NCBI GenBank assembly: GCA_965218425.1
Contig: OZ244621.1
Coordinates: forward strand, 3,072,001-3,136,000
Length of the DNA: 64,000 bases
Reading direction: 5' to 3'
DNA from: an uncultured Candidatus Binatia bacterium
Lineage (GTDB): Bacteria > Desulfobacterota > Binatia > UBA9968 > CAXXLF01
How positions within the stretch are numbered: position 1 is the stretch's first letter; every line of letters begins with the position of its first letter. This document shows positions 1-64,000 of the stretch, piece after piece. A model generated the notes under the pieces. It was not told the DNA's origin and searched no databases. It was given only the letters and a program-made list of their open reading frames with translations. Made by a program: the position numbers and the translations under genes.

Positions 1-140
1 GAGCGGTTCCTGCCGTATCTCCAGATGGTACAGTCTTAATCAACCTCCGCTGGTTGACGACAAAATCATAATTCGTCTGCATTCCAGAGGGATGTCTCGC
101 CAATTCATTAATCTATCTTTCAGCCGGCCGCGAATTTAAA

Positions 141-586
141 TTGGGTTTATTGGTGCCTCTTTACAGAATTTTCTATTCCTTTATTTCTCTGTGCTTACTT
201 TTTCCAGCTGTAGCGGCAGCTCAATCCCAGGGTATAAGCGTCAGCCTCACATCAAACAAAGCGAGGCATATACCGGGGGAATCCATCGGCGTATAAGTGA
301 AGGTTGTAAATGAAGGCTCGGAACCTCTCCGGCTCAATTTTGGTACGTCTCAGCGTTTCGAAATTCTCGTTCAGGACCAGCAGGGCCGTGTCGTCTGGCG
401 GTGATCCCACGGCAAGTACTTTTCCCGGGTTCTGGGAAAAGAGGTTTTAGAGCCGTCGGGGGAGGTGAGCTTCTTTACCGGACCACTGTGGAAGGAAGGT
501 TCTTTCCTGGAATCTATCAGTTAATGGCAATCATCCCTGCGATGGGACGCTCCATGTCGGCCACCACCACCGTTAACATCAGATGA
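141..586 (+). pseudogene. Degraded secreted BsuPI-like (proteinase-inhibitor-like) protein
   Basis: Frame from TTG141 reads a signal-peptide-like LCLLFPAVAAA, then VKVVNEGSEPLRLNFGTSQRFEILVQDQQGRVVWR*SHGKYF. In-frame stops TAA294-296 and TGA402-404; the tail continues in another frame to TGA584-586. Confidence 0.6.
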
Positions 587-625
587 AGGTAGTAGGTGAT
601 CCGGTTACGGAGACCCGCAAAAGGA

Positions 626-1033
626 CTATCGGCTTTTTGCGGGTCCCTGCCGGTTGGGAGTGGGAAAGTGGAGTTCCAGGTAATTCCCTTCAGGGTCAAA
701 CAGATAGATGGTCTTGCCCGACGGGCGGTCCACGCAGCGGTCAAACCTTCCCGTCTCTTTGACCTCTTTCAGGGCGTCCTCGTAGTCATCCCATTGCATA
801 TCAAAGGCTTGGTGCGCTATGCCGTCTTGTTCCAGGGCGTTCTTGTGAATCGGCTTCGGCCGTTCGAACAGAACAACGTCGCTGCTTCCGCATTTTAGGC
901 GGTCTAATCTTGGATCCGCGCCGCCCCCGACTCGGTCGAGAAACCGCATGCCAAGGATCTTGGTATAAAACTCCCGAGCCCGGTCGATATCATCCACGGG
1001 AATACCCACGTGGTAGAGATCCTTAAGTTTCAT
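626..1033 (-). CDS. VOC family (glyoxalase/bleomycin-resistance/dioxygenase) protein
   Basis: HVGIPVDDIDRAREFYTKILG, HQAF and IYLFDPEGNYLEL motifs; GGAG RBS. Confidence 0.9.
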   Translation of the reverse strand: MKLKDLYHVGIPVDDIDRAREFYTKILGMRFLDRVGGGADPRLDRLKCGSSDVVLFERPKPIHKNALEQDGIAHQAFDMQWDDYEDALKEVKETGRFDRCVDRPSGKTIYLFDPEGNYLELHFPTPNRQGPAKSR

Positions 1034-1107
1034 CGCCTTTGACTCCTGTCAGCAAATTCCATTTACCTCTGAGATTGTTTTTTCACTCGAAAAAAATCAC
1101 TCGCGGG

Positions 1108-1698
1108 CTATTTCCCAGCCGCTTGCTGCTTGGCGGTCCAGTCCGGATGATCCTCCACGTGCTCAAACATATTCCCAAGCACTTCTGAAAACGGATGATA
1201 TCGGAAGGCCATCCACTTGGCGGATTGTCCAGGGGAACGGTTGAAGTGCTGGTGCTCGCAGCCATTGGGCTTAACCGGTAAAATAATCAAGTCCCATTTC
1301 TCCCAATCCACCTTCTTTCCATCCACCGTCGTGTATCCTTCGCCTTCCAGCACGAACAGCTGAATTCCACCCTGGTGCTTGTGTTTTCCTGAATGGGTTT
1401 TGACGTGCTGAATGAAACAGGTCCAGCCCTGGGCGGCCGCTTCCAACACTGCCCCGTCCGCCACCTTGTGCCAATTAAGGTATCTCTTCGAAAGGCCCTG
1501 ACGGCCCTGGCGCCACGGAAGATCCTTGGCCCGGATAACGATCTTGCCTGTTTTAGCTTGTTCTCGGGCCGCGGAGTACTGCCGGAGGGTTTCCTCGTAA
1601 TGGGCTCCTTCTTCCAACTGGACGGGTTCTCTTTCTCTTACCCTTTCTCTTTCCACAGTAGTTCTCTCCCTTCGACCTTTTGGACCCTTACTTATCAT
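1108..1698 (-). CDS. Cupin-domain protein (gentisate-dioxygenase-like single cupin)
   Basis: SGKHKHQGG..FVLEGEGYT..WEKWDLIILP..EHQHFN cupin metal motifs. Start uncertain (1728, 1698 or 1656). Confidence 0.8.
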   Translation of the reverse strand: MISKGPKGRRERTTVERERVREREPVQLEEGAHYEETLRQYSAAREQAKTGKIVIRAKDLPWRQGRQGLSKRYLNWHKVADGAVLEAAAQGWTCFIQHVKTHSGKHKHQGGIQLFVLEGEGYTTVDGKKVDWEKWDLIILPVKPNGCEHQHFNRSPGQSAKWMAFRYHPFSEVLGNMFEHVEDHPDWTAKQQAAGK

Positions 1699-1728
1699 GG
1701 TTTCACAACCCTGTCCATACGGATGCAC

Positions 1729-1758
1729 TTGACAGGTTTAAGGGGGAGCAGTTATAAG
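1729..1758 (+). promoter_or_regulatory. Candidate sigma70 promoter for the cyclodeaminase-family gene
   Basis: TTGACA (1729-1734), 18-nt spacer, TATAAG (1753-1758); GGGAGG RBS before ATG1813. Confidence 0.4.
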
Positions 1759-1812
1759 ACCCACGTTCAACCACTCCTGGGTGGGTCATTGGATTATTAC
1801 TAGGGAGGTGCG

Positions 1813-2889
1813 ATGCTAATATTAAATGACGAAGAGGTTCGACAATCGCTCCCCATGACGGAGACCATCCAGGCCATGGAAGAATCGTACCGGGAAGTTG
1901 CGGACGGGCCAGGTAAAAACCTTCCGAGACAAAGAATTCGAACAGCTCCCGACCAGGATGGTTTCGGTTACTTTTTTAATTGTATTCCTGGACTGCTGCC
2001 CAGCCGGGGAGTGATGGCTGTACGGTTGGACTCCATTGTCCGAGAGGTCCGTGCGGAGCGAGCAAGCGGACGGTATGCCGGGGATCAGTACTGCGGGTGG
2101 GTGATTGTCTACAGCTTGAAAACCAGTGAACCCCTGGCGATCATGGATGACTTCAGCCTCTCGGCCATTCGCGTGGGAGCCACCACTGGGATGGCGGTGA
2201 AATACATGGCGAGACAAGATGCGAAACAGGTGGCGCTATTTGGTTCTGGTAAGCAAGCACGAACAAATCTTGAAGCCGTCTCCAAGGTCCGAAAGCTTGA
2301 CCAAGTGAAGATCTACAGTCCAAACCCAAACCATCGCCGGCTCTTTGCCGAAGAGATGACAGAGGTGATCGGAGCTGAGATCATTCCTGTGGATAGCCCG
2401 GTAAAGGCCATGGACGGGGCGAACATTGTGCTCTGCATGGGCAACTCGGTCAACCCGCTATTTGACGGGAATTGGCTAAAGCCCGGAATGCATGTCGCCT
2501 CTATTTCAGCGGGACGGGACAAGACTCATGAGGATCTCGGCCAAGAGGAACGCAAGGAACTCGATGATACGACGCTTGAGCGGAGCTCTCTCATCGTGAT
2601 TAGCTCCAGAGCGCAGATGGCGTGGGACGAACAGAAGAGACTGTCGAGCCAAAACCATAAGCTTTTTGACTTAGGCGAGTTGCTGCAGGGAAAGGTTAAT
2701 GGGAGAAAAAGCGCAGAAGAAATAAACCTGTTTGCAAGCAACGCAGGTACGGGAAACCAGTTTGCGGCTGCCGGGGCAGTGGTTTACGAAAAGGCGAGGG
2801 AAAGAGGTCTCGGCAAAGAAATTCCAACGGAATGGTTAATGACAGATGTAAAAAAATGGGCAGACCGGGGCTTCTTCCCGTCACCGTAG
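1813..2889 (+). CDS. Ornithine cyclodeaminase / mu-crystallin family protein
   Basis: SAIRVGATTG, FGSGKQA Rossmann motif, WLKPGMHV, GRKSAEEINLF. Confidence 0.9.
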   Translation: MLILNDEEVRQSLPMTETIQAMEESYREVADGPGKNLPRQRIRTAPDQDGFGYFFNCIPGLLPSRGVMAVRLDSIVREVRAERASGRYAGDQYCGWVIVYSLKTSEPLAIMDDFSLSAIRVGATTGMAVKYMARQDAKQVALFGSGKQARTNLEAVSKVRKLDQVKIYSPNPNHRRLFAEEMTEVIGAEIIPVDSPVKAMDGANIVLCMGNSVNPLFDGNWLKPGMHVASISAGRDKTHEDLGQEERKELDDTTLERSSLIVISSRAQMAWDEQKRLSSQNHKLFDLGELLQGKVNGRKSAEEINLFASNAGTGNQFAAAGAVVYEKARERGLGKEIPTEWLMTDVKKWADRGFFPSP

Positions 2890-3334
2890 GGAATCAATTA
2901 GACTCGAACCTTTTTTGACGACGCGGTCAAGATGTGTGGGCATTTCCAAAGGGCCTACGCACACGATGGCAACTAGACCAGTTTCTAATACCTGAACGGA
3001 CTACCCGTTATAGTCGTTTTCCTAGTTACCAGTTTTGTTCGGGAACGACGGTAGGGTGTAAGGGCAACCGCCCGCCCCAGGGACGTGGGCCTGATTCCAC
3101 TTAGCCCCTTTAATTCTCAAGGGAGAGTAGGAGCCCCCCTATTTTTTAACGCTGTCTAGGACTTGGTGACTACCATCTCTCCAAATGGACCTCCTCCCGT
3201 CCTGAAGTCTTGCGCGAGGGTGGTGACAAAGCATACTAACCGCCATACTTCAATTCTCTCCAAGGACCTCAATCACGTGATGTATTCCCAGAATTCTCGT
3301 TCAGCTTTTTTCGACGGGCACTTAAGAATTTGTG

Positions 3335-3607
3335 TCATCTTTTCCCCCCAGCAGGCCCTCTTGACTGCCGCACGCGAGTCCGGCTTTCGTCCGCGACCGC
3401 AAGGTATCCTTCTAGCGACTCCAGGCCTTGCTCGGCTAATACCCGCTTTATAACTCGTAGTACCGAGCTGCGTCCCTTGCTACGTGGGCGGGGAAGCAGT
3501 ATGCCTGGGTGAGATCCCGGTCTGTGGCGGCGGGCATCTGAGAATCCTAGGTCAAGGGTGATCAGGAACCTCCTCTCGCCCCTGACATGGCGGCAAATTC
3601 GAGACAT
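3335..3607 (-). pseudogene. 5'-truncated DUF5615/PIN-like toxin fragment
   Basis: ERRFLITLDLGFSDARRHRPGSHPGILL matches the C-terminal half of PIN-like DUF5615 proteins. The N-terminal LDEN segment is absent; the fragment abuts a MITE. Confidence 0.6.
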
Positions 3608-3612
3608 GGGGC

Positions 3613-3784
3613 CAATGCTGTCCCAACGTTTTCAAATAGGGCCGCTTTGGAGACTCCAAGTGTTTGATTTCTAGACGTCACGGAATTCGATGGCATTTCA
3701 AATCGATTACATTATTTCACTGTCAAAGTTCTTAGGATTCAATGACTTTCATAAAATTTCCAAACAAACGTTGGGACACCCGTG
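3613..3784. mobile_element. 172-bp MITE, IS4-family-like ends
   Basis: Terminal IRs CAATGCTGTCCCAACGTTT and CACGGGTGTCCCAACGTTT (16/19 identical, 13-bp perfect core); perfect 9-bp flanking direct repeat ACATGGGGC at 3604-3612 and 3785-3793; AT-rich interior without a transposase. Confidence 0.8.
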
Positions 3785-3843
3785 ACATGGGGCTTATTGT
3801 GAGTTACCCTCGCATAACCCACGATGCCCTCTGGATGTGAGTT

Positions 3844-4524
3844 TTACGAACCCGTCTGCACCACGGACGGGAGTTCGCCGAGACTCGCTATGATTCGATT
3901 GGCTCCTGCTTCAACCAGCCGATCTTTCTTTGCCAGTCCGGAAACCACTCCGACCGTGAAGATCGAAAGCGGTTTGGCCGACAGAATGTCATCCGGACTA
4001 TCCCCCACGAGTAGCGTTTCCTCTGCGCTCCACCCCAGGGAAGTGAGACAAGCCTGATTTTGATCCGGGTAAGGTTTCAAACGACAGGGGGGATCGCGAC
4101 CGAAAACTCCATTGAAACAGTCGCTAATTCCCAAGCATTCCAGAATACGCCCCACCGCGGCCGTTCCGTTGGAGGTGACAATGGCACAGGGGTAGCCTTT
4201 GGATCGCAACCAGGAGAGGGTTGGCTCAGTCTCTTGCAGTGGCTTGGCCCTGCCGGCGCCCTGGAGCTCGTAGCTCTCCAGGGCGTCGAAGACCCGCCCC
4301 TGGATCTGTTGGGTCCGATCTGATGGGAGAGCCTCAAGCATGAAGTCATACACCGTTCGCATGAGTTTAAATCCCACACCCCTGCTCTGTTCTAGCACCT
4401 TTGGCGGGATTCCTTCCTTTAGATAGATGCTTTCGATTTCCTCGATTGCTCGACGCCAGTCCACATGAGGTCCGAGCTCCACCAGAGTATGGTCAAAGTC
4501 AAAGATTATTTGATTGCGTTTCAC
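3844..4524 (-). CDS. HAD-family hydrolase (phosphoglycolate-phosphatase-like)
   Basis: Motifs FDFDHTL, IVTSN, KPYP and VGDSPDD. Confidence 0.9.
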   Translation of the reverse strand: MKRNQIIFDFDHTLVELGPHVDWRRAIEEIESIYLKEGIPPKVLEQSRGVGFKLMRTVYDFMLEALPSDRTQQIQGRVFDALESYELQGAGRAKPLQETEPTLSWLRSKGYPCAIVTSNGTAAVGRILECLGISDCFNGVFGRDPPCRLKPYPDQNQACLTSLGWSAEETLLVGDSPDDILSAKPLSIFTVGVVSGLAKKDRLVEAGANRIIASLGELPSVVQTGS

Positions 4525-4539
4525 GGTAAAACCACCTGA

Positions 4540-5886
4540 TTATTCCAAGTGCGGCCCGAGGATACGCCTCACCTTCTCTCGTACCGTACTGGCCACGGCG
4601 ACCCGTCGGAAGAGAGCGGCATTTTCTGCCATGGCGGTGGCGTCGATCCCCACGCGGGGCACCGGTTTGCCTGGCTGCACCGATGGGTCGATGCCCATTC
4701 CCTTGCCTCCCTTTTCTGACCAGAGTCCTTCGTCCGCCCGCAACCGGGTGGACATAGCCCACCAGACATCCGCGCCCCCCTCCAGGGGAACGTCTGCATC
4801 CACCACGACGACATTCTTGGCCACGGGCATCATTTCCCAAATAGCCTGGATGAGGGTTTTAACCTCTGCATGGGGCATGGGCTCCACCGCCGCCAGCACA
4901 CTCAATCCAAGACTCCGGGGCGGGATGTGAATTCGTGCCAGGGAAGGAAATCGTTGTTTTAGTTGCGGGAAGTTCTCGGCCTCCCATAAAAATTCGGACA
5001 GAGTGGAATCCTCCCCGCTGAAGGGTACCAGGGCATGGTAAATAGGGTTCTTCCTATGGGTCACCGCTGTGATCTTTCCCACTGGGCATTCAAAAGTTAA
5101 GTAGTAGCCGGAAGATTCCCCGAAGGGGCCTTCCGTTTCCCGGACTCCTGGAAGAATCTCTCCCTCAAGAACTAGTTCTGCATAGGCGGGAACCTCCAGG
5201 TCGGAAGTGACACAGCGAACCATTTTGATGGGCCGGGAGGCAAGTCCCCCTCCCATGGCAAATTTTTCCCCGTCCGGCGCGCGAATGACGGAAGCGAGCA
5301 GGGTCAGGGGATCGCAGCCTATGACAAATGCCATGGGCAGCGGTTTCTTATTGGCCTCAGCCCTGCCGAAAAAGGCGGCGATGGGAGGATTGTTGAGTAG
5401 GATGCCGATTTTGTTCCCACCTTTGATCTGTACGCGGTGAATCCCGCAGCTGAGTTTTCCTGTCTCCAGATCTCGGGCAACGGCAATGGCACTGGTCAAA
5501 TAGGGGCCCACGTCCCCCTCATGGTGCGTTAAGACGGGGGCCATCTGTGGAATGTCTATACCCTCGCGGTGAACGACTTCATGTACCGGGCCATCGTTAA
5601 CCGATTCGGGTGGAATGAGCTCCTTACGTCTTTCTGCGTATTGGGCCAAGAGGTCCCTGGGTTTTCCAAAGGCCATCTCTACTCGTCTTCGATGGCCAAG
5701 CAGATTTCCCACTAACGAAAACGGATACCCCGAGACCTGGGGCAGGTGGAGAGCCTTTCCTTTTCTCTCTTCCACCTCACGAATGGCGGCGGATATCTCC
5801 TGATTGGGTGAGAGTTTTTCCGCGACAGTTAAGATCTCGCCCTCTCGCTGAAGGAGATCCACAAATTCCCTCAAATCGCGAAACAT
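4540..5886 (-). CDS. UbiD-family (prFMN-dependent) decarboxylase
   Basis: FRDLREF start, GIHR, ELVLEG, EGPFGESSGYY, VVVVDADV; GGGAGG RBS before ATG5886. Confidence 0.9.
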   Translation of the reverse strand: MFRDLREFVDLLQREGEILTVAEKLSPNQEISAAIREVEERKGKALHLPQVSGYPFSLVGNLLGHRRRVEMAFGKPRDLLAQYAERRKELIPPESVNDGPVHEVVHREGIDIPQMAPVLTHHEGDVGPYLTSAIAVARDLETGKLSCGIHRVQIKGGNKIGILLNNPPIAAFFGRAEANKKPLPMAFVIGCDPLTLLASVIRAPDGEKFAMGGGLASRPIKMVRCVTSDLEVPAYAELVLEGEILPGVRETEGPFGESSGYYLTFECPVGKITAVTHRKNPIYHALVPFSGEDSTLSEFLWEAENFPQLKQRFPSLARIHIPPRSLGLSVLAAVEPMPHAEVKTLIQAIWEMMPVAKNVVVVDADVPLEGGADVWWAMSTRLRADEGLWSEKGGKGMGIDPSVQPGKPVPRVGIDATAMAENAALFRRVAVASTVREKVRRILGPHLE

Positions 5887-6075
5887 ATTTGACCTCCCTG
5901 GTCTCGGGTTTGGCTCCACCGTTGGAGCCGTGTTAGTTTGCTATGGTGTCGAGCACACCACGGGTTACGAATCAAATACTCCGTAAAATGTGTTATAGTC
6001 AAGGGACTGCCGGTGCGCGGCTTCGGTTCACTTCTATCCTTGCTCCCCCTGAGCTTCCTTGGTATTTTTTCGCAA

Positions 6076-8118
6076 ATGGAACGAAAAAGAAAAGATGGCC
6101 AGTTTCGCCTGGTGACTGATTTCAAACCCAAAGGGGATCAGCCCCAAGCCATTGAGAAACTGGTTCAGGGGTCTAAGAAGGGCCTTGCTCACCAGACGCT
6201 TCTGGGGGTTACAGGTTCGGGAAAGACCTTTACCATGGCCAATGTCATCGCCAGGTTGAATCAACCGACCTTGGTGATTGCCCCCAATAAAACCCTGGCT
6301 GCTCAGCTTTACAATGAATTCAAAGAACTGTTTCCGGAAAATGCGGTTCGGTACTTTGTGAGCTACTACGACTATTATCAGCCTGAGGCGTACGTGCCGT
6401 CCACAGACACCTTCATCGAGAAGGACGCTTCCATAAACGATGAAATTGATAAGTTACGCCACGCCGCCACCATGGCCCTGTTGGAAAGACGTGATGCATT
6501 GATTGTAGCCAGCGTCTCGTGCATCTACGGTCTGGGCTCACCTGAGGCCTATTTTGAGATGATGGTCTACCTGGAAGAAGGCATGAAGATGGAGCGCGAC
6601 GTCGTGCTTAGAAAACTGGTGGATATTCAGTACCAGAGAAATGACTACGACTTCCATCGCGGCACCTTTCGGGTTAGAGGGGACGTGGTTGAGGTTTTTC
6701 CCACCTATGAGGATAGCTCATCCATTCGCATGGAATTTTTCGACGATCGGATAGAGTCGCTTCAGGAGTTCGATCCCGTGCGAGGAAAAGTGCATCGGCG
6801 CGTGGATCGGGTGGCCATCTATCCTGCGAGTCATTACGTGACCAATGAAGTAACGTTGCAAAGGGCGGTTAAGAACATCCGGTCGGAGCTAGAGGAACGG
6901 CTCCAGGAACTTCGGGGAGAGAGTAAACTCCTTGAGGCGCAGAGATTAGAACAAAGGACACGGTACGATCTCGAGCTCCTCGCCGAAATGGGATTTTGTC
7001 CGGGCATCGAAAACTACTCGCGTCATCTCACCGGTCGCAAACCGGGAGAGCCACCCCCAACCCTTCTGAATTACTTCCCGAAAGATTTTCTCCTGTTTAT
7101 CGATGAGAGCCACGTGACGGTTCCTCAAATCGGCGGGATGTACCGCGGTGACCGGTCACGCAAGGAAACCTTGGTGGAATACGGTTTTCGTCTTCCCTCC
7201 GCCCTGGACAACCGACCGTTGAACTTCGAGGAATTTGAATCAATCTTGAATCAAACGGTTTTTGTTTCAGCGACGCCCGCGCATTTCGAGCTGGAAAAAA
7301 GCCGTGGGACTGCCGTGGAGCAAATTATTCGACCCACTGGCTTGATGGACCCCGAGGTGTTGGTTCGCCGGGCCCGAACCCAGGTGGATAATCTTCTGGA
7401 GGAAATCCGTAAGAGAGCTGAGGTACGCGAGAGGGTGTTGGTCACCACACTGACCAAACGAATGGCGGAAGACCTCACGGATTATTTTCAGGATTTGAAC
7501 GTCAAAGTGCGTTACCTTCACTCTGATATCGAAACCCTCGAGCGGGTGGAGATCATTCGAGAGCTCAGAAAGGGTACCTTTGACGTGCTGATTGGTATCA
7601 ATCTGCTGCGTGAAGGGTTGGACCTGCCAGAGGTGTCCCTGGTGGCGATATTGGACGCCGACAAAGAGGGGTTTCTTCGTTCGGAACGGTCTTTGATCCA
7701 AACCATAGGTCGGGCGTCCCGTAACGTGAACGGGACCGTGATCCTCTATGCGGATTCCACCACCCAATCCATGAAACAGGCCATGGACGAAACCAGCCGC
7801 CGCCGGCGTCTCCAGGCGGAGTTCAATAAGAAACACAAAATTACGCCCAAGACAGTGGTGAAGTCCTTGGGGGCACCACTGGTTAAAGTCTACAACGCTG
7901 ATTATGTGACGGTGCCCATTGCGGCAGAAAAGGGTGAAGGTTTTTCGTCGGTGGAAGCGATTCCAAAGCTGATTGAGGGTCTCAGGAAGGAAATGAAGCG
8001 GGCGGCGGCCAATCTGGAGTTCGAGAAGGCTGCAGAGATCAGGGACCAGATTAACGAACTTCAAGAAAGGGAACTAGGCTTGAAAAATCCACTGGTGGCA
8101 CGGGGGTCCGGGGATTAG
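6076..8118 (+). CDS. uvrB: Excinuclease ABC subunit B
   Basis: [36 protein letters not shown]-terminal [11 protein letters not shown]. Confidence 0.98.
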
Positions 8119-8132
8119 CCTCGGCATCATTT

Positions 8133-9983
8133 TTGTCCATTCAAGAAAGACTCGATAGCTTTCCATCTCACCCCGGGGTCTATCTGATGAAAGACCGGGG
8201 TGGCAAAGTCATCTACATCGGCAAGGCAAAGGATCTTCGAAATCGGGTAAGGGCCTACTTTCGTGGTGGGGACGGTCGATCTCAAATCGACTTTTTGATG
8301 CGCCGAGTAAAAGATGTAGAGACCCTGGTCACCACCAACGAGAAAGAGGCCTTCATTCTCGAGAACAACCTGATCAAGCAATACAAACCCCGCTACAACA
8401 TCCGGCTGAAAGACGACAAGAGCTATCTCAGCATCAAGGTTACCGTATCCCATCCCTGGCCCAGGATCCTCGCTACGCGCAAGATTGTCAAAGACGAAAA
8501 TCGTTATTTTGGGCCGTACTCTTCCGCCTTTGCGGCCCGGGAGACCATCGATATCATCGAAAAGCATTTCCTCTTGAGGACCTGTACGGATTATAACTTC
8601 AAAAACCGCGCGCGTCCCTGTCTTCAATTTCAGATCCGGCGCTGTCTGGGTCCCTGCGTTTTAACTGTGGATCGCCGGGAATATGAAGAGCAGCTCAAAC
8701 AGGCGATCCTCTTTATCGAGGGAAAGAGCCGTGAGTTGTTGGAGGAGCTAAAGGCGAGGATGGAGGAGAGGTCTGAGGCCCTGGAATTCGAGGCGGCGGC
8801 TAAAATCAGAGATCAGATCCAGGCGGTGGAGCAGACCCTGGAAAAACAGAGGATGGTTTCCCACTGGGGAGCCGATCAGGATATCTTTGGGCTCTATCGG
8901 GAGGGCGGGTTTTTCGAGGTGCAAGTCCTTTTTGTCCGGCAGGGAAAACTCACAGGGAACCAGGCCTATTCCTTCGAGGACCTGATGTTCTCCGATGAGG
9001 AGTTGATGGAATCGTTGCTCACCCAGTTCTACCAAGGGGAGCGTTTCATTCCCGACGAGGTCCTTTTGCCCGTGGAACTGGAGGATCAGGGAGTGCGCGA
9101 GGAATATCTTTCAGAACGCAGAGGCAAGCGAGTGGCCCTGCTAAGCCCGCGTAGGGGAGATCGGCGGAAACTCTTAGAGATGGCGGGACAGAACGCCCGC
9201 CAGAGTTTTTCGGAGCGTCATAACAAGGAAAAGGAAAGAGAGACCATGCTCCTGGAGCTTCAGCAAAAGCTTCGACTGAAGCATTATCCCCAAAGGATCG
9301 AGTGTTATGACATATCGAATATCTCCGGCAAACAGGCGGTGGGGTCCCAGGTCACTTTCTTCGACGGGGAACCGGACAAGAAGCGATATCGCCATTACCG
9401 AATTAGATCGCCGCAAGCGGTCCGGGGTGGAGACGACTTTGAGATGATGTACGAGGTGCTGGAACGTCGATTCCGCCGGGGAGTTGAAGAAGGAGACTTT
9501 CCCGACCTTGTGGTTGTGGATGGGGGTAAAGGTCAGCTGGGGATGGCCCTGGCCGCGTTGCGGGACCTTGGGATCGAAGATATCGACGTGATTGCCCTGG
9601 CAAAGACGCGTGTTCAATCGTCGCCGCGTAGCCGCGATATTGAACGTACCGAGGAGAGGGTTTTTTGTCCCGGGCAGGCCAATCCCGTCACCCTAAGCCG
9701 TAATTCCAACGCCCTGTTTCTTCTCCAGCGTGTCCGGGACGAGGCCCACCGGTTTGCCATCACCCATCACAAAAAACTGAGATCGAAACAATCATTGCAT
9801 TCCGTCCTGGACCGAATTCCTGGAATCGGGGGAGTACGCAAACGGGCACTGCTGCGTGCCCTGGGCAGCCTAAAGCGCATCGAAGAAGCCACCTTGGAGG
9901 ACCTATTAAAAGTTCCTTCCATCAACGAGAAGATTGCCCGGGACATCCTTGAGACCTTGGGGTCAACTTCCAAGGACGATTGA
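8133..9983 (+). CDS. uvrC: Excinuclease ABC subunit C
   Basis: GIY-YIG PGVYLMKD..IYIGKAKDL, RIECYDIS, VDGGKGQ, RDEAHRFA, HhH GIG. Confidence 0.98.
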   Translation: MSIQERLDSFPSHPGVYLMKDRGGKVIYIGKAKDLRNRVRAYFRGGDGRSQIDFLMRRVKDVETLVTTNEKEAFILENNLIKQYKPRYNIRLKDDKSYLSIKVTVSHPWPRILATRKIVKDENRYFGPYSSAFAARETIDIIEKHFLLRTCTDYNFKNRARPCLQFQIRRCLGPCVLTVDRREYEEQLKQAILFIEGKSRELLEELKARMEERSEALEFEAAAKIRDQIQAVEQTLEKQRMVSHWGADQDIFGLYREGGFFEVQVLFVRQGKLTGNQAYSFEDLMFSDEELMESLLTQFYQGERFIPDEVLLPVELEDQGVREEYLSERRGKRVALLSPRRGDRRKLLEMAGQNARQSFSERHNKEKERETMLLELQQKLRLKHYPQRIECYDISNISGKQAVGSQVTFFDGEPDKKRYRHYRIRSPQAVRGGDDFEMMYEVLERRFRRGVEEGDFPDLVVVDGGKGQLGMALAALRDLGIEDIDVIALAKTRVQSSPRSRDIERTEERVFCPGQANPVTLSRNSNALFLLQRVRDEAHRFAITHHKKLRSKQSLHSVLDRIPGIGGVRKRALLRALGSLKRIEEATLEDLLKVPSINEKIARDILETLGSTSKDD

Positions 9984-12478
9984 ATTCTATGGATTCCCTC
10001 CCGTCCTTTGATCCAGGGAAGGACCCATTAGAGAGAAATCCAGCTTCCCTGTTAGTGGTTCCAACCCTTTCGCTTCTTCTCGGTCAAACTGCGGTTTCAC
10101 TGTCCTTCCGAGTGGCGGTAATCTCCTCCATCGCAATCCTCATGGCATCCGCGTGCGCCTGGCTGTTGGGAAAACGAAAATGGGCGTTACTGTTTTTCTT
10201 CTCCGGCGTGGCATTCATCACCGGATATGGGATGCACCAACGCTTGCTGACGCCTCAGTTCCCAGATCATCACCTTCGACTCCTGACTGATGGGAGGAAG
10301 GCGGTCCAGGTGGAAGGCTTTTTCTATCGAGAACCAGAAACGCGATTTGGCTGGAGCCGGTGGTACTTGCGGGCGGAGTACATTTGGCGACCACTTGGCG
10401 CCCGGAAGGCTGTTGGGAATGTTCTAATCACGGTGCGGAAGGTTCAAAGGAAGTGGCACTACGGTGACCGGGTTCGCCTTCGAGTGAGAGTTCGACCACC
10501 CCGCCCCGCACGGAACCCGGGGGAATTTGATTACAGGGCCTATTTGGCACGACGGGAAATCTACCTGACCGGTTTTCTCGGTGATGATGGAGGGGTGGAG
10601 CTCCTTCACAGAGACAACAGAGGTGTGTGGAAATGGATGCAGCATGTTCGTGGAGAGATCCAGGGCTTCACGGACCGTAACCTTCCTCCACGCGAAGCGG
10701 GTCTATTGAAGGCCCTGGTGATCGGGGACAGGGGAGGTCTATCCAGGGAGACCCGTGAGAGTTTTGCCGCCGCCGGTGTGGCCCATGTTCTTTCCATATC
10801 AGGTCTTCACGTGGGAATGCTGGGTTTAGTCGCATTTATTGTGGTTCGATTCCTGGGATCATTGAGCAGCACCCTGATGCTCCGTTGGAACCTGTTCAAA
10901 ATTGCGACCTTTTTATCTTTCATTGTCGTATTATTCTATGCGGCCCTGGCTGGAGGGAGGATTCCAACGATTCGGGCGGCCATAATGGTCGGTGTTTATG
11001 TGCTGGCGGTTTTATTTGATCGCGAGGAAGAGTTTTACATAAGCCTTGCCCTTGCCGCCCTTCTGATCGGCCTGATCTGGCCTGGGGTTGTCATGGATAC
11101 CTCTTTCCAACTCTCTTTCCTCGCCGTTTTATTCATCGTTTGGGGTCTACGCCGAATTCAACAACTCAGGGAACTCAAACCGAAGGACAACCTTTTACAA
11201 TTTCAAACCCAGAACTGGCTTCGACGGCGAGTCCCTCAAATCGCACTCTATCTTGCCGTTCCGGTGCTGGCGACCCTCGGGACCGGGCCTGTCGTGACCT
11301 ATCATTTTGGTCGGCTTTCCCTGGCGGGTTTCCTCGCCAACCCAATTCTAGTCCCAATTGTGGGTTGGGTGCTTGTGCCCCTGGGATTCTTGATCGGTTT
11401 CCTCTGTTTGTTCTCAACGGCCCTTGCCCTCCCTCTGCTTTGGATTGCCAAGCCCCTACTTTCCTTGACCCTGTGGATGGTGGAGTTGTTCTCAGAGTTG
11501 CCCATGGGGGTTATCACCGTGCCCAAACCCAACTTATTGGAATTGGGTATCGTTTACCTGGCCATCTGCTCTATCCTGGTATTGCAACGGCGGACTCATG
11601 TCTATGTGCTCCTGGTTTTCTTGATAGTCGCCATGGCGGCGGACGGCGCTTATTGGTGGCGGCAGAGATGGGGGCGCAGAGATCTACGCATCACCTATCT
11701 CAGCGTAGGTCACGGCGATGCAGCGGTGGTGGAGTTTCCCGACTCCAGGGTTCTTCTCATCGACGCCGGTGGAAGCTCATTTCCTCAGTACGATCCCGGA
11801 AGGTCCATTGTTGCGCCATTTTTACGGTCTCGGCGGATTGCAAAGGTGGATTACGTGCTTGTGAGCCATCCAAGGATTGATCACTACGGAGGGATGAAGA
11901 GCATACTGGAGGAATTTGCCCCTTCGGAGTTCTGGTCCGGCCCCGTCGGGGGAGGGACTCGACGCTATGTTGAATTGGAAGAGGCGGCGAGACACTTAGG
12001 TGTTAGACGGGTCCTTCTTAATCAAAGCGATTCCTGTCGTGACATTGGAAAGGTTCGGATTTGTGTCTTATACCCTTCGGATGCCGGTGGAGAAGAATCT
12101 TCCGTGGTAATGAGGCTATCCCTGGGTCGATACCATTTTCTTTTTCCTGGGGACATTAATAAACAAGACGAAGAAAGGCTTGTGGGATTGAAGACGGAGC
12201 TCGCGAGCCAGGTTCTAAAAGTCCCCCGGCACGGGAGCCTTACTGCCAATACGAAGTCGTTTGTGGGTGCTGTGGCTCCAAGTCTAGCTATATTTTCTAT
12301 GGGTTACCGATCACCTCGAGCGGAAGTGATCGCTAGGTATGACGACGCCGGATCCGAAGTTCTCCGCACCGATGAGGACGGTGCAATCATCGTTGAAACA
12401 AACGGAAACAGACTTTCCTACACAACCCATCTTAGTGGGAAAAGAGGGAAAATCCCCTTATCCATGGAGGTAAATTAA
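9980..12478 (+). CDS. comEC: DNA internalization competence protein ComEC/Rec2
   Basis: RNPGEFDY, GVAHVLSISGLHVG, SFQLSF; C-terminal MBL-like domain VGHGDA, IDAG, RTDEDGAI. Confidence 0.93.
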   Translation: MNSMDSLPSFDPGKDPLERNPASLLVVPTLSLLLGQTAVSLSFRVAVISSIAILMASACAWLLGKRKWALLFFFSGVAFITGYGMHQRLLTPQFPDHHLRLLTDGRKAVQVEGFFYREPETRFGWSRWYLRAEYIWRPLGARKAVGNVLITVRKVQRKWHYGDRVRLRVRVRPPRPARNPGEFDYRAYLARREIYLTGFLGDDGGVELLHRDNRGVWKWMQHVRGEIQGFTDRNLPPREAGLLKALVIGDRGGLSRETRESFAAAGVAHVLSISGLHVGMLGLVAFIVVRFLGSLSSTLMLRWNLFKIATFLSFIVVLFYAALAGGRIPTIRAAIMVGVYVLAVLFDREEEFYISLALAALLIGLIWPGVVMDTSFQLSFLAVLFIVWGLRRIQQLRELKPKDNLLQFQTQNWLRRRVPQIALYLAVPVLATLGTGPVVTYHFGRLSLAGFLANPILVPIVGWVLVPLGFLIGFLCLFSTALALPLLWIAKPLLSLTLWMVELFSELPMGVITVPKPNLLELGIVYLAICSILVLQRRTHVYVLLVFLIVAMAADGAYWWRQRWGRRDLRITYLSVGHGDAAVVEFPDSRVLLIDAGGSSFPQYDPGRSIVAPFLRSRRIAKVDYVLVSHPRIDHYGGMKSILEEFAPSEFWSGPVGGGTRRYVELEEAARHLGVRRVLLNQSDSCRDIGKVRICVLYPSDAGGEESSVVMRLSLGRYHFLFPGDINKQDEERLVGLKTELASQVLKVPRHGSLTANTKSFVGAVAPSLAIFSMGYRSPRAEVIARYDDAGSEVLRTDEDGAIIVETNGNRLSYTTHLSGKRGKIPLSMEVN

Positions 12479-12490
12479 TTCGTAACCAGC

Positions 12491-12811
12491 CTAGAGCTCA
12501 ATGATGGCTCTGGTCCAGTTGTCTTTAGGTGCGATGGTGTGGCCCTTCCCGGTGAAGTCTTCGGCTAGAAAAACATCCCCCGGCCCAAAGGTTTTCACCG
12601 TCCCGTCCCCGATGGTTACGTCCACCGAGCCAGATAGGGTGATGAGAAACCGACGATGAGGTGCGTTGTGCCATTCGCTGCTTTGGCCCGGTGCGACGTT
12701 CCTGAAAATCACTCCCTTGGCCGGCTGCAGCTTGGCAAATTGGGCAGGGTCTAGATCCTTAAAGTGGGATTGTCCATCGGAACCGCTGAAAAGTCTTACA
12801 AATTTCATCAT
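12491..12811 (-). CDS. Small cupin-domain protein
   Basis: DGQSHF, WHNAPHRRFLITLSG, FGPGDVFLAEDFTGKGH; AGGAGG RBS. Confidence 0.85.
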   Translation of the reverse strand: MMKFVRLFSGSDGQSHFKDLDPAQFAKLQPAKGVIFRNVAPGQSSEWHNAPHRRFLITLSGSVDVTIGDGTVKTFGPGDVFLAEDFTGKGHTIAPKDNWTRAIIEL

Positions 12812-12856
12812 TGCCTCCTTGTAGCGACTTAAACATCATAGTAAAGGAGAGGTCAA

Positions 12857-13855
12857 ATGGCGGATTCAAACCCTTCACCGGAAAACATTGATAAGCTCGA
12901 ATACGCAGTTTGGCCCTCGTATTCGTTGCTAGCAGGAATCCAACTCGACCTCTTCACCGCGCTTAAAGACGCAGCCATGAGCGTCGAGCAAATTGCCGAT
13001 GCTTTAGGTGTCAGGGCGGACAAGCTGCAGCCACTCCTCTATGCACTGGTGGCCATTGGGCTGTTGAGGGTGGATGGATGCCTTTTTTCCAATACTGTCG
13101 AAGCAAGTCACTTCTTGGTCCGAGGGAATCCGACCTACAGGGGCGGAAAGCACGAAACCTTCTTAAATAATTGGAAAGCCGGACTCGGGACTGCTGACTC
13201 GATTCGAGCCGGATCACCCCAGGCCAAGCTTGATTTCTCAGCCGCGTCCCAAAACCGGTTGGAGATGTTCTACCGGAGCACTTATGCGCAGGCACTTCGC
13301 AGAGGGCGTGAGCTCGCTGGAATCTACGATTTTTCGGCTCATCGCTCATTGTTAGACGTTGGTGGAGGGACTGGTGGTTTGGCGATTGCGATGACGGAGG
13401 CCTGTCCAGGTTTGCATGCAACAGTGGCTGATCTGCCTACGGTGATACCTTTCACGGAACGATTCATTGACGAGGGGGGTGCTAGGGGCCGAGTCGATGC
13501 GGTGGCGGCCGATCTCAGTAGGGAGAGCATCACAGGCTCATTTGACTCTGCCGTGTTGAGCTCCCTGATTCAGGTGGTCTCCCCCGACAAGGCATGCTCC
13601 CTGCTCAAGAATGTGGGCAAGGTGATGAATCTGGGCGGTATTCTCTATATACGAGGCGACGTTCTTGACGATTCGCGTGTTTCTCCCATGAGATCAGTTA
13701 TGCGGAATCTTATATATCTGAACCTGTATGATGAAGGGCAGGCCTATACAGAGAGAGAGCACAGAGAGTGGTTAGAGGAGGCGGGATTTAATCATTTTGA
13801 ACGGAAGATTCTACCCGATGAATTTAGTCTAATGCGTGCTAGAAAGGCACCATAG
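12857..13855 (+). CDS. SAM-dependent O-methyltransferase (COMT-like, with dimerisation domain)
   Basis: N-terminal wHTH dimerisation region QLDLFTAL; LLDVGGGTG; DLPTV; WLEEAGF. Confidence 0.88.
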   Translation: MADSNPSPENIDKLEYAVWPSYSLLAGIQLDLFTALKDAAMSVEQIADALGVRADKLQPLLYALVAIGLLRVDGCLFSNTVEASHFLVRGNPTYRGGKHETFLNNWKAGLGTADSIRAGSPQAKLDFSAASQNRLEMFYRSTYAQALRRGRELAGIYDFSAHRSLLDVGGGTGGLAIAMTEACPGLHATVADLPTVIPFTERFIDEGGARGRVDAVAADLSRESITGSFDSAVLSSLIQVVSPDKACSLLKNVGKVMNLGGILYIRGDVLDDSRVSPMRSVMRNLIYLNLYDEGQAYTEREHREWLEEAGFNHFERKILPDEFSLMRARKAP

Positions 13856-14196
13856 AAGTCAAAGAGCTCTTTCTCTATAAGATGGATTATCCTTTTCCCA
13901 TTCTCCGGCGAACTGGGTTAGAATCTTATCCAAGCTGTCCCGAACCCGGGAGACAGCCCCGTTTAGCGGTCCCGTGATGCTCCGCGCCCGATACTACATC
14001 ATTCCCGTAACCGATTGCCACGTTTTCTTGATAGTCACTGCCCGATAAGCCCCTGCCCAAACTGCACCGTAGTAAACAGTCTATCCGTTTCTCATATTTG
14101 TAAGGGCCAAACGAGTATTGATCCAAAGGAAAGAATCCGTCGAAACATGGTAGATCCCTCTTTCATGTAGGGAGTGGGCCGTTTGTGGCCTTCAAC

Positions 14197-15382
14197 TGAC
14201 CTGCCCCCCTTGATTGTCCTCACCTGGAGGGTAGTCTTTGACCCAAGAGGAGGGGGACGCATGCGCAGGAGCCGATTCAGCGAACAACAGATCATCGGGA
14301 AACTGAAGGAGCACCAGGCGAGACTGGGGGTGGCGGAGCTGTGTCGCAAGCACGGCATCAGTGAGGCGACGTTTTACAAGTGGCGCTCGAAGTAGGGCGG
14401 GCTGGAGGTGTCTGAGGCGAAACGGCTTCGGAACCTGGAAGCGCAGAACACCAAGCTGAAGCGCCTTTTGGCGGAAGCGATGCTGGACGTATCGACGCTT
14501 AAGGAGATGGTGGGAAAAGACTTCTGACGCCGGGGTCCAAGAGAGAAGCCGTGGACTGGGCGATGAAGGAAGGGGGCCACTCACAGCGGCGGGCTTGCGC
14601 TCTGGTGGACATTGAGCCGCGGGTGTAGCGGTATCGGTCGATGAGACCAGATGACGGGGAGCTACGGCAGAGGCTGCGGGAGCTGGCGGCGGAACGGCGT
14701 CGGTTTGGGTATCGGCGCCTGCACCTGTTGCTTTTGCGGGAGGGCGTGGTGTTGAATCGCAAGAAGCTCTACCGGCTCTACAAGGAGGAGAAGTTGGCGG
14801 TGCGCAAGAGGGTGCTTGGGAGCCGGGCGCCGATGACGATCCCGCAGGGGGCCAATCAGCGCTGGTCGGTGGACTTCGCATCCGACGCCCTGATCGACAG
14901 CCGGCATTTCGGTGTGCTCTGCGTCATCGACGACTTCACACGGGAGTGCCTGGCCACCATCGTCAGCAACTCCATCACCGGTGAGCGGGTTGCCACAGAG
15001 CTGGACAACATTGCGCAATGGCGTGGTAATCCCTTGTTGGTGGTTTCCGACAACGGCACCGAGTTCACGTCCAATGCGATGCTACGATGGCAGCAGGGTC
15101 GCCGGGTAGAGTGGCACGACATCGCTCCAGGCAAGCCCATGCACAACGGGCTGGTCGAGAGCTTCATCGGGCCTCTGGGTGATGAATGCCTGAACGAGCA
15201 CATGTTCACAAGCTAGCGCAAAGCCCGCGAGATCATCGAAGACTGGAGGGCCGACTACAACGCCAGGAGACCACACACGAGCCTCCACGGACTGACGCCG
15301 ACGGAGTTTGCAATCCGGTCCCGATCGGAACACAGTGAAACACGGCTAACTTATACGTGAGGACAAAAAGGGGTGCAGGCCA
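14197..15382 (+). mobile_element. IS3-family insertion sequence, inactivated
   Basis: Ends TG...CA with IRs TGACCTGCCCCCCTTGATTGTCCTCAC and TGGCCTGCACCCCTTTTTGTCCTCAC; orfA/orfB organisation; no flanking target duplication. Confidence 0.92.
14261..15360 (+). pseudogene. IS3 transposase orfA/orfB pseudogene
   Basis: orfA MRRSRFSEQQIIG..LCRKHGISEATFYKW; orfB FGYRR, WSVDF, SDNGTEF, VESF (DDE). In-frame TAG at 14393, 14626 and 15214. Confidence 0.9.
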
Positions 15383-15741
15383 ATGAAATCTACAGCGATT
15401 ACAAGGACAAGGTTGTGTTCTTTGGGGTTTACGTTTCAGAGGCGCACCCCATGGATGGAAGGGTGTCAGAGAAAAATGTCGATGCCGGCGTCTGCTTTCT
15501 ACAGCCAAAGACCATCGAGGAACGGAACACTGTGGCCAAGTCGTTCATGCAGGATATGAAGTTTAAAATTCCTCTGCTCCTGGACACCATGGACAATGTC
15601 ACCGCCGAGAAGTACAGCGCGTTGCCCGACCGGCTGGTGGTGATCCACAAGACCGGCGCGGTTGCTTATGCAGGTGCCATAGGACCCCACGGTTTTGGTC
15701 CGGATGCGTGGCTGGCAACCATCCGTAAGGTGGTTTCTTAG
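15383..15741 (+). pseudogene. 5'-truncated iodothyronine-deiodinase-like (thioredoxin-fold) protein
   Basis: VYVSEAHPMDG, QPKTIEER, LLDTMDN, YSALPDRL, GPHGF. The catalytic S-x-T-U/C-P-P-F segment is missing and the IS3 end sits in its place. Confidence 0.75.
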
Positions 15742-15773
15742 CTGTAGGCAACTTATTTTAGAGGAGCAATAAT

Positions 15774-16163
15774 ATGAAAAGGATCATTCAGCCCAAGAGC
15801 CTACAAGACCCCAGGCCGAGATATTCTTTAGCTATACTCACTGACCCGGGTAAGCTTTTATTTATAGCTGGCCAGACGGCTTCGGATAAGGATGGAAATG
15901 TTGTGGGGGTGGGGGATATCGAGGCCCAGGCGAGGCAGGCGTTCGAAAAGATCAAGATCATCGTGGAAGAGGCGGGAGGAACCTTAGCCGACATTGTAAA
16001 GACCACCGTCTACATCACGGACGCCAAATATCGGGAAGGCCAACGCAAGGTCCGAAGTGAGTATATTAAAGACGATCCTCCCACGAGTACGCTTATCATT
16101 GTTAAGGGCTTGGCGCGAGAAGAGTTTCTGATCGAAGTGGAAGCCATGGCGGTGCTGAAGTAA
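15774..16163 (+). CDS. RidA/YjgF family protein
   Basis: LFIAGQ, IVKTTVYI, PPTSTLI, LIEVEAMA; GAGGAG RBS. Confidence 0.92.
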   Translation: MKRIIQPKSLQDPRPRYSLAILTDPGKLLFIAGQTASDKDGNVVGVGDIEAQARQAFEKIKIIVEEAGGTLADIVKTTVYITDAKYREGQRKVRSEYIKDDPPTSTLIIVKGLAREEFLIEVEAMAVLK

Positions 16164-16219
16164 GCAGTCGGGGAGGCAAATTTTTGCTCGCTCTCATCTT
16201 GGACTAGGGAACGATCAAA

Positions 16220-17308
16220 ATGCTGGATCGATTCAAGGTTCAGTCTGAAGACCGGATGCGCGTGTCGCCGGCGACATTGCGTCGGACTGTCAGCCACATT
16301 TTTGAGAAGATGGGCCTGACCCAAGAGGACGCAGCACTGGGCGCGGATGTGCTGGTGACCGCCGACCTGCGCGGTGTGGATTCACATGGTGTGTCCAATA
16401 TGTTGCGGGAATACGTGCGGGGCTTCCGGGAAGGGGAGCTCAATCCCAAGCCCAACTGGAGAATCGTGCGTGAGTCCCCAAGCACCGCCACCATCGACGC
16501 GGATCGTGGCCTGGGTATTGTCCTGGGTCCCAAGGCCATGCGGATCGCAATGGACAAAGCCCGGAACGTGGGGGTTGGCATTGTCACCATGAACCACGGG
16601 CGCCACCTGGGAGCGGTTGGGCATCATGCCATGCTCGCAGCCCAGGAAGACATGGTGGGGATGTGTATGACAGCCACGCGCCCGGCGGTTGTTCCTACCT
16701 TTGGCGCTGAGCCCTGGCTTGGCACCAATCCGGTGTCCATTGCGGCGCCTGCCAAGAAGGAGCCCCCTGTGTTGTTTGACGCCGCCACCTGCTCTATCGC
16801 AAATAATAAGGTCCGACTGGCTGCCCGGATGGGGACGACGTTGTACCCCGGCTGGGTGACGGACAAGGCAGGGAATCCGATTATGGAGGAAAGTCCGCCC
16901 CTCGAACGTGGGCAGTTCTTTCTCTTGCCCCTTGGAGCCACCAGAGAAATGGGTTCCCACAAAGGCTATGGCCTCGCCTTGATGGTGGAAATCTTGGGCT
17001 CGCTTCTATCAGGCGCCTTACCCCACGCCCTCGATCCTAGCAGTGGGTACAAGCACTATTTTGCCGCTTATAATATCTCTGCGTTCACGGACGTTGCACA
17101 GTTCAAGGAGACTATGGACCAGATGCTTCGGTCACTCCGGAGTATAAAGCCAGCCCAGGGACACGACCGCGTCTTCTATCCCGGACTCTTGGAGTATGAA
17201 GAAGAGCAGGAGCGCCGCTCCCATGGTATCCCGCTCCATAAGGAGGTCGTAGTTTGGTTTGGGAAAATCACCAGCGAGTTGGGTATACCTTCTTTGGAAA
17301 CTCTATGA
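16220..17308 (+). CDS. Ldh_2 family oxidoreductase (malate/L-lactate/ureidoglycolate dehydrogenase-like)
   Basis: ADLRGVDSHG, HLGAVG, LGTNP, GSHKGYGL, YPG. Confidence 0.92.
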   Translation: MLDRFKVQSEDRMRVSPATLRRTVSHIFEKMGLTQEDAALGADVLVTADLRGVDSHGVSNMLREYVRGFREGELNPKPNWRIVRESPSTATIDADRGLGIVLGPKAMRIAMDKARNVGVGIVTMNHGRHLGAVGHHAMLAAQEDMVGMCMTATRPAVVPTFGAEPWLGTNPVSIAAPAKKEPPVLFDAATCSIANNKVRLAARMGTTLYPGWVTDKAGNPIMEESPPLERGQFFLLPLGATREMGSHKGYGLALMVEILGSLLSGALPHALDPSSGYKHYFAAYNISAFTDVAQFKETMDQMLRSLRSIKPAQGHDRVFYPGLLEYEEEQERRSHGIPLHKEVVVWFGKITSELGIPSLETL

Positions 17309-17459
17309 GTAAAGAATTCAAGAACCTTTTCAAGAGGTTCCATTTAGGTTGACAAGCGACGATCCACTATTTTTTTCCAAGTTTCAATTTTCCACGCTAT
17401 TTTTGTCTTAAATATTCCTAAAAATTCCCAAAAACTCGCAACTGAATTGTGCAAAAACG

Positions 17460-18403
17460 CTCACCTGTGGCTGTGACGCAGCAACTTCATGAGCGACTTC
17501 AGTGAATCAGTGGAGGGCATCGAGGAAAGCAAAACTATTCCACGGTTCTGGCAGGCCAGCGGCGGTGCCGACGCGCCAATAAAGGCGCTGAGTGTACCTG
17601 GTGTAGTGGTGGGTAAGATCAAACAGACGAAGCGATTGACCCGGCATGCAGTGGACTCTCTGAAGCAGCATAGTCCCGGTGGTTTCAAGATCACTCTACC
17701 ATCAGCCAACCAGTTCCCGGCCATATTCTATAAAAAAGGAGTTGCCGATAAAGTTTACCCCAGCCATTCAGCATTGCTCTGGGACATTGTCCCCGTGATC
17801 AAGGCGCAGATTCAGGCCCTGGTGGGTGAAGGAGTGCCCTATGTGCAAATTGGTGCCCCCCGCTACAGTTACTACGTCGATCCCGAGTGGCAGAACTATA
17901 TCAAAAATGAATTGGCTCTAGACCCCCGCCGGGCACTGGATGAGGCGGTTCAGGCTGACTATGCCTGTCTAGAGGGCGTCATGCGTGCGGGTGTAAATCT
18001 GGCCGTTCACCTCTGCAGGGGCAATAACCGGAGCCAATGGTTGGCGGAGGGAGGATACGATGCCATCGCGGAGAAACTCTTCGGCCAGCTTCAGGTGGAT
18101 ACCTTCCTCCTTGAATACGACACGGAGCGGGCTGGTGGCTTCGAACCCCTTCGATTTGTGCCGCGGCGTAAGAATGTCGTCCTGGGACTGGCAAGCACGA
18201 AGGTGCCGGATCTGGAAACGCAAGATGATTTGACTAGGCGTATTGACCAAGCCGGCAAGTACATTCCTCTGGAAAACCTTGCCCTCAGCCCCCAGTGCGG
18301 CTTTGCCTCTGTCATGGAGGGCAATCTGATCAATGAAGGCGATCAGTGGCGTAAGCTCAAGCTAGTGGTTGATGCCGCCGCCATGGTGTGGGGCTATGGT
18401 TAG
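17460..18403 (+). pseudogene. 5'-truncated cobalamin-independent methionine synthase II family protein
   Basis: HLCRGN, FLLEYD, LSPQCGFAS Zn motifs. The N-terminal VGS segment is absent, and the sequence before ATG17489 reads L*RSNFM where ELRRSNFM is expected. Confidence 0.7.
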
Positions 18404-18570
18404 AATCGTCAAAGCTTCAGCACGATTCGATCGATGTTTAGTTCTGCCGGGCCATTTACTCCTAGGTATCATAGGTTTTTTTGTTACTGTTGACGTGCTA
18501 GAAATGGGGAACGAGGTGGAAGGCCGTCCTGTTTGTCGTCACACGTTGATTTTATAGTTTTAGCCGCCCG

Positions 18571-19851
18571 ATGAAAATCACAAGAATCCGAGGATTTTCC
18601 GATCTCCTTCCGGGAGAGACCGAAACCTGGCAATTCGTGGAAAGTGTAGCGCGGGAGGTTTTCGCCCGCTACAACTTCTCCGAGATCCGGATCCCTATTT
18701 TGGAAAAGACGGAGCTGTTCAGCCGATCGCTGGGTGAGACCACGGATATCGTGGAGAAAGAGATGTACACGTTTTCGGATCAGGATGCCAAAGGCTCCAT
18801 GCTTACATTGAGACCGGAAGGCACCGCCGGCGTAGTGCGAGCATACATAGAAGCGGGTCTCGCCCAGGTGGAACCGACGCAAAAGCTCTACTACCTGGGC
18901 CCCATGTTCCGCCGCGAGCGGCCGCAAAAGGGGAGGTTCAGGCAGTTTTATCAGATCGGCGCAGAGGTGCTGGGGCGAAAGGACCCGGTGGCGGATGCTG
19001 AGCTGCTGTTGTTGCTCCACGATTTCTTCTCCACTTTGGGGTTGCACGATTTATCTCTGGAGCTTAATTCACTCGGCTGTTCGCAGTGTCGCCCGCGCTA
19101 CCGAGGCCAGCTGCTCAAGTTTTTGAAGCGGAGAGAAGATCAACTTTGCGACAACTGCCGGCGCCGCATGGAACGCAATCCTCTGCGTGTTCTGGATTGT
19201 AAGGAGCAGTCTTGCTCTGAGCTGACCAGGAAGGCGCCCCGTATCATCGATTATCTCTGCCAGGCCTGTCAGGACCACTTCGGCGAAGTGAAGCGTTTGC
19301 TCGAAGAGACCAAGGTGTCTTACGTTGTCAACCCCAAAATGGTACGAGGTCTGGATTACTACGGGCGCACGACATTCGAGTGGACCACAAACCGTTTAGG
19401 GTCTCAAAGCGCGGTGGCGGCCGGGGGACGTTACGATGGTCTGGTTAAAGAGCTGGGAGGTCCTGCCGTGGCTGGGGTGGGGTTCGCCCTAGGCATGGAG
19501 CGGCTGGTGCTCTTGTTAGGGTCGGGAGAAGAAAGTCGATTCAATCGCCCGGGCCTTTATCTGGCCTGGATGGGAAAGGCCGCCGGTGATTGGGCCTTCC
19601 CGGTTGCCCATGCGCTACGTCAAAAAGGAGTTGTGGTGGAGATGGAAGGAGAGGAGAAGAGCTTGAAGAGTCAGATGAGACGGGCGGACAAGGTCAAGGC
19701 CCAGTACGTCTTTATTGTGGGTGAGGACGAACTGAACAAAGGCAAGGGAATCCTGCGGCACATGGGTAGTAGGGAACAGGTGGCAGTGGGTCTCAAGGGG
19801 GTTCTGGCCGAACTGTCGGGTAAGTTGCCCACGTCCAAGACAGTCCTATGA
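18571..19851 (+). CDS. hisS: Histidine--tRNA ligase
   Basis: LRPEGTAG, FRRERPQKGRFRQF, RGLDYY, GGRYDGL. Confidence 0.98.
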   Translation: MKITRIRGFSDLLPGETETWQFVESVAREVFARYNFSEIRIPILEKTELFSRSLGETTDIVEKEMYTFSDQDAKGSMLTLRPEGTAGVVRAYIEAGLAQVEPTQKLYYLGPMFRRERPQKGRFRQFYQIGAEVLGRKDPVADAELLLLLHDFFSTLGLHDLSLELNSLGCSQCRPRYRGQLLKFLKRREDQLCDNCRRRMERNPLRVLDCKEQSCSELTRKAPRIIDYLCQACQDHFGEVKRLLEETKVSYVVNPKMVRGLDYYGRTTFEWTTNRLGSQSAVAAGGRYDGLVKELGGPAVAGVGFALGMERLVLLLGSGEESRFNRPGLYLAWMGKAAGDWAFPVAHALRQKGVVVEMEGEEKSLKSQMRRADKVKAQYVFIVGEDELNKGKGILRHMGSREQVAVGLKGVLAELSGKLPTSKTVL

Positions 19852-21659
19852 GTCAAGCAAATACAGAAAGAGTTTTTTCCGATCCCTTGGGGGATTGGAA
19901 AAGAAGCTGCTTCTGCGCCGAGCCTCGCGGTTCATCTGAAGGGAAAGAGCTTGTCCTCATGGGCTGGGTCCTGCGCCGGCGTGACCATGGCGGACTGGTT
20001 TTTATGGACCTCCGTGATCGTACCGGTATCGTTCAGGTTGTCTTCAATCCGGCAGTGGATGGCACGGCCCATGAACGGGCGAAGCATATCCGGCACGAGG
20101 ATGTTTTGGCCGTGCGGGGAGTTTTGTCAAAAAGAACCCCTGAAACCATTAACCCCGAAATCGCCACGGGCGAAGTGGAGCTCATGGTCAGGGAGGTCAA
20201 GCTCTTGAGTGCGTCGCGGGTGCCGCCTTTTTCCCTGGAGGATGACACCGACGCCAACGAGAACACGCGGCTAAAATACCGCTACCTCGATATACGCCGT
20301 CCCCAGAGTTTGCAACATCTCGTTTTGCGCCATCGGATGGTGAAAAAAATTCGCGACTACCTGGACGGTCTAGGTTTCATCGAAGTGGAGACTCCCATGT
20401 TAACCAAGAGCACGCCGGAGGGGGCGAGGGACTATCTTGTCCCTAGTCGAGTCTATCCGGGTAAGTTCTACGCGCTGCCCCAATCGCCTCAACTGTTCAA
20501 GCAGGTTCTCATGGTGGGGGGTGTGGATCGCTATTTTCAGATCGTGCGGTGCTTCCGTGACGAGGATCTTCGGGCCGACCGGCAACCGGAATTCACTCAG
20601 CTCGACGTGGAAATGTCTTTTGTTCAGCCGGAGGACGTATTTCAAGCGGTTGAGGGCATGATGGTGCTGCTCTTCAAGGAGCTCAAAGGCGTGGAGATCA
20701 AAGGGCCGTTCCCACGTCTGTCATACGCCGATGCCATGTCTCTGTATGGATCCGACAAGCCGGACCTTCGCTTTGGGCTCGAGCTATCGGAATTTTCCGC
20801 CGTCTTTCAGGGCTCGAAGGTGACGGTATTTTCCAAGGCACTGGAAAAGGGCGGGATTGTCAAAGGACTCTGCGTACCGGGTGGGGCAAGCCTGTCACGC
20901 AAGGAGTTGGATGACCTAACGGCCTATGTGGCGGAGTTTGGTGCCAAGGGCATGGCATGGATCAAGATTTCAGATAAGGGATGGCAGTCTCCCCTCACAA
21001 AGTTTCTTTCCGCAACTGAACGGGACGAGATCCAAAAGATCACCAAGACAAAGGAAGGAGATATCATATTATTCGCTGCCGACCAGGCAAGCATCGTCCA
21101 TGAATCACTGGCCAACCTTCGCCTGCGACTGATCGACAAGATGGGGCTCAAGCCCAAGCAGGAGTACAATCTGACATGGGTCGTGGATTTCCCACTGCTA
21201 GGGTACGACACAGGTGAGAAGCGGTACGTTGCCGTCCACCATCCGTTTACGGCTCCTCGAGATGAGGACCACTCATTACTCGGCACCGATCCTTCAAGGG
21301 TGCGCTCCAAGGCCTATGATTTGGTCCTCAACGGCGTTGAGGTGGGGGGTGGAAGCATCCGTATCCACCAGGTGGAATTGCAGAAGGAGATCCTGGCACT
21401 CCTGGGTATCGCTGCTGATGAGGCGCAGTCGCAGTTCGGGTTTTTTCTGGAAGCGTTGAGTTTCGGCGCGCCGCCTCATGGTGGCATCGCCTTCGGCATT
21501 GACCGGCTTGCCATGCTTATGAGCGGCGCCCAATCCCTCCGGGAGGTCATCGCATTTCCCAAGAGCCAAAAGGCCGTTTGCTTGCTCACCGATGCTCCGA
21601 GTCGTGTGGACCCCAAGCAACTGAGGGAACTTGGGATCAAGACCGTGACCGGTGATTGA
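19848..21659 (+). CDS. aspS: Aspartate--tRNA ligase (possibly non-discriminating)
   Basis: RRRDHGG, TPEGARDY, LPQSPQLFKQ, RQPEFTQ, PPHGGIAFGIDR. His in RDHG is associated with non-discriminating enzymes. Confidence 0.98.
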   Translation: MSQANTERVFSDPLGDWKRSCFCAEPRGSSEGKELVLMGWVLRRRDHGGLVFMDLRDRTGIVQVVFNPAVDGTAHERAKHIRHEDVLAVRGVLSKRTPETINPEIATGEVELMVREVKLLSASRVPPFSLEDDTDANENTRLKYRYLDIRRPQSLQHLVLRHRMVKKIRDYLDGLGFIEVETPMLTKSTPEGARDYLVPSRVYPGKFYALPQSPQLFKQVLMVGGVDRYFQIVRCFRDEDLRADRQPEFTQLDVEMSFVQPEDVFQAVEGMMVLLFKELKGVEIKGPFPRLSYADAMSLYGSDKPDLRFGLELSEFSAVFQGSKVTVFSKALEKGGIVKGLCVPGGASLSRKELDDLTAYVAEFGAKGMAWIKISDKGWQSPLTKFLSATERDEIQKITKTKEGDIILFAADQASIVHESLANLRLRLIDKMGLKPKQEYNLTWVVDFPLLGYDTGEKRYVAVHHPFTAPRDEDHSLLGTDPSRVRSKAYDLVLNGVEVGGGSIRIHQVELQKEILALLGIAADEAQSQFGFFLEALSFGAPPHGGIAFGIDRLAMLMSGAQSLREVIAFPKSQKAVCLLTDAPSRVDPKQLRELGIKTVTGD

Positions 21660-21695
21660 TCGGTCTAAGTTTTCCTGCCGTGCCGGCATCTGAAT

Positions 21696-22229
21696 TTACC
21701 GATTGATCCAGTAGCGGGCGAATTCGGGAAGGTAGGTAAGGCTGGTTAGATCTTTCATCCGATCGAGGAAGACCTTCCCCTGCAAGTGGTCCCATTCGTG
21801 CTGGACAACGCGGGCGTGAAATCCACATGCGACGAAGTCCAGTGCTTTCCCCTCGCGGTTGAAACCCACCACCTTGATCTCTTTGTAACGCGGGACCTTC
21901 CCGCGCATCTCGATGATGCTGAGGCATCCCTCCCAGTCCTCTTCCATTTCCTCGGATAGCGGTTCAATCTTTGGGTTTATCAGCACCGATAGGGGGACTT
22001 CAGGTTTTTGCGGGTAACGGGGATTATCGGCCACCTCTAGGACGGCAATTTGACTGGGTATATGAACCTGCACGGCGGCAAGGCCTACCCCATCGTATTC
22101 TTTCATGGTTTCCACCATGTTATCGATTAGTCGCTGAGTCTCGGGGGTGGTGATCTCTTTCCGTGCCAGATCCTTGGCAACACCACGCAGCACGGGATGT
22201 CCCAGCCTTGCCACCTTGAGGATGGACAT
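21696..22229 (-). CDS. def: Peptide deformylase
   Basis: GVGLAAVQ, EGCLS, QHEWDHL. Confidence 0.96.
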   Translation of the reverse strand: MSILKVARLGHPVLRGVAKDLARKEITTPETQRLIDNMVETMKEYDGVGLAAVQVHIPSQIAVLEVADNPRYPQKPEVPLSVLINPKIEPLSEEMEEDWEGCLSIIEMRGKVPRYKEIKVVGFNREGKALDFVACGFHARVVQHEWDHLQGKVFLDRMKDLTSLTYLPEFARYWINR

Positions 22230-22384
22230 GCCTGATTTAATAGCATAGGTGGAAGGGGTGGGGGAAGGGAATTAGCCGGAAGTGTGTTTTAAATGGGGCG
22301 AGAGCACTCTCCAACGGTGCCTATTTCACGCCGTGAACGACAGTATCCCCAATTTTCCTCAATTGACTCAAAGCGTTGCAGCTA

Positions 22385-22414
22385 TTGACATTGTGGATTT
22401 TCTAGGTCTATATT
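22385..22414 (+). promoter_or_regulatory. Candidate sigma70 promoter of rrf2/suf with overlapping operator
   Basis: TTGACA-18-TATATT; pseudo-palindrome GTGGAT-N7-GTCTAT (22393-22411) covers most of the spacer and the start of the -10. Confidence 0.6.
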
Positions 22415-22449
22415 ACACAAGTAGCGACTTTTGCAAGGAGGTGTCACCT

Positions 22450-22944
22450 GTGCAGGATGACGGCTCATTCAAGTCCATGAAAAACGACAGAAGTTCCCTG
22501 ATGAATGTGGGGCGTCGGGTAGATTACGCGGTTCGTGCGCTTTCCTATCTGGCAGCTCAGCCCCTAAACAGGGTCATCGGTAGCCGGGAGATCACACAGA
22601 AGCAGGATATTCCGTCCCACTACCTATCCAAGATCATGAAAGACTTAGTTGCCATGGGGTTGGTCAAGTCTCATGTGGGGTGCAGGGGAGGATTTAGCCT
22701 CGCCAAACCGGCGGATGCCATTAGCCTGAAGGAAGTATATGAGGCGGTGGAAAAACCCCTGGTCCTTATGGAATGCCTGGATAAAGGGGAGCCATCCTGT
22801 CCTTACGATGCTGTCTGTACCCAGATCTCAGTGTGGGATAGGGCGCAGAGCCTCCTTACGAACTACCTTGCTGGAATTTCCCTGGGAAGCATTGCGGATG
22901 AAAGCGGACTCAAGAGACGGATAGCAAGCCCCGTCCCTTTTTGA
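22450..22944 (+). CDS. Rrf2-family (IscR/SufR-like) Fe-S regulator
   Basis: DYAVRAL, YLSKIM, GGFSLAKPA; three Cys in ECLDKGEPSCPYDAVC; AGGAGGT RBS before GTG22450. Confidence 0.92.
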   Translation: MQDDGSFKSMKNDRSSLMNVGRRVDYAVRALSYLAAQPLNRVIGSREITQKQDIPSHYLSKIMKDLVAMGLVKSHVGCRGGFSLAKPADAISLKEVYEAVEKPLVLMECLDKGEPSCPYDAVCTQISVWDRAQSLLTNYLAGISLGSIADESGLKRRIASPVPF

Positions 22945-22960
22945 TTTTTTTAGCCATAAG

Positions 22961-22979
22961 GTAGATTCAGTAGGTCCAT
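22961..22979. promoter_or_regulatory. Second copy of the candidate Rrf2 operator
   Basis: GTAGATTCAGTAGGTCCAT, 14/19 identical to 22393-22411; both fit RTRGAY-N7-RTCYAY. Confidence 0.55.
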
Positions 22980-23076
22980 TTTTGTCTAGGGGCGAAACTT
23001 TAATGGGGAATCACTGCTTATCGGGCTATTTATTAGAGTTCAATCATAAAAACACCAGGCCGCGCGGAGGAGATCA

Positions 23077-23568
23077 ATGCCATTAACCAACACTCTACCT
23101 GAAACGGTCTTTACGACAAAAGTCGATGACCTGCTCAATTGGGGCAGGGCCTCTTCACAGTGGTACATGCTGTTTGGCCTGGCGTGCTGCGCCATTGAGT
23201 TGATGCAGACGGGTGGGCCGCGAGCCGATGTGGACCGCTTTGGCTGCGTTCCAAGGGCAACGCCGCGCCAGTCGGATCTAATGATCGTGGCCGGTACGCT
23301 TACCTATAAAATGGCCAAGCGCACGAAGCTCCTTTACGACCAAATGCCCGATCCAAAGTACGTTATCTCCATGGGGAGCTGCTCGAATTGTGGCGGTCTC
23401 TTTCAGATGGCCTATTCTGTGTGTAAAGGCGTAGATAAAATCATTCCCGTGGATGTTTATGTTCCCGGGTGCCCTCCTCGGCCCGAGGCCCTAACGGAAG
23501 GGTTGTTGAGGATCCAGGACAAGATCATGAAGGAGCGATGGCTGGTAAAGAGTGCTGCAGCAATCTAG
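23077..23568 (+). CDS. nuoB: Stand-alone NADH-quinone oxidoreductase subunit B-like Fe-S protein
   Basis: [56 protein letters not shown]; no other nuo genes in the window. Confidence 0.92.
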
Positions 23569-23606
23569 GGCCGGCTAACTGAGGTGGCGGCGAAGCAGGC
23601 GAAATT

Positions 23607-25052
23607 ATGATCGATGAAGCCGTTGTAAAGCAGGACTATAAGTACGGATTCGTCACCGATGTGGCCGCGGACACTGTCCCACGTGGCCTGAACGAGGACA
23701 TAGTTCAGACCATCTCCGCCAAGAAGAACGAGCCCCAATGGTTATTGGACTGGCGACTCAAGGCCTACCGGCATTGGGTCAAAATGGAAAAGAAAGAAGG
23801 GGCACCGAAGTGGGCCAACGTTCACCATCCACCGATTAACTATCAGGACATTATTTACTATTCGGCGCCGAAGGCCGTGGCAGATCGACCGAAGAGCCTT
23901 GAAGAGGTTGACCCGGAGCTGCTCAAGACCTATGAAAAGCTGGGAATCCCTCTCATGGAGCAGGAAAAATTGGCAGGGGTGGCCGTGGATGCAGTCTTCG
24001 ACAGCGTCTCCGTTGCCACAACGTTTAAAGAAAAGCTGGGCGAGATGGGGGTTCTGTTCTGCTCATTTTCAGAGGCGGTTCAGCAGTATCCGGACCTCGT
24101 TAAAAAGTATCTCGGATCAGTGGTGCCCTACACGGACAATTTCTATGCCAGTTTGAACTCTGCGGTCTTCAGTGACGGATCGTTTTGCTATGTGCCCAAA
24201 GGCGTGAGATGTCCCATGGAGCTTTCCACCTACTTTCGAATCAACGCCGCGGAAACGGGTCAGTTCGAGCGGACTCTCATTGTGGCGGAAGAGGGTAGCT
24301 ACGTAAGCTACCTTGAAGGATGTACGGCCCCCATGCGGGATATCAATCAATTGCATGCTGCGGTGGTGGAGTTGGTTGCACTCGATAACGCGCAGATCAA
24401 ATACTCCACGGTTCAAAATTGGTATCCTGGGGACAAGGATGGCAAGGGCGGCATCTACAATTTCGTCACCAAGCGTGGCAAATGCCTTGGCAAAAACTCA
24501 AAGATATCGTGGACCCAGGTGGAAACCGGATCCGCCATCACCTGGAAGTATCCCAGTTGCATTTTGCAGGGGGACAACTCGGTGGGTGAGTTTTATTCGG
24601 TGGCCCTTACCAACAATTTTCAGCAGGCAGATACCGGAACTAAAATGATTCACATGGGGAAGAACACACGGAGCACCATCATCTCCAAGGGCATCTCTGC
24701 CGGCCATGGCCAAAACAGCTACCGTGGTCTGGTGAAAGTCCTCAAGGGGGCCACCGGTGCTCGAAACTATTCCCAGTGCGATTCGTTGCTGCTGGGGGAC
24801 CAATGTGGTGCCCATACCTTCCCGTACCTCGAGGTGATGAACAGCTCGGCCCAGGTGGAGCATGAGGCTTCGACTTCGAAGATCGGTGAGGATCAGCTCT
24901 TCTATTGCAAGCAACGGGGGATCTCAGCCGAGGACGCGGTTACCATGATCGTAAGTGGCTTCTGTAAGCAGGTCTTTCGTGAGCTGCCCATGGAGTTTGC
25001 AGTGGAAGCCCAAAAGCTGCTGGGAGTCAGTCTCGAAGGCAGCGTTGGATGA
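23607..25052 (+). CDS. sufB: Fe-S cluster assembly protein SufB
   Basis: [43 protein letters not shown]. Confidence 0.98.
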
Positions 25053-25079
25053 GCCGGGAGAGGCGCAAAGGGGAATATC

Positions 25080-25847
25080 GTGCTGACGATTAAAGATTTA
25101 AAGGCCAATGCAGAGGGCAATGAAATCCTGAAGGGAATTAATCTCACAGTCAACGCCGGTGAAGTTCATGCCGTCATGGGTCCCAATGGTTCGGGTAAAA
25201 GTACTCTGGCCCACGTTCTTGCGGGACGGGAAGGTTATGAAGTGACCGGGGGCGAGGTGAGGTACGAAGGAAGGGACCTGCTGGCCATGTCACCTGAGGA
25301 ACGGGCTCGCCAGGGAGTCTTCCTGGCGTTTCAATATCCAGTGGAAATTCCTGGAGTGAGCACCACCTACTTTATGAAGGCTGCCCTCAACGCGGTGAGA
25401 AAAGGACGTGGCCTTGAAGAGCTGGATGCGATGGATTTCTTGGCCCTGGCTAAGGAGAAGATGAAACTGGTGGAGATGGACCGGGATCTTCTGAATCGGC
25501 CAATCAACGAGGGGTTTTCCGGCGGTGAGAAAAAACGCAACGAGATTTTTCAGATGGCGGTGTTGGAGCCGAAGCTGGCCATCTTGGACGAGACGGATTC
25601 CGGACTGGACATCGATGCCCTAAGAATCGTAGCGGGGGGTGTCAACTCCCTGCGTAACAAGGACACCGCTATGATTGTGGTGACTCATTACCAGCGATTG
25701 TTGGACTACATTGTGCCGGACTATGTCCACGTTCTCTTCGATGGCCGCATCGTCAAATCCGGAGACCGGAGTCTTGCCCTGGAGTTGGAAGAAAGAGGAT
25801 ATGGCTGGGTTGAGGGGCAGGTCCAGGGCGCTCAGGCCTCAACCTAA
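25080..25847 (+). CDS. sufC: Fe-S cluster assembly ATPase SufC
   Basis: GPNGSGKST, FQYPVEIPG, FSGGEKKRNE, LDETDSGLD. Confidence 0.98.
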   Translation: MLTIKDLKANAEGNEILKGINLTVNAGEVHAVMGPNGSGKSTLAHVLAGREGYEVTGGEVRYEGRDLLAMSPEERARQGVFLAFQYPVEIPGVSTTYFMKAALNAVRKGRGLEELDAMDFLALAKEKMKLVEMDRDLLNRPINEGFSGGEKKRNEIFQMAVLEPKLAILDETDSGLDIDALRIVAGGVNSLRNKDTAMIVVTHYQRLLDYIVPDYVHVLFDGRIVKSGDRSLALELEERGYGWVEGQVQGAQAST

Positions 25848-25865
25848 AAAAGGACAATTCCCGCT

Positions 25866-27206
25866 GTGATGAATACCACCGAAGCAAGGGACTTCTATCG
25901 AGACCACTTCGTTCAATTCGAAAAGGACCTCCATAGCAACCAGGCATGGACTCACTTGGTTCGCCGGGAGGCCATCTCTCGGTTCTCCGAGCTTGGGTTT
26001 CCAAGCGCCGGTCATGAGGAATGGAAGTATACCAACGTTGCACCCATCGCGAAGATCCCTTTTGAGCCGGCTCGGGATGGGCTCAACGGCGTCACATCCG
26101 AGACCCTCGCCCGACTGGGTGTTGGGAATCTGGTGGATCATAGGATTGTTTTCATTAACGGCCGCTACTCTCGCAATCTCTCGTCTTTCGAAATCCCCGA
26201 AAATGTTCGGGTCGGTAGCCTGTCTGCGGTTCTGGGTGATCATCCCGCAAGTGTGGAGCCTTACCTGGCGCGCTACGCCAGCTACCAGGACCAAGCCTTT
26301 GTGGCCTTGAACACGGCGTGGATGAATGATGGTTGCTTTGTTCATGTCCCGAAGGGCAGTATCCTTGGGGAGCCCATCCATCTGATTTTCTTTTCAACCA
26401 CCCAAGGCGAAGCCACGGTTTCTTACCCTCGCAACCTCATTGTAATCGGTGACGAGGGCCAGGCGAGCATCGTGGAAACCTATCTGGGCGTGAAAGACGA
26501 AGTCTACTTCACCAACGCCGTGACCGAGATCGTGCTGGGTAAAGATGCCGTGGTGGATCATTACAAACTTCAATGTGAAAGCCGCAGCGCCTTCCACGTG
26601 GCCACCTTGCAGGTTCATCAGCACCGGAACAGCAACTTTTCCTCACATTCCGTTTCCCTGGGGGGGGCCCTTGCACGTAATGACTTTAATTCAGTGTTGG
26701 ACGGAGAGGGCAGCGAGTGTTCCCTCAACGGCCTCTACACGGTGGACGGGAAGCGGCATGTGGACAACCACACACGGGTGGACCATGTGAAACCCCATTG
26801 CAACAGCCGCGAGCTCTATAAAGGTATCTTGGGTGGGAGAGGGAAGGGAGTCTTCAATGGCAAGATCTACGTCCATGGGGCTGCTCCAGGGACTGATGCC
26901 AAACAGACCAATAAAAACCTCCTGCTGTCCGAGGAGGCTACCATTAACACCAAACCCCAATTGGAAATTTATAACGACAACGTAAAGTGCACGCACGGTT
27001 CCACGGTGGGCCAGCTGGATCCAGATGCCGTCTTTTACCTCCGCTCTCGAGGGATGGGTCTCCAGGATGCCCGTAGGCTCATGACTTTTGCGTTCGCGAG
27101 CGAAATTATCGGAACGGTTAAGCCGGCGAAGCTCCGTTCCTGGCTCGAAGAGACGTTTCACTCAAGGTCTTACCAGTCGGGTGATTCGGAATCCTTGGAG
27201 AAGTAA
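25866..27206 (+). CDS. sufD: Fe-S cluster assembly protein SufD
   Basis: EEWKYT, KPQLEIYNDNVKCTHGSTVG, FYLRSRG. Confidence 0.96.
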   Translation: MMNTTEARDFYRDHFVQFEKDLHSNQAWTHLVRREAISRFSELGFPSAGHEEWKYTNVAPIAKIPFEPARDGLNGVTSETLARLGVGNLVDHRIVFINGRYSRNLSSFEIPENVRVGSLSAVLGDHPASVEPYLARYASYQDQAFVALNTAWMNDGCFVHVPKGSILGEPIHLIFFSTTQGEATVSYPRNLIVIGDEGQASIVETYLGVKDEVYFTNAVTEIVLGKDAVVDHYKLQCESRSAFHVATLQVHQHRNSNFSSHSVSLGGALARNDFNSVLDGEGSECSLNGLYTVDGKRHVDNHTRVDHVKPHCNSRELYKGILGGRGKGVFNGKIYVHGAAPGTDAKQTNKNLLLSEEATINTKPQLEIYNDNVKCTHGSTVGQLDPDAVFYLRSRGMGLQDARRLMTFAFASEIIGTVKPAKLRSWLEETFHSRSYQSGDSESLEK

Positions 27207-27211
27207 ATCAG

Positions 27212-28483
27212 ATGACCGTAAGCAGACAGAGCGTCGCGGCCAGTGATTGGAAAAACCCGGAGAGACCCTTTGACGTAGGGGAAATCCGGAAGGACTTTCC
27301 GATCCTGCAGCGAAAAGTCCATGGTAAATCGCTGGTCTACCTTGACAATGCCGCTACAAGTCAGAAGCCGCAGGCGGTTATTGATGCCATTGACAGATAC
27401 TACAGCAACGAAAATTCGAATATTCATCGTGGCGTCCATCAATTAAGCGAGGAGGCCACAAAGAACTATGAAGACGCCCGGAAAAAAATCCGGCGTTTCA
27501 TCAATGCTCCAAAGGATCGGGAAATTGTCTTTGTGCGCAGCACCACGGAGGCCATAAACCTTGTGGCTCAGAGTTACGGCAGGAAGTTTATCCGTACGGG
27601 TGAGGAAATTGTCATTTCGGCCATGGAGCATCACTCGAATATCGTGCCGTGGCAGATGCTGTGCGAGGCGACCGGCGCTAAGCTCCGTGTGATCCCCATT
27701 AGCCAGGAAGGGGAAATACTGTTTGATGAGTATCGGGGCCTGTTAAATGATCGGACCAGATTGGTCTCCGTGGCCCATGTTTCGAACGCGCTTGGCACCA
27801 TCAATCCGGTCAAGGAGATGGTTGAGGAGGCCCATCACCGAAAAATACCCGTGTTCGTCGATGGAGCCCAGGCGGCGCCTCACATGAAAATCGATGTTCA
27901 GGACCTGGGTTGTGATTTCTACGCGTTCTCAGGGCACAAGTTATTTGGTCCCACGGGAATCGGTGTGCTTTACGGCAAGGCGAGCCTGCTGGAGGCCATG
28001 CCGCCCTATCAAGGGGGCGGTGACATGATCAGTCTGGTGACCTTCGAGAAAACCCATTACAATGTTTTGCCATATAGATTCGAAGCGGGCACCCCGAACA
28101 TTGCCGGGGGAATCGGATTGGGCGCGGCCATTGACTATCTCGACGGGATTGGGTTCGCGGCAGTGGAAGCCCATGAAAGCCAGATCCTGTCCTATGCCAC
28201 GGAAGCCCTTTCGTCCATTCCAGGGCTGCGGTTCATCGGAACGCCGAAACGGAGGGCAGGCGTGATCTCCTTCCTGTTGGAAGGTATTCACGCCCATGAT
28301 ATCGGTACAATCTTGGATCAGGAGGGAGTTGCTATCCGAACGGGACATCACTGCGCCATGCCTGTCATGCAGCGCTTTGGCGTGCCCGCAACGGCAAGGG
28401 CATCCTTCGCCTTTTACAATACAAAAGACGAAGTAGGCGCTTTGGTCCGGGCCATGGGTAAAGTCCAAGAGGTATTTGGTTGA
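27212..28483 (+). CDS. sufS: Cysteine desulfurase SufS
   Basis: YLDNAATSQKP, EHHSN, SGHK, RTGHHCA (group II). Confidence 0.97.
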   Translation: MTVSRQSVAASDWKNPERPFDVGEIRKDFPILQRKVHGKSLVYLDNAATSQKPQAVIDAIDRYYSNENSNIHRGVHQLSEEATKNYEDARKKIRRFINAPKDREIVFVRSTTEAINLVAQSYGRKFIRTGEEIVISAMEHHSNIVPWQMLCEATGAKLRVIPISQEGEILFDEYRGLLNDRTRLVSVAHVSNALGTINPVKEMVEEAHHRKIPVFVDGAQAAPHMKIDVQDLGCDFYAFSGHKLFGPTGIGVLYGKASLLEAMPPYQGGGDMISLVTFEKTHYNVLPYRFEAGTPNIAGGIGLGAAIDYLDGIGFAAVEAHESQILSYATEALSSIPGLRFIGTPKRRAGVISFLLEGIHAHDIGTILDQEGVAIRTGHHCAMPVMQRFGVPATARASFAFYNTKDEVGALVRAMGKVQEVFG

Positions 28484-28935
28484 TGTCAGACTTGAGCGAA
28501 CTCTATCAGGAGGTCATACTCGATCATAATAAAAGCCCACGGAACTTTCGCGTCCTGAAGGATGCGAATCGAACAGCCGAGGGCTACAACCCCCTGTGTG
28601 GTGACCAAATTACCGTCTATCTCAAGTTGGAAGACGGTGTCATTAAGGAAATCAGTTTCCAGGGCGCTGGCTGTGCCATTTCCAAGGCTTCGGCTTCCAT
28701 GATGACCGCAAGCTTAAAGGGGAAAACGGAGGCAGAGGCGAAGGCTCTTTTCGACCGGGTTCATAGGATGCTTTTGGGGGAACTGGACGCGAAGAGCGAC
28801 GAACACAACCTTGGGAAATTGTCGCTCCTTTCTGGCGTGTGCCATTTTCCCGCTCGCGTGAAGTGCGCAAGCCTTTCTTGGCATACGCTTCAGGCGGCAT
28901 TGAAAGGGGAGGAAGAGTTAGCCACCACCGAGTGA
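28483..28935 (+). CDS. sufU: SUF system NifU-family protein SufU
   Basis: LYQEVILDH, NPLCGD, GCAIS, RVKCA. Confidence 0.95.
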   Translation: MSDLSELYQEVILDHNKSPRNFRVLKDANRTAEGYNPLCGDQITVYLKLEDGVIKEISFQGAGCAISKASASMMTASLKGKTEAEAKALFDRVHRMLLGELDAKSDEHNLGKLSLLSGVCHFPARVKCASLSWHTLQAALKGEEELATTE

Positions 28936-28985
28936 ATCGGGTGAAAATCATTCAATTCCAAATGAAATCCAGGGGAGACGAACAT

Positions 28986-29543
28986 ATGGAAAGCGGTGAT
29001 GCGATAACACTGAACCGCGAGTGCGAAGCCGTCATGATTCCCAGTGGCGAAAAGCTGTCGCTATCAGCAGGCAGCCGGGTATGGATTACTCAGTCTCTGG
29101 GTGGCGGTTTTACCGTGACCACGGATCGCGGACATATGGTGCGTATTGCTGCCAGGGACGCCGGTGTTCTGGGCATGGAAGTCCCGACCCGCGCAGGGGG
29201 TCGGTCTTCAGTGGCGACGGAGGGCCCCGTGGAAATTGAAAATAAAGTATGGGGTCAGCTTCGAATGTGCTTTGACCCGGAAATCCCGGTAAATATCGTC
29301 GATCTGGGGCTGGTTTATCATTGTGAGGTAACCCCCATAGCCAAGGGAGAGAGCAGGGTGGAGGTGAAATTTACCTTAACGGCTCAAGGGTGTGGTATGG
29401 GCGAGGTCTTGAAGGAAGATATAAGAAATAAAATCACGAGTGTGCCGGGGATCAGTGAAGTTGATGTGGAGCTGGTCTGGGACCCACCTTGGGACCAGAG
29501 CATGATATCCGGCGCGGCAAAGCAAAGGCTCGGAATGCTTTAG
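28986..29543 (+). CDS. sufT: Putative Fe-S assembly protein SufT (N-extended DUF59)
   Basis: ITQSLGG, FDPEIPVNIVDLGL, TLTAQGCGMG, VWDPPW. Confidence 0.88.
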   Translation: MESGDAITLNRECEAVMIPSGEKLSLSAGSRVWITQSLGGGFTVTTDRGHMVRIAARDAGVLGMEVPTRAGGRSSVATEGPVEIENKVWGQLRMCFDPEIPVNIVDLGLVYHCEVTPIAKGESRVEVKFTLTAQGCGMGEVLKEDIRNKITSVPGISEVDVELVWDPPWDQSMISGAAKQRLGML

Positions 29544-29572
29544 TCGCATTTTTCATATAAGGAATCCATTAG

Positions 29573-29893
29573 ATGGAGAGCATCAATTCAACCGTTATCG
29601 AGGCCCAGGTGGTGGAGGCTCTGCAGACCTGTTTTGATCCCGAAATTCCAGTTGACATCTATGAGCTTGGATTGATTTATGGAATCGAAGTGGACCCTTC
29701 GGGCAGTGTCACCATTACCATGACCCTCACTTCACCCGCCTGTCCCGCAGCCCAGTCCATTCCTGAGGAGGTTGAGAGCAAGGTGCAGGCCATCCCAGGG
29801 GTTACCGATGTCCACGTGGTGATCGTTTGGGAGCCCACCTGGGATCCAAGCAAAATGTCCGAAGCTGCTAAGCTACAGCTCGGTATGCTATAA
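29573..29893 (+). CDS. DUF59 / SUF system Fe-S assembly protein
   Basis: FDPEIPVDIYELGLIY, MTLTSPACP, VWEPTW. Confidence 0.9.
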   Translation: MESINSTVIEAQVVEALQTCFDPEIPVDIYELGLIYGIEVDPSGSVTITMTLTSPACPAAQSIPEEVESKVQAIPGVTDVHVVIVWEPTWDPSKMSEAAKLQLGML

Positions 29894-29946
29894 GATCAGT
29901 GTTTCAGTTCAGCATGACTCGTTAATAAAGGAGGAGTAAGAAGTTT

Positions 29947-30255
29947 ATGGCTGGATTTGTGAAGGTTGCGAAGGCAGATGACGTCTCTCCTGGTAAGGGT
30001 AAGATGGTGGATGTTAACGGAAAAAAGATTGCTCTCTTTAACGTTGAAGGGGCCTTTTACGCCATCGACGATACGTGTACCCATCGAGGAGGCCCCCTTT
30101 CCCAGGGGTTGATGGAAGAAAAACAGGTGCGGTGCCCGTGGCACGGCGCACTTTTTGATGTGACCAACGGTGAAGCCGTAGGCGCTCCTGCACCGTCGGG
30201 AGTGGCGCGGTACAATGTTCGAGTGGAAGGTTCCGATATCGAAGTCGAGGTCTGA
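29947..30255 (+). CDS. Rieske [2Fe-2S] ferredoxin
   Basis: CTH..CPWHG Rieske motifs; AGGAGG RBS. Confidence 0.95.
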   Translation: MAGFVKVAKADDVSPGKGKMVDVNGKKIALFNVEGAFYAIDDTCTHRGGPLSQGLMEEKQVRCPWHGALFDVTNGEAVGAPAPSGVARYNVRVEGSDIEVEV

Positions 30256-30658
30256 TGGGACTCCATTGGGCCCTGACTGCCCCCTGGCGATTCTTTTCCA
30301 ATCGTAGGATTCCCAGTTCCAATATCATTGCTCTGGCTCCTCATTAGTTTCCAGGGGAACTTGTAGTCTTTGTCCTAATGGTTGGTGTGTGTGTGAACGA
30401 CTTCAGCCGTTTGGGATCCCGAGTTCAGTTGCAGAGCCTTGTTTAAAAATTCGGAGTTGCTCTCCGGACACTGTGAAAGGACCATGGTCGCATCATCGTA
30501 TCCCGGCGGTCTCACCGAGTAGCGTGGAAGCTCTAAAACCACCCTCTAACCAATAAAAAGTTCGCCAGTTTGTAAAAGTTGTGGTATTTCTAGTAATTAA
30601 GACCTTTACGCCGGGAATTTCCATTTTCGGGTGAGTCTGATCACTTAAGGATGTCAAA

Positions 30659-32140
30659 ATGGAGGATGTGAACGAACAGGTCGAGGTTCGCCTCGGCAAG
30701 CTCAAGAAGCTGAAAGAAGCGGGAGAAAACCTCTACCCCAATGACTATCGGCCCAGTCACATTGCGTCACAAATTTTCTCTCAGTTTGCTTCTTATACCG
30801 AGGAGCAATTGGGAAAGCTTCCCGCGGACATTTCCCTGGGTGGGCGCATCGTGAGGATTCGATCCTTCGGCAGGGCATCATTCTTTCACCTCCAGGACCG
30901 TGGAGGAAAGATCCAGGTATACGTTCGACAAGATCGTTTGGGGAAAGACGGTTACAACCTTTTCAAGTCTTTGGACATCGGCGACATCGTAGGGGTGTCG
31001 GGCAACCTGTTTCGTACCAAGACGAAGGAATTGACCTTGGAAGCCCATGACCTTCGCCTTCTCTGTAAATGCCTTCGCCCTCTACCGGAGAAATGGCATG
31101 GGCTAGCGGATGTTGAGGTTCGTTACCGACAACGATACTTGGATCTAATCGTAAATCCCGATGCAAGGGAGGTGTTCCGGAGACGCTCTCAAATCATCCG
31201 TCTAATTCGCGCATTCTTCGAAGAGAGGGATTTCCTTGAGGTGGAGACGCCCATGATGCAGTCCATTGCTGGAGGGGCGGCTGCAAAACCGTTTAAAACC
31301 CACCATAACGCGCTCGACATTGACCTCTATCTTAGGGTTGCCCCCGAACTGTACTTGAAGCGCCTTTTGGTGGGAGGTCTAGAGCGGGTCTTTGAGGTTA
31401 ATAGAAACTTTCGTAACGAGGGGATTTCAGTGCGTCACAATCCCGAATTCACCATGGTGGAATTCTATCAAGCCTACGCAACTTTCGAGGACCTTATAAG
31501 CCTCACGGAAGAGATGTTTATGACACTGGCCGAAAAGGTCGTTGGCGGTACTAAAATTACTCACGGTGGTCATGAAATTGAACTGAAGCCGCCTTGGAGG
31601 CGTCTGTCCATCTTGGAAGGAATCGAGCAGTACGGGCAGGTTACCCGGGACAAAGTGGCGAATAAAAGTGATCTTCGCGGGTTTGCCGAAAAGCAGGGTT
31701 TCTCGCTGGATCCCGAGATGTCCTATGAGAAGACGCTGGTGGAGGTGTTCGAAAGGGTTGCGGAACCCCATCTCATTCAACCCACCTTCGTAGTGGATTT
31801 TCCCTTGGAGGTTTCTCCCCTGGCTAGAAAGAACGATAAAAATCCTAAGCTGGTGGACCGATTCGAACTGTACATAGGCGGAAGGGAGCTTGCCAACGCC
31901 TTTTCAGAGTTGAATGATCCCGTGGATCAAAAAGGGCGATTCCAAGAGCAGGTCAAGGCCCGCAGCGCGGGAGATGAGACTGCCAATGAGATGGATGAAG
32001 ACTATATACGTGCCCTGGAGTACGGCATGCCCCCTGCAGCGGGGGAGGGTATTGGCATTGATCGCTTGGTGATGCTCTTTACAGATTCTCCCTCTATACG
32101 GGACGTGATCCTTTTTCCCTTGCTCCGCCCTCAGAGGTGA
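30659..32140 (+). CDS. lysS: Lysine--tRNA ligase (class II)
   Basis: LPEKWHGL, RYRQRYLDL, FRNEG, HNPEFT, GIGIDRL. Confidence 0.98.
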   Translation: MEDVNEQVEVRLGKLKKLKEAGENLYPNDYRPSHIASQIFSQFASYTEEQLGKLPADISLGGRIVRIRSFGRASFFHLQDRGGKIQVYVRQDRLGKDGYNLFKSLDIGDIVGVSGNLFRTKTKELTLEAHDLRLLCKCLRPLPEKWHGLADVEVRYRQRYLDLIVNPDAREVFRRRSQIIRLIRAFFEERDFLEVETPMMQSIAGGAAAKPFKTHHNALDIDLYLRVAPELYLKRLLVGGLERVFEVNRNFRNEGISVRHNPEFTMVEFYQAYATFEDLISLTEEMFMTLAEKVVGGTKITHGGHEIELKPPWRRLSILEGIEQYGQVTRDKVANKSDLRGFAEKQGFSLDPEMSYEKTLVEVFERVAEPHLIQPTFVVDFPLEVSPLARKNDKNPKLVDRFELYIGGRELANAFSELNDPVDQKGRFQEQVKARSAGDETANEMDEDYIRALEYGMPPAAGEGIGIDRLVMLFTDSPSIRDVILFPLLRPQR

Positions 32141-32158
32141 GTCTACCAAAATTCCGTC

Positions 32159-33409
32159 ATGAAATACGAGCTTTTTGTTGGTCTGCGGTATTTGCGTGCC
32201 CGGCGCCGTGAGACCTTTATCTCTTTGCTCTCCATGATCTCCATCCTGGGGGTAATGATCGCTGTTCTCACGCTGAATGTAGTCATTGGAGTTATGACTG
32301 GCTTCGAGGAGGTGCTTCGTGACCGCCTGTTGGGAATCAATTCCCATGTGGTTTTGGTGAAGTCCGGGGATCTGCTGCTGAAGTACAACTACCTCACCGA
32401 GCAAGTGATGAAGGAAGAAGGGGTCTTGTCCGCAACCCCCATGGTTTACGGGCAGGTCATTTTGACAAAGGGTAATCGGATTTCTGGAGTGGTGGTTCGA
32501 GGGGTGGATCCGGATAAGGCAAATGGAGTTGTGGCCATAGAGAAATTTATGGAGGCCGGGAGCTTGAAGGATCTAAAACAGCATCGTGTGGTGCAGGTTA
32601 AAGACCGCCCCATGGAGTTGCCCGGAATCATCTTGGGTACCCGGTTAGCCGCCGGTCTCGGAGTCCTGTTGGGGGAGCCCATCCAGTTGGTTTCTCCGCT
32701 CGGTAAACCTACGGCTGTTGGAATGGTACCAAAGATTAGGCGTTTTGCCGTGGTGGGGTTATTCAAATCTGGAATGCATGAATACGACAGCAGCTTGGTT
32801 TTCATGAATCTTGTCGATGCTCAGCAATTCTTTCAGTTGGGAAATTCGGTGACCAGCATTGAGATTAGGGTTCGGGATGTGGACGAGGCCCGGGCGGTGG
32901 CTCAGAGAATTCAGCGGAGATTGGGACTTCCCTACCTGACGGAGGATTGGTCTCGCCTGTGGCCCAATCTGTTTGCCGCCCTTCGACTGGAGCGGTGGGT
33001 ATACATTCTCGTTCTTCTCCTCATGGTGTTGATCGCGGCCTTTAATATCATTTCCACATTAATCATGGTGGTGATGGAAAAACGGAGAGATATCGCCGTT
33101 TTGCGATCCATGGGTGCCAGTCGTGGGAGCATCTGGCGGATATTCTTGCTGAAAGGTTGCGTGATAGGAGCGGCGGGGACTCTCCTGGGATCAATTTTGG
33201 GCTTTGTCATATGCCTGTTTATTCAGGAATACCAATTTATTGAGCTACCCAAAGACGTCTTTCTTGTCTCAACCGTGCCTGTCAAAATTTCTGGTCTTTA
33301 TTTTGTCTTAGTGTCTTTTGTCTCGCTATTAATCTGTCTCCTGGCTAGCATCTATCCGGCGCGCCAGGCCGCGAAATTGGATCCGGTGGAGATTATCCGT
33401 TATGAATGA
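32159..33409 (+). CDS. lolC: Lipoprotein-releasing ABC transporter permease (LolC/E family)
   Basis: LRYLRARRRE, VMTGF, AAFNIISTL..EKRRDIAVL, YPARQAAKLDPVEIIRYE. Only one permease gene here, so the lolC/lolE assignment is uncertain. Confidence 0.88.
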   Translation: MKYELFVGLRYLRARRRETFISLLSMISILGVMIAVLTLNVVIGVMTGFEEVLRDRLLGINSHVVLVKSGDLLLKYNYLTEQVMKEEGVLSATPMVYGQVILTKGNRISGVVVRGVDPDKANGVVAIEKFMEAGSLKDLKQHRVVQVKDRPMELPGIILGTRLAAGLGVLLGEPIQLVSPLGKPTAVGMVPKIRRFAVVGLFKSGMHEYDSSLVFMNLVDAQQFFQLGNSVTSIEIRVRDVDEARAVAQRIQRRLGLPYLTEDWSRLWPNLFAALRLERWVYILVLLLMVLIAAFNIISTLIMVVMEKRRDIAVLRSMGASRGSIWRIFLLKGCVIGAAGTLLGSILGFVICLFIQEYQFIELPKDVFLVSTVPVKISGLYFVLVSFVSLLICLLASIYPARQAAKLDPVEIIRYE

Positions 33410-33466
33410 GCGCCTGAGTCTTTGGGTTTTCCCTGAGATCCAGGTTCGACGTTTCCTTGAGTTGTA

Positions 33467-34147
33467 ATGTCAAATTTGTATTCCATACAGGGTCTCCACA
33501 AGTCATACACCGAGGGCGAAAAGAAAATTGTTGTCCTGTTGGACCTCCAGTTGACCATTGCGGAAGGAGAACGGCTGGCCATCGTGGGCGAATCTGGGGT
33601 GGGTAAAAGCACCTTGCTTCATATTCTTGGGACATTGGATCGTCCCAACAGTGGACAGCTTATCTATCAGGGGAGAGATCTCTTGCTGTTACGGGATGAG
33701 GAACTTGCCCACTTCCGCAATCAAGAGATCGGTTTTGTGTTCCAATTCCACTACCTTCTGCCGGATTTCAGTGCGCTGGAGAATGTAATGCTGCCCGCTC
33801 TAATCCGCGGTTGGACTTGGGAGAAATCGCGTGAGGATGCAGTGAAACTCCTGGAGATGGTGGGATTAAAAGACCGCTCGGAGCATCCACCAGGAAAACT
33901 CTCGGGTGGGGAACAGCAAAGGGTTGCGGTGGCGCGATCCATGATCCTTGAGCCGAAACTCATTATGGCCGACGAGCCCACAGGTGATCTGGATCCTCAT
34001 ACCGGTGAGGAAATCGAAAAACTTTTATTTCATCTCAATGAGGAAAAGGGGGTCGCGTTAGTGGTGGCCACCCATAACTGGCAATTCGCGCGTAGAATCG
34101 GGCGACAAGTGGAGCTACGAGAAGGTGGGCTTTTCCCTGTTCAGTAG
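33467..34147 (+). CDS. lolD: Lipoprotein-releasing ABC transporter ATP-binding protein
   Basis: GESGVGKST, GFVFQFHYLL, LSGGEQQR, ADEPTG. Confidence 0.93.
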   Translation: MSNLYSIQGLHKSYTEGEKKIVVLLDLQLTIAEGERLAIVGESGVGKSTLLHILGTLDRPNSGQLIYQGRDLLLLRDEELAHFRNQEIGFVFQFHYLLPDFSALENVMLPALIRGWTWEKSREDAVKLLEMVGLKDRSEHPPGKLSGGEQQRVAVARSMILEPKLIMADEPTGDLDPHTGEEIEKLLFHLNEEKGVALVVATHNWQFARRIGRQVELREGGLFPVQ

Positions 34148-34433
34148 TGATGGGTGCTTGGGCCCGGGGAACGCTGCTATGGAAAAGGGTTAGGCATAGG
34201 CCTGTTGGGCAAACGGTTAACCAATAAGCCCCTAGAACCCGTAATTATAAAAGGTACCTGGTTTTTGGTTTGCCATGTGCCCATGTATCTAACTTGGATT
34301 AGTCCCAAAGGTGTGATAAGGGCCTAAATTGTAGCATCAATCTTGGCAAGACGGGCTATTTTTGAACTTTACAAAAGTCGTTTAATTTGTTAGGCAAAAT
34401 GAGTTGGGGTGAGCTTTTTGTGGTGCTCAGCCA

Positions 34434-36803
34434 ATGTGGGGTAAAGCCGTTTTAACGTTTAAAACACTTTTTTCCGCCCTCATATTCTCTGCAATTTATC
34501 TTCCTCTAGCCTTTTTGGAGGCGAGTGAGCCCGTGATCATTAAGGAGATCAGGATCCAGGGGAACCTCAGAGCGGAAGATGACGGGATTCGGATTCGCCT
34601 CAAGGCACGCAAGGGCGAGCCCTTCAGTCCGGCTGTGGTACGTGATGACGTGAAGTCCATCTATCAAATGGGGTTTTTTGACGATGTGAAAGCGGACCTC
34701 TCCTCCGACGGGATTCTCACCTACATTGTCAGGGAAAGGCCATACATCAAAGAGATTAGAATTCAGGGCAACGCGAAGGTCAGCAATGAGAAGATCGAGG
34801 CCGCGCTGGGAGTTAAGCCCCGAACCATCCTGGACAGGGATAAGGTGTCAATGGGGGTCGAAAAAGTAAAAAAGCTATACAGCGACCAGGGGTATGTTAG
34901 TGCGAAGGTGGATTTCGCCATTGCAGAGGAAGTCAACAATCAGGCCATGGTTATTCTGGATATCAACGAGGGTAAGCGGCTTTTGATCGAGAAAATTTCC
35001 TTTGAAGGTAACCATGTCTTTACCGACAAGCAGTTAAAAAAACTCATGGCAACGAAACAAAAATGGATCTTGTCTCGATTTACCAGACGGGGGGTATTGG
35101 ATCGGGACATTCTGACGAACGATATCGCGAAGCTGTCAAATCAATATTATGACCACGGGTATATTGATCATAAGATTGATGAGCCCGTGATTTTACGCCG
35201 GAACAAAGGAATCGAGATCGTCATTCGAATTCAGGAAAAAGAAGAATACCGGGTGGGGAAAGTGGAAGTAGGGGGCGAGTTAGTGGAGGATCCCGAAAAG
35301 CTCTTGGAAAAGGTCCAACTGACCACCGGGCAGATTTTTCGCGGAAGTCGCTTGAGGGAGGATATCAAGGTCCTAACCGCTACCTATGCCAATGAAGGGT
35401 ATGCTTTTGCTCGGGTGGATCCAGTGACGAGGGTCAATCATAAGAAAAGAGAAGTGGATATTGCATTGCTGATCAAGAGGGGCCCACCGGTCCATTTTAA
35501 CCGAATCATCATTTCGGGAAACACGAAGACTAGGGATAAGGTCATTCGACGAGAGATAAGGGCGGCTGAACAGGAGCTGGTTTCGATGGGAAAGATTAAG
35601 GAGAGTGAAGGCGCGCTGAACCGCACGGGGTATTTTGAAAGCGCTCAATTGACCACTAAGAAAACCGAGAGGCCGGACGAAGTCAATCTCCATGTGGATG
35701 TCAAGGAGGGTCGCACGGGAAGCTTGGGTGGTGGTGTGGGGTTTAATACGGGGGACGGTTTTTTGATCAGGTTGAACGCTGGCGAGAAGAATCTCTTTGG
35801 CCGCGGATATAAAGTCAACGCCATGTTTGATTTCGGGCAATCCCGGCGTGATTTCATCCTGGGTTTTGCCGATCCTTATTTCCGCGATACCCGTCTATCC
35901 TTGGGTGTTGATGCATTCAATAGCAAGGTGGAATTTGATGAATTTGACTCACGAAGATTGGGTTTCGGCACAACCGCATCCTATCCCATGCGGTATCTAG
36001 AGGTTCCGTTTTTACGACGTTGGCTGCCTAGGGAGGGAAATAAGCGTGAGGGGGAACCATCTCCCTCTATGATTGACCTAATGCGCTTGGGTATGTCTTA
36101 TCGGTTGGTCAAGGCCGATGTTGAGGGAGTTTCAAGCAGTGCCTCACAAGAGGTTCAGGATGAAGCGGGGCCTTCCTTGATCAGCTCGGTGACCCCGAGC
36201 CTCAGTTATGATAGTCGAGACCATGGTTTTCTTCCTACGGAGGGGACCCAATCTAGGACTACTTTCAAGTTTGCAGGCTTGGGAGGTGACAACCGCTTTA
36301 TTAGAACAGACGTTAGGGCGCGTTGGTATCGTACCCTGCTCAATAAACCCCGCTGGGGAGGCGCCTATGTGTTGAGCCTGAGGGGTGCTGTGGGATTAAG
36401 CACGATATTCTCGCGCTCCAACGACTCTGATAGCCTACCCATTGGCCAGAGATATTTCCCCGGTAATCCATCCGTGCGGGGATACGAATCACGAAGTCTT
36501 GGTCCAAAGGACGAGTTGGGTAATGTGGTGGGGGGCGATAAGCAGCTCGTCACGAGCATTCAATTGCGCTTCCCGGTTTTGAAGCAGTACGGTCTCAACG
36601 GGGTGACCTTTTTTGATTCGGGTCAAGCCTTCAGGCAATCCCAGAGTTTTGACATCGGTGCTATGAGAAGTTCCGTGGGACTTGGGGTTCGTTGGTTTTC
36701 TCCCCTTGGCCCATTGGCGGTGGATTTTGGTTTTGCCTTGAATCCAGGGTCAGACGATAAAACCTCGCTGTTTACCTTTAATATAGGCGGTGACCCATTC
36801 TAG
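34434..36803 (+). CDS. bamA: Outer membrane protein assembly factor BamA
   Basis: POTRA repeats, GNTKTRDKVIRRE, NLFGRG, VRGY, SPLGPL, terminal Phe. Confidence 0.96.
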   Translation: MWGKAVLTFKTLFSALIFSAIYLPLAFLEASEPVIIKEIRIQGNLRAEDDGIRIRLKARKGEPFSPAVVRDDVKSIYQMGFFDDVKADLSSDGILTYIVRERPYIKEIRIQGNAKVSNEKIEAALGVKPRTILDRDKVSMGVEKVKKLYSDQGYVSAKVDFAIAEEVNNQAMVILDINEGKRLLIEKISFEGNHVFTDKQLKKLMATKQKWILSRFTRRGVLDRDILTNDIAKLSNQYYDHGYIDHKIDEPVILRRNKGIEIVIRIQEKEEYRVGKVEVGGELVEDPEKLLEKVQLTTGQIFRGSRLREDIKVLTATYANEGYAFARVDPVTRVNHKKREVDIALLIKRGPPVHFNRIIISGNTKTRDKVIRREIRAAEQELVSMGKIKESEGALNRTGYFESAQLTTKKTERPDEVNLHVDVKEGRTGSLGGGVGFNTGDGFLIRLNAGEKNLFGRGYKVNAMFDFGQSRRDFILGFADPYFRDTRLSLGVDAFNSKVEFDEFDSRRLGFGTTASYPMRYLEVPFLRRWLPREGNKREGEPSPSMIDLMRLGMSYRLVKADVEGVSSSASQEVQDEAGPSLISSVTPSLSYDSRDHGFLPTEGTQSRTTFKFAGLGGDNRFIRTDVRARWYRTLLNKPRWGGAYVLSLRGAVGLSTIFSRSNDSDSLPIGQRYFPGNPSVRGYESRSLGPKDELGNVVGGDKQLVTSIQLRFPVLKQYGLNGVTFFDSGQAFRQSQSFDIGAMRSSVGLGVRWFSPLGPLAVDFGFALNPGSDDKTSLFTFNIGGDPF

Positions 36804-36860
36804 TTTGTCCGGGCATCGCATCCGTTCTATCGTAGCCAATATGATCGATTGGAGGTCCAT

Positions 36861-37388
36861 GTGAAAAAAGTGCTGGCCTTGTTCCTTCTAACGCTATTTA
36901 CCGCTCCCGCCTGGGGGCAGGAAAAGATGAAAATCGGATTTGTGGACCTTGAGATGGCTATTAGAAGTTCTAAGGCGGGCAAAGATGCAAAGGCGAAGTT
37001 TGAGGCCCAAATCAAAAGGGTTGAAGCTAGTCTTTTGAAAGAAAAGAACGAAATCGAGAAGTTTAGGGCCGATGCAGAAAAAAAAGGTCTTCTCCTTAAA
37101 GAGGACGAGAAGAGAAACTTGGGGAGGGAGTTTCAAAGACGGTTGCGAGACTATCAGGTGAGGATGCGCGATTCCCAAGAGGAGCTCCGTGCGAGGGAAC
37201 GAGAGGCCATGGACAACATCCTCAAGCAGATTGCCAGTGTGGTATCCGAGGTTGGAAAGAAGGAAAAATTTACTCTCATTCTTACCCGAAATCAGATGCT
37301 CTACGTGGATAAAGGGGTCGATATCACCCAAAAGGTTGTGGAACTCTACAATCGTAAAGTTGGGGCGGGAGTGGTAAAAGCCAAGTGA
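36861..37388 (+). CDS. skp: OmpH/Skp periplasmic chaperone
   Basis: Signal peptide, KIGFVD, coiled coil, DITQKV; position between bamA and lpxD. Confidence 0.92.
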   Translation: MKKVLALFLLTLFTAPAWGQEKMKIGFVDLEMAIRSSKAGKDAKAKFEAQIKRVEASLLKEKNEIEKFRADAEKKGLLLKEDEKRNLGREFQRRLRDYQVRMRDSQEELRAREREAMDNILKQIASVVSEVGKKEKFTLILTRNQMLYVDKGVDITQKVVELYNRKVGAGVVKAK

Positions 37389-38461
37389 AGGTGGCGGGTA
37401 AATCGCTTTCCGAATTGGCCACACTGGTGGGTGGCAGGGTCGTTGGGGATGAAAAAGTTGAGATTCAAAGGGTCGCATCCATTGATGAAGCCGTAACCGG
37501 AGATATCACCTTTTTCACCTCACCGCGATACCAGACCTATCTCCAGAGCTGCAAGGCTAGCGCAATCATCATCGGAAACCAGATAGCCCTTCCCTCCCAG
37601 GATCAAAATAGCTTTCTCGTAGTTGATCAACCTTACCTAGCCTTTGCCAAGATTCTTGATGCCTTGACGCCAAAGCCGCAATTTGACGGTCGAATCAGCC
37701 CCAGTTCCAGTATCGGTGATAGTGCTGTCCTGGGAGAGAATGTTACCGTGTTCCCCCATGTCTATGTGGGGGAGAGGGTCAAAGTGGGGCGAGGGTCAGT
37801 GCTTTTTCCCAGTGTGTTTTTGGGAGACGGTGTGGAGGTTGGGGAGGATTGCATCTTGTATCCCCAAGTCACCATCCGTGAGGGCTGTCGCTTGGGTAAC
37901 CGGGTGATGCTCCATGCAGGCGTGGTGATCGGAAGTGACGGATTCGGATTTGCAGAAGAGCGAGGTGTGCAGAGGAAAATTCCCCAGGTGGGTACCGTAG
38001 AGATAGGAGACGACGTAGAAATTGGGGCCAACACGACGGTGGATCGTGCGACCCTTGGTTGTACCAAGATCGGTCAAGGCACCAAGATCGACAACCTGGT
38101 ACAGATTGCCCATAACGTGGTGGTGGGAGAAAATACGGTCATTGTGGCTCAAGCGGGAATCGCTGGAAGCACCCGCATTGGTAAGGAAGTGATCGTGGCG
38201 GGTCAGGTGGGTATTGTCAATCATATTGAGATAGGTGACCGGGCAAGGATCGGACCTCAGTCGGGGATTGTCCAGTCGGTGCCCCCTGGGGCGGTTCTCT
38301 CGGGAGGATTTCAGGCTGTTCCCCACAAAGACTGGATTAAGGTCAGGGCGCTGATTCCCCGTTTGCCGAAGCTTTGGAACACTGTCCGCCATCTGGAGCG
38401 CAAGGTCGGTCAGTTAAGCCGCAGGGCTGGAAAGAGGGTGACCACTCATGATGGACGTTAG
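37385..38461 (+). CDS. lpxD: UDP-3-O-acylglucosamine N-acyltransferase
   Basis: Hexapeptide repeats, GSDGFGF, KIDNLVQIAHN. Confidence 0.97.
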   Translation: MKVAGKSLSELATLVGGRVVGDEKVEIQRVASIDEAVTGDITFFTSPRYQTYLQSCKASAIIIGNQIALPSQDQNSFLVVDQPYLAFAKILDALTPKPQFDGRISPSSSIGDSAVLGENVTVFPHVYVGERVKVGRGSVLFPSVFLGDGVEVGEDCILYPQVTIREGCRLGNRVMLHAGVVIGSDGFGFAEERGVQRKIPQVGTVEIGDDVEIGANTTVDRATLGCTKIGQGTKIDNLVQIAHNVVVGENTVIVAQAGIAGSTRIGKEVIVAGQVGIVNHIEIGDRARIGPQSGIVQSVPPGAVLSGGFQAVPHKDWIKVRALIPRLPKLWNTVRHLERKVGQLSRRAGKRVTTHDGR

Positions 38462-38885
38462 GGAGATCCTGAAACACCTCCCCCATCGGTATCCGTTCCT
38501 TATGGTGGATCGAATTCTGGAAATGGAGCCGGGGACCAGAATTGTCGGCATCAAGAACGTTACCTACAATGAGAACTTCTTCCAGGGCCATTTCCCAGGT
38601 AAACCTATTATGCCCGGGGTACTGATTTGTGAAGCCATAGCGCAGGTGGGTGCGATTCTAGCCCACTCTTCAGGATCCTTCACTGGTGAAGACAAGATTT
38701 TCATGCTCACCGGGTTGGACCGGGTTAAGATCAAGCGGGTTGTAGAGCCGGGCGATCAGTTGCGCTTGGAATTGACTTTACTGAAACGACGGGGGTCCTA
38801 TTGGAAGATGTCAGGCGAGGCGAGCGTCGATGGAAAGCTGGTTGCTCAAGTAGAACTGTCAGCCATGGAAGTTTCGCGCGAGTAA
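38448..38885 (+). CDS. fabZ: 3-hydroxyacyl-ACP dehydratase
   Basis: LPHRYPFLMVD, FFQGHFP, MPGVLICEA. Confidence 0.97.
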   Translation: MMDVREILKHLPHRYPFLMVDRILEMEPGTRIVGIKNVTYNENFFQGHFPGKPIMPGVLICEAIAQVGAILAHSSGSFTGEDKIFMLTGLDRVKIKRVVEPGDQLRLELTLLKRRGSYWKMSGEASVDGKLVAQVELSAMEVSRE

Positions 38886-38893
38886 GGTAGGAT

Positions 38894-39685
38894 TTGAAGC
38901 AATTGACCATGGGGAAAATTCATCCTACGGCTATTGTGGACCGTCACGCAGAGTTAGATACGAATGTCGAGGTGGGACCCTACTCTGTCATCGGCCCGAA
39001 GGTTAAAATTGGCAAGGGGACAAAGATTAAGTCCCACGTAGCCATTGAGGGCAACACCACCATCGGCGAAGGGAACACAATATTCCAGTTTGCAACCGTA
39101 GGCTCTGTTCCCCAGGACCTCAAGTATCAGGGGGAGGACAGCCAACTCATCATTGGTGCTGGCAACACGGTGAGGGAGTTCGCCTCGCTCAATCCTGGAA
39201 CCACGGGCGGAGGGATGATTACTCGCGTGGGGGGCCAAAACCTTCTCATGATGTATTCCCATGTGGCCCATGATTGCATCATCGGCAACCATAACATCGT
39301 TGCCAATGGGGCTACTTTAGGAGGCCATGTGGTCATTGAGGACTATGCCATCGTGGGAGGACTCGTTGGAATCCACCAGTTTGTGAAGGTGGGAACTGGT
39401 GCGATTTTGGGAGCTGGCTCCATGGTTTCAAAAGATATTCCGCCTTACTGTAATGCCACGGGAGATCGTGTCAAGCTCAGGGGCCTCAACCTTGAGGGGC
39501 TTAAGCGAAAGAAGTTTAGCCGAGAGAAAATCGATGCTCTGAAGAACGCTTACCGAATTATCTTTCAGTCGGGTTTGAGGACCAAGCAGGCGCTGGAGAA
39601 GATCAGGAGCGACGGGCCGCTGACTACGGAAGTAGAACAAATGGTCCGCTTTATAGAGAATTCTCAAAGGGGAATTTGCCGTTAA
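38894..39685 (+). CDS. lpxA: UDP-N-acetylglucosamine acyltransferase
   Basis: IHPTAIV, PQDLKY, HVAHDC, HQF, GLNLEGLKR. Confidence 0.97.
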   Translation: MKQLTMGKIHPTAIVDRHAELDTNVEVGPYSVIGPKVKIGKGTKIKSHVAIEGNTTIGEGNTIFQFATVGSVPQDLKYQGEDSQLIIGAGNTVREFASLNPGTTGGGMITRVGGQNLLMMYSHVAHDCIIGNHNIVANGATLGGHVVIEDYAIVGGLVGIHQFVKVGTGAILGAGSMVSKDIPPYCNATGDRVKLRGLNLEGLKRKKFSREKIDALKNAYRIIFQSGLRTKQALEKIRSDGPLTTEVEQMVRFIENSQRGICR

Positions 39686-39723
39686 AAAGATAATGAGTTT
39701 CTTAGTGTCTAGTAAGGTAAAGC

Positions 39724-39856
39724 AGGCGGTCACCCTCGGGCCGAACCCTTCGGTTAGGCTGAGCTATTGTCGAAGTCCGAAGGCGGTCAACGAGTCTCTA
39801 TTTTGTAAGCCGCCACTCCGGCCGCTACAAGGGAGGCCCTTGTAGCCACTCGGGCC
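39724..39856. repeat. Palindromic intergenic repeat cluster (REP-like)
   Basis: 9-bp direct repeat AGGCGGTCA (39724, 39781) around a 48-bp hairpin-rich insert; perfect hairpin GCTACAAGGG-AGG-CCCTTGTAGC at 39824-39846. Confidence 0.5.
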
Positions 39857-40035
39857 TGAACAAAACTCTATGTTGCTGTGCCCGCGCTCTTCAGGACTCA
39901 TGCCTCGGTTGTCTTTTGGGTCATTGCTTTTAAGCTTCATGGCAAGTAACGTCTCTTGAAAAAAGCGTTGCGGTTGTAGGGCGCATTCCATAGAAAATGT
40001 TCGAACGGTTTTAAGTGTTGGGAACGTATTTTCCG

Positions 40036-40842
40036 ATGAAGAAGTTGGGGCTTATTGCAGGTAATGGTATCTTTCCTTTGATCTTTGCCAAGGAGGCAAA
40101 ACAGGAGGACGTTTCTTTAGTAGCGGTGGCCCATCGAGGTGAAACATCTCAGGCCCTCGAGGAGTTGGCTGACAGTGTGACCTGGATACGCGTGGGTGAA
40201 TTAGGAAAAATCATTCGTACCTTTCATCAGGCGGGAGTCAATGAGGCCGTGATGGTGGGTGGCATCGGTAAAGCCAAGCTCTTTGCTAATTTTTGGCCCG
40301 ACCTGAGGGGGGCGACGTTCCTAGCGCGGATAAGGAGCCGGGAGGACGATCAGCTGCTCAAGGGAGTAGCGAAGGAGTTGGAAGGGGAGGGAATTCGGGT
40401 CCTGGAGTCTACACTATTCTTGTCGCGGATTATCCCATCGGAGGGTGTGTTGTCTCGTTTATCGCCTACCTCCGAGCAATGGGAGGATATTCGCCTGGGG
40501 ATTGAAGTGGCCAAGGCCATCGGGCGGTTGGGCGTGGGACAAACCGTAGTGGTCAAAAGCCGTGTGGTTTTAGCGGTGGAAGCCATCGAGGGTACGGATG
40601 CGGCCATCCTCAGGGGAGGAAAATTGGGAAAGGGTGGGGTTGTGGTGGTTAAAGTCAGCAAGCCACAGCAGGACCTGCGTTTCGACGTGCCAGCCGTGGG
40701 AGTGGATACCATTAAGGTCCTCAGTGATGTGGGGGGAGGCGTTTTGGCCGTGGAAGCCGACCGTACCATCCTATTGGAAAAGGAAGAACTGGTGAAGGAG
40801 GCAGATCGGGTAGGAGTTACGGTGGTTGCAGTTAAGTGTTAA
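40036..40842 (+). CDS. lpxI: UDP-2,3-diacylglucosamine pyrophosphatase LpxI
   Basis: LGLIAGNGIFP, GQTVVV, AVEAIEGTD, KPQQDLRFDVPAVG. Confidence 0.94.
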   Translation: MKKLGLIAGNGIFPLIFAKEAKQEDVSLVAVAHRGETSQALEELADSVTWIRVGELGKIIRTFHQAGVNEAVMVGGIGKAKLFANFWPDLRGATFLARIRSREDDQLLKGVAKELEGEGIRVLESTLFLSRIIPSEGVLSRLSPTSEQWEDIRLGIEVAKAIGRLGVGQTVVVKSRVVLAVEAIEGTDAAILRGGKLGKGGVVVVKVSKPQQDLRFDVPAVGVDTIKVLSDVGGGVLAVEADRTILLEKEELVKEADRVGVTVVAVKC

Positions 40843-40874
40843 ACGATCTTGCCTTGATCTGACCTACCACAAGC

Positions 40875-41876
40875 GTGACGGGAACCATGAACGTGCAAAA
40901 ATCTTCCCGGGGAGGGAAGAGGCCGAATAGCGATCAAAACCTGGAGAAAGCCCATGGACTACTCGATGTGGGGGTCGTTGGAGTTGGGTATGTAGGCAAG
41001 CGACACGCCGAAAAGTATGCAGCCTCTGGCAAGGCTCAGTTGATGGGTGTGGTGGATATTGTTCCAGAGCGGAGCAAACAGGTGGGTGAAGAGCTTGACG
41101 TGACTTCCCTCACGGATTATCGTGACCTGTTCGGCCTCGTGAACTGCGTAAGCATCGCTGTCCCCACTAACCTTCACTTTCCCGTGGCCAGTGCCTTTCT
41201 GTCTGCCGGGATTGATGTGTTGGTTGAGAAACCCATGGCCGCCACGTTGGAAGAGGGCGGGAAGTTAGTCGATCTGGCAAAGGAGAAAAAACGTATACTT
41301 CAAATTGGCCACTTGGAGCGGTTTAATCCTGCCGTGCGTAAATTGGAGACCGTCATTCGAGACCCTAGGTTTATTGAATGCCATCGTCTCGCCTCCTTTG
41401 TGGAACGCGGAACGGACGTGGATGTGGTTTTTGATCTCATGATTCACGACATTGACGTCATCGCAAGCCTAGTCCGGGCGCCGGTGGAGGAAGTCCACGC
41501 AGTGGGAGTGCCGATCTTGACGGATAAACCGGATATCGCCAATGCACGTTTACAATTTGCCAACGGAAGTGTTGCCAATGTTACGGCGAGTCGGGTTTCC
41601 ATGAAACGAGAAAGAAAGATCCGTTTTTTTCAGCCGGATGCCTATATTTCGCTCGATTACGATGGTAAACGAGCGCAAATCTATCGCAAGTCGGGGACTG
41701 GAAAGGGATTAGAGAGCATTCTAGCTGAGACGATGGAAATGCAAGAGGGGGACGCCCTGGCGGATGAGATTGACTCGTTTCTAAATTCAGTTAAATCCCG
41801 TGAAAGGCCTCTGGTGAGTGGAGAGGAAGGGCTGACAGCCCTCAGAATTGCGTCAATGATTAGTAACCAGCTTTGA
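40875..41876 (+). CDS. Gfo/Idh/MocA oxidoreductase (GnnA-like)
   Basis: GVGYVG, VEKP, GHLERFNPA, DLMIHDID; located between lpxI and lpxB. Confidence 0.88.
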   Translation: MTGTMNVQKSSRGGKRPNSDQNLEKAHGLLDVGVVGVGYVGKRHAEKYAASGKAQLMGVVDIVPERSKQVGEELDVTSLTDYRDLFGLVNCVSIAVPTNLHFPVASAFLSAGIDVLVEKPMAATLEEGGKLVDLAKEKKRILQIGHLERFNPAVRKLETVIRDPRFIECHRLASFVERGTDVDVVFDLMIHDIDVIASLVRAPVEEVHAVGVPILTDKPDIANARLQFANGSVANVTASRVSMKRERKIRFFQPDAYISLDYDGKRAQIYRKSGTGKGLESILAETMEMQEGDALADEIDSFLNSVKSRERPLVSGEEGLTALRIASMISNQL

Positions 41877-43042
41877 GACGGCGGGTTCAGGATTTGATGG
41901 AAATGCCGAACCAGGCCAAGCGGATTATGCTCGTGGTGGGGGAAGCCTCTGGGGACCTTTATGGAGCCCAGTTGGTCAATCATCTTTACCGGCAGAATCC
42001 GAGCCTGGACATATACGGAGTGGCCGGGGAGAACCTCAAACGTGAAGGGATCAGAGTGCTCTTTGATGTGGCTCGACTGGCAGGTATGGGCCTAGCTGAG
42101 CTGGTGGGAAACCTTAGATCTCTATGGAATGCCTATTGGCTCTTGCGGAAGTCACTAAGAGATCAGAGACCGGATCTGCTAATCCTAATTGACTTCCCTG
42201 AGTTCAATTTGCGGTTAGCACGGCTGGCCCATCGTTGGGAGATCCCAGTGCTTTATTACATCAGCCCACAGGTTTGGGCATGGCGAAAAGGAAGGACCCG
42301 GAAAATTGCCCGCTGGGTGAGCCGGGTTGCTGTGGTTTTTCCCTTCGAGGTCCCTCTGTACGAGAGAGAAGGGGCTCGGGTCACATTTGTGGGTCATCCA
42401 CTTCTTGACGTGGTTCATTGCAGTGAGTCCCGGGACATTACCCTTAAGCGTCATGGCCTTGATCCCACGAAACAGACCATCGTGATGCTGCCCGGGAGTC
42501 GGAGAAGGGAAGTGGAATATTTACTCCCTTTGATGCTTCGAGCCGCCACTCGTTTGTGTACTCAGCGTGAGATTCAATTTGTAGTCCTCAAGGCAAGTAC
42601 CGTTGATCGTGAACAACTCGAGACCTTGCTGTCAATGGCTCCCGTGCCGGTTGTCATGGTCGAGATGGATGCCTACAACTTGATGAATGCTTCGGATATG
42701 GCCTGGGTAGCCTCGGGGACGGCTACTCTTGAAGCGGCACTGCTAAGAAAACCCATGATCGTGGTCTACCGATTGTCCCGTTTAACCTACGCCCTCGCTC
42801 GATTGCTGGTCCGTGTAAATTACATTGGAATGGTCAATATTGTTGCCGGAGCTAGGGTTGTCCCGGAGCTAATCCAAGACGATGTAACGGAGGATAGAAT
42901 CTGTACGGAGACCCAGCGGATCCTTACCGATCCCAACCTGACGCGACAAATAGTAAAAAGATTGGAAGACGTGCGGGAACGCCTTGGTTCTCCGGGCGCG
43001 CCTCGGCGTGTGGCGGAAATGGCGCTTTCGTTAATCAATTGA
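41873..43042 (+). CDS. lpxB: Lipid-A-disaccharide synthase
   Basis: GEASGD, IDFPEFN, SPQVWAWR, FVGHP, LPGSR, SGTATLE. Confidence 0.97.
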   Translation: MRRRVQDLMEMPNQAKRIMLVVGEASGDLYGAQLVNHLYRQNPSLDIYGVAGENLKREGIRVLFDVARLAGMGLAELVGNLRSLWNAYWLLRKSLRDQRPDLLILIDFPEFNLRLARLAHRWEIPVLYYISPQVWAWRKGRTRKIARWVSRVAVVFPFEVPLYEREGARVTFVGHPLLDVVHCSESRDITLKRHGLDPTKQTIVMLPGSRRREVEYLLPLMLRAATRLCTQREIQFVVLKASTVDREQLETLLSMAPVPVVMVEMDAYNLMNASDMAWVASGTATLEAALLRKPMIVVYRLSRLTYALARLLVRVNYIGMVNIVAGARVVPELIQDDVTEDRICTETQRILTDPNLTRQIVKRLEDVRERLGSPGAPRRVAEMALSLIN

Positions 43043-43064
43043 TTTTGTTGCGAGAGGAGAAAGG

Positions 43065-44819
43065 TTGAGCAACTATTTAAGATTGCTTCAGTATCTGAAG
43101 CCGTATATTTGGCCTTACTTCACCATAGCAATGGTCTGTATGGTGGGTTACAGCGCCACCATGGGGGTGCTTCCCTTCGTCGTAGAAAGGGTTTTTGATG
43201 ACGTTTTTGCACGAAAGGATCAGGCGGCTCTTCGATACCTCCCGTTCGTTATCATCGCTGTGTTCGGCTTTCGGGGCCTAATGAACTTTGGCCAAAGTTT
43301 CTTGACCGATTATGTAGGTCTTCGAATCATTACCGATGTTCGGTACGCAATCAATCGTCATTTGCAGTTTCTACCCCTTTCCTTTTTCCAACGAAATCCA
43401 ACGGGCACCCTCATCTCCCGCGTGAATAACGACGTGGCGTTGATTCGATACGGACTCACCGATGCTGCCGCGTCCCTGCTACGGGATTCCACCTCCCTGT
43501 TGGCCCTAATTACAGTGGCGTTCTTAAAAGATTGGGTTCTAGCGACCATTGCGTTCGCGGTATTCCCCTCGTCGGTTTTACCTGTTTTGCGCATCAGTAA
43601 AAAGATAAAGCGATTTACGAGGCGGGGGCAAATTAGCATTGGAAACCTGACCACAGTGTTACAGGAAAGTATACAAGGGAACCGAGTCGTCAAGGCCTTT
43701 GGCATGGAGAATTACGAGATAGAAAGATTTTCCAATGAGAATTTGCGTCTATTGAAACAATTTGTTCGTGCCAGTCGCGCGAAAGCCGTGGTCACCCCCG
43801 CCATGGAATTGCTCTCATCCATGGCCATCGGCTCAGTGGTTTGGTATGGCGGATCCAGTGTAATTGGCGGCGGGCGAACCCAGGGGGAATTCATGGCCTT
43901 TATGACGGCCATGTTCCTTATGTATCAGCCCTTCAAGCATCTCAGCCAGACGTATTCAACCATTTATCAGGCTTTGGCCGGAGCCGAGAGGGTATTTGAA
44001 GTCCTCGATTATGTTCCGGAGATCAGGGATAACCCCGGTTCTCAGGAAGTCCCGCGCCTGGTTCAGGGAATTGAATTGCGTGACGTGAGCTTTGGCTATG
44101 GCCATGGGTTGGTTCTCAAGAACGTCAACCTTAAATTGGATTGGGGATCCGTGGTGGCCCTGGTGGGTGTCAGTGGTGTGGGTAAGAGTACGTTGGCGGA
44201 TCTAATCCCGCGGTTTTACGACGTGAGTTCAGGAAAGATCACTATTGATGGTGTGGATATTCGTGAGGCGACTCTTGAATCCCTTCGTTCCCAAATTGGG
44301 ATTGTTACTCAACACACGTTTCTCTTCAATGATACCGTGAAAAATAACATTGCCTATGGAGACCGAAGCAAGGATATGGAACAAATCGTCGCCGCAGCCA
44401 AGGCTGCCTACGCCCATGATTTTATCATGGCATTGCCTGAGGGCTATGACACGGTGGTAGGTGAAATGGGTAAAAAGCTCTCCGGAGGTCAACAGCAACG
44501 GTTGGCCATCGCCCGGGCACTCCTTAAAGATGGGCCTATTCTAATTCTGGATGAAGCCACATCCGCTCTCGATGCAGAATCCGAGAGATCGGTGCAGGAG
44601 GCTTTAGAAAACTTAATGACACGACGAACCACGTTGGTCATTGCTCACAGACTTTCTACCATCCGGAAGGCGAACCGAATCGCTGTCTTGTCGGAGGGGA
44701 CCATTGTTGAACAGGGCACTCACGACGAACTGTTGGCGCGAAAGACGGAGTACAGCAGGCTCTACACCTTACAGTTCCTGGAGCAGGAGGGGAATTCGCA
44801 GGCAAAGATTCTGCATTGA
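43065..44819 (+). CDS. msbA: Lipid A flippase MsbA
   Basis: ABC TM domain plus NBD (GVSGVGKST, LSGGQQQR, LDEATS); located between lpxB and waaA. Confidence 0.92.
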   Translation: MSNYLRLLQYLKPYIWPYFTIAMVCMVGYSATMGVLPFVVERVFDDVFARKDQAALRYLPFVIIAVFGFRGLMNFGQSFLTDYVGLRIITDVRYAINRHLQFLPLSFFQRNPTGTLISRVNNDVALIRYGLTDAAASLLRDSTSLLALITVAFLKDWVLATIAFAVFPSSVLPVLRISKKIKRFTRRGQISIGNLTTVLQESIQGNRVVKAFGMENYEIERFSNENLRLLKQFVRASRAKAVVTPAMELLSSMAIGSVVWYGGSSVIGGGRTQGEFMAFMTAMFLMYQPFKHLSQTYSTIYQALAGAERVFEVLDYVPEIRDNPGSQEVPRLVQGIELRDVSFGYGHGLVLKNVNLKLDWGSVVALVGVSGVGKSTLADLIPRFYDVSSGKITIDGVDIREATLESLRSQIGIVTQHTFLFNDTVKNNIAYGDRSKDMEQIVAAAKAAYAHDFIMALPEGYDTVVGEMGKKLSGGQQQRLAIARALLKDGPILILDEATSALDAESERSVQEALENLMTRRTTLVIAHRLSTIRKANRIAVLSEGTIVEQGTHDELLARKTEYSRLYTLQFLEQEGNSQAKILH

Positions 44820-44825
44820 GAATCC

Positions 44826-46112
44826 ATGATTTATTGGATTTATAATATTCTCGTCACACTTTTTTTAACCCTGGGGCTACTCTTGTTCCCTCTGGCTTTT
44901 TTGTTTGGAAGAAGGATGTGGGAAGGCGCTTGGGAACGAATGGCGGTATATCCCCGCGAATTGAGGAAATCTCTGGAAGGCCATCGCCCAGTCTGGGTAC
45001 ACGCTGTTTCAGTGGGCGAAGTGCGGTCTGCGGCCTGTCTCACGCGGCAGATTAAGGTAGAGTACCCGGACCGAAAGATTGTTCTATCCACATTGACTCG
45101 CGCAGGGAAGAAGACTGCCCAGCAGATGGATGCAGGTTTGGATGGGATTATCTATTTTCCCATCGACCATCCCTGGATTGTCCGCCGTGCTATACTTCAG
45201 TTTGACCCGTCTCTTTTGATCTTTCTAGAGACTGAGATTTGGCCGAATTTTTTGCGGTTGGCCTATGGCCAAGGAATTCCAACTCTGATGTTGAGTGGTC
45301 GAGTTTCGCCCCGGGCATTTCGTCGCTATCGCGTTTTCCGCTGGTTTTTCTCCTCCGTCCTAAACAAATTTACCTCCATGGGTATGCAGAATGGCGATAA
45401 TGCAGAGCGGATCATCCACTTGGGGGCGAATCCAGAAAAGGTGAGCATTACAGGCAATCTCAAACGGGCCCTTGGTGATGAGAAGGCTACCGCAATGGAA
45501 ACCGGCAATGGGGGGTTATCCCTCGACGGCAAAGGTAGCCGTCGAATCCTGGTTGCGGGAAGTACCCATCGAGGAGAGGAAGAGGTGTTGCTGGATGTGT
45601 TTCAATTTCTCAAATCCAGTATCCCTGATCTGTTGATGATATTGGCCCCACGGCATCCTCAGCGGTTTAGGGAAGTGGAACGATTGTTAAAGCGAAAGAG
45701 CGTGAGCTACGAAAAAAGGAGCCGGCTGAATGGCCGATTGGTAACATGGCCTGATGTGATCTTTCTCGATACCATGGGAAATCTTCCGGCAGTGTACCGC
45801 TTCGCGGACGTTACCTTTGTGGGTGGGAGTTTGGTGAATGTGGGAGGGCATAACCCCATAGAACCCGCACGATGGGGCAATCCAATTCTATTCGGTCCTC
45901 ACATGACGAATTTCTCGGACATTGCCAGGGCGATGAAAACCAGGGGAGCCGGCATCGAGGTCCAGGATAGGGAAGGCCTAATTCAAGCAATAACCTCACT
46001 CCTTAATGATCCGCAAAAGGCGCGGAGGGTAGGGGAACGGGCTCGGGAAGTGGCCGGCGAAGACTCGAGAGTCACTGAGCGTAGCATGAGATTGGTAAGT
46101 CCCTTCATCTAG
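44826..46112 (+). CDS. waaA: Kdo transferase
   Basis: WVHAVSVGE, ETEIWPN, AGSTH, APRHPQR, GGHNPIEPA. Confidence 0.96.
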   Translation: MIYWIYNILVTLFLTLGLLLFPLAFLFGRRMWEGAWERMAVYPRELRKSLEGHRPVWVHAVSVGEVRSAACLTRQIKVEYPDRKIVLSTLTRAGKKTAQQMDAGLDGIIYFPIDHPWIVRRAILQFDPSLLIFLETEIWPNFLRLAYGQGIPTLMLSGRVSPRAFRRYRVFRWFFSSVLNKFTSMGMQNGDNAERIIHLGANPEKVSITGNLKRALGDEKATAMETGNGGLSLDGKGSRRILVAGSTHRGEEEVLLDVFQFLKSSIPDLLMILAPRHPQRFREVERLLKRKSVSYEKRSRLNGRLVTWPDVIFLDTMGNLPAVYRFADVTFVGGSLVNVGGHNPIEPARWGNPILFGPHMTNFSDIARAMKTRGAGIEVQDREGLIQAITSLLNDPQKARRVGERAREVAGEDSRVTERSMRLVSPFI

Positions 46113-46198
46113 AACATGGGACACCGCTGGCCTTCGGCGACCCTGTGTGATTGCGAACGTGAATGCTGAAATCCATGGTGGGCTTTAGAGTTTGATGA

Positions 46199-47284
46199 AT
46201 GGATGGGGGTTCTTTGGCTCGAAGAGTCTGGGAGCGGAGAGGCCCTCTAGGGTGGCTCCTTTGGTTTGTAGTCCTCCCTTTGTCCTTGTTCTACTCCACG
46301 GTAATTAGAATTCGAAATTTTTTCTATTCAACGGGATGGAGGCCCAGCAGGGACCTCCCCTGCGCCGTGGTGAGCGTAGGGAATCTAACGGTGGGTGGAA
46401 CGGGTAAGACTCCGACCACTTTGTGGCTTGCAGAAGAGCTGATTCAGCAGGGATATCGGGTGGCAATACTCAGTCGCGGTTACAAGGGCGCCGGATTGGG
46501 TTCTAGGATTCTGGAGCCGGGATTTGTGGGAGGGGAAGACCGCGTGAGCGCAGGTGATGAACCGCTGGTAATGGCTCAGATTTATGGGCACAGGGTGGGC
46601 CTCGGAAAAAAGAGGTGGAATACTGCAAATCTGATGCTTCGTCAATCCCCCATCGATGTTTTTTTATTGGATGACGGATTCCAGCATCGCCGGTTGGTGC
46701 GTGATCTAGACCTCCTTTTGCTGGGACAAGAATGGAGCGGGTGGGTGATTCCTGCAGGCCCGTTTCGGGAGCCCAGAAGTGCGCTCGCCCGGGCTCACCT
46801 GTATCTCATTACGGGGTCCGGGGCGAGGTGGGAGGCCGTCCTGGGACGACGTGGAGGACCGTCAGAGACCTTCAGCGGTCGCCTTGAACCTAGATCCTTT
46901 TTGCTCAAAGATGACGATGGTTGGGGCGAGTTACCGTTGGCAGAGATTTCCAACTCTAAGGTGTTAGCGGTCTCAGGAATCGCACGCCCCGAATTATTTT
47001 ACTATATGATTCAAGAATGGGGTGGAAACATTGTGAATACTATGGAATTCCGAGATCATCACAACTATTCTATCAAGGACTGGCAGGAAATCAGCAGGGC
47101 CGCCCGTCATGCCGACCGAATCGTTACCACTGAAAAAGATATGGTTAAGTTGATCCAATTCCCTTTTGCGAAAGGAAGCATTCTTGCTTTGCGAGTGAAA
47201 ATGATGGTGGAAAGGGGTGAGGACTTGATCAGCGCAGTGCAGAGGGCCATCCAAACGAAAAGAGAAAGGTTTGAGACCGAGTAG
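46199..47284 (+). CDS. lpxK: Tetraacyldisaccharide 4'-kinase
   Basis: VGNLTVGGTGKTP, SRGY, GDEP, DDGFQH, GPFRE, TTEKD. Confidence 0.97.
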   Translation: MDGGSLARRVWERRGPLGWLLWFVVLPLSLFYSTVIRIRNFFYSTGWRPSRDLPCAVVSVGNLTVGGTGKTPTTLWLAEELIQQGYRVAILSRGYKGAGLGSRILEPGFVGGEDRVSAGDEPLVMAQIYGHRVGLGKKRWNTANLMLRQSPIDVFLLDDGFQHRRLVRDLDLLLLGQEWSGWVIPAGPFREPRSALARAHLYLITGSGARWEAVLGRRGGPSETFSGRLEPRSFLLKDDDGWGELPLAEISNSKVLAVSGIARPELFYYMIQEWGGNIVNTMEFRDHHNYSIKDWQEISRAARHADRIVTTEKDMVKLIQFPFAKGSILALRVKMMVERGEDLISAVQRAIQTKRERFETE

Positions 47285-47287
47285 ACC

Positions 47288-47887
47288 ATGGCGGTTCGAA
47301 CTCCAGCGGTCTTTGTGGACCGCGATGGGACTTTAATACGAGAGGTGGGTTATCTCTCGCGGCTGGATCAGATTGAGCTCCTTCCGAGGGTGCCGGAGGC
47401 GGTCCAGTTGCTCCGGTCCCATGGTCTAAAGGTGGTCATGGTAACGAACCAATCGGCCGTTGCTCGAAAGATTATTAGCGAACGACACCTACACGAGATT
47501 CACCTTGAGATCGAAAGGGTATTAAGTCAAGGCGGCGCTTTCCTGGACGGTGTGTATTATTGTCCGCACCATCCAACGGAGGGAACGTATCCCTATCGAG
47601 TCTCTTGTGGATGCCGCAAGCCGAAAACTGCAATGGTGGAACGAGCATGCCTGGAACTGGCATTGGATCCGCGTCTCTCCTATGTCATTGGGGATCAGAT
47701 GAGCGACATGGAGTTGGCCACGCGAGCGGGAGCCCGGGGAATCCTGCTAGAGTCTCGGACCCCAGAGAAGGGCGGATCCGGTGGCGGACGGGTAGAACCT
47801 CGTTATGTGCCCGTGGCGGATCTTTGGACCGCCACCCAGAGGATCGTGGGCCATCTTAGTGGCAAAGGGACACTGGAGGGCGAGTGA
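47288..47887 (+). CDS. gmhB: D,D-heptose 1,7-bisphosphate phosphatase
   Basis: DRDGTL, TNQS, CPHHP, CRKP, IGD. Confidence 0.92.
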   Translation: MAVRTPAVFVDRDGTLIREVGYLSRLDQIELLPRVPEAVQLLRSHGLKVVMVTNQSAVARKIISERHLHEIHLEIERVLSQGGAFLDGVYYCPHHPTEGTYPYRVSCGCRKPKTAMVERACLELALDPRLSYVIGDQMSDMELATRAGARGILLESRTPEKGGSGGGRVEPRYVPVADLWTATQRIVGHLSGKGTLEGE

Positions 47888-48135
47888 AATTAAAGGGATT
47901 TCCAATTTGACGTAGCCGTGCGACACTTGCTCTCAGGAGAACTCGAAACCTCGTGTTGTTCGAACTCGGGGGTGAACAGGCGCAGAGTTTTAGTGGGACT
48001 CAATCCAAGGTCAGCCCTAAAAATCTCCAAGGACAAGTGTTAAGCAGAAGGTATTGGAAAAAGAGGATTCAAAATAAACCGCCGGTCATCGCTTAACGAA
48101 CGTGCTGTTAACATAGATTGAGTAGGGGTGTCTTA

Positions 48136-48303
48136 ATGCCAATCAGTCAGGACTTACTGGATATCTTAGCGTGTCCCAAGTGTAAGGGGAACATCCATGT
48201 GAACGAACCTGGGGATGGCCTCATCTGTGAGGCGTGTCGGTTGATGTACCCCATTAGAGACGATATCCCCATCATGCTCATTGACGAGGCGGTCAAACTG
48301 TGA
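48136..48303 (+). CDS. Trm112/YcaR family protein
   Basis: LLDILACPKCKG..C..C..YPIRDDIPIMLIDEA. Confidence 0.93.
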   Translation: MPISQDLLDILACPKCKGNIHVNEPGDGLICEACRLMYPIRDDIPIMLIDEAVKL

Positions 48304-48344
48304 GAATCAAGGCCGAGGTCTGAGGGGTATCAGGAAAATGTCAC

Positions 48345-49472
48345 ATGGGTAACCCGGTACACGTTCCTGATGGCGGTAAGGGGCTGAGGATTCTAATCAA
48401 CCAAACCAGCTACCTTGGTGATGTGCTGCTGACGACTCCGCTTGTGGCCGAACTTCGCCGCTGTTTGCCTGAGGCGAAATTGGATTTTCTCTGTACTCCA
48501 CGGGCCATGAGTCTTGTGGAAAATAATCCGGATTTGGACCATGTCATTGCGGACGATAAGAGCGGAGAGGGGAGAGGCCTTAAAGGGGTATGGCGCGTGG
48601 CGATGAATTTGAGAGGCCGGAGTTACGCCATAGCCATATCACCTCATAAATCGTTGCGTAGCGCGCTTCTACTTTTTCTCGCCCGTATTGCGTGCCGTAT
48701 CGGGTTTCGCCAGAGCAAGGGATGGTTCCTCTATCATCATCGAGTGAATCGAGACGCGAAGTTACACGACGTGGACCGGAACCTTTCCCTCCTTCAACCC
48801 TTTGGTTTGGATCCTCGAATATCTCAAAGGGCATTGCGAATTGAGATGGAGCCAGTGACTCGGAACCGTGTGGCACAAGTTTGTGATTCCTTGGGACTCC
48901 GCAAGCGCGACGGTCAACTCATCTTTGGGATCAATCCCGGCTCCGTCTGGCCAACCAAAAGGTGGTCTGCTGAGGGCTACGCAAGTCTGATGGTTCAGTT
49001 AAAAAAGAAGTACCCCTGTGAAGTGGTTTTGTTCGGCGGCCCAGAGGACCGGGAGACCGCTGATCGGATTCAAGAGCTGTCCGGCCACGTTGGATTGGAT
49101 CTGGTTGGACGCACCAGCTTGGGGGAACTTCCCGGTGCACTGCAACGATGCGACCTATTGATAACCAATGATAGCGCACCCATGCATATCGCCGTTGCTC
49201 GAGGAATTCCAGTGGTTGCTCTTTTCTGTGCAACGACTCCCTCCCTGGGATTTTATCCCTATTCCTCTAGGGCTGCGGTTGTCCAGAAAGAACTTCCCTG
49301 CCGTCCTTGCACGTCCCATGGGGGGAGGCGCTGCCCTCTGGGAACAGAGGACTGCATTCACTTGATAGGGCCAGAAGATGTCCTGCGCGGTGTTGAACAG
49401 GTCATGAAGGGTGAAAACCAGAGGGATTCCACAACAGAGAATCTCTTTGCGCCTCATTTTATTACGCTCTAG
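48345..49472 (+). CDS. GT9 lipopolysaccharide heptosyltransferase (WaaF-like)
   Basis: LGDVLL, PGSVWPTKRW, TNDSAPMHIA, CRPC. Confidence 0.9.
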   Translation: MGNPVHVPDGGKGLRILINQTSYLGDVLLTTPLVAELRRCLPEAKLDFLCTPRAMSLVENNPDLDHVIADDKSGEGRGLKGVWRVAMNLRGRSYAIAISPHKSLRSALLLFLARIACRIGFRQSKGWFLYHHRVNRDAKLHDVDRNLSLLQPFGLDPRISQRALRIEMEPVTRNRVAQVCDSLGLRKRDGQLIFGINPGSVWPTKRWSAEGYASLMVQLKKKYPCEVVLFGGPEDRETADRIQELSGHVGLDLVGRTSLGELPGALQRCDLLITNDSAPMHIAVARGIPVVALFCATTPSLGFYPYSSRAAVVQKELPCRPCTSHGGRRCPLGTEDCIHLIGPEDVLRGVEQVMKGENQRDSTTENLFAPHFITL

Positions 49473-49480
49473 CGATTTCC

Positions 49481-50194
49481 ATGTCTAGTTTGGGTGTCGT
49501 CGTGTTTAGCCTTGGGGGGATGAAACATCTTCCGCAATGCCTGGACAGTGTTCAATGGGCGGACGTGGTGACGGTTTGGGACTTGGATACAAAGCGGGAC
49601 TTTGATCCTGTTAAAGAGACGGCGCGTTTGGCTCGGGAAACCAAGACCGATTGGGTGCTCTATCTGTGGGGAGAGGAGAAGGTGGGACCGGAACTGGGGG
49701 AGGAGCTGAAGCTGATTTGCCAAGCAGACCTTCGAACCGCCCCGCTGTTTCACCTTATTCCCGTACGTTCCTTGATACTGGGACGTTGGGTAAAGGGAAG
49801 CCTTTGGGGGCCGTTGCCGTCCTGCCGTTTGTGGCGTCGGAGTATGAGCCCACCCGATGGTTGGTGGAGTTTGGATCGTGAGCTGCGTGGGGGCTCTTCG
49901 AAGACGCTGAGGCACGGGATTGAGGATTACTCCTGTGCCGAGCTGAAGGAGGGTGTAGAGCGAGTAAATCAAATCTCAAGTCTCATGGCAGAACAACTTA
50001 AGTTCGAGGGACGAACTCTTGGCGCGGCATCCATTTCCCTTTACCCTATTCGTGTTCTGTTTCGACTTCTCCTGATCAACGGTCTTCTCCTTGACGGGCT
50101 GCCCGGGTTGAGCCTGTCAGGGCTGGCAGCGTACTCAACTCTAGTGAGTGGTATGAAGTGGTGGGAAACCCACCACTCGGCTACCGGACCATGA
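49481..50194 (+). CDS. Degenerate GT2-like protein
   Basis: LPQCLDSVQWAD..TDWVLYLWGEE..LLDGLPG aligns to the GT2 at 54702 but lacks DxD. Confidence 0.65.
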   Translation: MSSLGVVVFSLGGMKHLPQCLDSVQWADVVTVWDLDTKRDFDPVKETARLARETKTDWVLYLWGEEKVGPELGEELKLICQADLRTAPLFHLIPVRSLILGRWVKGSLWGPLPSCRLWRRSMSPPDGWWSLDRELRGGSSKTLRHGIEDYSCAELKEGVERVNQISSLMAEQLKFEGRTLGAASISLYPIRVLFRLLLINGLLLDGLPGLSLSGLAAYSTLVSGMKWWETHHSATGP

Positions 50195-50288
50195 GCTTAC
50201 GGACCGTGCCCAATTCGCCCCAAGGGTGATCTGTACCCACCGCCAGGGTGCTGGAGTCTATCCCTAGCTGGGTAAGTATTGAGGAAGA

Positions 50289-51062
50289 TTGCGAAAAATA
50301 CTAGAAGAATGGCTCTGGCCCGATAATTCTATGGGCTTTAAAAGGGTTTACTTGAGCCGTAAGCAGTTGATATTGGCACGCGAGGAGATGGACGGCCACA
50401 GGATCGCTTCCATGGTTTTTTCCTCCAATTCGCCGGGAGACGAGTCCACCCCCCATTATGGAAGAGGTGCGCTCCGTCGGATCCAACTAAATCACCATGA
50501 CGTTGCCTTAGTACGGACCTACTACCATGGAGGACTGTTTCGCAAAGTGACAGGTAAATTCTTCTTCACCTGGCCTGCTCGACCGTTCAAGGAATTGGTC
50601 ATGACTGAAAATGTGCGTGAGCGTGGAATTCCAACTTTAGAAGTCTTGGCAGCCATTGTGGAGAGGTGTTGGGGACCTGTGTATCGCGGTTGGCTGGTCA
50701 CTCGGGAATTGGGAGGGGCCGAAGACCTCTGGACCGCCTTAAAGACGGTGACCCAGTCTCGATATCGAACCTTGCTTCTTCAGGCTGCAGCCGTGAGTGT
50801 AAGGCAGATGCATCGTGAGGGGGTCTATCACATCGACCTTAATTTAAAAAATATTTTGATTCGAGGGGAGGGTGAAGAGGTTAAGGCCTATCTCATTGAT
50901 TTTGACAAAGCAAGGCTTTATCCCCATGGGATTCCCTTGCACCAAGCGAAGAGGAACTTGAGTCGATTGTCGCGGTCAGCGCGGAAACTGGATCCCGGTG
51001 GGGAGTATTTTTCCAAAGGGGATTGGGCTGCATTTATGGCTTTTTATGAGCAAGGTCAATGA
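50289..51062 (+). CDS. kdkA: Kdo kinase KdkA-like / LPS kinase
   Basis: GRG, RTYYHGGL, YRGWLVT, HIDLNLKNIL, LIDFDK. Confidence 0.78.
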   Translation: MRKILEEWLWPDNSMGFKRVYLSRKQLILAREEMDGHRIASMVFSSNSPGDESTPHYGRGALRRIQLNHHDVALVRTYYHGGLFRKVTGKFFFTWPARPFKELVMTENVRERGIPTLEVLAAIVERCWGPVYRGWLVTRELGGAEDLWTALKTVTQSRYRTLLLQAAAVSVRQMHREGVYHIDLNLKNILIRGEGEEVKAYLIDFDKARLYPHGIPLHQAKRNLSRLSRSARKLDPGGEYFSKGDWAAFMAFYEQGQ

Positions 51063-52104
51063 GAGTAAAGTCGGGGGTAAGAGGATCCTGCTCGTACTGC
51101 ATGGCTCCATTGGAGATGTGGCTCGCGCCCTGCCCTTGGCCAATCTCCTTCGACGCGGCTACCCAGAGGCGAAAATAACGTGGTCCGTTGAGCCCTTGGC
51201 CCTGCCGCTGGTGGAACATCACCCGGCGGTGGATGACGTGCTCGTATTTGATCGGGAACGGTGGTGGGGGTCCTTGGCTCCCTTTCTTGGTAAGATTCGT
51301 TCCGGTGCGTTCGATCTGGTGCTGGACCTGCAGCGGCATTTAAAGAGTGGATTAATCAGTTGGTGGTCCGGTGCTCCATTTCGTTTAGGATTTCACCGGC
51401 TTGACTCGAAGGAATGGAATTGGATTTTTAATAACCGGCATCTCCCGCCCGTGGGTGACCAGCTGCCGAAACTGTCTCACTATCTCAAGTTTGCAGAGTT
51501 CCTGGGTATCCCTGATGCCCCCATCGAGTGGAATCTCCAAAACACTCCGCAGGAAGAAGAGGGTCTTTCAAAACGCCTCCAGTCGGTGGGGGATCCCTTC
51601 GCGGTGTTTTATGTGGGAGCGAGCCGGGAGAGTAAACGATGGTTCCCCTATCAGACGGCACTGAGCGCCCGCGAAGTTCGTAGCCGTTATGGGTTGGACA
51701 TCGTGCTACTTGGGGGAGGAGGAGATGTCCCTTTTGCGCGGGAGATGGAGAGCCACGGATTGGTTCCCTTCACGAATTGGGTTGGAAAGAGCTCCCTGAG
51801 AGAGTCCATGGGGATTCTGGCGCGGGCAAAGGTTGCCGTTGGAGTCGATACGGGGCTGATGCACCTTTCGGAAGCAGTGGGTACCCCGGTGGTCTCCCTC
51901 TGGGGCGCCACCGATCCGGTTCGAGCGGGACCCCACGCCTATGGGAATTTGATTATTAAAGGGAAAAGCGACTGTTCGCCCTGTTATCTGAGAAAGTGTC
52001 CCATTGGACGAGTCTGTATGCAGTCCATTGAAATCGAGGATGTCATAACCAAAGTTGGTGAGGCATTGGCTCAAGGTGGTTATTTGCATGGGGCCGGAGG
52101 GTGA
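51046..52104 (+). CDS. GT9 heptosyltransferase family protein
   Basis: SIGDV, DLQ, SKRW, DTGLMHL, LWGAT, CSPC. Start uncertain. Confidence 0.9.
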   Translation: MSKVNESKVGGKRILLVLHGSIGDVARALPLANLLRRGYPEAKITWSVEPLALPLVEHHPAVDDVLVFDRERWWGSLAPFLGKIRSGAFDLVLDLQRHLKSGLISWWSGAPFRLGFHRLDSKEWNWIFNNRHLPPVGDQLPKLSHYLKFAEFLGIPDAPIEWNLQNTPQEEEGLSKRLQSVGDPFAVFYVGASRESKRWFPYQTALSAREVRSRYGLDIVLLGGGGDVPFAREMESHGLVPFTNWVGKSSLRESMGILARAKVAVGVDTGLMHLSEAVGTPVVSLWGATDPVRAGPHAYGNLIIKGKSDCSPCYLRKCPIGRVCMQSIEIEDVITKVGEALAQGGYLHGAGG

Positions 52105-52267
52105 GCATCGACTCTTCCGAAACGGGAGCTGGAGTCTCCTGGTCAATCCTGATATCCGAACTCCGGATTTGTGGAATGCATACTGCGACATCTGCATGCA
52201 AGCGGCAAAGATCCCGCCCGTCACCCCCCAGACAATATCGTTGTTAAAGCAAGAAAGGAAACGGACA

Positions 52268-53422
52268 ATGAGAATCGGCCTGGCTAATAAACGACTTGAC
52301 CTCGGAGGGGGAAATGAACGGATCTTTTATCATACGGCGGAGGGGCTCAGGGACCTGGGCCACGAAGTCCATCTCTTTTGCAGTGATTTTCGTGTGCCTC
52401 CCCCCATGGGGACCCTGGCTCACAAAGTCCCGTCCATACATCTTGGAAGAACCGCCCAACTCCTCAGCTTTGCTCACTTTTGCCCGAAGGTGATCCGACC
52501 TCACAATTGCGATGTGGTTTTAAGCTTCGCACGGATGGTATGCCAGGATATCCTGCGTAGCAGCGGTGGATCTCATCGGGTGTTTTTAGAAAAGATGAGC
52601 TTGGGGGAGGGGGCCCTGAGGCGGTTTTGGCGTCGCGTTAGCCTTTACCACCGAAGTGTCCTCGGACTTGAGACGCGCCAGTTTCATTCCAATGCCTATA
52701 AGAAGATCCTTGCCATTTCCCAGCAGGTGAAAAGAGAGCTTGTTCAATCCTACGGAGTCCCTGAGGATCGAATTGTCGTGATTTACAATGGCGTGGACCT
52801 CCAGAAATTCCATCCCGGGAATCGGGAGAGAGTTAGAGTAAAGATAAAGCAGATGTGGGGGATACCCCCCGAAGCGCCTCTGGTGCTGTTTGTTGGCAGC
52901 GGATTTTTGAGAAAGGGTCTTGACCGGTTGATCAGAGGATGGCGGGAACCCTCTCTTAGCGAAGTTTACCTTTTAGTGGTGGGTGATGACCTGCATTTGA
53001 ACCGCTATCGTCAAAGAGCACAGGCCCAGGGTCAGGATAGGATTGTTCTGGCCGGCCGTCAAAGCAACATCGAAGACTACTTCGCAGCTGCAGATATTCT
53101 TGCGCACCCCGCCCTTCAAGAAGCTTTTGGAAATGTTATGCTAGAGGCCCTGGCGTCCGGTGTTCCCGTGATCACTACCTCCATCGTAGGTGCGGCTGAG
53201 CAACTCAAGGGTCCTCTCAAAAATGGCATTCTGACCAACCCGGACGATCCCTGGGAGATGGCGGAAAAAATCCTGTGGATGCTCGACCCAGATTACTGGC
53301 CAACTCTTTCCGCACAGGCCAGAAGAACCGGGGAGAACTTTACTTGGGAAAATCACTTTCGTGAGCTCGAATCCCTTCTTATGGAAGTGGCCAAATTGGA
53401 CAAACGTGAAGAGTCTACCTGA
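52268..53422 (+). CDS. GT4 glycosyltransferase (WaaG-like)
   Basis: GGGNER, IYNGVD, RKGL, EAFGNVMLEALASG. The frame is open upstream to 52055. Confidence 0.9.
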   Translation: MRIGLANKRLDLGGGNERIFYHTAEGLRDLGHEVHLFCSDFRVPPPMGTLAHKVPSIHLGRTAQLLSFAHFCPKVIRPHNCDVVLSFARMVCQDILRSSGGSHRVFLEKMSLGEGALRRFWRRVSLYHRSVLGLETRQFHSNAYKKILAISQQVKRELVQSYGVPEDRIVVIYNGVDLQKFHPGNRERVRVKIKQMWGIPPEAPLVLFVGSGFLRKGLDRLIRGWREPSLSEVYLLVVGDDLHLNRYRQRAQAQGQDRIVLAGRQSNIEDYFAAADILAHPALQEAFGNVMLEALASGVPVITTSIVGAAEQLKGPLKNGILTNPDDPWEMAEKILWMLDPDYWPTLSAQARRTGENFTWENHFRELESLLMEVAKLDKREEST

Positions 53423-54257
53423 CCATATTCATTTGAGAAATGGTTTCTCTTCACTTTGGATCTCTCGCTCTTTGGATGCCCAATCGGCCCTCCGTCTGTT
53501 TTCCGATCCAGATGCACTCTTTGCGCATCCCCGGTGTAAGCTGATTAAAGACCGGAGAAAAATAAAAGTGGGTCGGGTCCCCTTGGAAATGGGTGGTGGG
53601 CCCAGATACATTTACTTGAAGCGTTACAATGCCTTCTCTTGGCGCTATCGCTTCGTGTCTCTACTGGTTTCTTCCGCCGCACTTCGGTCCTGGGCGGGAG
53701 CTGGCCTCCTAACGGGGGCGGATTTCCGCACGGCAAAGCCCGTGGCGGCGGTGGAGTGTCGTTCATGGGGAATGCTGACCAAGAGTTTCTACATCGCGGA
53801 GGAGATTCCAGGTGGAAGCGCCGTGGATGGACACTGGCGGGAAAAGCTCAGGGACATGAAGGGGGCCGAGGGGTTTCGCCGCCGGCGGATTTTCTTGGGG
53901 ACCCTGGCTCGGTTGTTTCGATCCCTCCATGAGATGGGCATTTATCATAATGACCTCAAAGAGGCGAACATCTTTGTATGTCGGAATGAGGACGTTCATG
54001 AAGGGTCGTTTTACCTCTTGGATCTAGATGGGATCCGGAAGTTTCGCCGTTTAGGCGAACGACGAAGGATCAAGAATCTGGTCCAACTCAATCGGACAAT
54101 GGGAAGAATGATGAGCAATGCGAAAAAAATCTATTTTCTCAAATCCTACTTGGGCGGAGACTTTTCCAATGGAGAGATAAAGAGAGAGTGGATCAAAAGA
54201 ATTATAAAGGTGAGCGGGCGAGAGGATAGACGCTCGCTCAGACAAACCTTGGGTTGA
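53406..54257 (+). CDS. Lipopolysaccharide kinase (InaA/WaaP-like)
   Basis: YLKRY, HNDLKEANI, LLDLD, NLVQLN. Start uncertain (53361 or 53406). Confidence 0.85.
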   Translation: MKSLPDHIHLRNGFSSLWISRSLDAQSALRLFSDPDALFAHPRCKLIKDRRKIKVGRVPLEMGGGPRYIYLKRYNAFSWRYRFVSLLVSSAALRSWAGAGLLTGADFRTAKPVAAVECRSWGMLTKSFYIAEEIPGGSAVDGHWREKLRDMKGAEGFRRRRIFLGTLARLFRSLHEMGIYHNDLKEANIFVCRNEDVHEGSFYLLDLDGIRKFRRLGERRRIKNLVQLNRTMGRMMSNAKKIYFLKSYLGGDFSNGEIKREWIKRIIKVSGREDRRSLRQTLG

Positions 54258-54701
54258 CCTTGCAAGAGTCCGCATCCAAATCTATCAATGTGCAAGAAAA
54301 CCTTTCCACTCAAGTCCCCAACAGCTATCTTGCCTTCGCTGCTATTTTGTTGGCGTTGGCAATGAGGCTCTACCTGTTCGAGAACTACTACACCATAAAG
54401 CTTCCGATATCTAAGATCACACCTTTGCCGAATGTGGACTGTGCCGGCCGGCAGAGAAACCCGCCTTCGGTGGGGGGCAACATCCCCTCTACGTTTGAGA
54501 CGGCCTCTTCAGTTTCTTTCCATGGGCTGCTCATGGGTTGCGCCGCCTGAAGAGCGGTGGGAGGTCGGGCTGAAACAAAGGCGCAAGACTCATTATCGAA
54601 AACCACGGTGGCGTTGGGCGACACAACTGGTCCCGTGTAACCCGTGCGGTTGATTTTCGCCATGGTGAAGCGGAAAATAGGGGGAATCGCAAACAACGCT
54701 C

Positions 54702-55493
54702 ATGTCTACCAATGGACGAAAAATTTCAGCCCTTATCGTATGTTACAATGAAGAGGAGAACATCCGCGACTGTCTGGAGAGTCTAAAATGGTGCGATGAA
54801 ATTGTGGTGGTGGATTCCATGAGCACGGATCACACTGTGGCTATCTGTCGGGAGTATACCGATCATGTAATCCAGCGGACATGGGCGGGTTATCGGGATC
54901 AAAAGGCCTTTGCCCATTCCCAGGCCACCCAGGAGTGGGCCATGCTGGTGGATGCGGATGAAAGGGTAACCATTGAATTGAGGGATGAGATCTTGCATGC
55001 CCTTGTCCGTTTCGGGGATCGCTTTGATGCTTTTGCTGTGCCGCGCCTTGTTCGCTATCTTGGAATATGGTGGTGGCGTGGGGATTGGTACCCCGACTAC
55101 GATATCAGGGTATTTCGACGAGACCGTGCCACCTGGGGCGAACAGGATCCGCACGAGCGTATCCTCGTTCCAGGAAAGGTTCGGCGTCTAAGGCACGCCT
55201 TGCATCATCACTCGTACCGAGACATTAGCGATCACTTAAATCGGGTCAATCGCTTCACCACAATCTCGGCGGGAGAGATCAAGGGGCTGGGGCGACGCTG
55301 GGGCTGGACGGACAACCTCTTGCGCCCCCCCTTTCGCTTCTTTCGTGCCTTCGTGCTGAAAAGAGCGTTCCTGGATGGATTGCCCGGATTTTTCGTGGCT
55401 GTAACGGGAGCAATTTATGTCTTCCTTAAATATGCTAAACTCAAGGAACTGGAATTGATGGATCAGGAGAAACGCCGACGTGGAGGAAACTAG
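54702..55493 (+). CDS. GT2 glycosyltransferase (KdtX/WaaE-like)
   Basis: NEEENI, VVDSMSTDHT, VDADE, YPDY, HE, FLDGLPG. Confidence 0.92.
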   Translation: MSTNGRKISALIVCYNEEENIRDCLESLKWCDEIVVVDSMSTDHTVAICREYTDHVIQRTWAGYRDQKAFAHSQATQEWAMLVDADERVTIELRDEILHALVRFGDRFDAFAVPRLVRYLGIWWWRGDWYPDYDIRVFRRDRATWGEQDPHERILVPGKVRRLRHALHHHSYRDISDHLNRVNRFTTISAGEIKGLGRRWGWTDNLLRPPFRFFRAFVLKRAFLDGLPGFFVAVTGAIYVFLKYAKLKELELMDQEKRRRGGN

Positions 55494-56595
55494 ACGGCCG
55501 CTAAAAATTTTGCATGTGGATTCAGAGAAGGATTGGGCCGGCGGTCAGACTCAGGTGGTGGGTCTCCTCTCCTATCTTTCCGGTAAGATGCATCAGAATC
55601 ATCTTTTGTGTCATCCCGACGGGGCCCTCCAGAAAAGGGTCCGGAACATGGGTATCCCGACATTGCCCCTCAAGGTAAAAAACGACCTGGATCTGTTGCC
55701 GGTTTTTCGCTTGAAGCGACTCATCAGGGAAGAGCGGTATGATATTGTCCACTTTCATACCAGGAGAGCCCATGCCCTATGTTTCTGGCTGGGACAGATT
55801 CATCCAGGGCTCAAGTATGTGGTGACGCGGAGAATGGACTATCGGATAAAGAAAAATTGGTACAATGATCGTCTTTATGACAAACAGGTGGATGGAGTGG
55901 TTGCCATCTCTGAAAAAATTGCATCCCTGTTGGCCGAAGGGGGAGTGAACAGGGAAAAGATCCGTGTCATCCATAGCGGTATTGATCCCCAACCTTTTCA
56001 AAGGGAAAACGTAGACGAACCCAATTCCACCCGGCTCATTGTGGGAACGGTGGCGGTGCTAGAACAGAGAAAGGGCCATCGATTTTTGTTGGAAGCGGCG
56101 AAGATTCTGAAGGACCAGGGCATTCGGTTGCGCTATCTCTTTGCTGGAGAAGGTGCCGAACGGAATTATCTAGAGCGGCTTGTGCTTAAGTGGGGACTCC
56201 AGGACGAGGTGGCTTTTATCGGCTTCGTGAGTGACATCCCATCGTTTCTAGCTGGCATCGATATTTTTGTTTTGCCTTCTCTGTATGAGGGCCTCGGGGT
56301 TTCCGTTATTGAGGCCATGGCGGCTGGCAAGCCAGTGGTGGCCAGTCGGGTGGGAGGCGTTCCCGAATCGGTGGAAGACCACATAACGGGTTTATTGGTC
56401 CCGCCGGGAGATCCTCCGGCATTGGCCCGGGTGATCTCAAATCTACTTTCTCAGAGAGAGACCCTAGAGAGAATGGGCATGAAGGGGAGGAAGCGCGTAC
56501 AGCGGCACTTCACTCTAGAGCTCATGGCTAAGAGGAACGAAGAGTTTTATTACGAGCTTCTTCAAGACGGGATAGGAAGTGAGCCCATCCAATAG
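55480..56595 (+). CDS. GT4 glycosyltransferase
   Basis: WAGGQ, RKGH, EGLGVSVIEAMAAG. Confidence 0.92.
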   Translation: MEETRRPLKILHVDSEKDWAGGQTQVVGLLSYLSGKMHQNHLLCHPDGALQKRVRNMGIPTLPLKVKNDLDLLPVFRLKRLIREERYDIVHFHTRRAHALCFWLGQIHPGLKYVVTRRMDYRIKKNWYNDRLYDKQVDGVVAISEKIASLLAEGGVNREKIRVIHSGIDPQPFQRENVDEPNSTRLIVGTVAVLEQRKGHRFLLEAAKILKDQGIRLRYLFAGEGAERNYLERLVLKWGLQDEVAFIGFVSDIPSFLAGIDIFVLPSLYEGLGVSVIEAMAAGKPVVASRVGGVPESVEDHITGLLVPPGDPPALARVISNLLSQRETLERMGMKGRKRVQRHFTLELMAKRNEEFYYELLQDGIGSEPIQ

Positions 56596-57583
56596 CCGTA
56601 GAAGAAAATTTCTCACCCTAGTGAATCGATTCCGCGGCAAACATCTACTGGTGGTGGGTGATTTGATGTTGGACCGATTTATTTGGGGCGAGGTGGAACG
56701 GATGTCACCTGAGGCGCCGGTTCCTGTGGTTCGGGTGGTTTCGGAAAGTCACCGTCTCGGGGGAGCAGCCAACGTCATTCACAACGTCCGCGGACTTGGA
56801 GGGCGTGTCACTGCATGTGGGGTTTTGGGAAAGGACGAAGCGGGAAGGCAGCTGCTTAGCGACCTCAAGGTCATTGGAAGCTCCACCGCAGGGGTCTTTG
56901 CAGAGCCTCGGTTCATGACCACCCAGAAGAGCCGGTTGATTGCCCGACCTCGCCACCAACAGCTGGTTCGATTGGACCATGAAAATCATGGAGCCATAAG
57001 CGAGAAGGTGTGTGAACAAATTCGCCGGTTTGTGAAACGTCAAATGAGCCGATGCGATGCTGTGGTGGTTTCCGATTATGACAAGGGAGTCGTTCATCCT
57101 GAGCTTTTGGAAGTCATCGGCGAATTGGTTCAGAAAATGGGCATTCCATGTGTGGTGGATCCGAAAAAAGAGAACTTTGGCAGATACCGCAACGCAACTC
57201 TTGTGACCCCCAATAAGGAGGAGGCTGGTGAAGCGGCGGGTATAGCTATCCATGATCAGGCCTCCTTGGAAAGAGCGGGCGATGTGCTGCTAAAAAAGTG
57301 GCAAGCCAACGCCGTGCTGGTGACCCGAGGGCAGGAGGGTATGAGCTTGTTCCGTCACGATGGATCCGTTGGATATTTTCCCACCGCCGCCAAGGAAGTC
57401 TTCGACGTCACGGGGGCAGGGGACACCGTGGTGGCCACCTGTGCTTTGACCCTCGCAAGCGGGGGAACCTTTGAAGATGCCGCAACCTTGGCCAATTTGG
57501 CTGCCGGAATAGTAGTGGGAGAGGTGGGTACCGCCAACGTACCTGAGGACCGGCTCAGACAGCAGATCCGCGAGTGGTACTAG
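56579..57583 (+). CDS. rfaE1: D-glycero-beta-D-manno-heptose-7-phosphate kinase (HldE kinase domain only)
   Basis: GDLMLD, SPEAPVPV, GGAANV, SDYDKG, DVTGAGDT. Confidence 0.94.
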   Translation: MSPSNSRRRKFLTLVNRFRGKHLLVVGDLMLDRFIWGEVERMSPEAPVPVVRVVSESHRLGGAANVIHNVRGLGGRVTACGVLGKDEAGRQLLSDLKVIGSSTAGVFAEPRFMTTQKSRLIARPRHQQLVRLDHENHGAISEKVCEQIRRFVKRQMSRCDAVVVSDYDKGVVHPELLEVIGELVQKMGIPCVVDPKKENFGRYRNATLVTPNKEEAGEAAGIAIHDQASLERAGDVLLKKWQANAVLVTRGQEGMSLFRHDGSVGYFPTAAKEVFDVTGAGDTVVATCALTLASGGTFEDAATLANLAAGIVVGEVGTANVPEDRLRQQIREWY

Positions 57584-57776
57584 GCTTCATCTAATTATCC
57601 GTCCAGGAATTTATCGTTGGCAGATAACCCATGGCGCTCCGGGTTTGTTTGTGCCATATTCCGGCAACTGTGTTTTTTGCGAAGGACTATGATGGATTTC
57701 CGAAGCCCAATGAAACGTTCTGGGCCTTTGTTTGGGGTCTTTGAACTTGGTACATGAAAGGGAAGTGATGGGCTCA

Positions 57777-58640
57777 ATGAAAAGCATGACGGGTTACGGT
57801 GAATCCACAGCTCAGGGCAAGGCGGCAAAGGTTTCCGTCCAGCTCCGCACATTGAACCACCGCCACCTGGACATTCAGCTTAGGGTGCCGAGACATTACC
57901 TTGCCATCGAGGAAGGCATGCGGCAGAAGATTCGACAGAGCATCTCAAGGGGCCGGGTGGAGTTGTTCATCACGCGATCTCCAGTTAAGGGGACGGGCCG
58001 CAAACTAGAGCTGGATGAGGTTTTGTTGGAGCAGTATCTGTCCGCCATTCGACGGGCCAAGAAAAGATTTGGTCTCAAGGGAGAGTTGGATCTTGCGTTG
58101 GTTTCTAGTCTCCCAGACCTTTTCCAGTCCAGGGAAGAGGAGGGTATCGGGGAAAATGAGAGGGGGCTGGTTTTAAAGACGCTTGGTGCGGCCCTTGCAA
58201 ACCTCGATCGTTCCAGGGGTCGAGAGGGAAATCATCTAAAACAAGATATCCAGGAGCAAGTGCGCGAGCTCCAGAAGATTTGTGCCGGTTTGCGTGAGGA
58301 AGCCAAAAAGGTGGAGAAGTCACTGCGGGATTCCATTTCCTTCCGGGAGGGGGGTAAATCGCCGGAGGGGCAACGGGGCGCTTGGGAACATGAAAATTCC
58401 CTCCCCAAGGGGGATATTCACGAAGAGGTGATTCGGCTTAAAAGCCATGTGGATGGCTTATGGCGATTGGTGCGGGAGAGTGGGTCTGTGGGGAAAAAGA
58501 TGGATTTTCTACTCCAAGAAGTGCAGCGAGAGCTGACAACCATGAGTTCCAAAGCGCCCCATCTTTCAGTGGTGGGATTGGTTTTGACGGGTAAGGAGAA
58601 GGTGGAAAAAATCAGAGAACAGGTTCAAAACGTCGAGTGA
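57777..58640 (+). CDS. yicC: YicC/YloC family endoribonuclease
   Basis: MKSMTGYG, NHRHLD, RGRV, DIHEE..RLKSH, IREQVQNVE. Confidence 0.9.
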   Translation: MKSMTGYGESTAQGKAAKVSVQLRTLNHRHLDIQLRVPRHYLAIEEGMRQKIRQSISRGRVELFITRSPVKGTGRKLELDEVLLEQYLSAIRRAKKRFGLKGELDLALVSSLPDLFQSREEEGIGENERGLVLKTLGAALANLDRSRGREGNHLKQDIQEQVRELQKICAGLREEAKKVEKSLRDSISFREGGKSPEGQRGAWEHENSLPKGDIHEEVIRLKSHVDGLWRLVRESGSVGKKMDFLLQEVQRELTTMSSKAPHLSVVGLVLTGKEKVEKIREQVQNVE

Positions 58641-59263
58641 GAAAGCCCCCTGCTATGCCTGTCAGGCGTAAAGGCTTTATCTTTGTTGTTTCGGCTCCAT
58701 CGGGCGCGGGTAAGACGACCCTTGTAAAGAGGCTCTTGAAGCTGTTCCCTGATATCCGCCTCTCGGTGTCATGCACCACACGGAGCATCAGACCTGGGGA
58801 AATCCGTGGTCGGGATTATCACTTTGTGGGCCGGGGAAAATTCGAGCTCATGCGCGACAGAGGTGACTTTGCTGAATGGGCAAAGGTCCATGGGAGCTAT
58901 TATGGAACCCCTTGGCGCCCCTTGGATCGTAGCCTCAGAAACGGTTATGATGTTCTATTAGACATTGACGTGGTGGGTTTTCGAAAAATCAAACGACGGT
59001 ACCCCAACGCGGTGTCTGTTTTTCTACTTCCTCCCTCCTGGCAGGAGCTGGAGAGGCGACTGGCCTCAAGGAAAACTGACGGAAAAGAAGTAATTCGGAA
59101 ACGATTAAAGAACGCGCAGCGGGAGTTGCGTGAAAGCAAGAGGTACGATTTTTTGATCGTCAACCGCGAGATCCGTGATGCTCTGGACTCGCTCAAGTCT
59201 ATTGTGAAGGCGGAAAGGCTGCGAGTCTCCAGAGTGCGGCGTTGGAAGGATCCATCCCCTTGA
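58637..59263 (+). CDS. gmk: Guanylate kinase
   Basis: APSGAGKTT, TTR, GRDYHF, YYGT, LDID. Confidence 0.96.
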   Translation: MRKPPAMPVRRKGFIFVVSAPSGAGKTTLVKRLLKLFPDIRLSVSCTTRSIRPGEIRGRDYHFVGRGKFELMRDRGDFAEWAKVHGSYYGTPWRPLDRSLRNGYDVLLDIDVVGFRKIKRRYPNAVSVFLLPPSWQELERRLASRKTDGKEVIRKRLKNAQRELRESKRYDFLIVNREIRDALDSLKSIVKAERLRVSRVRRWKDPSP

Positions 59264-59291
59264 GGATGGGAAATTTCCAGGGACCATTGTT

Positions 59292-61454
59292 ATGAGCAAG
59301 GAAGTTCGCGTTGGCGATTTAATTGAAAGAGTTCAAGGCTATCATCCAGCGGCGGATGTAGACATGATCCGTTGTGCCTACGACTTCTCCGCCAAAGTCC
59401 ACAAAGGCCAGAGGCGCTTGTCAGGTGAACCCTATCTGATCCATCCCATGGCTGTGGCAGGGATTATTGCAGACCTAAAACTTGACGTGCCAAGTATTGT
59501 GGCGGGATTACTCCACGACACAGTGGAGGACACCTTGACTTCCTTGGAGCAGGTTGAAGATTCCTTTGGCAATGAGGTGGCTGCCCTGGTGGATGGGGTC
59601 ACAAAAATCAGCCAGGTTAATTTCACCAGTCGAGAAGAAAAGCAGGCGGAGAACGTCCGCAAGATGATCCTGGCCATGGGCAAGGATGTGCGTGTCATCT
59701 TGATTAAGTTGGCGGACCGAACCCACAACATGCGGACCTTAAGCCACATGCCGATGGAAAAGCAGATCGCCACGGCTCAAGAGACCTTGGACATTTACGC
59801 CCCCTTGGCTCGTCGTTTGGGTATCGAATGGATCAAATGCGAACTGGAGGACCACTCCCTTCAGTATCTGCGCCCCGAAATCTTTTATCAACTCAGACGG
59901 GACGTGGCGGAAAAAAAGGGGGACCAGGAAAAGTACATCAATGATGTCATTACGGTCATTAGTAAAAAGTTGGCGGAGGAAGGAATTGACACCGAGGTTA
60001 CCGGACGGCTCAAGCACTTCTACAGCATCTATCAAAAGATGGAAAGTCAAAACCTTCCCTATGACCAGATCCATGATCTGGTTGCGTTCCGCATTGTGGT
60101 GGATACGGTGCGGGAGTGTTATGAGACCTTAGGGGTGATTCACTCACACTGGAAGCCCGTTCCCGGTCGTTTCAAGGATTACATCGCTTTACCCAAACCC
60201 AACATGTTTCAGTCCCTCCATACCACTGTTATCGGTCCCCATGGGCAACGTGCGGAAATTCAGATCCGGACCCATGAAATGCACCGCGTGGCGGAGGAAG
60301 GGATCGCAGCCCACTGGCGCTACAAAGAAGGGAAGGATTTCGAGTTCACGGAGATCCAAGGGTTTGCCTGGTTGCGCCAGCTTCTTGAGTGGCAGCAAAA
60401 CCTCGAAGATCCGCAGGAATTTCTCCATAGCATCAAGGAGGACCTTTTCCCTGAGGAGGTCTACGTGTTTACTCCGAAGGGCGACCTCATAAACTTTCCC
60501 AAGGGAGCCAATGTGATTGATTTTGCCTATCGAATTCACTCTGACATTGGACACCGCTGTTCTGGCGCACGGGTGAATGGTCGGTTGGTTTCATTGAGAT
60601 ATATTCTGCGTAGCGGCGATACGGTTGAAATCATCAGAACCCATCAACAGACCCCTAGTCGCGATTGGCTCAAACTAGTCAAGACGCCACGAGCAAAGGC
60701 GAGGATTCGCAATTGGATTAAGACCCAGGAGCGAGAAAGGAGCGTGGACCTCGGTCGCGAACTCTTGGAGGGGGACCTCAACCAGTATCAACTGGATTAC
60801 GCAGCGCTTCGTCGTGAGGGCAAGATTGAAACCATGGCCCGTGAACTCGGCGCAAAGGACGAGGAAGGCCTTCTGGCCGGTATCGGTTACGGCAAGATCA
60901 GTCCGCTTCAGGTTTTGACCAAACTGGTCTCCCCGGAAAAGCTGGAGAGCGGCCAGAAAAAGAGCGAGGGGGCGCTGAGTCGTCTTTTTCGTATGGCGGG
61001 TGGTCAACAACGAGGCCAGGGTTTAAAGGTCAAAGGGTTAGGAGATGTTCTGGTTCGCTTTGGCCAGTGCTGTCATCCTTTACCGGGAGAAGATGTGATC
61101 GGTTTTATCACGCGGGGTAGGGGGGTTACGGTCCATGTTTCAAGCTGCCCCACAGTTTTGGAAAGTGACCCGCAAAGGAAGGTGGGTGTGAGATGGGAAG
61201 ATGAGGGGCAAACCCGACGACCCATTAAAATTGAGGTAAGCTGCGTTGACCGACCGGGACTCTTAGCCGACATTAGCTCGGCCATTACCAGCTCAAAGGT
61301 GAACATCGCAAGGGCCTACGTTCGTACCTTCCCTGATCAAAAGGCCCTGAATACCTTTGAGATCATGATTACCAACTCAGACGAGCTAAATCGCGTTCTG
61401 AGAAGCATTACAAAAGTCAAAGGCGTCTATACAGCGGTGAGGGCGAGGGGATAG
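59292..61454 (+). CDS. relA: Bifunctional (p)ppGpp synthetase/hydrolase (RelA/SpoT)
   Basis: Intact HD domain (HDTVED), RFKDYI, SLHTT, TGS, CC and ACT domains. Confidence 0.96.
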   Translation: MSKEVRVGDLIERVQGYHPAADVDMIRCAYDFSAKVHKGQRRLSGEPYLIHPMAVAGIIADLKLDVPSIVAGLLHDTVEDTLTSLEQVEDSFGNEVAALVDGVTKISQVNFTSREEKQAENVRKMILAMGKDVRVILIKLADRTHNMRTLSHMPMEKQIATAQETLDIYAPLARRLGIEWIKCELEDHSLQYLRPEIFYQLRRDVAEKKGDQEKYINDVITVISKKLAEEGIDTEVTGRLKHFYSIYQKMESQNLPYDQIHDLVAFRIVVDTVRECYETLGVIHSHWKPVPGRFKDYIALPKPNMFQSLHTTVIGPHGQRAEIQIRTHEMHRVAEEGIAAHWRYKEGKDFEFTEIQGFAWLRQLLEWQQNLEDPQEFLHSIKEDLFPEEVYVFTPKGDLINFPKGANVIDFAYRIHSDIGHRCSGARVNGRLVSLRYILRSGDTVEIIRTHQQTPSRDWLKLVKTPRAKARIRNWIKTQERERSVDLGRELLEGDLNQYQLDYAALRREGKIETMARELGAKDEEGLLAGIGYGKISPLQVLTKLVSPEKLESGQKKSEGALSRLFRMAGGQQRGQGLKVKGLGDVLVRFGQCCHPLPGEDVIGFITRGRGVTVHVSSCPTVLESDPQRKVGVRWEDEGQTRRPIKIEVSCVDRPGLLADISSAITSSKVNIARAYVRTFPDQKALNTFEIMITNSDELNRVLRSITKVKGVYTAVRARG

Positions 61455-61487
61455 ATTGATTTTGGATTAATCTAAAATCAATAATCT

Positions 61488-61679
61488 TCAGGCGACCTTC
61501 ACCACCCGGCCTGAACGGATGCAGTGGGTACACACGGAGACCCGACGCACCTGACCATCGACCTGGGCCCGTACCTTCTGAAGGTTGGGTTGCCAGACTT
61601 TTTTGGTTTTATTGTTGGCGTGGCTTACGTTGTATCCTACGGATCGCCCTTTGCCGCAGATTGAGCAGATTCTTGCCAT
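61488..61679 (-). CDS. rpmB: 50S ribosomal protein L28 (Zn-binding type)
   Basis: [30 protein letters not shown]. Confidence 0.97.
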
Positions 61680-62155
61680 AACTCTTCTCGACGAATTCTT
61701 TCTATAATATTTGTGGTAGAGTGGCCTGAAAGGAAGGGTAAGGCAACCACTTTACCTCCATGACCCTCTACAGTATCTTTACCGATGATATGGTCTTGAG
61801 TCCAATCTCCCCCCTTGACCAAAACGTTTGGCTGAAGGGCCCCTATAAGTTCAGCCGGGTCAGCCTGGAAAAAAACCGTAACATAGTCTACCATCTCCAA
61901 GGATGCAATCAACTCCGCCCTTTCCGTCTCCGGGAGAATCGGGCGGTTTGGGCCTTTGATTTTCTTAACCGAACTGTCGCTATTGAGGGCTACGATGAGA
62001 AGATCCCCGAGTTTTTTTGCTTCCCTCAGTAGATGAACGTGTCCGAGATGAAGAAGATCAAAACAACCGTTGGTAAAGACAATTTTTTGATTTTTGAATT
62101 TGGCCTTTGTGGCGATGGACCTAAGCTCACCAAGCTTTTTGATCTTTCCCGGCAC
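61637..62155 (-). CDS. rfaE2: Heptose 1-phosphate adenylyltransferase (HldE adenylyltransferase domain only)
   Basis: [33 protein letters not shown]. Confidence 0.95.
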
Positions 62156-62337
62156 GTTAGATGGGTACCATGTCCCTAGTACGAATGCAATAACATGGGA
62201 TCACTCCGGGTGGCCGGGTGGGTGCAAAATTAGGGGTGCTTATTGACCGCCGCAGGGTTGAACATCCGGCCAAAATTCGCTAAGGGTTATAACTCTCAAA
62301 GCTTTGCATTTTTGGCTCATTTAGATCGGAGGAAGTT

Positions 62338-63777
62338 ATGGAATATAGGGATCTCAGGGAGTGGATCGCCAAGGCTGAATCCATGGGGGAACTAAAATCC
62401 CTGAACAAGTGCCACTGGAACCTAGAGATTGGTGCCGTCACGGAGCTGGTACATCACCAGGAAGATGGTCCGGCGGTCCTGTTCGATGAAATCAAGGACT
62501 ATCCCAAGGGTTATCGTGTATTGTCCAATTCCTTAAGCTCCAGGCGCCGCATGGGACTCACCTTGGGGCTCCCCCCTGGCGAGCATAAGATGGAGTTCGT
62601 TCGGACCTGGCGGGAGAGATACAAACAGATCAAACCCATCCCCCCCAAATACGTCAAGGACAGCCCACTGTACGAAAACGTTTATGATGAAAAGGACATC
62701 GATCTTTTCAAGTTTCCAACCCCCCTGTGGCACGATCACGATGGAGGCCGCTATATCGGGACGGGTAGCATCGACATCACGCGTGATCCTGATGAAGATT
62801 GGGTCAATTGGGGAACCTATCGAGTGATGATTCATGATCCGAGGACGGTTGGATTTTACATTTCTCCGGGAAAGCATGGACGCATTCAGCGGGAAAAGTA
62901 TTCAAACACTGGGAGACAGTGTAAAATTGCCATGTCCTTTGGCCATGATCCCCTTATCTTTCTTGGCGGAAGCATTGAGGTCCCTTATGGTGTGGCGGAA
63001 TACGAGTTCATCGGTGGCGTAAGGGACGAACCCCTGGAGCTGATCAAAGGGGAGTATACGGGCCTTCCTATTCCTGCCCATGCTGAAATCGTAGTGGAAG
63101 GGGACGTATCCTTCGATGAGCCGAGGACTGAAGGGCCCTTCGGCGAGTGGACCGGCTATTACGCCAGCGCAGAAAGACCCGAGCCCATTGTCAGAATCAA
63201 AAAGTTATATCATCGTAACGATCCCATTATTCTGGGTTCTCCTCCGGGAAAACCACCCGTGGAGTTGGGCTGGTACCGTTCTTATCTGCGCTCCGCCCTA
63301 ATTTGGGATGAGATGGAGAAGGCGGGGGTCCCGGATGTGAAAGGGGTTTGGCTGATGGTTTCGGGCGGTAGTCGGCTTGTGCTTGTGGTTGCCATCAAAC
63401 AACGCTATCCGGGCCATGCACGCCAGGCGGCACTGGTTGCCTCCCAATGTCATGCTGGCGCTTATTTAGGTCGCTACGTGATCGTTGTGGATGACGATAT
63501 CGATCCGTCCAACACGGATGAGGTCCTGTGGGCCACCGCGTCTCGTTCCGATCCCGAACAGGACATCGACATTATCCGCCGCTGCTGGAGTGGGCCTTTA
63601 GATCCTATCATTCACCCCAGTCAGAAGGGGTTCAATTCGCGTGCCATCATCGATGCCTGTCGCCCCTTCGAGTGGATTAAAGACTTTCCCAGGGTGTCGG
63701 CTTCGAGTCAAGACGTCCTCGACGCCACCTCGAAAAAATGGGGTAAAATACTCTTTAGCAGCAACGGGAAAGTATAG
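62338..63777 (+). CDS. UbiD-family decarboxylase
   Basis: YRDLREW, GGRYIGT, GTYR, EGPFGEWTGYY, VDDDIDP, IIDAC. Confidence 0.93.
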   Translation: MEYRDLREWIAKAESMGELKSLNKCHWNLEIGAVTELVHHQEDGPAVLFDEIKDYPKGYRVLSNSLSSRRRMGLTLGLPPGEHKMEFVRTWRERYKQIKPIPPKYVKDSPLYENVYDEKDIDLFKFPTPLWHDHDGGRYIGTGSIDITRDPDEDWVNWGTYRVMIHDPRTVGFYISPGKHGRIQREKYSNTGRQCKIAMSFGHDPLIFLGGSIEVPYGVAEYEFIGGVRDEPLELIKGEYTGLPIPAHAEIVVEGDVSFDEPRTEGPFGEWTGYYASAERPEPIVRIKKLYHRNDPIILGSPPGKPPVELGWYRSYLRSALIWDEMEKAGVPDVKGVWLMVSGGSRLVLVVAIKQRYPGHARQAALVASQCHAGAYLGRYVIVVDDDIDPSNTDEVLWATASRSDPEQDIDIIRRCWSGPLDPIIHPSQKGFNSRAIIDACRPFEWIKDFPRVSASSQDVLDATSKKWGKILFSSNGKV

Positions 63778-64000
63778 CTGGCCCTGGGGGGGCTTGAATG
63801 GGGCCTCATTCCTAGTGCTCTAATTCGCGAATCCGCTTAGGTGTTGTTGCGGATCCTGGGCAAGTTGTGGGACAAATACTGAGTCCTGACGCAACGGATT
63901 TATGAATGGAAGGACTTAGGAGGGAAGATTCATAACGACCGTCTCAGGTTTGCCGTTTCGCCGTATCTTCATCTTTATTTTGCCGGGTTTTTGGGCCTTG

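What the first reader, a model, noticed from the sequence alone, without database searches (positions are those of the whole stretch)
22385..30255. Orphan, Cys-enriched NuoB paralogue built into an Rrf2-controlled SUF operon
Seen: a complete nuoB-like gene (strong RBS; four N2 ligands in LACC, SMGSC and PGCPP) lies between rrf2 and sufB, 38 nt before sufB, with no nuoA/C/D in the window. It has three extra Cys (FGCVP, SCSNC, SVCKG). Known: nuoB normally sits in nuoABCD, and no sufA carrier gene is present in this operon. Inference: the protein may be repurposed as a [4Fe-4S] carrier or acceptor for SUF, or be a stress-induced spare N2 subunit for repairing complex I. I do not know of a characterised example.
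Basis: partly seen in the sequence, partly recalled or inferred. Interest (0 to 1): 0.78.

Follow-up and report, generated by a model that had tools for sequence, protein, structure and literature searches.

The report
Complex I nuoB recruited into SUF regulon
The nuoB gene in this iron-sulfur assembly (suf) operon is the copy missing from one of the genome's two respiratory complex I operons and has its own predicted regulator-binding site, so supply of this cluster-bearing subunit is likely tied to cluster building, a move that two unrelated bacterial groups have also made.

Summary
The genome (a Ca. Binatia relative) has two nuo operons, both lacking nuoB, and exactly two stand-alone nuoB genes, so nothing is spare. 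Orthologues of the suf copy, 91-95% identical, sit between nuoA and nuoC of the NuoEFG-less operon in 15 of 16 sister-family loci. Here that slot is empty. The three 'extra' Cys also occur in operon-resident copies, and an A-type carrier is encoded elsewhere.

What is new: a palindromic operator-like site from the rrf2 promoter recurs just upstream of nuoB. It is one of the four best sites genome-wide; the other three precede rrf2, mrp and a grxD-containing gene run. It precedes all 8 SUF-linked copies scored plus one clade sister, and none of 35 nuo operon starts. The same relocation arose independently in Planctomycetia (SUF, 16 of 26 loci) and a Bdellovibrionota group (ISC genes, 5 of 15 loci); an AU test rejects one origin.

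Best reading: an ordinary N2 subunit whose supply is likely set by the Fe-S regulon. Co-transcription is untested. The scan noted similar cases on other DNA. I found no paper describing it.

The parts
22385..22414 (+). sigma-70-type promoter (TTGACA-18-TATATT) upstream of rrf2
   Evidence: 11 of 12 consensus matches; 1 found, 1.1 expected in shuffles; conserved in relatives
22393..22411 (.). operator-like palindrome 1 (consensus ATAGAC-N7-GTCTAT) overlapping the rrf2 promoter; predicted Rrf2 site
22450..22944 (+). Rrf2-family regulator with three C-terminal Cys; start probably the GTG at 22450 behind AAGGAGGT (alternatives 22477, 22501)
   Evidence: TIGR00738 over cut-off, IscR/RirA/NsrR models under cut-off; PF02082; sequence
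22961..22979 (.). operator-like palindrome 2 in the rrf2-nuoB spacer; travels with relocated nuoB in relatives
   Evidence: third-best site genome-wide with the symmetric matrix; 9 of 52 nuoB upstream regions score 16 or more
23066..23072 (+). ribosome-binding site GGAGGAG of nuoB
23077..23568 (+). nuoB (PRK14818 type), N2 subunit of the NuoEFG-less complex whose operon (C1:1716062-1706051) lacks nuoB
23607..25052 (+). sufB
   Evidence: PRK11814 and TIGR01980 over cut-off
25080..25847 (+). sufC
   Evidence: TIGR01978 over cut-off
25866..27206 (+). sufD
   Evidence: TIGR01981 over cut-off
27212..28483 (+). sufS
   Evidence: TIGR01979 over cut-off
28483..28935 (+). sufU
   Evidence: TIGR01994 over cut-off
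28986..29543 (+). long SufT
   Evidence: TIGR03406 over cut-off
29573..29893 (+). short SufT / DUF59-type SUF-associated protein
   Evidence: TIGR02945 over cut-off
29947..30255 (+). Rieske-type ferredoxin
   Evidence: dioxygenase-ferredoxin models, under their cut-offs

Best explanation
This gene encodes the NuoB missing from the genome's NuoEFG-less complex I operon, which likely still serves as that enzyme's N2 subunit, and its place behind a predicted Rrf2 operator in the suf operon would tie its synthesis to Fe-S cluster status. Shown: the slot in that operon is empty here and filled by a 91-95% identical orthologue in the sister family; the protein is under strong purifying selection; the operator-like site is present. 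Inferred route: nuoB was duplicated as an operator-nuoB module into Fe-S loci (two-copy genomes still exist), then the operon copy was lost in this family. Inferred mechanism: cluster-loaded Rrf2 represses. When clusters are scarce or damaged, SUF and apo-NuoB are made together, the N2 cluster is loaded, and holo-NuoB docks on NuoD/NuoC/NuoI made from the distant operon. N2 loading would then gate assembly or repair of the complex. I put the identity at about 0.9 and the regulatory coupling at about 0.7.
For: Stoichiometry: 2 nuoB, 2 nuoD, 2 nuoC, 2 nuoA and 2 nuoI-type genes; both operons run nuoA to nuoC with 13 and 6 nt between. Mirror pattern at 30 nuoC loci: nuoB absent in 5 of 5 own-family and 9 of 9 f3 loci, present in 15 of 16 f2 loci, the 16th being cut by a contig end. 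nuoA-B-C in 22 of 22 loci from other Binatia orders. The same suf locus without nuoB in G017, G006 and G020. Two-copy genomes G025, G039 and G005. SUF-linked copies form one clade with one solo copy (UFBoot 98) nested among operon copies. dN/dS 0.011 against 0.013, and no group-separating change in residues 20-145. Operator: the top four genome-wide sites precede a grxD-containing gene run, rrf2, nuoB and mrp. It scores 16-28 before 9 of 52 nuoB starts (8 SUF-linked, 1 clade sister), at most 6.0 before the other 43, at most 5.8 before 35 nuoA starts and at most 7.0 before 23 nuoB2 starts. Convergence: Planctomycetia regulator-nuoB-sufC in 16 of 26 loci, with nuoB absent beside nuoC in 5 of 5 such genomes checked. 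Bdellovibrionota nuoB after iscA or at the end of an isc operon in 5 of 15 loci. One origin rejected, p-AU 1e-8.
Against: No transcript spans rrf2-nuoB or nuoB-sufB, and binding of Rrf2 to the site is not shown. Most lineages keep nuoB in the operon: 22 of 22 other Binatia loci, 11 of 13 Myxococcota loci, and none of 29 Acidobacteriota loci lay near my Fe-S probes, apart from one Rieske gene. So the coupling is optional. In all 18 f3 loci the detached nuoB lies next to a Rieske ferredoxin (grxD follows in the two examined widely), far from sufB and without the operator. The other nuoB of this genome is detached without any Fe-S link. In G005 the SUF-linked copy has a 19-residue in-frame deletion while an operon copy persists. 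The strict operator pattern was found before only 8 of 17 rrf2 orthologues. dS is saturated (about 2-2.5), so dN/dS is rough.
Confidence: 0.75

Rival explanations
1. Neutral relocation. nuoB leaves its operon easily and landed by chance behind a usable promoter; it is the ordinary subunit and the Fe-S control is incidental.
For: Detached nuoB genes without Fe-S neighbours are common: this genome's second nuoB, solo Binatia copies, 2 Myxococcota and 4 Acidobacteriota loci. nuo genes are not co-localised in 14% of genomes (PMC4453560, passages). A paper title states that nuo gene order is not essential in E. coli (reference list of PMC12361115; paper not read).
Against: Fe-S biogenesis loci with flanks cover 0.65-1% of this genome, yet 3 of 14 other detached lineages sit there (P about 1e-4 to 3e-4; 2 of 13, P 0.003-0.007, hand-tallied lineages, rough). 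The gene keeps a second operator although rrf2 and its promoter lie just upstream, and keeps it at four different positions around suf genes.
Confidence: 0.13
2. Moonlighting or repurposed SUF component: free NuoB acts as a [4Fe-4S] carrier, acceptor or store for SufBCD, using extra Cys.
For: First structural position in the operon here and in Planctomycetia. No A-type carrier in this operon. Two-copy genomes exist.
Against: No spare copy in this genome. C105 and C116 are invariant in all 35 in-order rows whatever their location, and C57 is Cys in 8 of 21 operon copies and Ala in one SUF copy. Planctomycete SUF-linked L109 lacks all three extra Cys. An A-type carrier, GrxD and Mrp are encoded elsewhere. 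In G039 an A-type carrier lies right next to nuoB. Partners differ between lineages: SUF, ISC, Rieske-GrxD.
Confidence: 0.05
3. The NuoEFG-less complex itself serves Fe-S assembly, for example by reverse electron flow to a ferredoxin that supplies reductant to SUF or ISC, and nuoB is the regulated switch that turns the complex on.
For: All three convergent cases involve the NuoB type whose resident orthologues sit before op1-type nuoC-nuoD. Ferredoxins travel with relocated nuoB: Rieske in f3 and G005, a dicluster-like ferredoxin in G025, G031 and G039. In family f9 the whole operon follows mrp-mrp-fdx-reductase-iscU-nuoB2-rrf2. The redox partner of 11-subunit complexes is an open question (PMC11238625, passages).
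Against: The operon itself has no operator. The dicluster-like ferredoxin was found only in this order (9 of 61 genomes) and lies elsewhere in this genome. There is no direct evidence on the direction of electron flow.
Confidence: 0.07

Closest known systems
NuoB / Nqo6 / PSST (NDUFS7), N2 subunit of respiratory complex I; NCBIfam PRK14818
   Same: Full-length match over cut-off, four ligand Cys with the tandem pair, best solved relatives are NDUFS7/NuoB chains (E 1e-60 to 4e-47).
   Different: The gene lies about 1.38 Mb from its operon, inside suf, behind a predicted Rrf2 operator.
11-subunit (NuoEFG-less) complex I-like enzyme, nuoABCDHIJKLMN, e.g. Desulfitobacterium hafniense (PMC11238625, passages)
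   Same: The operon at C1:1716062-1706051 has nuoA, C, D, H, I, J, K, L, M, N and no E, F, G; with this nuoB it has all 11.
   Different: Ten genes in the operon and nuoB apart, under predicted Fe-S control.
sufBCDS-sufU-sufT operon headed by an Rrf2-family (IscR/SufR-like) regulator
   Same: All core genes pass their NCBIfam cut-offs; a 19-bp palindrome overlaps the regulator's promoter, as described for IscR-type sites in alphaproteobacteria (PMC1698941, passages).
   Different: A client apoprotein gene of a respiratory complex is inserted as first structural gene with its own operator copy. The regulator is under the cut-offs of IscR, RirA and NsrR.
A-type carriers SufA / IscA / ErpA
   Same: Position in a suf operon only.
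   Different: No match to A-type models; a real A-type gene exists at C1:2067201.

Membership tests
NuoB (complex I 20-kDa subunit) | Curated family score | tested here: met
   PRK14818 303.6/255, TIGR01957 224.7/142.7, PRK06411 238.1/116; PF01058 98.7/27
NuoB (complex I 20-kDa subunit) | Four N2 Cys including the tandem CC pair | tested here: met
   C37, C38, C102, C132; tandem pair described in PMC4758237 passages
NuoB (complex I 20-kDa subunit) | Cognate nuoC/nuoD/nuoH/nuoI partners encoded in the genome | tested here: met
   Operon at C1:1716062-1706051 lacking only nuoB; orthologues resident in it in relatives
NuoB (complex I 20-kDa subunit) | Physically part of the assembled complex, carrying N2 | not testable with these tools
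   Needs purification and EPR
[quoted passage not shown] | nuoABCDHIJKLMN present, nuoEFG absent from the set | tested here: met
   (one nuoEFG set lies in the second operon; sharing of that module between the two complexes is not excluded)
A-type Fe-S carrier (SufA/IscA/ErpA) | Match to TIGR00049-type models | tested here: not met
   No such hit for nuoB; true A-type genes do hit
Member of an Rrf2-controlled Fe-S regulon | Conserved operator upstream, shared with the regulator's own promoter and other Fe-S genes | tested here: met
   (prediction from sequence)
Member of an Rrf2-controlled Fe-S regulon | Co-transcription with sufB | tested here: inconclusive
   38-nt gap and no terminator called there; RNA contigs do not bridge genes
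Member of an Rrf2-controlled Fe-S regulon | Regulator binds the site in a cluster-dependent way | not testable with these tools
   Needs EMSA or ChIP

The most novel reading that the evidence does not exclude
Bacteria have repeatedly taken one gene, the N2 subunit, out of complex I operons and put it under Fe-S regulon control, because N2 loading is the limiting or most damage-prone step. NuoB then works as an Fe-S-sensing valve and exchangeable part that sets how much complex I is assembled or repaired. Binatia (SUF, Rrf2), Planctomycetia (SUF, SufR-like) and Bdellovibrionota (ISC, MerR-like) would be independent natural experiments on this checkpoint.
Probability: 0.4. Interest if true: 0.75.

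Novelty: new variant of a known kind. Interest (0 to 1): 0.52.

Why it matters
The protein is ordinary; the wiring is not. Repeated recruitment of nuoB to SUF or ISC loci in three phyla, with a dedicated operator in Binatia, points to N2 insertion as a controlled step in building or repairing complex I. It gives a simple test: move nuoB between the nuo and Fe-S promoters and measure assembly under iron or oxidative stress. The arrangement in Planctomycetia may allow this in cultured strains (that some are cultured and tractable is recalled, not checked). It also explains apparently nuoB-less operons in genome surveys, and yields a predicted regulon and operator for an uncharacterised Rrf2 protein.

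Tried and rejected
Complex prediction SufB + NuoB without alignments: no verdict, score 0.00, no evidence either way. Metatranscriptome contigs from three runs of one study: exact-match pieces lie on rrf2, nuoB and sufB at low depth, none of the listed pieces bridges two genes, most laid pieces come from other organisms, and contigs cannot show transcripts. The careful protein tree did not finish; I used the quick tree and an AU test under LG+G4 without the five nuoB2 rows. Extra Cys as a SUF signature: rejected. nuoB filling in for a missing SufA: rejected. Pairing with the NuoEFG-bearing operon: rejected, because resident orthologues lie in the other operon type and relatives of the second nuoB lie in op2-type operons. 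Operator before the nuo operons, the second nuoB or the stand-alone nuoI: not found. Rieske gene behind the Bdellovibrionota nuoC-D-I cluster: by inspection part of a cytochrome bc cluster, not SUF-related. A possible weak hairpin plus T-run at the end of rrf2 appeared in folds of two genomes but was not called by the terminator scan; left open. Literature searches returned nothing on nuoB inside suf or isc operons; the library lacks most subscription journals, and I read no supplements.
Full report
Observation. The window is C1:3072001-3136000 of a single-contig, 97% complete genome whose closest relatives are labelled Ca. Binatia. Divergent from a peptide deformylase gene run a sigma-70-type promoter (22385-22414), an Rrf2-family regulator, nuoB (23077-23568), sufB, sufC, sufD, sufS, sufU, two sufT genes and a Rieske-type ferredoxin. 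nuoB has a strong RBS, ends 38 nt before sufB and matches its neighbours in GC and GC3. It passes the NuoB models and has the four ligand-position Cys plus C57, C105 and C116. The description is accurate.

It is not a spare. The genome holds two NuoB-family genes, this one and a 44% identical one at C1:5796. It holds two nuo operons: op1 (nuoA-C-D-H-I-J-K-L-M-N, no EFG) and op2 (nuoA-C-D-E-F-G-H-J-K-L-M-N). In both, nuoC follows nuoA within 13 nt, so neither has nuoB; op2 also lacks nuoI, which stands alone near C1:943000. Two complexes need two NuoB.

Which complex. Of 41 genomes of the order, 39 have a close orthologue, at 91-98% identity where full length. At 30 op1 nuoC loci, nuoB sits between nuoA and nuoC in 15 of 16 family-f2 loci (one cut by a contig end) and is absent in 5 of 5 own-family and 9 of 9 f3 loci. 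In 22 of 22 loci returned from other Binatia orders it is resident (the tool returned loci for the best 30 matches only). The same suf locus between aspS-def and lysS exists without nuoB in G017, G006 and G020, so nuoB is the inserted part. G025, G039 and G005 carry both an operon copy and a suf-linked copy. In a codon tree of 48 rows, the 7 SUF-linked copies plus one solo copy form a clade (UFBoot 98) nested among operon copies. Duplication into Fe-S loci followed by loss of the operon copy is the inferred route.

The extra Cys are not special. C105 and C116 do not vary among 7 SUF-linked, 7 Rieske-linked and 21 operon copies; C57 is Cys in 6 of 7 SUF and 8 of 21 operon copies. C105 also occurs in resident copies of Bacteroidota, Ignavibacteria and Acidimicrobiia, and the planctomycete SUF-linked copy L109 has none of the three. 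Only residues 4, 150 and 152, near the ends, tend to differ between groups. dN/dS is 0.011 (18 of 21 pairs scorable) against 0.013 (172 of 210), with saturated dS. An A-type carrier, GrxD and Mrp are encoded elsewhere.

A dedicated operator. The rrf2 promoter overlaps a conserved 19-bp palindrome, consensus ATAGAC-N7-GTCTAT; a strict pattern found it before 8 of 17 distinct rrf2 orthologues. A symmetric matrix built from 7 such promoter sites alone ranks four sites highest in the genome: before a grxD-containing gene run (24.3), the rrf2 promoter (22.5, a training site), the rrf2-nuoB spacer at 22961-22979 (21.1) and before mrp (21.0); the next scores 17.2. Upstream of 52 orthologous nuoB starts, 9 score 16-28: all 8 SUF-linked copies and the solo clade sister. 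The other 43 score at most 6.0, 35 op1 nuoA starts at most 5.8 and 23 second-type nuoB starts at most 7.0. The operator-nuoB unit occurs at four positions: after rrf2, after sufT, before the Rieske-rrf2 block, and before an A-type carrier and sufB. That Rrf2 binds the site, and represses when cluster-loaded, is inferred from family knowledge; 19-bp palindromes at IscR-type promoters are described in PMC1698941 (passages).

Convergence. In Planctomycetia, 17 of the 26 closest orthologue loci have a SufR-like HTH gene upstream (under the model's cut-off) and 16 have sufC directly downstream; 7 lie next to nuoA and 2 next to neither. In 5 SUF-linked genomes checked, the op1-type cluster has no nuoB beside nuoC; 4 run nuoA to nuoC and one showed no nuoA either. 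In Bdellovibrionota, 5 of 15 orthologue loci place nuoB after an A-type carrier or at the end of a merR-iscS-iscU-iscA-hscB-hscA run (hscB and hscA named by inspection), and their op1-type cluster starts at nuoC; the other 10 are nuoB-C-D. The three groups lie in separate, supported parts of a 75-row protein tree, each with resident relatives (quick tree), and an AU test rejects holding the 22 Fe-S-linked rows together (p 1e-8, nuoB2 rows left out). In Binatia family f9 the second nuoB lies in mrp-mrp-fdx-reductase-iscU-nuoB2-rrf2, directly before op1. A rough chance estimate from hand-tallied detached lineages gives P of 1e-4 to 7e-3.

Against. The link is optional: 11 of 13 Myxococcota loci are resident and the 2 detached ones are not near my Fe-S probes; none of 29 Acidobacteriota loci is, apart from one Rieske gene. 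f3 copies lie with a Rieske ferredoxin, far from sufB and without the operator. The suf copy in G005 has a 19-residue in-frame deletion. RNA contigs gave no bridge between genes.

Mechanism. Shown: identity, empty operon slot, purifying selection, operator-like site, independent origins. Inferred: when Fe-S demand rises or clusters are damaged, Rrf2 releases, SUF and apo-NuoB are made together, N2 is loaded, and holo-NuoB completes the complex whose other ten subunits come from op1. NuoB supply would gate assembly or repair. Rivals are neutral relocation (0.13), the 11-subunit complex as a redox partner of Fe-S assembly (0.07) and a moonlighting carrier (0.05).

Literature and earlier notes. 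nuo genes are co-localised in 86% of genomes with complex I (PMC4453560, passages). The electron donor of 11-subunit complexes is open (PMC11238625, passages). A two-hybrid contact between a NIF-system ferredoxin and NuoB is reported in H. pylori (PMC8144621, passages). Passages of PMC13066941 and PMC12361115 held nothing on the arrangement. Eight searches found no description of nuoB in suf or isc operons; subscription journals and supplements were not seen. Earlier notes of this scan report the planctomycete case (seen, after I had found it) and similar cases in Binatota, Armatimonadota, Nitrospira and one more genome; the last three I did not check.

Verdict. A real, conserved feature. The protein is a known subunit; the recurrent, operator-equipped placement in Fe-S regulons is a new variant of a known kind. 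Interest 0.52.

Noticed in passing
G000:C1:5796-6305 and C1:942985-943572: The NuoEFG-bearing operon lacks both nuoB and nuoI, which stand alone; its nuoB (PRK14817 over cut-off) is stand-alone in all 18 relatives' loci examined, next to a small conserved ORF or a ~765-aa gene that looks like a sulfite/nitrite reductase by inspection.
   Followed up: partly
L339:3753-8907 (G135; also G121, G142, G163, L083): In Binatia family f9 a cluster mrp-DUF971-like-mrp-fdx-reductase-iscU-nuoB2-rrf2 abuts the 11-subunit nuo operon.
   Followed up: partly
L061:8011-8592; G000:C1:958918-959457: An order-specific ~185-aa protein with split ferredoxin-type Cys motifs (weak Fer4_21 hit, under cut-off) follows relocated nuoB in G025, G031 and G039; found in 9 of 61 class genomes, all of this order. 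Candidate redox partner, untested.
   Followed up: partly
G000:C1:2065261-2068461: An iscS-iscA-iscS-rrf2 cluster; in several f2 genomes sufB sits inside this cluster, apart from rrf2-sufCDSUT, while here sufB is with sufC.
   Followed up: partly
G000:C1:575836-575854: The best operator site in the genome precedes a gene run of a long sigma-70-type factor (Pfam on the G005 counterpart) and grxD, suggesting a sigma factor gene in the Fe-S regulon.
   Followed up: no
L190:5846-6304 (G005): SUF-linked nuoB with a 19-residue in-frame deletion behind a near-perfect promoter and operator, in a genome that keeps the operon copy: probably a decaying duplicate.
   Followed up: partly
L351, L352 (Bdellovibrionota): nuoC-nuoD-nuoI, without membrane subunits directly after, is followed by genes that look like a cytochrome bc complex (Rieske, cytochrome b), by inspection.
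   Followed up: no
L312:10635-11156, L315:4474-4968: A MerR-family regulator, not IscR, heads the isc operon that ends in nuoB.
   Followed up: no
window 14641-15216: Transposase-like ORF (IS3-family look, by inspection) upstream of the region.
   Followed up: no
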